Shown: positions 1 through 63,430, numbered from the whole stretch's first letter. The stretch: 63,430 nucleotides of DNA, filler included, from Perkinsus chesapeaki ATCC PRA-425 (GCA_013115145.1; 9 parts of 9 records of this genome joined end to end with filler, not necessarily neighbours in it), one strand, 5' to 3'. The notes: generated by a model not told the origin, from the letters alone. Program-made: numbers and translations.

Positions 1-99
1 GTTTACAGTAGTCCTCACCTTATATAGTTTACAGTAGTCCTCACCTTATATAGTTTACAGTAGTCCTCACCTTATATAGTTTACAGTAGTCCTCACCTT
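1..99. repeat. 26-bp tandem repeat, about 3.8 copies, at contig end
   Basis: Unit GTTTACAGTAGTCCTCACCTTATATA starts at 1, 27, 53 and 79 (partial). Confidence 0.95.
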
Positions 100-122
100 T
101 GTCAGCATGTCATGTTGTAGCG

Positions 123-2727
123 ATGCCCTCATTAACCGATCTTGCCGAGCACATCTACCCTGAAGCTCTACTGCGTTATGCTGATGCTCGTAGCCTCGGT
201 AGGCTTGGAGGAAGCAACCACTTCTTCAAGACTTACACCGAGAGATCTTGTCTCTGGTCCGAAATCATGCAGCAGCTCGATCCCATGGGTGAGCCTGCTA
301 TCCATCGATACCTCTTTCATGCGAAACCCTCGTTAGATTGTCGTTATAAAACCCTTTGCAAAATGATAGAACATACCTTATGTGATGCTATATAGAGACC
401 CTAATAGGGTCACCCTATTCTGGATTTTGTCAGCTCCACCAACCGTCCATCAAACCTTCGAGGAGCTGAAGTCCCACGTTGTAGACTTGGATCCGAGCAC
501 TGCTGAGGTTCGCGTGGAGGACACGAACATCATGAACGCTGAAGTGGCCGTTGAGAACTATTGGGGGGCCCAAGGATCGCACTGTGTAAGTTTGACAGAC
601 TATGCCTGTCTCTGGCCTGACCACTTTTCAGTTGGTGCTTTCTGATCGCCTTGGCCTTCTCCTTCTGATGGGAGGTGGCTACTACAGTGAATCAGCCGGC
701 GGAGTTAATAACCTGGTGAGCTATGGAGAGATATACAGCCCAAACCGTATACTTACCACCGTATGAATCAAGACACTCGGCGATCTCCGGATGCCATACA
801 ATTTCACGGCTTGGAAGTTTAAACTTGCGGCCTCACTCGAACCTTTCTTTCGTTTTTTCTTCGAATATGAGAAGTTCAGTAATGCTTGTCGGTCTAGTCT
901 GCAGACTATCTAAGCTCCAACCTATATGACTATTCAAGTGTAGCATGGCTAATATAGCCTTACTTGGATCAGTATCGCAGTAGGTCTCTGAAGCGTATCT
1001 TCCCGCACGGTTTCTAGTTCGTCCGTAAACACAGTAGTCCTTATGACAGTACTTTGGGCACCGCACTGTATCTCGTATGACATAGAGTCTATGTGTGGAT
1101 ATCACTCCATAGCTCTGCCTCTAAGGTATGCAGAGCCCATCCATTTCAGCCATTACGCTCCGCTGCAGTAGTCGACACGAGAACATCACCAGTGACACTT
1201 ACCCCATGTCACTTTGAAGCACCCAACATGCACGGTGCTGCCTGCGACATCAGAACCGATGATTCAACCTCGCTCGTCCGAGCCGAAATAATCACCTTTG
1301 GCGGAGGCAATCATGTCGCGGCCAGTGCGGATCTTAGCCGTTTGACGCTGGAGTATCCCCACGGCGAAATTCTGGACGACCGACCGACCCTAACGAGCGA
1401 AATGATCGAGCCGGCGGAAGCCTCGCCGCGACCAGTAGCTCGCTCGGGCTGTCAGGGAGTTCTCTGGGGAGACTCGTTCATCCTGCATGCTGGCCGGGGC
1501 GTCAACAATGTATTTCTGGATGACCTCTGGGAGTTCGATTTCGGCAGCCGAAACTGGCAGCAAATAGAAGTCAGCGGTCCTTCGCCATCGCCGCGATTGT
1601 GGCACAGTTCCCAGAGAGTTGGAACTAAGTGGATCGTCTTTGGTGGGTGTGAATGGCGATTCTCACCGGACCTGGTTGACATGGAGGACAGCGGCAAGGT
1701 GTGGATCCTCGACCTTCCAACGTTGACCTGGACCAGCGTCTCGGACCCATCGGGCGTTGGTCCGCCGCTTATGCTGGGCAATGCTATGGTGGCTTTGTCC
1801 AGTAGAGAAATAATATCATTTGGCGGCTGCAAGACGTACAACTACGATCGGATATCTAGAAGCTATTCAGCTCTGTACGAAGATATCTGCGCACCCTGGA
1901 GATTTGACCTCAAATTGAGGAAGTGGGCCAAGGTGAGGTTTGGCGGAGCGAAACTATATGCAACCTTTGTTCAGATCGGCTGCAAGATGACGCTGCATGA
2001 ACCGGTTGAGCGGCAAGTGCTCGAGGTGCGCTTCCGCAGTCACTGCGGGGCGGCCTTCCTACCGTCACAGAAGAAAATTTATGTCTTTGGTAAGAACTTC
2101 TTATCACTTGACTTTTCTGAGGGATTCATAACTGTACGCTTTACTATGTATCGATCGAATGGCATCTATGTAGTTGCACCCTCTAAGCTGGGCTCCAGGA
2201 TAGGCCCCCATAGGAAATCAGTAACTAGGTAGCGCTATTGCGAGCCCCCCGAGCTGGTTATTACCAACGTCATTAGTCTAAGGAGTGGCTCAGACAATAG
2301 CTTTGGCGTGCCCACTGAGGAGCCTGGTTGATGGAACCTCCTAGTTCACTTTGATTGAGCTTTGCTCTCACTTCACCCGTTCCCGGCCTAGGTGGTTCGC
2401 GCTACTTCCTGGGTGAGTACTTCCACGAACTCATAGCGATCGATCTCGACGAGTCCAGTGTACCAAAGGATCGGCCCAAAGGTCACCTCAACCTTCTACA
2501 AGGTGTGCGATGGACGCGGCAGTTTCGGATATCACCCGGGGTCATCGGTCGAGCTCGGTGTCTCGTAAGGAACAGCCATGCGCCTCTTGTAACTCGGGCT
2601 TCTTTTCCAGGCGCGTGACGGTCTTATTGGACGAGAGGTGCTGAACCACCTCATTTACACTGACGGTGACCAAGATGAAGCCATGGTGCGTGATGATGAC
2701 TCTGTTAGCTTTGAAAGTGACGATTGA
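123..2727 (+). CDS. F-box/kelch-repeat protein (multi-exon)
   Basis: The N-terminus SLTDLAEHIYPEALLRYADARSLGRL...ERSCLW fits the F-box pattern. ORF 1093-2232 has kelch blades (HAGRG..FLDDLWEFDF..RNW, WIVFGG..VWILDLPTLTW, IISFGG..WRFDLKLRKW, KIYVFG). Later exons GGSRYFLGEYFHELIAIDLD and an acidic end ...SFESDD* (stop 2725-2727). Confidence 0.65.
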
Positions 2728-3065
2728 GCTCACGATATTCACTTTTACTCTTTGTTGCATTCATATTTCTATGCACATTGAGTGTCTGAGTGACTCGTGA
2801 GACAAGGAAAACTTCTAAGAGTATCCCACGGCAATTCTATCTGGGACTAAATAATCATCCGTACCTTAGTGAGCTCGCTGAGTGTGGACTCAGGCGGGTC
2901 ACGTAAGCCTGCTGCCATTCCGACCCGGAATGGGCTCCGGCGGATCGAGCTTGCCACCGTCAGATCCCAAAGTAGCCTCTCTCAAAGTCGCTGGCTCGTC
3001 TGTCTTCGAAAGCACAGCGAGCCCCGTCGTAGAAAACAGGCGTAACTAGTTTTTGTTATTCAATT

Positions 3066-7798
<4,733 letters not shown>

Positions 7799-7821
7799 CG
7801 TTTCATATAAACTAACCGTTT

Positions 7822-8700
7822 CTAAGATAAATTCATTGTTTCTCGCAACACACGGCACTCGCGTCTGTCAATGCCTACCGGCAGAAGAGAAGAGTCCAGC
7901 TCGGGGTATGTCTTAATCTCATCCGGGGGAAATCTCGTGAAATGGCATCCCGATTCAGCTTGCAGTCCGCTCCCTGTGTCCGAATAACGTAGATGATCGC
8001 ATAAACCTTGGGTCATTGCTCCACCCACATTTCAGCCTTTCCGCGGAACTTCGGGTTTGCCTTGGCCTCACTCCACGTACACGAGCCTTCCGACTGCCCA
8101 CGACCTGTATAACCCACCCGATCCAGCCACTTCGATTGGGGGCCTCCGCTCTCAATGGTGCGACAACCGCCTCTGATAATGTCACTTTCTCGAGATTCGG
8201 CCACCATGCAAGATATCACAACCAGGAGCGCATGGGAAACGATACTCCTAATCAGCATTCATCGCTCGGGTCTCGAGCTCCTATCAGGACATTCTCACGG
8301 GCCTCGGAATGAGTCGGCAGCCCAAGAGAGTCAGTACATTTGGCGAGTTTCAGTCTACACTCTAGGCCCTAGAGTCTAGGGTATGCAGGGAGGTATCGCC
8401 GCAGGAACAGTACTACTCCGAGGCTCACAAGCAGAATTACCTGATGGTATGTAGCCTACATAATGTAGGCATAGTGCAATCAGCAGTGTAGACATCTCCT
8501 TTCCCGATCCCTCATCCTGTACTTGGATCAGTGGAGAGAAAGGAACATGCGTCTGAGGTGAAGACACTTCATTGAGAGTGGAGAGCCGCCGGTGCCGGAC
8601 CCCCCCCGAGGCGGGAACGACGCCGCTGGCAGAGAGTTGACCCCACTCTTCTCGTGGATCTGGTCAAGGTCATCGACTTGATTCTCAAGTTAAGAATCAA
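7822..8700 (-). CDS. Hypothetical multi-exon protein, convergent with PEX6 (boundaries approximate)
   Basis: Successive minus-strand open segments with GT-AG-like breaks; last segment ends ...RETMNLS* at 7822. No family recognised. Confidence 0.3.
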
Positions 8701-9408
8701 GTGGATGACCGTCAAGGAGGTCTTAACCGGTAGATGGTACCACTGTCAGTTTACGACCGGGTTGACCCTATTAAGGACCCACTGCAAGATGGAGAAAGTG
8801 TCAGGCTGCCAGCGTGAGTGCTGCGACTTCCATCTCGTCTGCTTGATTTTTTGACGCGGGTATGAGGATTAGCGCTGCGAAGTGAGTAGGGAACTACATT
8901 TTCAGCACTAAAGATCGGAGCGAGGGTGATTCTGGCGATGTGGGGAGGAGAGATCCTGACGGGAGCCTTCGCGCCTAAGAGTCATCCTTCAGAATTCACA
9001 TGAGGCGAGTATGAAGTTTATACTTTAAACCGAAAAAACAAGTATAGATCGTTGAACTGGAGTATTACATACAAGATCAATCCAATCACTTAACGTCGTC
9101 AAGCTCAAATGGAGCACTCAATAGCGTGTGTATGCGTGCGAGCTATGCACTGCGAAGATATGTCAAGCAATTTGCGAGAACCTGCGCCGTGTAGCGCGTC
9201 AGAGCAGTGCGAATCTTGACCGGTCAATCTTCACCCGGTCTTGCTGGAAAGATTTTCGAACCTCCCCAGACTCGTCCAAATGGCCATGCAAAAAAAGCAC
9301 GCCTTTCGGTCACGCACTCATGCGCATTATGGCTGTCACGGGATTCTAGGATCAAGGGTATCGGTGAAACAGGTTATTTCAAACAACCGGTATATAATTC
9401 CATTCTAA

Positions 9409-10428
9409 ATGCTTCAGCGCTGCTTCACTATCGGTTTCCTTGTCGGTTCAGCGGCGGCCATGAAATTTATGGATGGTGATGTTATCGGTGTGGATAATGG
9501 TTCCCCAGTGAACGACCCTCTCTACACCTATCAAGAAAAGTATTTCGAAGCTATTAATATCCCTGCAGCATGGAAGCGCCTTGGATCGGCCAAAACGAAG
9601 AGAAGTAGGGTTACTGTAGCTCTCATCGACACCGGTGTTGAGCCTGACCACCCTGACCTTGTCGGTAATCTCGTTGAAGGTTACAATGTTATAAAGCGCA
9701 GCACTGCGACTCCTGATAACGATGGGCACGGTACGAACATGGCTGGTGTTCTTGGTGCTACTATTAATAACTCTATGGGAATAGCTGGTGTCATGGACCT
9801 TGTTAATATCATGCCTATTTCGTTGGAAAGGCGTTTCAAGGGCGACGCCGAGGCAGCTTCTTTTGATTACGCAATTCGTAACAGAGAAGCAAGAAATATC
9901 AAGATAATCTTGATGGCTATTTCAGGGTATACCCTTTGGAAGGAGTTAGCTTACAAAGTCTTTGAGGCAGATAAGGCCGGGATGCTCATCATTGTCTCTG
10001 CTGGAAATAATGGCAAGAATATCACCGTAGAAAGAAAATATCCATGCGCCCTTACGACGAAGGTGAAGACAATGTTGTGTGTTGCAGGGACAGAACAATC
10101 AGAGATGAAGCTAGGATCCTTCTCTAACTTCGCGGATTATGTCGACATCGCTGCGCCTGGTGATGATATCACGACAACTGGGATCTCTAAAGGAGCTAAC
10201 CTTTATCCTTACGAGTCGATTGAAGGAGCTTCACCGGCGGCAGCAATCATTGCTGGCGTTGCTGCAATGCTCTACAGCGTTGCTCCAGGAATATCAGCTA
10301 CTGATATTAAGAAGATTCTCAAAGACACTTCCACGAAAGGTCTTAAGGACTCCTCTGGTGACAAAACTCTTCCATTCGGACGAGTTAATGCCGATAAGGC
10401 CGTGGCTGAGCTGCTTCCAAGATGGTGA
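9409..10428 (+). CDS. Secreted subtilisin-like serine protease (S8), copy 1, intronless
   Basis: Signal peptide MLQRCFTIGFLVGSAAA. Triad motifs VALIDTG, DGHGTNMAG, EGASPA; oxyanion Asn in SAGNNG. Confidence 0.93.
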   Translation: MLQRCFTIGFLVGSAAAMKFMDGDVIGVDNGSPVNDPLYTYQEKYFEAINIPAAWKRLGSAKTKRSRVTVALIDTGVEPDHPDLVGNLVEGYNVIKRSTATPDNDGHGTNMAGVLGATINNSMGIAGVMDLVNIMPISLERRFKGDAEAASFDYAIRNREARNIKIILMAISGYTLWKELAYKVFEADKAGMLIIVSAGNNGKNITVERKYPCALTTKVKTMLCVAGTEQSEMKLGSFSNFADYVDIAAPGDDITTTGISKGANLYPYESIEGASPAAAIIAGVAAMLYSVAPGISATDIKKILKDTSTKGLKDSSGDKTLPFGRVNADKAVAELLPRW

Positions 10429-11304
10429 GTTCAGATATTCTAAAAATGGCCACGGTTTTCTTCGTTGCCCGCGACACTTTCAATGTTCTTTTGCCATTCT
10501 AAGGCTACATTTTCTTGGATTCGCTGTCGTTAGTACCAGTGTCAATGCTTAAGTCTCGCTTTGATCAAGGCGCAACCTAACGTGATTTTTGATTGCGTTT
10601 TTAGCTGTGTGACAACGTCAGTCGCTTTAGAACCCAGATTAGGCTAGTAAAGGTTGTAGCCAGGCTTCAAGGTAAGTAGCTTAGCTGCTACTGAAGTTCA
10701 GTGACTGAACCCATCCTCTATAGATATGAATATCCTAAATAATGTAGCTGTAGGGTGAACTTTCACGGCAAATTATAGTTATAATACGAGAAGATAATAA
10801 TGCGCAATACCCCTGTCAAGGTCATATAAACACAAATTTACTTGCTGTAAACCAGTTGGCATGTTTGAAGATTGATGTCCATTGATGCTTTCTGTTGTCA
10901 CTTGAGCGGCGCAGCTCGCTCTCTTGAGCCTTGGGTACCGCAGTTCAGCACAAGGTGCTCCCTGAACAGTGATGCTCCAGCACGAGCTGTTTTAATCCGC
11001 ACAAACTACCTCGTACGGTCTCATGACCCACGCATGCTTTCATATAATGTGTGCAAGGTTTTCGCATACAGGCGAGATCATATGACTGAGAGGTAGCGAG
11101 AAAACGATCGAGCTACTCGCTTCTGCGATTAATTGGTATGCTGCTACCGTTTCATAACTATTTTCACGAGAGCTCCGTCGCTCCACACATACTCGTTCCA
11201 AGGAGCACCGCTTGGAGATGCCGCAAATCCAGCAAGAGTGCGTTATAGTATCATTTATTGTTATCCACAGTCCCTCGGCGAATATTGGATTCTCCTTATT
11301 ACAA

Positions 11305-12321
11305 ATGCTTCAGCGCTGCTTCACTATCGGTTTCCTTGTCGGTTCAGCGGCGGCCATGAAATTTATGGATGGTGATGTTGTCGGTGTGGATAATGGTTCC
11401 CCAGTGAACGACCCTCTCTACACCTATCAAGAAAAGTATTTCGAAGCTATTAATATCCCTGCAGCGTGGAAGCGCCTTGCATCGGCCAAAACGAAGAGAA
11501 GTAGGGTTACTGTAGCTCTCATTGACACCGGTGTAGAACGTAACCATCCGGACCTTGTCGGTAATCTCGTCAGGGGTTATAATGTTATAAAGCACGGCAC
11601 TGCGACTCCTGACAGTCATGGGCACGGTACGAACATGGCCGGTGTTCTTGGTGCTACTATTAATAACTCTATGGGAATATCTGGTGTCATGGACCTTGTT
11701 AATATCATGCCTATTTCTTTGGAAGCGCGCTTCGAGGGCAACGCCGAGGCAGCTTCTTTTGATTACGCAATTCGTAACAGAGAAGCAAGGAATATCAAGA
11801 TAATCTTGATGGCTATTTCAGGGTATACCCTTTGGAAGGAGTTAGCTTACAAAGTCTTTGAGGCAGATAAGGCCGGGATGCTCATCATTGTCTCTGCTGG
11901 AAATAATGGCAAGAATATCACGGCAGAAAGAAAATATCCATGCGCCCTTACGACGAAGGTGAAGACAATGTTGTGTGTTGCGGGGACAGAACAATCAGAG
12001 ATGAAGCTAGGATCCTTCTCTAACTTCGCGGATTATGTCGACATCGCTGCACCTGGTAGAAAAATTGTAACAACTGGGATCACCAAAGGAGCTAGACTTC
12101 ATCCTTATGAGATAATTGGAGGAACTTCACCGGCGGCCGCAATCATTGCTGGCGTTGCTGCAATGCTCTACAGCGTTTCTCCAGGAATATCAGCTACTGA
12201 TGTTAAGAAGATTCTCAAAGACACTTCCGCGCAAGGTCTTAAGGACTCCTCCGGAAATAAATCTCTTCCATTCGGCCGAGTTGATGTCGATAAGGCCGTG
12301 GCTAAGCTGGTTCCAAGATGA
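11305..12321 (+). CDS. Secreted subtilisin-like serine protease (S8), copy 2, intronless
   Basis: ATG at 11305. About 90% aa identity to copy 1 by manual alignment; LIDTG, HGHGT, GGTSPA motifs. Confidence 0.93.
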   Translation: MLQRCFTIGFLVGSAAAMKFMDGDVVGVDNGSPVNDPLYTYQEKYFEAINIPAAWKRLASAKTKRSRVTVALIDTGVERNHPDLVGNLVRGYNVIKHGTATPDSHGHGTNMAGVLGATINNSMGISGVMDLVNIMPISLEARFEGNAEAASFDYAIRNREARNIKIILMAISGYTLWKELAYKVFEADKAGMLIIVSAGNNGKNITAERKYPCALTTKVKTMLCVAGTEQSEMKLGSFSNFADYVDIAAPGRKIVTTGITKGARLHPYEIIGGTSPAAAIIAGVAAMLYSVSPGISATDVKKILKDTSAQGLKDSSGNKSLPFGRVDVDKAVAKLVPR

Positions 12322-13562
12322 TGAGCTCAGATATTCCGAAAATCGTTACGGTTTTTTATTTATTCATGACGGTTCCGATGATCTTTAGTCATTCTGAGGC
12401 TACATTGCCTCGGATTCGCTGTCATTAGTACGAGTGTCGATCAATAAGTCTAACCCCCGTCAATCCCGTCGATCCTCCAACCTTTCCCGCGTCGAGCGGT
12501 CCTCGTCAGCAAGGCTTAACCTAAAATGGCCTTCTGAAGTTGCGTTGTTAACAGTAAGGTAACTTCAACTTCAATCGCCTTAGAGCCCAGCTTAAGCCAG
12601 TAAGGGATATGCCTCTCAACCTCGAATTCAATCCTAGACGAAAACGCTCCAATCATGATTCATCGACCGACACTTCTTCGAGTCCCGTCGAAACAGGGAC
12701 TTATCCTTAACTTAAAATAAATCGCACAACGCGCAAGGAAGACTGGCCGTTTTACTGAAGTTGAAACATTCGCGTCAGGCGACAGTGACACAAACAGCTG
12801 CAGCACTCAAAGTAGTTATCCCGTACCTTATCAGCTTGAGTTTTGCTCGGGTCATATCGGCGCTCCAAGTGCGCTTCCGGGCTGGCGAAGGATGCGGCTC
12901 TCCCACCATGTAAGCCTGCCCCTCCCCAGCCTCTTTTCAGTTTCCTTCATGTTCATTTCTCGCATAACGATTCTTATCCGCTACGCACGGGTGTCCCGCC
13001 ACCTTGCAGTACTTTCTCGGCGTAAGCCGCCACGGGGCATGTCGCTGCACCCCCCTCAACCCAGGCTCCCTCCCGCTCACGAAAGGACCCCTTTCCAACT
13101 GCTGGGAAGCAGTTCCGGCCAATTCCAGCCAGAAGCTGGACGCTCCGGATCGCTGGGTGCGAACACGCTCGCGCGCCCAGCCCTCCCCTCCGACGGTTCC
13201 ATGTCTGCGAGGGCCTGAATCTCCGCAGCCAGGTCCTGTATCCTAAGCACATCATCGTCTGGCAGGTACCTCCCAGTCCTCGTAGTTAGAGGTTTGAAAC
13301 CTGTTTCCAAGCGTGAAATTCACGCTTGCGAAGGCTTTTTTCGTGCACTAGAGCTTTGTCACTTCCCAACGCGCAAGATAGGACATGGTGCTACACCTGG
13401 CGTACGGTGGCAAGAGCCTGCGTGCATCTCTGGTAAATATACACCTTTTGTTTACCTCACCTCGACTACTCCGTCTGGTTGAAGTGTATCCACCCGTCGA
13501 GGTACCCGAGGTGAGGAACCTTCGGAGTTCGAAGTTCGGACGTGTGTTTCTTTTCGCACAAC

Positions 13563-13621
13563 CTCTTTGCGCACAACATGTGATGACCGTACTACGGTCA
13601 TCACATGTTGTGCGCAAAGAG
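13563..13621. repeat. Perfect 59-bp palindrome (29-bp arms, 1-nt centre)
   Basis: CTCTTTGCGCACAACATGTGATGACCGTA-C-TACGGTCATCACATGTTGTGCGCAAAGAG. Confidence 0.97.
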
Positions 13622-14402
13622 CGCGGTCACCGTACAATGACTCCAAATTCGGACTCCAAATCAGTAAGGGTGCATCTGAGTTGCGCGCATGTACGATTCC
13701 TCCACAGTGCGTTGCACTTCTTCACTTCCCTCTATCTGTGTCACCAATGGTAGCGTCGTCTGGCTCGGTGAGCGAAGGATTCAAAAAAGCTGCATCAATG
13801 TGAACGACGTAATCCTATGCCCTTCTCTATTGCTTACAACACAATGGGAAGGATACACAATATAATTACTGCATATTCGACGGGTGCGGACTCGGTAAGA
13901 ACTTCCAAGAATATCCCATTTTGACTTTTCACCTCGCTGCGTGAAACTGCGATACCTCTGCTCACTTCTACGACTTGCAAGCCCCATTTATATCACAAAA
14001 TTTCGCGCTCCAGGTAACTGTACTGTGTGACACACAGTGTGTGTCAGTATACTTTACATCAGCACAAACTAACCTGCTTAGCGCGTAATCACAATACTCG
14101 TAGTTACGCTGATAGTTGTTGATATTGATGGCACAGGCGTGAGGGATCCGTTGCTCAAGCTAACTATAAGTAGCATTCATGCAACATACAGTAGCACTCG
14201 ACAAACTATGGCGGTTTTCCTCATTGTGAGAATACCGCGCGGTAGGTTCCAGTGTCTCGTATTTGCGCCGGAAAGCTCCGCTAAAGGCGATGATCATCAC
14301 GGAACAAAATGCTCCACGAAGGAAAGGTGTTTCATCGCACCGTTCACTCAGGTTCCACTTCCTTATAGTTTGTAACTCACAAACACTTGTTATAGTTTCG
14401 GC

Positions 14403-15413
14403 ATGTGGTATCGCTACTCCTACCTCCCCTCCCTCATCTGCTCGGTAACTTCTATTATGAACAACGAAGCTGGGATCGGCAAACCGAGTGGTCCTCCTGT
14501 GAATGACCCCATTTATTCGAAGCAAGCCTCCTACTTAGAAGCTATCAATGTTCCCGCAGCATGGAGACGCCTGACTTCGACGAGGGTGAAGAGAAAGAAG
14601 GTTACCGTAGCTCTTATCGATAGCGGAGTTAAGCCTGACCATCCGGACCTAGTCGGTAACCTCGTCACTGGTTATAATGTCATAAGACACAACACTAACA
14701 CTAGTGACCCGAATGGACATGGTACAAACATGGCTGGTGTCTTTGGTGCTACTATTAATAACTCTGTCGGTATAGCTGGTGTCATGGACCTCGTTAATAT
14801 TTTGCCCATTTCTGTCGAGAACTACTTTATCGGCGACCACTCGGATTCCTTCGATTATGCCATTCGCAACAAGAAAACCAGAGATATTAGTATAATTCTT
14901 ATGGCAATATCGGGTGGCATCTTCAGAGAAGGGGTTGCTAATAAGATCAAAGAAGCTGTAAAGGCAGGAATGCTCGTTATCGTCACTGCTGGAAATAAGG
15001 GCAAGAATATCACCACCGACAAAGCATATCCCTGCGCCCTTACTGCACAGTTGCCGGGTATGTTATGTGTTGCTGGGACTGAAAATACGGAGATGAAGCT
15101 AGCGCCATTCTCAGACTATGCAAACTACGTGGATATCGCTGCTCCTGGTGCTGATATTGCAACCACGGGTATTGCCACCGGAACCAATCGTTTTGCTTAT
15201 GAGATAGTCGGAGGAACCTCACCGGCGTCCGCTATCATTGCTGGAGTGGCTGCTATGCTTTACAGTCTCGCCCCCAATCTTACCCCTGCTGATGTTAAAA
15301 AGATAATCAAAGATACCTCTACGAAGGGTCTCAAGGATAGCACGGGAAAGACTACTTTTCCGTTCGGACGAGTTGACGCCGACAAGGCCGTCGCGAAGCT
15401 CATCCCAAGATAG
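14403..15413 (+). CDS. Secreted subtilisin-like serine protease (S8), copy 3, intronless
   Basis: Hydrophobic N-terminus; LIDSG, NGHGTNMAG, TAGNKG, GGTSPA; more diverged paralogue. Confidence 0.92.
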   Translation: MWYRYSYLPSLICSVTSIMNNEAGIGKPSGPPVNDPIYSKQASYLEAINVPAAWRRLTSTRVKRKKVTVALIDSGVKPDHPDLVGNLVTGYNVIRHNTNTSDPNGHGTNMAGVFGATINNSVGIAGVMDLVNILPISVENYFIGDHSDSFDYAIRNKKTRDISIILMAISGGIFREGVANKIKEAVKAGMLVIVTAGNKGKNITTDKAYPCALTAQLPGMLCVAGTENTEMKLAPFSDYANYVDIAAPGADIATTGIATGTNRFAYEIVGGTSPASAIIAGVAAMLYSLAPNLTPADVKKIIKDTSTKGLKDSTGKTTFPFGRVDADKAVAKLIPR

Positions 15414-15838
15414 TTGTGTGTGGGTTATTGAAAAGGAGCCACGGCACATACTGCTCTGAAGATCTCTAATCAGGCTTTAGTAAAATTTGTAGTTGGTAAT
15501 TTTTGATCCGTTGATGCCATGTAACGGAGCTCTTATCGGTCCTTTACTATGAACTCGAGTATTAACAGCAGTATGTGCAACTGAATAGCTGAACCTTGTC
15601 TCGATCACTCTCGTCTAGCATGGATGTTTTGTTAGTATTGGGGAGACTATTCTGTTGAGGCATGAGCACCAATTGTGCCAGAAAGGTTCAAGCGTTCAGC
15701 CGGTTTTACCTTATGCCCTGCTCGCGCATCCGGGCTAGTCATTTTCTTGTGGGATCATCCTTCACTTGTAGCTTTCCTTCGTATATATTGAAGCCTTATC
15801 GACATACCGCCCATTACAAATCACGACTGCAGCCTGCC

Positions 15839-17993
15839 CACCGTCCCGATCGAAGCTGGTAGTATAGGCGGCAAGAGTGAGCCAGAAGTTGGTAAGGGCC
15901 CGAGTCGGACCGTCCGACCGTGCCCAGATCTGGGCACGGTCGGCTCGCCCAAAATTTTGCGCGTTTTTTACTACGTGCCTGCGCGCTAAAAGTTGTATCA
16001 ATGAACGAATACAGTGCCGAAACCCGAACACACGTACACCGGCAGCTCACGAAAAAGCACCAGCACTAAAACATTGATGAAAAACGACGAAATATGCCAG
16101 AAAACGGAATATCCTGACTATATTCAGCCATCTAGCTTGCACCAATCTGGGATTGATGAAACCAATCACCACCTGCGGCCGCCCCCTTTCCATGATCAGG
16201 CTAGTGGATACTCGCTCTGCGAAAGACCGAAAGAGGAGTGAAATATCAATCAGACCTCCAATAACCAGTTATACTCTCCAATGTCCCAGTTCCCTCTAGC
16301 CATCCCACCAGAGGTGTCTGCATCTTGTGACGCGCATCACGTCGCAAAGCTATATTGTGTTTGCCGTTTTGGTTACGGTCGGATTCCTCCTACAGCGGGG
16401 AAGGCGAGAACCAGTCCGCCAGGCAAAACTACCTGCGAGCGAGCTCTCGAGTTCTATGACATCGACTTCATAAGCGAGCTGGCTAATTTACGGGTCCCGA
16501 AAGTTCTGTGCCCGTCCTGCCAGGTTCGTCTTAGTGGTTTAGCACCCTCTGGATGTGAACGAATGGAGAGAGCAGAAGCGGTTTTTTGTCCAAGCTCCAG
16601 TGAATACCTCCGATCCACTACGTACTAGATCGAAGGATATATGCTCGGCCGATGATGATCGCTGCCGGGTGTGTACTATTGCTTGTAGCCGGAAGTCCAT
16701 TGCCGTTGAGCGGTCCAAGTCTTCCAAGCCCTCAGTTGGTAGACCGCTGGAACAGTCCCCGCAGAAAGACATTTGCAACAAGTGCGGTCAGCCAAGAGAT
16801 GATCACGACGACGCTTTTTGCAAGCTCGTAATGAAGGGATTGAAGTCTATGAAGGCCGGCGAAGCATTCGCCGAACGGTTGGAAGCCAGAGGGTTCCACG
16901 ATCGCTACGTTCGACGTAAGCTAACAGAGGAGTTTGCCAATGAATCTCAGCCTTCCACTGGATCCGCAGCTACTGTGGTATCAACCGGGGTTCGCCTAGA
17001 CAACCATCACTACTTGGGTTTGTCTCCTGTCTCGTACAGGGCTCCCAAAAAGCCTAAGGTTGTGTTTAGTCAAGAATCAGCACGATATTTACTCAGGCTT
17101 GGTCGTCTAGGGCTCGGAGCTCTGTCAGATCCTCAGGCGAGAGGGCATATCATTCCCGGACGGTGGACTGAGGCAGGCTGTTGACGAGAAGTGGGATGTC
17201 TTTGGTCCGCTGTTTGCTTGCGAGACCCTCGACTTACAAGAGGCGGCCCAGGTAGACCCCGTACCCACCTTATTTGGATGATGCGTGGATGTTGAAGGCC
17301 TGCTGAATGTGGTGACAGCGGGGGAGGCCAACCGCATAACGCGTCTGAAGTTCCAGCTTGATGGCGGGCAGCAGTTCCTCAAGTTGTCTGTGAACATCGC
17401 CACAGTTGAAGAAGGCTCCGTGTATGTTCCGAGTCCTAACTCGGTACTCGAGAATTTCCTTATTGGTATGGGACAAGCTCCTGTGACCTCCAATAACCTC
17501 AAAGAGTTGTTTCGGTATCGGTCAATATCTACACTCTTTGACATGGATATTCCAAAGCAGGTTGCCTGTGACCTGAAGGTAGCTGCTATGATGGTTGGCA
17601 TTAAGATGGCATCTTCCAAGTACCCTTGCCCTTTCTGTTTGTTCACTAAGGGTGCAGTCTGCACTGGAATCCCGCCGAAGCCTAGACGTTGGGAAGATCA
17701 TAAACTGGATTTACAGCTTTCTCGTCACAGCGTCATTTCGAGCCTGTAATCCGCTGGACGGATTCGCCGATGGAAGTATTTTGCATCTCTCCATTGCACT
17801 TGCTCCTAGGGATTACCAACAAGTTGTACGAGGAGGCTAGGCCAGTTTCTGGCACTGAAGAAGGTCCACGCTCTCTTTCGGCACGACATTCTCGGGCCCT
17901 TGTGAAGTACAATATCCGACGATCCGGTTACTTTGAAGGAACCCTTGAAGGTGATTCATGCTCTCGACTGCTGGACAGTGTTTACGAGAGCAA
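15839..17993 (+). mobile_element. Decayed Chapaev-like (CMC-type DDE) DNA transposon, truncated by contig end
   Basis: Cys/His-rich N-terminus (HHVAKLYCVC..PKVLCPSC..TRS..CRVCTIA). Core motifs LDGGQQFLKL, CDLKVAAMMVGIKMASSKYPCPFC, SPLHLLLG, GYFEGTLEGDSCSRLL. Frameshifts near 17110 and 17730 and an in-frame TGA at 17279. The left end at CACCGT (15839) is tentative. Confidence 0.75.
15914..15943. repeat. Perfect 30-bp palindrome in the putative transposon subterminal region
   Basis: CCGACCGTGCCCAGA-TCTGGGCACGGTCGG. Confidence 0.95.
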
Positions 17994-18093
17994 NNNNNNN
18001 NNNNNNNNNNNNNNNNNNNNNNNNNNNNNNNNNNNNNTTAATTAATTAANNNNNNNNNNNNNNNNNNNNNNNNNNNNNNNNNNNNNNNNNNNN
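17994..18093. other. Artificial contig spacer
   Basis: N44-TTAATTAATTAA-N44. Confidence 0.98.
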
Positions 18094-18255
18094 TAATATA
18101 TAAATGTAATGAGGAAGTGGAGGCATAAAAATAATATATAAATGTAATGAGGAAGTGGAGGCATAACAATAATATATAAATGTAATGAGGAAGTGGAGGC
18201 ATGAACATAATATATAAATGTAATGAGGAAGTGGAGGCATGAACATAATATATAG
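18094..18255. repeat. 38-bp tandem repeat, about 4.3 copies, at contig end
   Basis: TAATATATAAATGTAATGAGGAAGTGGAGGCAT(G/A)A(A/C)(A/C)A at 18094, 18132, 18170, 18208, 18246. Confidence 0.93.
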
Positions 18256-18296
18256 AAGTATAATGAGGACTGACTGAACCATTTACAGAATCGAGT

Positions 18297-21200
18297 TCAC
18301 AAGTGGTACTTTATAACAGAGTCAATCAGTGAATCTTCATGGCTGGCGATGATGAAATGTGGGCAGCCTTCATTGAACAATAGAGTTCTCGTCATTCTCT
18401 CAAAGGCAATATCAGTGTCATCAACATTCCTGTTCATCGGCGATGGCCTGGCAACACAGAAGTCAGCACTACACACCTCTTTAGAGCCCGAACAGGGCGC
18501 TGTTAAGAGCTTACCGTCCAGTGGCCGTCGCTCGGCTATGCTCGATGGCATGGTAATCACCCTTGGTGACAACACACCCTAGCCTGAATCCCTATAGGAA
18601 AATCAATCTAAGGAAATGAAGACCAGACTCCTCCCACCTTATTAAGTGATAATTGGAGGTCAGCGTCGACTTTGCCCTCGGATCCTTGCAGGTAGGCCTG
18701 ATAAGTCTTGTACACTGTCGGTCTGAGAGGTACAGCCTACAGCAGTGCTCAGTGCACAAAGAAGGCACAAGAATGTCGACGGGGAGGGAGGGAGAGTTCC
18801 CGCATTCGTATAGATTGCGAGCGTTGTGGGGAAATACCTCATCTATCCTACAGTATCATAGGACCTACACTTTCTTGGATAAATTGTTGTACTTTTTCAT
18901 CATCTCCATTGCTAGGAAGTCGAAAAACGGTTGTATCTGTAGCAGGCACCTCGTCCTGCATTGGAGGCATGCCCTAGAACAATGACGGCAGATACAGGTA
19001 CGTTTGGAACGAACTTGCAGCCTGGGGCATAGAAATACTCAAAGTCCGTAATTTTCTCTACCAAATAGCGTGACTATCTCCTCTATCAAACTTCGGCCTC
19101 AGCAACACCGGAAGATGCCCATGCACCAGACCGACGTCACATGGTTCTAGGAATGTAGCGATAGGGATAGCTCACTGCAGTCCATTCTGCCTCGATTATG
19201 ACCCTAACAGACATGTCGCTGCCACGGTAACAGATTCGGTCAACTCGGTCCGTAAAACGCCTAAGTGATGAATAATCGTCGATGATTATTCCCATTCAAG
19301 TATTTGGGGAAGTGATTACTGTGCATGGGCTAGCTGGTGATCAGTGAGCTGAGTGGTCTGGTTGTTAGTAGCATACTCGAAGTAGTCAGATAAAGATGAA
19401 GGGTAAGCCCCTTCATGCTCCCGTTGGTAAAGTAGGCATATCTCAGACAGTCTTTCCAGCACTGACATTGGCGCTGAAGGAAAGAATAAAAATATATTGA
19501 TCTACTCATTGTTAACTATTGCGAGATTAGCTGCTTCCGATCATCTAGGGCAGCCTATTTATACGAACTATATAGAGCGGCACGTGTCCTGCATTTAATA
19601 CGAGCTTGATAGTACTACTGAAAGGCATCATGATACCAGCATGAAGTCTGACCTCTAATCTCTCATAAAGCAAACTGATGAAACCATAGCTGGACTATAA
19701 GGTAGAGAGTCTCGAGATCTAAGTGGCAGCTTTCTGGAAAGAGGTATACGCCCGTGGTAGGCGTGGCGTGGTGCATATGTTAAGAAATACGAGAGAGCAT
19801 TTCGGAAGTACAGTGAGGCTTAATGTTCTTTAATTCAGACTATACAGATCTCAGTGACACTTGCTACCTGTGCTGTGTCCCTGTGTGTGTGTTCTGTCCC
19901 CATTCCATGATCCTTGTAATCTTACCTAATCCTGATAGCTTAACAGCAGCTAGTCCTTCCTCCCATTTCCCCCATTTCTCTGTCATACTAGCAGCCGTAC
20001 CGGCTAGGTTCACAGTCCCCAAGGTACGCTCTTTTATTATGTTGTATCTACCCATATTGTGCTGTATAATTCGTATCTTGTTCACATACGTGGATATATC
20101 CTTGAGGTCGTATACAGGTGGTTGCGTTAGGTCTGTCGGCTCGCCCTCAGCACAGAGGGCAAAGATACCTGTAATATTCACGAAAAGGTTGTGCAGTTTT
20201 TGAATGGTAGGAAATGGGTATACGACAACACACCATCCCAATTCCATGTCTTCATTTGAACCCGGTCAAGAGTTCAAGCCCGACACCCACTTCCTATGTT
20301 GTATCTTCTAAGTTCGGTCGCAACAGCCATGGGTTCGTACTCGGTAACTCCAGCGCAGTAGTGGCCGAAAAACGATTTCTTCAAAGCCCAATTCACCACA
20401 CTCTGCCCGATAGTGTTGCACCATGTATAGTAACTGGCACGAGCATTTGAACGATTCGGCGCTTTTGCACTAGCCAGCGACACTCACGTGTCTTCGGTAA
20501 GCGTAGAGAGCGACGGAGATAGTCTTAGGACAGCCAAATGTCTCAACAACTGTGCCGTCGACCGGTGACCGAATACCTGCGATCAGAGAATGGAGCGGTA
20601 TGACTTCCTCAAAAGGCTTTACAAGTGCAGCAATGGTGTTAGTTAAAAGAGTTTAGAAATGCTAGCTGCCATCCTGCAGGCGCAAAGTATCAACCAAGCG
20701 AAACTCACCGAGCTCTTCTCCTGTAGACTGCTGCCTGATCTGGGAGATCCGCTGTGACATCTCTGTGATACAACTGTCACACAGTTGGCGATGCGACAGC
20801 AGGCATTCGGCCTCGGTAATTTGGAACAACAGAGGCTCATCTGCATTCCCCTCGGCAGGTATTGCTCAACACGAAAATAGATCAAGATGGACCACGACCC
20901 ATATTCTCAATCAGCACTCTAACAGACTTTTCAACGCCTCAATCTTAGTGGAGTCGCTTCCACCAGGGGAGACCGTGGGGACGGAAGATATCAACGCCTT
21001 CGACAAAGCATGATGCTTCCCGCGTCTTGCCCATCTAAACTATGCAATTAAAGACAACTTCTGCTGCAATTGCTTACCTTGCAGCCAACCCTAGCTGCTC
21101 TGCCAAAAAGGACGTGTGAATTCCGGGGCAAAGCCGGAGGCACTGTAGAAGGAAACGTGCTGACTCGTCCTAACTGGGACGGTGAGGCCTAACAAACATC

Positions 21201-21780
21201 AATCCCAGACTTGCCTCTCCCCAACGAGCCGCCCCAACGATGCAGGTCCAGTTCATGTTATGATCGGTTTCCTGTAAGGCCTTGCGAACTAAAAGCGAAG
21301 GGACGTCTAATCAGGTTGGAGGGGAGTTGTTGTCTTACCTTCTTCAATACCCTCCTTCACTAAAAGCCATTTCAGAATGGTCCTCAGCACCTCCACTTTA
21401 CCACAGCTGGCCGCAGCCATCAGCGGAGTGGTATGGCTATAGCTCTCGGCTGCACAATGAGGATCTGCACCATGTTCGAGGAGGACCTGCACGTAGGATT
21501 GCTGATCGAAAGTGTCCCGTTAACAGAGCGAGCTGACCTGTACTGCGCGATGATGTCCCCATCTTGCCGCCAAAAAGAGAGGTGACTGTCCGAATGCATT
21601 TAAATGGTTTATCTTGAATTGAAGGAAGTCGAGTCGGTGTGAACATGCTCGGTGAGCACTTCCTCATTGTTATTAGAATTGTCACTTAATATCCTCGAAA
21701 TCTGCTCTTCATTACCGATGGTTGCAAGAGACGACAGAAGAGTATCGCCTTTCCAATCGGACCAAGATAACTGCCGATCG
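18297..21780 (-). CDS. Ankyrin-repeat protein with unrecognised C-terminal region (multi-exon, start approximate)
   Basis: Exons KGDTLLSSLATIGNEEQISRIL, INHLNAFGQSPLFLAARWGHHRAVQ and VLLEHGADPH..TTPLMAAASCGKVEVLRTIL; further open exons to the stop at 18297. Confidence 0.6.
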
Positions 21781-21889
21781 AGGACCTACAAGCCACTCAG
21801 TACTAGTTTCCGGCTAGTTTGACTGGCAGCCGTATCCAGGTTCGTCGAAGCTTGTCAACGGTGTAGTTTCCGGACGAATCCGGCGACAA

Positions 21890-21961
21890 AGGGCGCGCCC
21901 GGATTTGAACCGAGGACCTGCTGATCTGCAGTCAGCCGCTCTACCACTGAGCTACACACCC
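21890..21961 (-). tRNA. tRNA-Cys(GCA)
   Basis: Reverse complement GGGTGTGTAGCTCAGTGGTAGAGCGGCTGACTGCAGATCAGCAGGTCCTCGGTTCAAATCCGGGCGCGCCCT. Full cloverleaf, anticodon loop CT-GCA-GA, T discriminator. Confidence 0.97.
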
Positions 21962-22940
21962 TGCCGAGAAAAACCCGACAACAGAAAATGGTTTTTCTTA
22001 TTTTGTAGACCAAGGAAAAAAGCACTCCCAGGATAACTTGTCACTCACTTGCAGATCCCTTCCGTAAACAAGCCAATAAAAGGGATCATCCAGATGCGAG
22101 GCGTTCGAACGGATAGGCTAAGATGCACCAGTCGAGGGCTGAAAACGAGAGTGTAGAGACCCTACATGGTTAGAGCTGTCCTGTGATGTAGAAAATAACA
22201 TCTAATCGACAATTACACCACCAACTGCCTGACTGAACTCAGAACCAATAATGTCTTGATAACACCAGTAGAATGGCACTCTAACTCGAGCTTTATCATA
22301 ATACAGAGCATACACAAACTATTACGCAGTGGACACTGTCAGTGTCCAACTGATGTAGGGTCTGAGCTCCTTACTCGGTAAAACTGATGAGCTGAAGGAT
22401 GCTTTTTGATGGTGATCTCTAGCTATGCGGTACGCAAAGACATGCGGGGATGAACAGAGGTTTCGACGCGAACGACACAGGTCGATGGCCACGCCTTCGG
22501 ACATCACATCGTGTTCTACATGAGGGTAGATACATCGCCCGCGGCCGGGAAGGAAGATGTCCGAAGCAGTGCTTCCTTTACACGGAGAGTGTTCGATGGT
22601 ATTTCACACATAGGAATAATAAGTGTGTACAACCGTTACAGTCTTATCCGTACTCATCAAGTAAGCAGAAGCTATAGAGTATCCTATCTAGAGTGGTTCA
22701 TACAAGTCGCAATGGTAGAGCATAACGCTGGGATTATATAAGATAATATCATAACAGGGCCGAAAAAGGAACCAATGCAACCTGCGTCACAGCGGAACGC
22801 GGACTGCTGAAGTGTCGAATACATCTCAGTCCAAGGTGATATCTATTGGATTATCCAATTCGGATACTAACCAATCAAAGCTCTCGAAAATCAAGAGTCG
22901 AGGTGCACTACTGCACTGAAGACACTTCACCTCCATTCAC

Positions 22941-23069
22941 CACATAGCTCGCTTGTTGAGCATGCGTGCCGATTGGCTACGTCACTTGCGTGTGCCCACC
23001 GATGATTTATCCCCCCCATTGCCGGTCTCGTCGCAGATAAGACTAAGTGGTTCTCTGGTACTCTCTCCT
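22941..23069 (+). promoter_or_regulatory. Conserved upstream block of secreted gene A (reverse CCAAT plus CRE-like motif)
   Basis: About 5 mismatches versus 26994-27122; contains GATTGG (22971) and TACGTCA (22978). Confidence 0.45.
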
Positions 23070-23795
23070 ATGGTAACAGCTATACCCATGGTTATCAAGC
23101 TAGTCTTGGTGGTACTACTACTAGGGGTACATGGCAGACCTATTCCGGCGAAGAGGCTCACCCCAAACTACTTTCATGATATAACACGGCAAAGTGGCTG
23201 CCCACTAGGCCCATATTGTATCCTTACCGCTAATGCTACTCGAGTCGAATCTCCAGCAGTAAGTTCTGTGCTGATTTTTCGAGAGGCTGCGAAACTTTCT
23301 GCTCCGTATTTGCTTTTCTACTTTACCACGTTCTACAACGAGAAAGATGAAATAATATCCACTACTGCCTACGCTGCAGGACAGATCACTCTTCATGAGG
23401 TCTACAAGTCCAAGGTAGGAGGGCTAGACTACAACGTCGCTCTGAGCCTAAATCTCCCCGATCCACCGGGTAAACCGAATGGCACTAACTTTTTCTTCTA
23501 TCCCATGATGTGGTCTGTCTCAGCTTGGAGGGAGTATTCTACTCATATTTTCTTTTACAATGGTACTTGGTTCCAAGACGATTCAAGAGTTGGTCTGATG
23601 CTAGAAGCTAACCCGAGCATACAAGACCATGGTCACAACTTCAGCTACTATGTTGCATGGTACATTGAGACAGGTCCGTGGCCTCCGGATGGAGGAGCCG
23701 ATCATCTATTCTATGCAGCTCTGACTTTCAGAGTAACCATGGATGGTATCGAGCAAGCGAACGTGCATCGAACATTCATCAGTGCTATTTTCTAG
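23070..23795 (+). CDS. Novel secreted beta-rich glycoprotein, paralogue A (intronless; ATG 23070 or 23088)
   Basis: Signal peptide MVIKLVLVVLLLGVHG, aromatic-rich strands, several N-x-S/T sites; homologous to 27123-27878. Confidence 0.8.
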   Translation: MVTAIPMVIKLVLVVLLLGVHGRPIPAKRLTPNYFHDITRQSGCPLGPYCILTANATRVESPAVSSVLIFREAAKLSAPYLLFYFTTFYNEKDEIISTTAYAAGQITLHEVYKSKVGGLDYNVALSLNLPDPPGKPNGTNFFFYPMMWSVSAWREYSTHIFFYNGTWFQDDSRVGLMLEANPSIQDHGHNFSYYVAWYIETGPWPPDGGADHLFYAALTFRVTMDGIEQANVHRTFISAIF

Positions 23796-23886
23796 ACCTA
23801 GGGCTGTTATCCGATGGCACAACTCCTGCCTGGCTGAAGCACACTGGTAAATCTGACGCCCGTGGTGTAGAACCACCTTCATGGTC

Positions 23887-24050
23887 AAACTATCAGACCC
23901 TATTCTCTTCGCTGTAGAACAGCTCCTATTATTCAACTATCAGACCCTGTTCTTTTCGCTGTAGAACAGCCCCTATTATTCAACTATCAGACCCTGTTCT
24001 TTTCGCTGTAGAACAGCCCCTATTATTCAACTATCAGACCCTGTTCTTTC
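23887..24050. repeat. 47-bp tandem repeat, about 3.5 copies, each with an internal hairpin
   Basis: Unit CAACTATCAGACCCTGTTCTTTTCGCTGTAGAACAGCCCCTATTATT at 23887, 23934, 23981, 24028; stem CTGTTCT/AGAACAG. Confidence 0.92.
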
Positions 24051-24719
24051 AGCTATGGGCCAGGTCTTTCAATATTAACCCTGCTATCTTTAGAGTAGTC
24101 TTAATCTTCATTACAATTTCCACAGAATAACAACATCAGTACTGCTCTGTGTCATACTTCATTGTGTTTGTTATACATTATAAGCATTATAACTAAGCGA
24201 GTAACAAGCAGCCGCGAACTTGGGTCAATAAGGCAGAGTTGAACCAGAGTCTCGTTACGAGACCCGTCGAATCTCCCAAATGCGCACACTAATACTAGAA
24301 AAGTAAATGGAATGCGATTTTAGTCTATTGCCTGGAGACACAACTATTATCCAACTTCGAACTAGAGCGCTGGTGAATCTCTATCCATTATTGAACGATG
24401 AACCCTTATTATTTCTGCTGAGGAACAGTACATATTTCCATTGCAATCTGTATGAATATCGATAACAGTGCTGGTCTTGTTATGATGAACTAACTAAACT
24501 ATTAGCCATAGATGATCAACGAACGGGAAGAAGCACCCTAACTGGTACGAAATCGTTCTAAGGGCCACTCTATCTTACTCGCAAACACTGGAACAATATC
24601 AAGCACCTCTCAACAACACTGGCACAATTCACTACTACTACTCCATAGAGAAAGTGATTTATAACTCCGCAACGTGGAGTCCACATTCATGGGTCAGCCT
24701 CAAATAGGCACCTTGCCGC

Positions 24720-25770
24720 TTATTTGCTCGATCCCGTCCGGCTCTCGGTTAGTCTTAGAGGCCATGCCGAACAGTTCTCGAGCTGATGTAATAAACTGAA
24801 ATGACAACTCATATTTCTATGTACCAAGGCAAAGTGGAGTAGCGAAAAGCCGCCTGTCGTGGTCAACACGTCAGTACTCGACCGCATATATCATTACTGG
24901 TGACACAGCGATGGGAATCCAATGAAATAGTCTCATTCTAACATTGCGCACAAGGCTGGCATTACACTCATTAAGATCGACGGACTTTCCTGGTCGCAGA
25001 TAATGCCATGTTTCCCCCGTCCGCATTGTCGCGCGACTTCCGGGAGCTGGTGCACGGACTGCTCACTGCTTCGCCCAATGCATGGATATCCTACGAATTA
25101 GAACCAGCCAGGTTTGAAGTCACTTTACTCTAGTAGTATCGCTCGACTCGACTAGCGATAAGCGCCTCACGATTCTTGCGCGACCCCAGCCAACAGCGTC
25201 TATAAGACATTGTGCAAACGACAGTCTAACATCAGTCTTACCATCTGCGGCACCAGGGCGGGTAGAATAAGATTGACGACTAAGTTGATGGTTTGGGAGG
25301 CACTCATCATTTTAAAAGGTCTGGAAGGACAGGGAAAAAGCAGGTGACTATGTTCATGAAATCCGTTCCTCGACCATCTGGAGGATTAACAACTAGTAGA
25401 GCCCATACTACATAAACTATATACCATCCACAACCTATAATGACAGCCTGGCTCGCAGACTCACAGTTTCCCATTCACAGATGGAGAAAACTAACATGGC
25501 TGTATAACTTCCGGATGCACACAGAAAGGAGGATGGCCGAAGTCTCATGTCCCACCTGATAAAGGGGCAACACAAGGACGTCGATGAAGCCAGTCTGACA
25601 TTTAGGTGTATTTACGTTGGTTCTGATATTGAATGCATCAAGTGTAGTGATGAGGTATAAGGCTGTTCACCTGTCATGCATTGGTGATAGAGGCATGCCC
25701 CTTTCCCTCTCCAAATCATCTTGTCGTGAAAACTCTTCCATCACACGTGGAGCCCAAAGAAGATAACACC
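24720..25770 (-). pseudogene. Partial duplicate of the 3' exons of the VSD-PDE gene
   Basis: Copies of the WAPRVMEEF..., KCQTGFIDV and ECLPN...RPGAA exons, with a +1 insertion near 25764, QGD changed to QDD and a frameshift near 25312. No 5' exons; homology stops near 25940. Confidence 0.8.
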
Positions 25771-27122
25771 TAGTAAGCTTGCGTCCCACACCCAGGCACA
25801 CTCGTTAACTTTGTAGAGAGTCCCAAAGATACTAGTAAGGCTATACTTCTAGGAATAGCCAGTTTACTGGTGTTCCTCAGAAATAGAGTGCCGCTATCTA
25901 TATACTAGCTCCCAGATGAGCGAGAGTCTCAAAAGTGTATCAGCCTGCATTAGGTTGTCCACTAAGGACATTTAGTCAGTCACAACGACTATTGGTTAAC
26001 ACGAAGGTAGATCAAAAGATAGACTTATAACAACGGAGCAGCTTCTTTGACGGAAGGTTGGACAGTACTGAACTGCTTCGCGGCCTAATCTACGCGGACT
26101 GCGGGGATCGTGCATTCTCCCACCCCCCGATGATAATGTGAAATGATGAAGAGTCGCGCGCCGCGGGTCGTGACATGCCATGCGTGACACATGATGTGTC
26201 GCACGCGTCCCTGGCGCGGCGCCTACGGGGCCGTCACCTTGGCCGTTGCAGGCCGGAAATTCAGGTGGTGAGTATCCTAATACTGGCCAGTAGCTCATGG
26301 TCTAGCGTTGAGATTCTGAAGATTTCGATAATCACAGTGTATCCGTAGTTCCTGTCTTGAAATATGCCTAATGCAGGCCGAGGAAGAAACCAATAAACCC
26401 AGGTGACAGTTGCTCCCGGTGGCACGCAGCACACATAAGTGCACAACTAAGGAGTGCCTCCCTTTCCCTTGCAAGGAAGATGCAACAGATTTTCTCTGGT
26501 CATGCCTTTTCTGGTGTGCGAGTATGAGCGGTTACATTAAAGCAATGTTGTTTGCGCTGTTGCACAAATACGCGCTGCGCACAAGTGTCTTTGTTAAAAC
26601 CGTTGAAAGATTCCCGTGCATGATATATAAACCAATTCGACCTAACTAATTGACCTATCTACTTTTTCTACTCTTTAACTTATGGCTCTTGAGTCGACCA
26701 GTGTCCCAGCCAAGGCTCTGAACAAATGTCTTCAAAGTATCATCAATGTGCGCTATTACGTCTTTAGTTGCAGACCGCCCCAGTGGAGCCTACAGACCCT
26801 GTGTCTGTGACGCACTCCGGATGCAGCACCGGTTTTGCTGTATAATAATATCATGACGGTTACTAGTGAGTGATGCCGTCCTCCAGTCATGGAAATGTAG
26901 AATACACTTCAGCCCAAGCAGACGGGTGTATCCAATGCCGACTCTCGAGAATGAAGAGTCGAGGCTCACTACTGAAGATACCCCTCCATTCATCACATAG
27001 CTCGCTTGTTGAGCATGCGTGCCGATTGGCTACGTCACTTGCGTGTGCCCACCGATGATTTATCCCCCCCATTGTCGGTCTCGTCGCAGATAAGACTAAT
27101 TGGTTCTCTGGTACTCATTCCG

Positions 27123-27878
27123 ATGGTAACAGCTATACCCATGGTTATCAAACTAGTCTCGGTGGTACTACTTCTGGGAATACAAAGCAGGCCTATTCCG
27201 GCTAGGAAGAAGCTCCCCGGAAACTACTTTAAAGATGTAACGAGAAATGAGACCGTACAAGGCCCTAGCGGGACCATCTACCGCATCTATACCGCTAATG
27301 CCATACATGTCGCTACTCCAGCAGTGAGTTCTGTCATCATTATTCAACAGAGTGAAGATCCGACGAGCCCACGTTTGCGTTTTTACCATACCACTTTCTA
27401 CAACGACAAACTCGAAAAGCTAAACACTACAGCCTATGCTGAGGGGGCAATCACTATTGACGAGGTCTACAAGTCTAAGGTAGGAGGGGAGGACTACCAC
27501 CTCACACAAGTCCTAAACCTCCCCGATCCACCGGGTGACCCAAATGGCACTAACATTTTCTCCTATCCCATGACGTGGTCGACCTCACCTTGGAGCACAC
27601 GTGGTCCTCACACCTCCTTCTACAACTCTACTTGGTACCAAGATGATTCAAGGGTTGGACTGATGTTAGAAGCTGACTATACCGTGCAAGACTTAGGCCA
27701 CAACTACAGCTACCATGTTGAGTGGAACATTATGACAGGTACGTGGCCCCCAAATGGGGGGCCTCCCAACGGCCATCTTTTCCATGTATCACTGGCTTTC
27801 AAGGCCACCAATGATGGTATTGAGCAAGCTGGCGACCCTCACAGAACTTTTGTCAATGAGATCTGGGCACACCCTTGA
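27123..27878 (+). CDS. Novel secreted beta-rich glycoprotein, paralogue B (intronless)
   Basis: Roughly 55% aa identity to A by eye; shared blocks EVYKSKVGG, LNLPDPPG.PNGTN, QDDSRVGLMLEA, DGIEQA..HRTF. Confidence 0.8.
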   Translation: MVTAIPMVIKLVSVVLLLGIQSRPIPARKKLPGNYFKDVTRNETVQGPSGTIYRIYTANAIHVATPAVSSVIIIQQSEDPTSPRLRFYHTTFYNDKLEKLNTTAYAEGAITIDEVYKSKVGGEDYHLTQVLNLPDPPGDPNGTNIFSYPMTWSTSPWSTRGPHTSFYNSTWYQDDSRVGLMLEADYTVQDLGHNYSYHVEWNIMTGTWPPNGGPPNGHLFHVSLAFKATNDGIEQAGDPHRTFVNEIWAHP

Positions 27879-28009
27879 ATATGTTAACAGAGGTCAACGC
27901 AGCCTCTGTTTATTCGCAAGGCGCTGGTGGATGATCCACCGTGGATCTGAAGCTTCAAGCTTCAGATCACAAGCTTCAAGCTTGTCTGTAGGCAGGTATC
28001 TCTGGTGTA

Positions 28010-28180
28010 AATCAGCTCCTATCATTTAACTATCACTACCATTCAATGGTAAACATTGTTTTCGCTGTGAAACAGCTCCTACTATTCAACTATCAAACGT
28101 TATTCTTTTCGCTGTAGAACAGCTCCTATTATTCAACTATCAGACTCTTTTCTTGTCGCTGTGGACCAGCTCTTATCACT
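28010..28180. repeat. Degenerate copies of the 47-bp repeat
   Basis: Variants of TTCAACTATCA...TTTTCGCTGTAGAACAGCTCCTATTA downstream of paralogue B. Confidence 0.7.
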
Positions 28181-28534
28181 CAACAATCAAACTATGCCTT
28201 ATTCAGAGTAGCGTTGTTCCTCGTTACGCTTTCTACAGAATAACAATATTAGTACTGCTCTCAGAGCAGTGCTCTGTCTTATATTTTATTGTGTTTGTTA
28301 AACACCAGTATTATAAGAACTAAGAGCGGTAGAGAACCGGGCATGAATACCAGCTTTAATAGCGAGAATCGAACCAAACGTGACGAGCCTCCAAACTGTT
28401 GAGAACACTAGCACAATTCAGAAAAGCTAGCCGATACAGATGGTCAGAAGTTGACATGTCAAGATAACGCATAACACTACATCCACGGGGGGTTAGTTAT
28501 ATAGGCATCTCCTCGCTCATTTCCTGAGACCTAC

Positions 28535-31500
28535 CCGACTCTTGCCTGACCCTCGATGCTATGCCGAATAACCCTCGAGCTGTAGTCATCAACTGAAATG
28601 ACTCATATCTGCACCTCATAAACCTTTTATATGAGAATGAAATAGGTCAACGTAGAGCTATCCAATATGACTGAATTAACCGTCGGCCGTCTTCAATGGA
28701 TACAAGGCGCCAAGCCACATGTTTCATAGTTGCGGAGGGAACAGTGTGAATGCGTGAGATGCCGCCACACTGTGCCGAAGTTACACTCACCTTCATTAGA
28801 GATTGGCTGACTTTCCTGCTCACAGATGAAACGTCGTTCTCCCTCTCCGGATTATCGCGCGACTTCGGAGAACCGCTGTCCGGGCTTGTTACAATTTCGC
28901 CCAGCGCCTAAACATCGCACGAGGTGGAATTTGCCAGGTCTCAAATCACTTGACTTTAGTGGTGTTGCCAGACTTGAGCAACGACAGGCGCCTCACAATG
29001 CTGGCGCGTCCTCCACCAGCCACGTCTATACAGAGAGTTATGAATACTGCAGGAAGGATGCCTTACCAACTGCGGCACCAGGGCGCGTAGCATAATATTG
29101 ACGACTGAGTTGAAGGTTCGGGAGGCACTCGCCATTGATTAGGTCTGGCATGATTTGAGAAAGAACCTACTTACGGGAGTTGAACGACTCGTGCAATACA
29201 AATAGACCCTGTCTGCTACTGTCAGAGTTCGAGTTAAACAATTGAACTGGACATTGCCCGACAATTGCAAGGTATAATCGGATTCTAATTTCATTCTACC
29301 ATATAGGTTCATAAGTTGCGAGATTGTGACATTTCTTGACATCTTTCGTTAGCTCATCCGGCTTTTTAGAAGCGGGATGCACTCAAAAGAAGGGACAACG
29401 GTGTGTGCATGTCCCACCTGATAGAGGGGTAACACAAGGACGTCGATGAAGCCAGTCTGACATTTAGGTGTATTTACGTTGGTTCTGATATTGAATGTAT
29501 TAAGTGTAGTGATAAGGTATAAGGCTGTTCACCTGTCATGCATTGGTGATAGAGGCATGCCCCTTTCCCTCTCCAAATCACCTTGTCGTGAAAACTCTTC
29601 CATCACACGTGGAGCCCAAAGAAGATAACACCTAGTAAGCTTGCGTCCCACACCCAGGCACACTCGTTAACTTTGTAGAGAGTCCCAAAGATACTAGTAA
29701 GGCTATACTTCTAGGAGTAGTCAGCTAAGTGGTGTTCCTCAAGAATGGAGTACCGCTATGTATATCATAACTCTTAAATGAGTAGAAATCTCAAAAGTGT
29801 ATCATCCAGCCATTTCATCAAAGCCACTTTGCAAGCTCGGTGCTGGAAATTGAACTACAGCGGGTTTTTACAACCCACATATAGAGGATTTCGAAAGATT
29901 CACTCCCAAACATACTGCAAGAGCCTTACATACTCGATATCACGTGATGGATTGGATAGATCAGCAGCGTGCAGGAGTATGTTAAGCAGCAGCTGACGAT
30001 CGGATAGGTCACTCTTATGGCCTGTCAATGATTCCTGAAACTCGAGTAGGCGAACCCACCTGGAAAACTAGACGAGCAGTTCTTGAGTTTCGCTCGGAGC
30101 TCTGATAGAGTCGTGAAGTGATTCTGGTTATCCGTCATCAAAACCATCTCAATTATCATCTTCCGCGACAACGCCCAGTCTTCCTACAAGCAGCTGTGCG
30201 CTGGATATGAGTAATAACAGCACGGTAAAATGCTCGCGCTGCCGTGATACCGTTGTGTAGGAAGCCAAGAGCTATTCGAAGTGCTTCGTACCTCCGAGTA
30301 GCCTGTGAGAGGATTAACAGGCATCTTATTAAGCAGCGTAAAGACAGATGCCACATGATGGTTCTCTAGAATCTGAGGGGCGAATCTCAGGTTCGATCCC
30401 GGGGTTCGGCATTTCTCACTGAATTGTCGCTATATCTTATCGCTATAGGGTGATGGCTACTAGTGAGGAATCCATTGTCAACACCCGGGTGCTGGTAGTC
30501 GTGTATCTGTACCAGAGCTCCGCCGGATTATCAAGCGGGAAAGATTTACTGCAGCCGCCAGTAGACCGGCTTGAACCTCCTGGGCCGAGAAGAGTTGAGG
30601 TGATGCTGAACCGAGCTGGATGCACCTGGCATGCTATGCTCTAACTAGCGTAAAAGTTCGAACCAAACCGATTTGTGATTCGACGAGGCATGCTAACTTA
30701 CACTAAAAAAGTAAGCATGGCTTGCATAACATCAACAGAGTGCATGGAGTTATGGTATGGATTCCTTGGAAGGTACCCTTTCTCGACCTTACGTAGGAAT
30801 TCCGCCGTAGCCACCAAATCTAGTTTCACTGACAGCAGAGTGTTCATTCTCGAGTACACGGTGTCCTGGCTTCGTATATCGAGACAAAGTATGATACATT
30901 GAAGTTTTTATGCTGTAGTTAAACATAATGCTTCCGGTAGATGCCACTCATTGGAAGTGCGCTGTGGTTTCTCAGCGCTTCCCTATGTGGACAGGAGGGA
31001 TTATCACCGTAATTCGCCCTGTCAATCGGGGTAAGTAACGTGTGTAATAGAAGTTGTGCGTTAGCGAACCGACAAGGCTCACCGCTCCTGTCCGAGACCA
31101 CATGCTGCTTATAATTCCTCGGGCTCTCTGATGGCAACAATTGCCCCACTGGACCATAGTCGTCTCCGAAGGCAGACACAACAGAGAAGAAGTACATCCC
31201 CGCGCAAGATAGAAGAGGAAGCTCGGATAGGTCACTGAAGGGAGAGGCATGCATAGTAGGCAATAGTATGCAAGCCTGGAGCTACAGCACCTATCGTCAA
31301 AGAATCCTAAGGCAGCGTTTTTGTTGAAGGTTCTGTAGAGGGTTCCGGTCATCACATCATGGCCTAGTGAGGTCAGCCTTGCGGTCAAAGCCGGATTGGA
31401 TGTTGTTGTTCCCCCACCAGTGATCGAGCCACGAATCCTACCGAACACCCCTAGAGTTGGCAATCCTGTGGCAAGTTAGCTACGATCGTCGGGCTCCAGA

Positions 31501-34500
31501 CGCGACCACGTTCAGAACAGAGCCTCTTCGATTCTGCGCTGCCTTAGGAGAGGCAAGGACCTCAGCTGGGCTCTTAAGCCGTGGGTCAAGCTCCGGAGCG
31601 TAGCTCGCATCGTAGGCTTCAGGGTCGGGAATATTATTGGGATGGCCGAGAAGGTACTGACTTCATAGTGATACTCAGTAAGGTGGTAGACAGCCTCACC
31701 CGGAGTGTGAAGATGTTGAACGACCACATGGTAGCTGATTTGGCGAGATATCCGATAACTCGTGTGGCGCCTGGGTCCAAATTTATACGATTAATTTGAC
31801 CGTTATCCGGATGGTCCGTAATAAGTTCACTTCCAGCCAATATACTCCCCAATAGATTTGCAGTTCGAGTTTGGGAATGGGAAGCCTGAATACGAAGAAG
31901 TGTCTTCGGTTTCCGGGGGAGGCATAATTTAATAGTGCTGAGCTTTTATGTTGAATACTTTTTTATAGATGGCTCGAATCATACAACAGAGTTTCAATAT
32001 TGTCAGGGACACATAACATCCCATCGCTCAGTAGCAGTTAAGGTACCTTGGAGGCGTTCTCAGCATTAGTGTCCGCCAGAGACGCTGCTCGCTTTTTCGC
32101 CAGGAAATTTTCTAACTCGTCATCGCGCCAAGTCTTAGTACTCGTTTTAGCGGTCGCACTGAGCGCGCACACTATGGATGCTAGGCCTTCATCGAAGGAC
32201 CTACCTGGCCAGAGCCAACCAATCGTTTATTTCAGACCTTATAGCGCCCAACTCATCGTCGCCATCTTCATCAGTCCCTCCTTTTCCGGCGCTAACTGAT
32301 ATCGTATATAATTTATTCGTCGATATGATTTCGGATGCCCAATCCATTTTCTCCCGCATCGCAGCGGAGACTCCTTTGGATTCTTTAACTTCTCGTAATA
32401 TATCGACAACCCTGTCAACTCGCGAACTGAACTGTAGAGCTGTGCTGTCACCTGAACAAGTCAGGACCGGATGTGCTCCACATGAGCACATTGCTTTAGA
32501 CCGGTGTTTAGAAGTCTGCCGCTAACCGACTCCCAGGCAAACCCGCTTCTCGAAGTTCATGCGCTGAGTACTCACTGCACATCGGCTGCCTTGTATTGAA
32601 AATACGACAATCGAGCGGAATTCAGAGGGAATATGTCCGACATAGGATTTTGCCGACTACGGGCGAAGGCAATCTGGTTGGTACTATATGCATAGATTCT
32701 GGGAATTACTTAGACTGTACGAGCTATAAGTTAAGTATGAATTTGAAGCCACGAATTGTATCGAGAAACGGTTTGCCGTAAATGCATACTGTATGCATAA
32801 TGTAAAATATACCTATCCTATATGTGTGGGTGACGTTCACAGTTACAATCAGTGTTAAATCTCCGATACGACAAATCTTACTTTGTTGTCCACCACGTGC
32901 CTTTTTCTTGCTGCCGGCCTTACGTAGAGCAAGAACAAGACGGAGCAAACGGAACAGCCTCAGGATGGTGAAAGACTGGGCATCCCCCGGTGCTGCTATC
33001 TATAAAATTTTGCCGTGCGCATGCGTGCAAATGCGACAGCAACTCACCTTAGCCACACAAGATCCCACCACAATAACGAAATCAAACAAGTTCCATCGGT
33101 CGTAAAGATACCATAACCCTTCTGCGCTGAACAGGTACTTATAGTGCTCGGCTAAGTAGAGAGATCCCACATAAGGCGTAAAACAATCTCCAACAAAAAC
33201 AATCCTAGAAAGACAGTGTCGATCGCCTCGAAGACATTGTTAACTCCGGCGCTAACATAGTCCTCAATACCTAATACGTATGGCATATGATAACGCTGAA
33301 GGGGTTGTTAAGTTACCGAGCGAAGACAGGATGAAAAGGGCGTAGACTCCGACAAGACTATAGACAAAATATTCAAAGCCTTGGGATTCAACAACGAGAA
33401 TCGTCAAGCTACGGAGTAGCTGCCAAGGGCCTGGGGGGCACACTTCAGATAGTTTCCCGGGATGATTGAATCTCACTGAGCTCCTCTTTCCCTTTACCAT
33501 CGTCACTCTCGCCATCGGCATCGGAAAGCCTCCGGTAGTCAGCAGCTTGAACTTTACCGAGCTGTCGTAGCAGGACGAACCTCGAAGCACTGTGGTAATC
33601 TTTAGAGGGTCATGCTCACCAAATTAGAGCTTGCGATGCAATGTTGCGAGGTTGGTCTAATAGGAATACAATTAACCAGGATACGAGGAACGAATAAGGC
33701 CGCCCGTATCTGGGGAAGCGGCTGCTTGTTAGAATGGGTTGCCGATGATACTTTATAATATAGTAAAGTACTCTGGAGACGATCAAGACTAGTGCGATAA
33801 CGGCAGTGAGAAGCAGCCATTGGATAGTGCATTTCCTCGAGGCTGCCACTACGGCAGAGTCAGACAGGTCGTCTTCGGCGGTCACTGATCGGGATCGGTT
33901 GTCACCAAGCACGATCATCCTGAACAAGGCATTCACACTAACCTATGGACGGTAAAAGGACCCACAGTAGTAGCAAGTCAAGTATGAACTGCACAGGTGC
34001 ACTGTACAGTATCGCGAGAAAGATGCGCCCCCATGGAATACAGATCGCACCGGTGTCTTGATGGCCACCGCTGTAGCATATCTGTAAACATTCGTGATAA
34101 CCCATCTAGAGAGCTTCATGGATCACTTCATCACTGAACGACTCCGTCTCGCAATCATCCTGCGGATCAACACAGAGCAAGTCGTCCTCTTCTAAGTCGA
34201 TCTCCTGGTCTGAGCAGTATGGTCTTGAGTCACCACTTGAACTGTATAATGCCATAGTGAGCTGCTCTCCGACGCTGAGGAGGGAGCTGGAGTTCAGCTG
34301 CGCCTGTAACAGTTGTATTTCATTAGATATACTTCCTTGCCGCACTTCTATCTCATCCTGGTTGAGCGTGCTTGACAGATCGAGTGCGATTGACTGTGCT
34401 GCATCGTAGCCCTTTCCTTTACATGCGGGAAAGCACAAGCTGGTCCTACCAAAGGTCAGAAATACGCCTTCCTCAGCCAGTCCAAGCAGTGAACAGAACC

Positions 34501-34534
34501 CCGTGTTCAAAAGGGATAGCCGCATTGTCCTCAC
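28535..34534 (-). CDS. Multipass membrane protein: extra TM module + voltage-sensor domain (S1-S4) + class I cyclic nucleotide phosphodiesterase (both ends approximate)
   Basis: VSD exons 33317-33430 (S1), 33171-33270 (S2, F-L-L-E), 33048-33126 (S3, WNLFDFVIVVGS), 32882-32999 (S4, ILRLFRLLRLV). PDE exons WSFNIFTL, NPYHNSMHSVDV, AAA|IHDYQHPG, ILENHH, MVLMTD, HAADLSNP, WAPRVMEEFSRQGD (29533-29631), KCQTGFIDVLVLPLY (29418-29484). Intron phases are consistent in my reconstruction. Confidence 0.88.
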
Positions 34535-34713
34535 TTAGGAAGTCTGCCATCCCACAGCCTGGTGGTGCTTATCTCGGACAGGCTGTTGAAGGCTGGGACA
34601 CTTGGACCACAGAAATTCTCGAAGACGGTCGATGTCGCCGTGAGCGACCCCGTTGGTTTCTTGTAGACAAACAAAGATGTGTACGTGTTTTGGCCAAAAG
34701 TAATATCCTAAGT

Positions 34714-34944
34714 GAAGACTGGTTATAACGCCAGCGGTCCAGAAGACTGTTTATAACGACAGCGGTCCAGAAGAGTGGTTATAACGACAGCGGCCAGAAG
34801 ACTGGTTATAACGATAGCGGTCCAGAAGACTGGTTATAACGCCAGCGGTCCAGAAGACTGGTTATAACGACAGCGGTCCAGAAGACTGGTTATAACGCCA
34901 GCGGTCCAGAAGACTGGTTATAACGACAGCGGTCCAGAAGACTG
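34714..34944. repeat. 28-bp tandem repeat, about 8 copies, at contig end
   Basis: GAAGACTGGTTATAACG(A/C)CAGCGGTCCA. Confidence 0.95.
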
Positions 34945-35044
34945 NNNNNNNNNNNNNNNNNNNNNNNNNNNNNNNNNNNNNNNNNNNNTTAATTAATTAA
35001 NNNNNNNNNNNNNNNNNNNNNNNNNNNNNNNNNNNNNNNNNNNN
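34945..35044. other. Artificial contig spacer
   Basis: N44-TTAATTAATTAA-N44. Confidence 0.98.
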
Positions 35045-35180
35045 AACATATACTCATTATCTCCTCCTTATTAACATATACTCATTATCTCCTCCTTATT
35101 AACATATACTCATTATCTCCTCCTTATTAACATATACTCATTATCTCCTCCTTATTAACATATACTCATTATCTCCTCCT
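35045..35180. repeat. 28-bp tandem repeat, about 4.9 copies, at contig end
   Basis: AACATATACTCATTATCTCCTCCTTATT. Confidence 0.95.
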
Positions 35181-36851
35181 CATAAATGTTTATCAGGCCG
35201 CGTCTTTTTGACATCCCACCCAGCGCGAAGTGGAATGGTATTTGCTCCCTAAAATGGTGCAAGAAGCTATCACGAATCTCCAACAATATATGGTTTGGTG
35301 TGGACAGCGAACCGACATTAAAAACGCTTCTCAACGTTTGCAAAGATATGCTCGGGAATGGCACGAGCGTGCCTAAGTTGGTTTCGGCGACTATGAGAGC
35401 TCAACGTCGACGTGTTAGTATTAATACCTTCCCGTTGGATTGGAGAGCTAAAGTGTCCCATTGATGGGGATCGTGGGTTCGAATCCTGGTCATGACATTT
35501 TATTAAAGATGTTGCTGTTATATTACAGTCTTGTGTTGCCTTGTTGACAGGCAAGCCTTATCAAAACTTCTCCCCGTGTTGAACGATATTGATACATATT
35601 ATTAAGGGAAAAATTATATCGTCCGCATTGGGACATTTGCCGATTTACGAGCCTCGGGTAAAATTCCATCGCCGATGAGTATCTCCCGCTTAATAAGCGC
35701 TGCATTATGATCTTAGGAACATTGGATGGTCGGCATCTGGTGATTGCAGTAGGCAAGTAGACAGGATTCTCAGTTTGAGCTATGTCTCGTCGACTGTCTC
35801 GCTGCTTTTTTATTAACGTCGGCATTCTTACTGCCAACAGCGGAATGGCAGATACCTGGGCAGATAAGGTGGTCAGAAGGGAACTGATTGATATTATTTA
35901 TAGTAGTGAATTCACTTTAACTTCGCGTTTTAATATCAACTTGAATCATCATATTAGCAATATTACCTTAACCTTAACTGAGCCAATAATGAATGTGAAT
36001 CGCTTTATCGAGCCTTGCATCCACCTCCTCTCGACAACACAGTTTCCTTTATTCATTCCGTGAAAAAATAAATATTAAAAAAGTGAATACGTAGATTGAA
36101 TGAAAACATAAGCCCGTTTCGTCAGTGCATCTCCCCTTAGCATTTCTCCTCATTAGAATAACCAAACCAAGCGGTCGACTTTCCGAACTTTCGCGTAGCA
36201 ATTGTCAACGGCTATTAGCGATCTCGAACATCGCTGTGATTGATATTTCTGTATCTCTTTTTGAATTCAGTATCTATCAATTCAACCTTCTAGGTACCTG
36301 TTTCCACTTTCATGGATGTTGCCAATCCGAACTCAATGCCGAATTTCAAACTTTCACCTACCAAAGTTCACAGTCTATTAACCATCTTGAAAATCGTTGT
36401 GAATCATATTTCTGTATTACTTTTTCACATTCATATTTACTATTTTTCTACTTTAATATTCTAGGTACCTGCTTCGACTCTGATGGGTGTTACCAATCGT
36501 ATTCCTGCTAAGTGTGAATGCCACGCAAGCCTTCCTGTTCCCTTCGATTGGCTGCCGAACTACAACGGCAATGAACTTCCAGAATATATAATTACGGTTG
36601 AGGACGAAAGTCGGCCGCACAGCGAGAAGGTTGGATTCTCTATTATTTGGTGTAACACCGAGAGAACCATAGCATTGAGATTCGCGCATTGCTCGCCGGG
36701 TACATTGCTGGTGCCTGCGGAAGGTCATAAGTAATAGGGAAAATACGGAGTTGATAAGTGAGGGATTCCACAATTTTTACGGGGTCAAATCCATCAGTAT
36801 TGGTTTTCTATCTGCCAATTTAACTCATGGGTTTTATGGCAAATCCTTATG

Positions 36852-37118
36852 TTAATTCCCTTGTTACATTTCCCTTTAATTCCCTTGTTACATTTCCCTT
36901 TAATTCCCTTGNNNNNNNNNNNNNNNNNNNNNNNNNNNNNNNNNNNNNNNNNNNNNNNNNNNNNNNNNNNNNNNNNNNNNNNNNNNNNNNNNNNNNNNNN
37001 NNNNNNNNNTGTTATAATCCCCTTTAATTCCCTTGTTATAATCCCCTTTAATTCCCTTGTTATAATCCCCTTTAATTCCCTTGTTATAATCCCCTTTAAT
37101 TCCCTTGTAACATTTCCC
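36852..37118. repeat. 24-bp tandem repeat spanning a 98-N scaffold gap (36912-37009)
   Basis: TTAATTCCCTTGTTACATTTCCCT and TTAATTCCCTTGTTATAATCCCCT variants on either side of the gap. Confidence 0.92.
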
Positions 37119-38345
37119 ATAGTATATTCTTATTATCCCCATCTGTCAGGTTTGCTGAGCACACTATCCCTTCGTCGCTGGGGATTCCCATTGGTTCTGG
37201 TGTATGCCATCCCGAAGCTTGTACGGATGCCCTCAGCTTGGCCAATGAAATATGGTTCAATAGCAGGAATTCAGCTGATCTGGAGATGCTCAGGCATTTG
37301 TGTGATGCAATTACTAGTCCTGATGATGATAGGTTCCTGGTGGTGAAAGGGGGTTATGAACCATAAGTTATAGAGCAAGGGAATTAGGGGAAATTTATAT
37401 AGCAATATGTGCTATAGTATTCAGATTTATTGACATGATACTAGGATGTTGACATATAAAAGAGCCTCAGGTTTAAGGCAAAGGAAATCATTTAGTAATT
37501 ACTATTGGTATGATTATGAAAGTGAAGTGACATGAAAATTATCGTCTATTTCATTTTGCCGCCATATTTATAAGGTGACCGGCTTTTAGCATGTCCTATA
37601 GATGTCTTGTAGCCATTAGTGTTGACTTGATGAGTGTGCCAATGGAAGAACTAATGGAAGCGATTCCCCTTCTTCTTGGTTATGTGGTTGTCATTCGAGG
37701 ACATGCGCCGTCGTGGGGGGCCTTTGGGCTGGAGGCGAGCAGGGAGCTAAAGAAGAACGTCGGGTGTTAGGCCCGACAGGAGGAGGAATGCATTTGATAC
37801 TTCCTTCTGTCGGTCTAGGAACATATTTTCGATCAGAATGCCCGATGAATTTTGGGATTGGGAACACATTTTGCTCCTCCTCAAGAGACACATTGTTATG
37901 TGGCTAGATGACTGACTCCCTTGGCGTGAGTCGCTGTGGTGTCGGGAAAGATGATCTCCATAAGCTTGAGATTGGCCAATGTCATGATGGGGATACCATC
38001 CTTTAAATGTGTTACCAGCACAAATGATAGGGACGAAAAATGTGCACTGATGAAGTTTCGTTTCCGTCTCATCACTCAAGCTCCTGATCATAGCCGTTAT
38101 CAGATCTCTCGATAGTTGCACTTAGCAACAGTCTATCCCGCAGTTGCTGCTCATCACGACGAGTTCGGAATACAGTGAGCAATAACTGCGGAATTGGTTT
38201 ACCTATCCAACGCCCCTTCCGCTGAATCGGTGCCCTATTCGCGGAAATGATTTACTTACTCGCCAAAATAGTGGCCCGGAGCGCAAAAAGGGTTTACGAA
38301 GGGCATAGTCGAAGTCATGGTTATTGTTGTAGTTCTGTGGCCCTT

Positions 38346-63430: not shown

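What the first reader, a model, noticed from the sequence alone, without database searches (positions are those of the whole stretch)
29418..33430. Voltage-sensor domain fused directly to a cyclic-nucleotide phosphodiesterase (candidate voltage-sensing PDE)
Seen: splicing gives S1 GFEYFVYSLVGVYALFIL, S2 FEAIDTVFLGLFLLEIVLRL (F-x-x-E), S3 GLWYLYDRWNLFDFVIVVGS and S4 FTILRLFRLLRLVLALRK (RxxRxxR). A basic linker (KAGSKKKAR) and helical segment (SSRVDRVVDIL...ISTNKLY) follow. Then comes a PDE with all catalytic motifs: YHNSMH, HD, ENHH, TD, ADLSNP, EEF..QGD and the invariant Gln in KCQTGF. There is no S5-pore-S6. S1 lacks the Hv1 Asp and S4 lacks the Hv1 Trp. Known: a poreless sensor driving an enzyme is the design of voltage-sensing phosphatases, and a light-sensor/PDE fusion exists in choanoflagellates. 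Inference: membrane potential directly controls cAMP/cGMP breakdown, linking ion or salinity changes to motility or differentiation; it could also be an engineering tool. Similar domain pairs may already be auto-annotated in ciliates and other alveolates. I know of no functional demonstration but cannot check the literature.
Basis: partly seen in the sequence, partly recalled or inferred. Interest (0 to 1): 0.93.

Follow-up and report, generated by a model that had tools for sequence, protein, structure and literature searches.

The report
Voltage-sensor domain fused to phosphodiesterase
A Perkinsus-like parasite gene joins the voltage-sensing part of an ion channel, without any pore, to a complete cAMP/cGMP-degrading enzyme; relatives exist in other protists, but no paper I could search describes it, so it may be an untested way for membrane voltage to control a second messenger.

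Summary
On the minus strand a 25-exon model (24 GT-AG introns, 28-430 nt) gives one open frame of at least 1082 aa. It contains a canonical S1-S4 voltage sensor, no S5-pore-S6, a conserved helical linker and a class I PDE that keeps all 17 invariant catalytic-domain residues.

A syntenic Perkinsus marinus locus has the same exons. Every intron phase that could be compared there is conserved. Synonymous sites are saturated, dN is about 0.2, and a 21-residue S4 stretch is identical. That assembly hid the architecture behind a 100-N gap and a contig end.

The same design occurs on a 5'-complete, intronless metatranscriptome contig (P0039), in at least six more proteins, and in a 248-member ESM Atlas cluster that is mostly ciliate.

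- The start is probably not MPMARV. Conserved upstream exons (Cys-rich part plus three or four TM helices) probably belong to the gene, and its 5' end is cut by the piece edge.
- The fusion is not "direct": about 390 aa separate S4 from the YHN catalytic motif.
- The gene ends near 29296, not 29418.

No RNA evidence exists for this locus. Voltage control of the enzyme is inferred. No paper in the searched library describes a voltage-sensing PDE.

The parts
33477..34707 (-). Probable N-terminal extension, in six exons: 34707-34535, 34445-34127, 34081-33966, 33937-33752, 33709-33620, 33580-33477. It has a Cys-rich hydrophilic part, three or four hydrophobic helices and an acidic spacer. The 5' end is missing: the first exon starts at an acceptor, and upstream lie only a 28-nt tandem repeat and the piece edge.
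   Evidence: tblastx blocks are 51-74% identical to P. marinus L001 5738-6972. Splice phases are the same in both species. Hydropathy peaks lie at residues 176-214, 246-264 and about 270-300. No Pfam or Atlas match. The join to S1 is not proven, because many ORF-preserving GT-AG paths exist.
32882..33430 (-). Voltage-sensor domain in four exons: S1 33430-33317, S2 33270-33171, S3 33126-33048, S4 32999-32882. S4 carries R-x-x-R-x-x-R, then R and K at the fifth and sixth positions, followed by a basic juxtamembrane stretch (KAGSKKKAR).
   Evidence: Pfam Ion_trans hits on the S2 and S3 pieces. HMM of other family members: 93 bits. BLAST to the P0039 VSD plus linker: E 2e-15. Exon lengths are identical to P. 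marinus (114/100/79/118 nt), 69% aa identity, dN 0.20, pS 0.88. A family profile that includes these exons hits Cav1.2 VSD-I, Ci-VSP and Hv1 in the PDB.
31700..32451 (-). Cytoplasmic linker in three exons: 32451-32205, 32158-32047, 31885-31700. It holds the family-wide helical module (VDRVVDILREV ... MDWASEIISTNKLY), an acidic/Gly stretch, and the start of the PDE fold (WSFNIFTL).
   Evidence: The module is conserved in P0039, P0047, P0061 and P0062. It is 69% identical to P. marinus with dN 0.22. In the AF2 model of P0039 it forms helices 257-271 and 278-289, after an S4 helix (213-253) that runs on past the membrane segment.
31083..31656 (-). Perkinsus-specific inserts inside the N-terminal part of the PDE fold, in three exons: 31656-31484, 31437-31291, 31234-31083. 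They include the conserved PLL..MYFFSVVSAFG helix.
   Evidence: The blocks are 42-68% identical to P. marinus 9311-10090 with the same intron phases. The inserts are absent from P0039.
29296..30828 (-). PDE catalytic core in nine exons: 30828-30702, 30625-30550, 30506-30420, 30372-30292, 30183-30060, 30021-29934, 29631-29533, 29484-29400, 29361-29296 (TAG stop).
   Evidence: Colinear PDEase_I pieces. A PDE-core HMM covers positions 3-240 at 260 bits. Identity to P0039 is 40%, E 1e-54. All 17 invariant columns of a 69-sequence PDE alignment are kept, and the invariant Gln is present. The C-terminal splice (38-nt intron) was chosen because it restores the consensus P..P..N...W spacing.

Best explanation
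One gene of a Perkinsus-like alveolate encodes a membrane protein in which a canonical, poreless S1-S4 voltage-sensor domain is joined to an intact class I cyclic-nucleotide phosphodiesterase. The join is a basic juxtamembrane segment followed by a conserved two-helix module.

Most likely mechanism (inferred): a change in membrane potential moves the S4 arginines through the S2/S3 charge-transfer centre. The motion passes down the S4 helix, which in the model of a relative continues into the cytoplasm, to the linker module. That module then changes access to, or the geometry of, the PDE active site, so cAMP and/or cGMP breakdown becomes voltage dependent. This is the Ci-VSP design with a different enzyme.

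Shown here: the domain order, the intactness of both domains, purifying selection, and the existence of a family with this architecture. Inferred: that the exons form a single mRNA at this locus, voltage dependence, polarity, substrate and physiological role.

In Perkinsus the protein probably (about 70%) also carries an N-terminal Cys-rich segment and three or four extra TM helices of unknown function.
For: Gene model:
- 25 exons with 24 GT-AG introns give one ORF of at least 1082 aa.
- A syntenic P. marinus locus has the same exons, and every intron phase that could be compared is the same.

Voltage sensor:
- The VSD exons have identical lengths in both species. Synonymous sites are saturated (pS 0.88) while dN is 0.20. 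The S4 stretch SFTILRLFRLLRLVLALRKAG is identical.
- The hallmarks are present: S2 Asp, Phe and Glu with the D-x9-E and F-x-x-E spacing; S3 Asp; S4 R1-R3 plus R5/K6.

No pore:
- Relatives match Ion_trans only at profile positions 3-121 of 241.
- There is no hydrophobic segment after S4.

PDE:
- All invariant residues are kept.

Family:
- P0039 is a 5'-complete ORF on an intronless metatranscriptome contig, with an in-frame stop upstream of its start. It carries Ion_trans plus PDEase_I and aligns to the window model over both the VSD-linker part (E 2e-15) and the PDE (E 1e-54).
- Further members are P0047, P0061, P0062, P0030, P0075 and P0048.
- An ESM Atlas cluster of 248 members carries PF00233 in 100% and PF00520 in 73%.

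Structure:
- In the AF2 model of P0039 the S4 helix continues into the cytoplasm and the PDE superposes on PDE4 at TM 0.93-0.96.
Against: - No transcript evidence exists for this locus. No listed RNA run holds it and nothing could be laid on it.
- No functional data exist for any member of the family.
- About 390 aa, including disordered stretches and lineage-specific inserts, separate S4 from the catalytic core. Tight mechanical coupling is therefore less obvious than in VSP.
- The number of S4 charges varies in the family from about 2 to 5. Some relatives (P0030, P0047) have weak sensors, so the domain may have other roles.
- The linker module also occurs in related PDEs that lack a VSD (P0049, P0045, P0046). 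It is therefore a general PDE regulatory element, not a voltage-specific one.
- The PDE tree neither requires nor excludes a single origin of the fusion.
Confidence: 0.6

Rival explanations
1. The S1-S4 domain serves only as a membrane anchor, targeting signal (for example to flagella) or oligomerisation module. The PDE is regulated by other means, such as phosphorylation, Ca2+, or the N-terminal ectodomain. Voltage does not control catalysis.
For: - Many alveolate PDEs carry N-terminal TM helices of unknown role (PMC10865986).
- The linker is long and partly disordered.
- Family members vary in S4 charge number.
- The linker module is shared with PDEs that lack a VSD.
Against: A mere anchor would not need the full charge-transfer centre and an arginine ladder. 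Yet the S4 stretch is identical between two species whose synonymous sites are saturated. The acidic and aromatic partners are conserved across most of the aligned, distant family members.
Confidence: 0.22
2. The VSD itself conducts ions, as a proton or omega-type cation pathway like Hv1. The protein would then be a channel-enzyme in which ion flux or local pH, rather than S4 motion, sets PDE activity.
For: - VSDs can conduct (review PMC10651576).
- The family profile matches Hv1 in the PDB at E 4e-14.
Against: - S1 has no Asp at the Hv1 selectivity position, and S4 lacks the R-x-W-R-x-x-R tryptophan (sequence).
- The hydrophobic plug Phe in S2 and R1-R3 are intact. This is the non-conducting configuration.
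- The best PDB matches are Cav and Nav sensors, not Hv1.
Confidence: 0.06
3. Two neighbouring genes or transcripts: a VSD-only protein, and a separate PDE starting at a Met in the linker. The continuous ORF would be an artefact of my splice choices.
For: - The P. marinus annotation calls no gene over the VSD and two separate PDE fragments.
- No RNA evidence exists.
- ORF-preserving GT-AG paths are easy to find in short spacers.
Against: - The P. marinus split is explained by a 100-N gap inside the linker exon and by the contig end.
- The S4-to-linker and linker-to-PDE junctions have the same phases in both species.
- The linker exon is homologous to the linker of proteins that are single ORFs on transcript contigs.
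Confidence: 0.05
4. The upstream conserved exons (34707-33477) are a separate gene. The VSD-PDE protein would then start just before S1, as the reader assumed (MPMARV, ATG at 33521), like the short N-termini of other family members.
For: - P0039 is 5'-complete with only about 75 hydrophilic residues before S1, and P0062 has almost none.
- The window has an in-frame ATG by read-through.
- 58 and 102 alternative ORF-preserving splice paths exist in the two species, so the join is not forced.
Against: - In P. marinus, read-through has a stop four codons before GPWQLL, and the only in-frame ATG needs the 46-nt intron.
- That 46-nt, phase-1 intron is present at the same place in the window, where the exon before it has no ATG.
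- The spacer between the upstream stop and the ATG would be only about 95 nt. In P. marinus the two genes would overlap.
Confidence: 0.28

Closest known systems
Voltage-sensing phosphatase (Ci-VSP / TPTE family)
   Same: A poreless S1-S4 sensor sits N-terminal to a cytoplasmic enzyme on one chain. A basic segment follows S4 directly. The family VSD profile matches the Ci-VSP sensor structure 4g7v at E 3e-14.
   Different: The enzyme is a class I cyclic-nucleotide PDE, not a PTEN-like phosphoinositide phosphatase. The linker is hundreds of residues long with its own conserved helical module, instead of roughly 16 residues (own knowledge). The sensor is closer to Cav/Nav sensors than to VSP.
Alveolate and stramenopile VSD/ion-channel-cyclase fusions (Paramecium, Plasmodium and Tetrahymena adenylyl cyclase, Weber et al. 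2004; Phytophthora PPTG_13136 and PPTG_13761)
   Same: The same lineages fuse an S4-type sensor to a cyclic-nucleotide enzyme. This would be the degradative counterpart.
   Different: Those proteins make cNMP through a cyclase homology domain, and the ciliate and Plasmodium ones keep a K+ pore. Here the enzyme degrades cNMP and there is no pore.
Uncharacterised VSD-PDE proteins in databases (P0039, P0047, P0061, P0062, P0030, P0075; ESM Atlas cluster 'Phosphodiesterase' with PF00233 plus PF00520, mostly Ciliophora)
   Same: Same domain order and same linker motif (..W..I.IISsNKLY.P). The PDE domains are homologous at about 40% identity.
   Different: The Perkinsus protein has two inserts in the PDE N-terminal region and probably an extra N-terminal Cys-rich segment plus three or four TM helices.
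Rhodopsin-phosphodiesterase (Rh-PDE) of choanoflagellates
   Different: The sensor there is a light-driven rhodopsin, not an S4 voltage sensor. Not compared with tools here.
Sperm Na+/H+ exchanger SLC9C1 (sNHE) and Hv1
   Same: Both are non-channel or pore-less uses of a VSD.
   Different: sNHE couples the VSD to a transporter. Hv1 conducts protons through the VSD itself. The Hv1 S1 Asp and S4 Trp are absent here.
Mammalian PDE1, PDE4 and PDE7 catalytic domains
   Same: Same fold and metal-binding residues. The model of the relative P0039 superposes on PDE4 at TM 0.93-0.96 and rmsd about 1.5 A. One exon matches PDE7A and PDE1B best by sequence.
   Different: No CaM-binding, UCR, GAF or PAS regulatory domain. 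The regulatory region is a VSD plus a new helical module.

Membership tests
S1-S4 voltage-sensor domain (N-terminal half of Pfam PF00520 Ion_trans) | Four transmembrane helices in S1-S4 order, recognisable by profile | tested here: met
   Pfam pieces hit profile positions 21-55 and 54-82. Family HMM built without the window: 93 bits, E 8e-25. Hydropathy peaks lie at S1-S3. PDB profile hits to Cav, Nav, VSP and Hv1 sensors.
S1-S4 voltage-sensor domain (N-terminal half of Pfam PF00520 Ion_trans) | S4 with basic residues at every third position | tested here: met
   ILRLFRLLRLVLALRK gives R1, R2, R3, Leu at the R4 position, then R5 and K6. The stretch is identical in P. marinus.
S1-S4 voltage-sensor domain (N-terminal half of Pfam PF00520 Ion_trans) | Charge-transfer centre: S2 aromatic plus two acidic residues, and an S3 Asp | tested here: met
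   S2 reads D-TVFLGLF-LL-E, with Asp 10 residues before Glu and Phe 3 before Glu. S3 reads NLFDF. The same columns are conserved in P0039, P0047, P0061 and P0062.
S1-S4 voltage-sensor domain (N-terminal half of Pfam PF00520 Ion_trans) | Gating charge movement in response to voltage | not testable with these tools
   Needs electrophysiology.
Voltage-gated cation channel (full PF00520) | S5-P-loop-S6 pore after S4 | tested here: not met
   No hydrophobic segment between S4 and the PDE fold. Relatives match Ion_trans only at positions 3-121 of 241. The S4-linker intron is only 202 nt in P. marinus and holds no conserved block.
Class I cyclic-nucleotide phosphodiesterase (PF00233 PDEase_I) | Full-length colinear match to the catalytic-domain profile | tested here: met
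   Exon pieces cover profile positions 1-168 in order. A PDE-core HMM covers positions 3-240 at 260 bits on the spliced model.
Class I cyclic-nucleotide phosphodiesterase (PF00233 PDEase_I) | Metal-binding and catalytic His/Asp/Glu residues (HNxxH, HD, E of ENHH, TD..H, D of ADxSN) and the invariant Gln | tested here: met
   All 17 invariant columns of alignment A1 are identical in the model. Gln is present in KCQTGF.
Class I cyclic-nucleotide phosphodiesterase (PF00233 PDEase_I) | Hydrolysis of cAMP and/or cGMP | not testable with these tools
   Needs an enzyme assay. Substrate preference cannot be read from the sequence.
VSD-PDE family (P0039-like, uncharacterised) | VSD, linker module and PDE on one polypeptide in that order | tested here: met
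   Continuous spliced ORF. Intron phases conserved with P. marinus. BLAST to P0039 over both parts. Caveat: no RNA evidence for this locus.
VSD-PDE family (P0039-like, uncharacterised) | Conserved linker module (V.kVl.lL ... W..i.iIssNkLY) | tested here: met
   VDRVVDILREV...MDWASEIISTNKLY aligns with the module in four relatives.
Voltage-sensing phosphatase (VSP) | PTEN-like phosphatase and C2 domain after the VSD | tested here: not met
   Pfam finds only PDEase_I downstream of S4.
Hv1 voltage-gated proton channel | Asp in S1 (selectivity filter) and the R-x-W-R-x-x-R motif in S4 | tested here: not met
   S1 (GFEYFVYSLVGVYALFILSSL) has no Asp, and S4 has no Trp. The positions of the Hv1 residues are from own knowledge.
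Alveolate ion-channel/adenylyl-cyclase fusion | Cyclase homology domain, and a K+ pore in the ciliate and Plasmodium forms | tested here: not met
   No cyclase domain in any Pfam scan. No pore.

The most novel reading that the evidence does not exclude
This is a member of a so-far undescribed class of voltage-regulated enzymes: a voltage-gated cyclic-nucleotide phosphodiesterase that turns membrane potential directly into cAMP/cGMP breakdown. It would be the degradative partner of the channel-cyclase fusions of alveolates. In Perkinsus it would additionally be combined with an extracellular Cys-rich domain and extra TM helices, so that one protein integrates an external cue and voltage.
Probability: 0.45. 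Interest if true: 0.85.

Novelty: new variant of a known kind. Interest (0 to 1): 0.72.

Why it matters
Only a handful of proteins use an S4 voltage sensor for anything other than gating a pore: VSP, Hv1, sNHE and the protist channel-cyclases. [quoted passage not shown] Four full-text phrase searches for a voltage-sensing, voltage-gated or voltage-dependent PDE found nothing relevant.

If voltage does control this enzyme, three things follow:
- It would be a second, independent example of the VSP principle.
- It would give alveolates a direct electrical switch for cyclic-nucleotide levels, which matter for ciliary and flagellar beating and for stage transitions in parasites.
- It would offer a compact genetically encoded tool to lower cAMP/cGMP by depolarisation or hyperpolarisation.

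The family is already present in databases but only as automatic annotation. One paper read the two domains in Euplotes as neighbouring genes. The value here is in pointing to a testable, well-conserved member and in correcting its gene model. The P. marinus reference annotation misses the architecture because of an assembly gap.

Tried and rejected
- RNA evidence: the only runs offered (two small 2015 runs with the same species label) hold none of the stretch, and nothing could be laid.
- ESM Atlas gave nothing for the linker exon or for the N-terminal TM piece.
- The word-indexed protein search found only P0039 itself, both for the whole protein and for its VSD region. Only the search restricted to its PDE region gave relatives.
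- My first hand model was wrong in three places. A start at MPMARV, an exon 'QHVVSDRSGEPCRF..LLLHT' and an exon start at 'QDTVYSRMN' were all dropped after comparison with P. marinus.
- A read-through C-terminus ending ..LLKSRMS was replaced by a 38-nt intron model that restores the PDE consensus spacing. This last choice remains unverified.
- The PDE-domain tree is too poorly resolved at depth to say whether the fusion arose once.
- Foldseek of the whole P0039 model returned only PDE catalytic domains. The apparent longer matches to long-form PDE4B have rmsd 13-16 A, so I do not read them as UCR2 homology.
- Pfam finds nothing in the N-terminal extension in either species.

Full report
**What is in the sequence**

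The piece is eukaryotic DNA of about 47% G+C. It carries a many-exon gene on the minus strand.
- S1, S2, S3 and S4, followed by a basic stretch.
- A helical segment ending in ..ISTNKLY.
- The PDE motifs YHNSMH, HDYQHPG, LENHH, MTDNQNH, AADLSNP, EEFSRQGD and KCQTGF.

Single exon pieces already hit Pfam Ion_trans (profile positions 21-55 and 54-82) and PDEase_I (five colinear pieces).

**Gene model**

I built the model by hand and then corrected it against a relative. It has 25 exons and 24 introns. All introns are GT-AG, 28-430 nt long, and most are 38-48 nt. The model gives one open reading frame of at least 1082 aa ending at a TAG at 29296.

**The relative that anchors the model**

An exhaustive search with one PDE exon returned no identical protein. 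It did return a 164-aa fragment with 69% identity (P0002, accessions EER11838.1 / XP_002780043.1). That fragment lies on GG676258.1 of assembly GCA_000006405.1, which is the Perkinsus marinus genome (PMC11474014).

tblastx of the window against that locus (L001) is colinear over the whole gene. Exons are 42-86% identical at the amino-acid level and introns are diverged. The window therefore comes from a fairly distant relative of P. marinus.

The four VSD exons have exactly the same lengths in both species (114, 100, 79 and 118 nt). Intron phases are the same at every junction where a matching intron could be picked out in P. marinus. Two junctions could not be compared fully. One is interrupted by an assembly gap. 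At the other (N2), P. marinus has an intron that the window may lack.

Over the sensor, synonymous sites are saturated (pS 0.88) while dN is 0.20. The 21-residue stretch SFTILRLFRLLRLVLALRKAG is identical. That is strong purifying selection on the sensor, and it speaks against a decaying channel remnant.

The P. marinus annotation does not show the architecture. It calls no gene over the VSD and two PDE fragments. The reason is technical: a 100-N gap sits inside the linker exon, and the contig ends after the LENHH exon.

**The sensor**

The spliced S1-S4 region has the full voltage-sensing apparatus:
- In S2, an Asp lies ten residues before a Glu, and a Phe lies three residues before that Glu (the charge-transfer centre).
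- In S3, the NLFDF Asp is present.
- In S4, R-x-x-R-x-x-R is followed by Leu at the fourth position and then Arg-Lys.

An HMM built only from four other proteins of the family scores the window's VSD plus linker at 93 bits. A family profile that includes the window's exons hits solved sensors. Cav1.2 VSD-I is best (62 bits for one domain). Nav sensors and bacterial Nav channels follow, then Ci-VSP (E 3e-14) and Hv1 (E 4e-14).

There is no pore:
- Nothing hydrophobic lies between S4 and the PDE fold.
- The relatives match Ion_trans only at profile positions 3-121 of 241.
- The intron after S4 is 202 nt in P. marinus and holds no conserved block.

**The enzyme**

The PDE core aligns to a 69-sequence PDE alignment with all 17 invariant columns identical. 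These include the His/Asp metal ligands. The invariant Gln is present.

Perkinsus has two lineage-specific inserts in the N-terminal helices of the fold. One of about 110 aa follows WSFNIFTL, and one of about 30 aa precedes VKLDL. Both are conserved in P. marinus.

The last splice (a 38-nt intron) was chosen because it restores the consensus P-x10-P-x12-N-x3-W/Y spacing. It is unverified.

**The architecture elsewhere**

P0039 (744 aa) carries Pfam Ion_trans (E 3e-11) and PDEase_I. It comes from a 2484-nt intronless contig of run ERR1711871, which I take to be a marine metatranscriptome (own knowledge). It has an in-frame stop upstream of its start, so it is 5'-complete. It aligns to the window model over the VSD and linker (E 2e-15) and over the PDE (E 1e-54).

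Searching with its PDE region found P0047, P0061 and P0062 with both Pfam domains. My own HMM added P0030, P0075 and the truncated P0048.

All of them share a module between S4 and the PDE. It consists of a helix V.kVl.lL and, about 20 residues later, W..i.iIssNkLY.P. Weaker copies of this module occur in related PDEs without a VSD (P0049, P0045, P0046). It therefore looks like a general regulatory element of this PDE clade onto which different sensors are grafted.

The ESM Atlas holds a cluster of 248 'Phosphodiesterase' proteins, with PF00233 in 100% and PF00520 in 73% of members, mostly from ciliates.

An AlphaFold model of P0039 (mean pLDDT 76.8) shows four sensor helices. The S4 helix (213-253) runs on into the cytoplasm. 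Two linker helices follow, then a PDE domain that superposes on PDE4 at rmsd about 1.5 A.

Six conserved exons lie upstream of S1 (34707-33477). They encode a Cys-rich hydrophilic stretch, three or four hydrophobic helices and an acidic spacer.

In both species a 46-nt, phase-1 intron sits directly before PWQLL. A 39- or 40-nt intron after ..ALIW/ALLW regenerates the Trp codon.

Arguments that these exons belong to the same gene:
- In the window, the exon between the two introns has no ATG.
- In P. marinus, read-through upstream of S1 hits a stop four codons before GPWQLL.
- A separate VSD-PDE gene would therefore need a different start structure in each species, with a spacer of about 95 nt or overlapping genes.

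Arguments against:
- 58 and 102 ORF-preserving GT-AG paths exist across this spacer in the two species, so the mere existence of a path proves little.
- Other family members have short N-termini.

I put the extension at about 70%. Its first exon begins at an acceptor, and upstream there is only a 28-nt tandem repeat and the piece edge. If the extension is real, the 5' end of the gene is missing from the window. It has no Pfam or Atlas match.

**Mechanism**

Shown:
- Domain order.
- Intact sensor and intact active site.
- Purifying selection.
- A conserved linker.
- A family that extends at least to ciliates.

Inferred:
- S4 movement is transmitted through the continuing S4 helix and the linker module to the catalytic domain.
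- cNMP hydrolysis thereby becomes voltage dependent.
- Polarity, substrate and physiological role are all unknown.

The main rival is a sensor used only as an anchor or targeting device. It is weakened by the conservation of the arginine ladder and its countercharges, but it is not excluded.

No RNA run holds the locus, so the single mRNA at this locus rests on comparative evidence.

**Literature**

Full-text phrase searches for a voltage-sensing, voltage-sensitive, voltage-gated, voltage-dependent or voltage-activated phosphodiesterase, and for related terms, gave no relevant paper.

A 2023 review with a figure of all the VSD-containing proteins reported until then never mentions a phosphodiesterase (PMC10651576). 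A 2025 VSD review likewise has none.

A Euplotes genome paper noticed PDEase_I next to Ion_trans and read it as synteny of two genes (PMC8670190). VSD-cyclase fusions are known in the same lineages.

The library lacks most subscription journals, so a description elsewhere cannot be excluded.

**Verdict**

- The architecture is a conserved but functionally unstudied family.

Noticed in passing
window 22930-25311 and 26983-29136: A tandem segmental duplication with a period of about 4.06 kb. Each copy carries an intronless ORF of about 280-290 aa on the + strand (22953-23795 and 27006-27878). The two ORFs are 64% identical and have a signal-peptide-like hydrophobic N-terminus and no Pfam match. 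Each is followed by a 47-nt tandem repeat array (23808-24086 and 28008-28239). The second copy ends just downstream of the PDE gene's 3' end.
   Followed up: partly
window 34714-34944 and 18094-18269: Both ends of the piece are tandem repeat arrays: 28-nt unit x 8.3 copies and 38-nt unit x 4.6 copies. Such repeats probably broke the assembly. The first one cuts off the 5' part of the gene studied here.
   Followed up: no
L001 8312-8411 and the L001 end (P. marinus GG676258.1): A 100-N assembly gap lies inside the linker exon, and the contig ends after the LENHH exon. These explain why the P. marinus reference annotation has no VSD-PDE gene. It has only two PDE fragments (183 aa and 164 aa) and nothing called over the sensor.
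   Followed up: yes
window 33965-33938 and L001 6473-6500: A 28-nt GT-AG intron lies at the same position and phase in both species, and several others are 38-48 nt. Introns in this lineage can be extremely short. Generic gene finders may miss them.
   Followed up: partly
L001 4224-5624: In P. marinus, further open frames upstream of the first shared exon look coding. They include a 162-aa frame with hydrophobic and Cys-rich stretches. The N-terminal extension, if real, may therefore be much larger than the part visible in the window.
   Followed up: no
P0049, P0045, P0046, P0082, P0076, P0073 (relatives, not in the window): The linker module (..W..I..I.s.n.LY) also occurs in related protist PDEs that have no voltage sensor. 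Some of these have other N-terminal regions, and P0045 has several TM helices. The module may be a general sensor-to-PDE coupler.
   Followed up: partly
window 34368-34327: A 42-nt GT-AG segment inside exon N2 is in frame and could be either retained or spliced. P. marinus has a 141-nt intron at about this place. The two readings differ by 14 aa.
   Followed up: no
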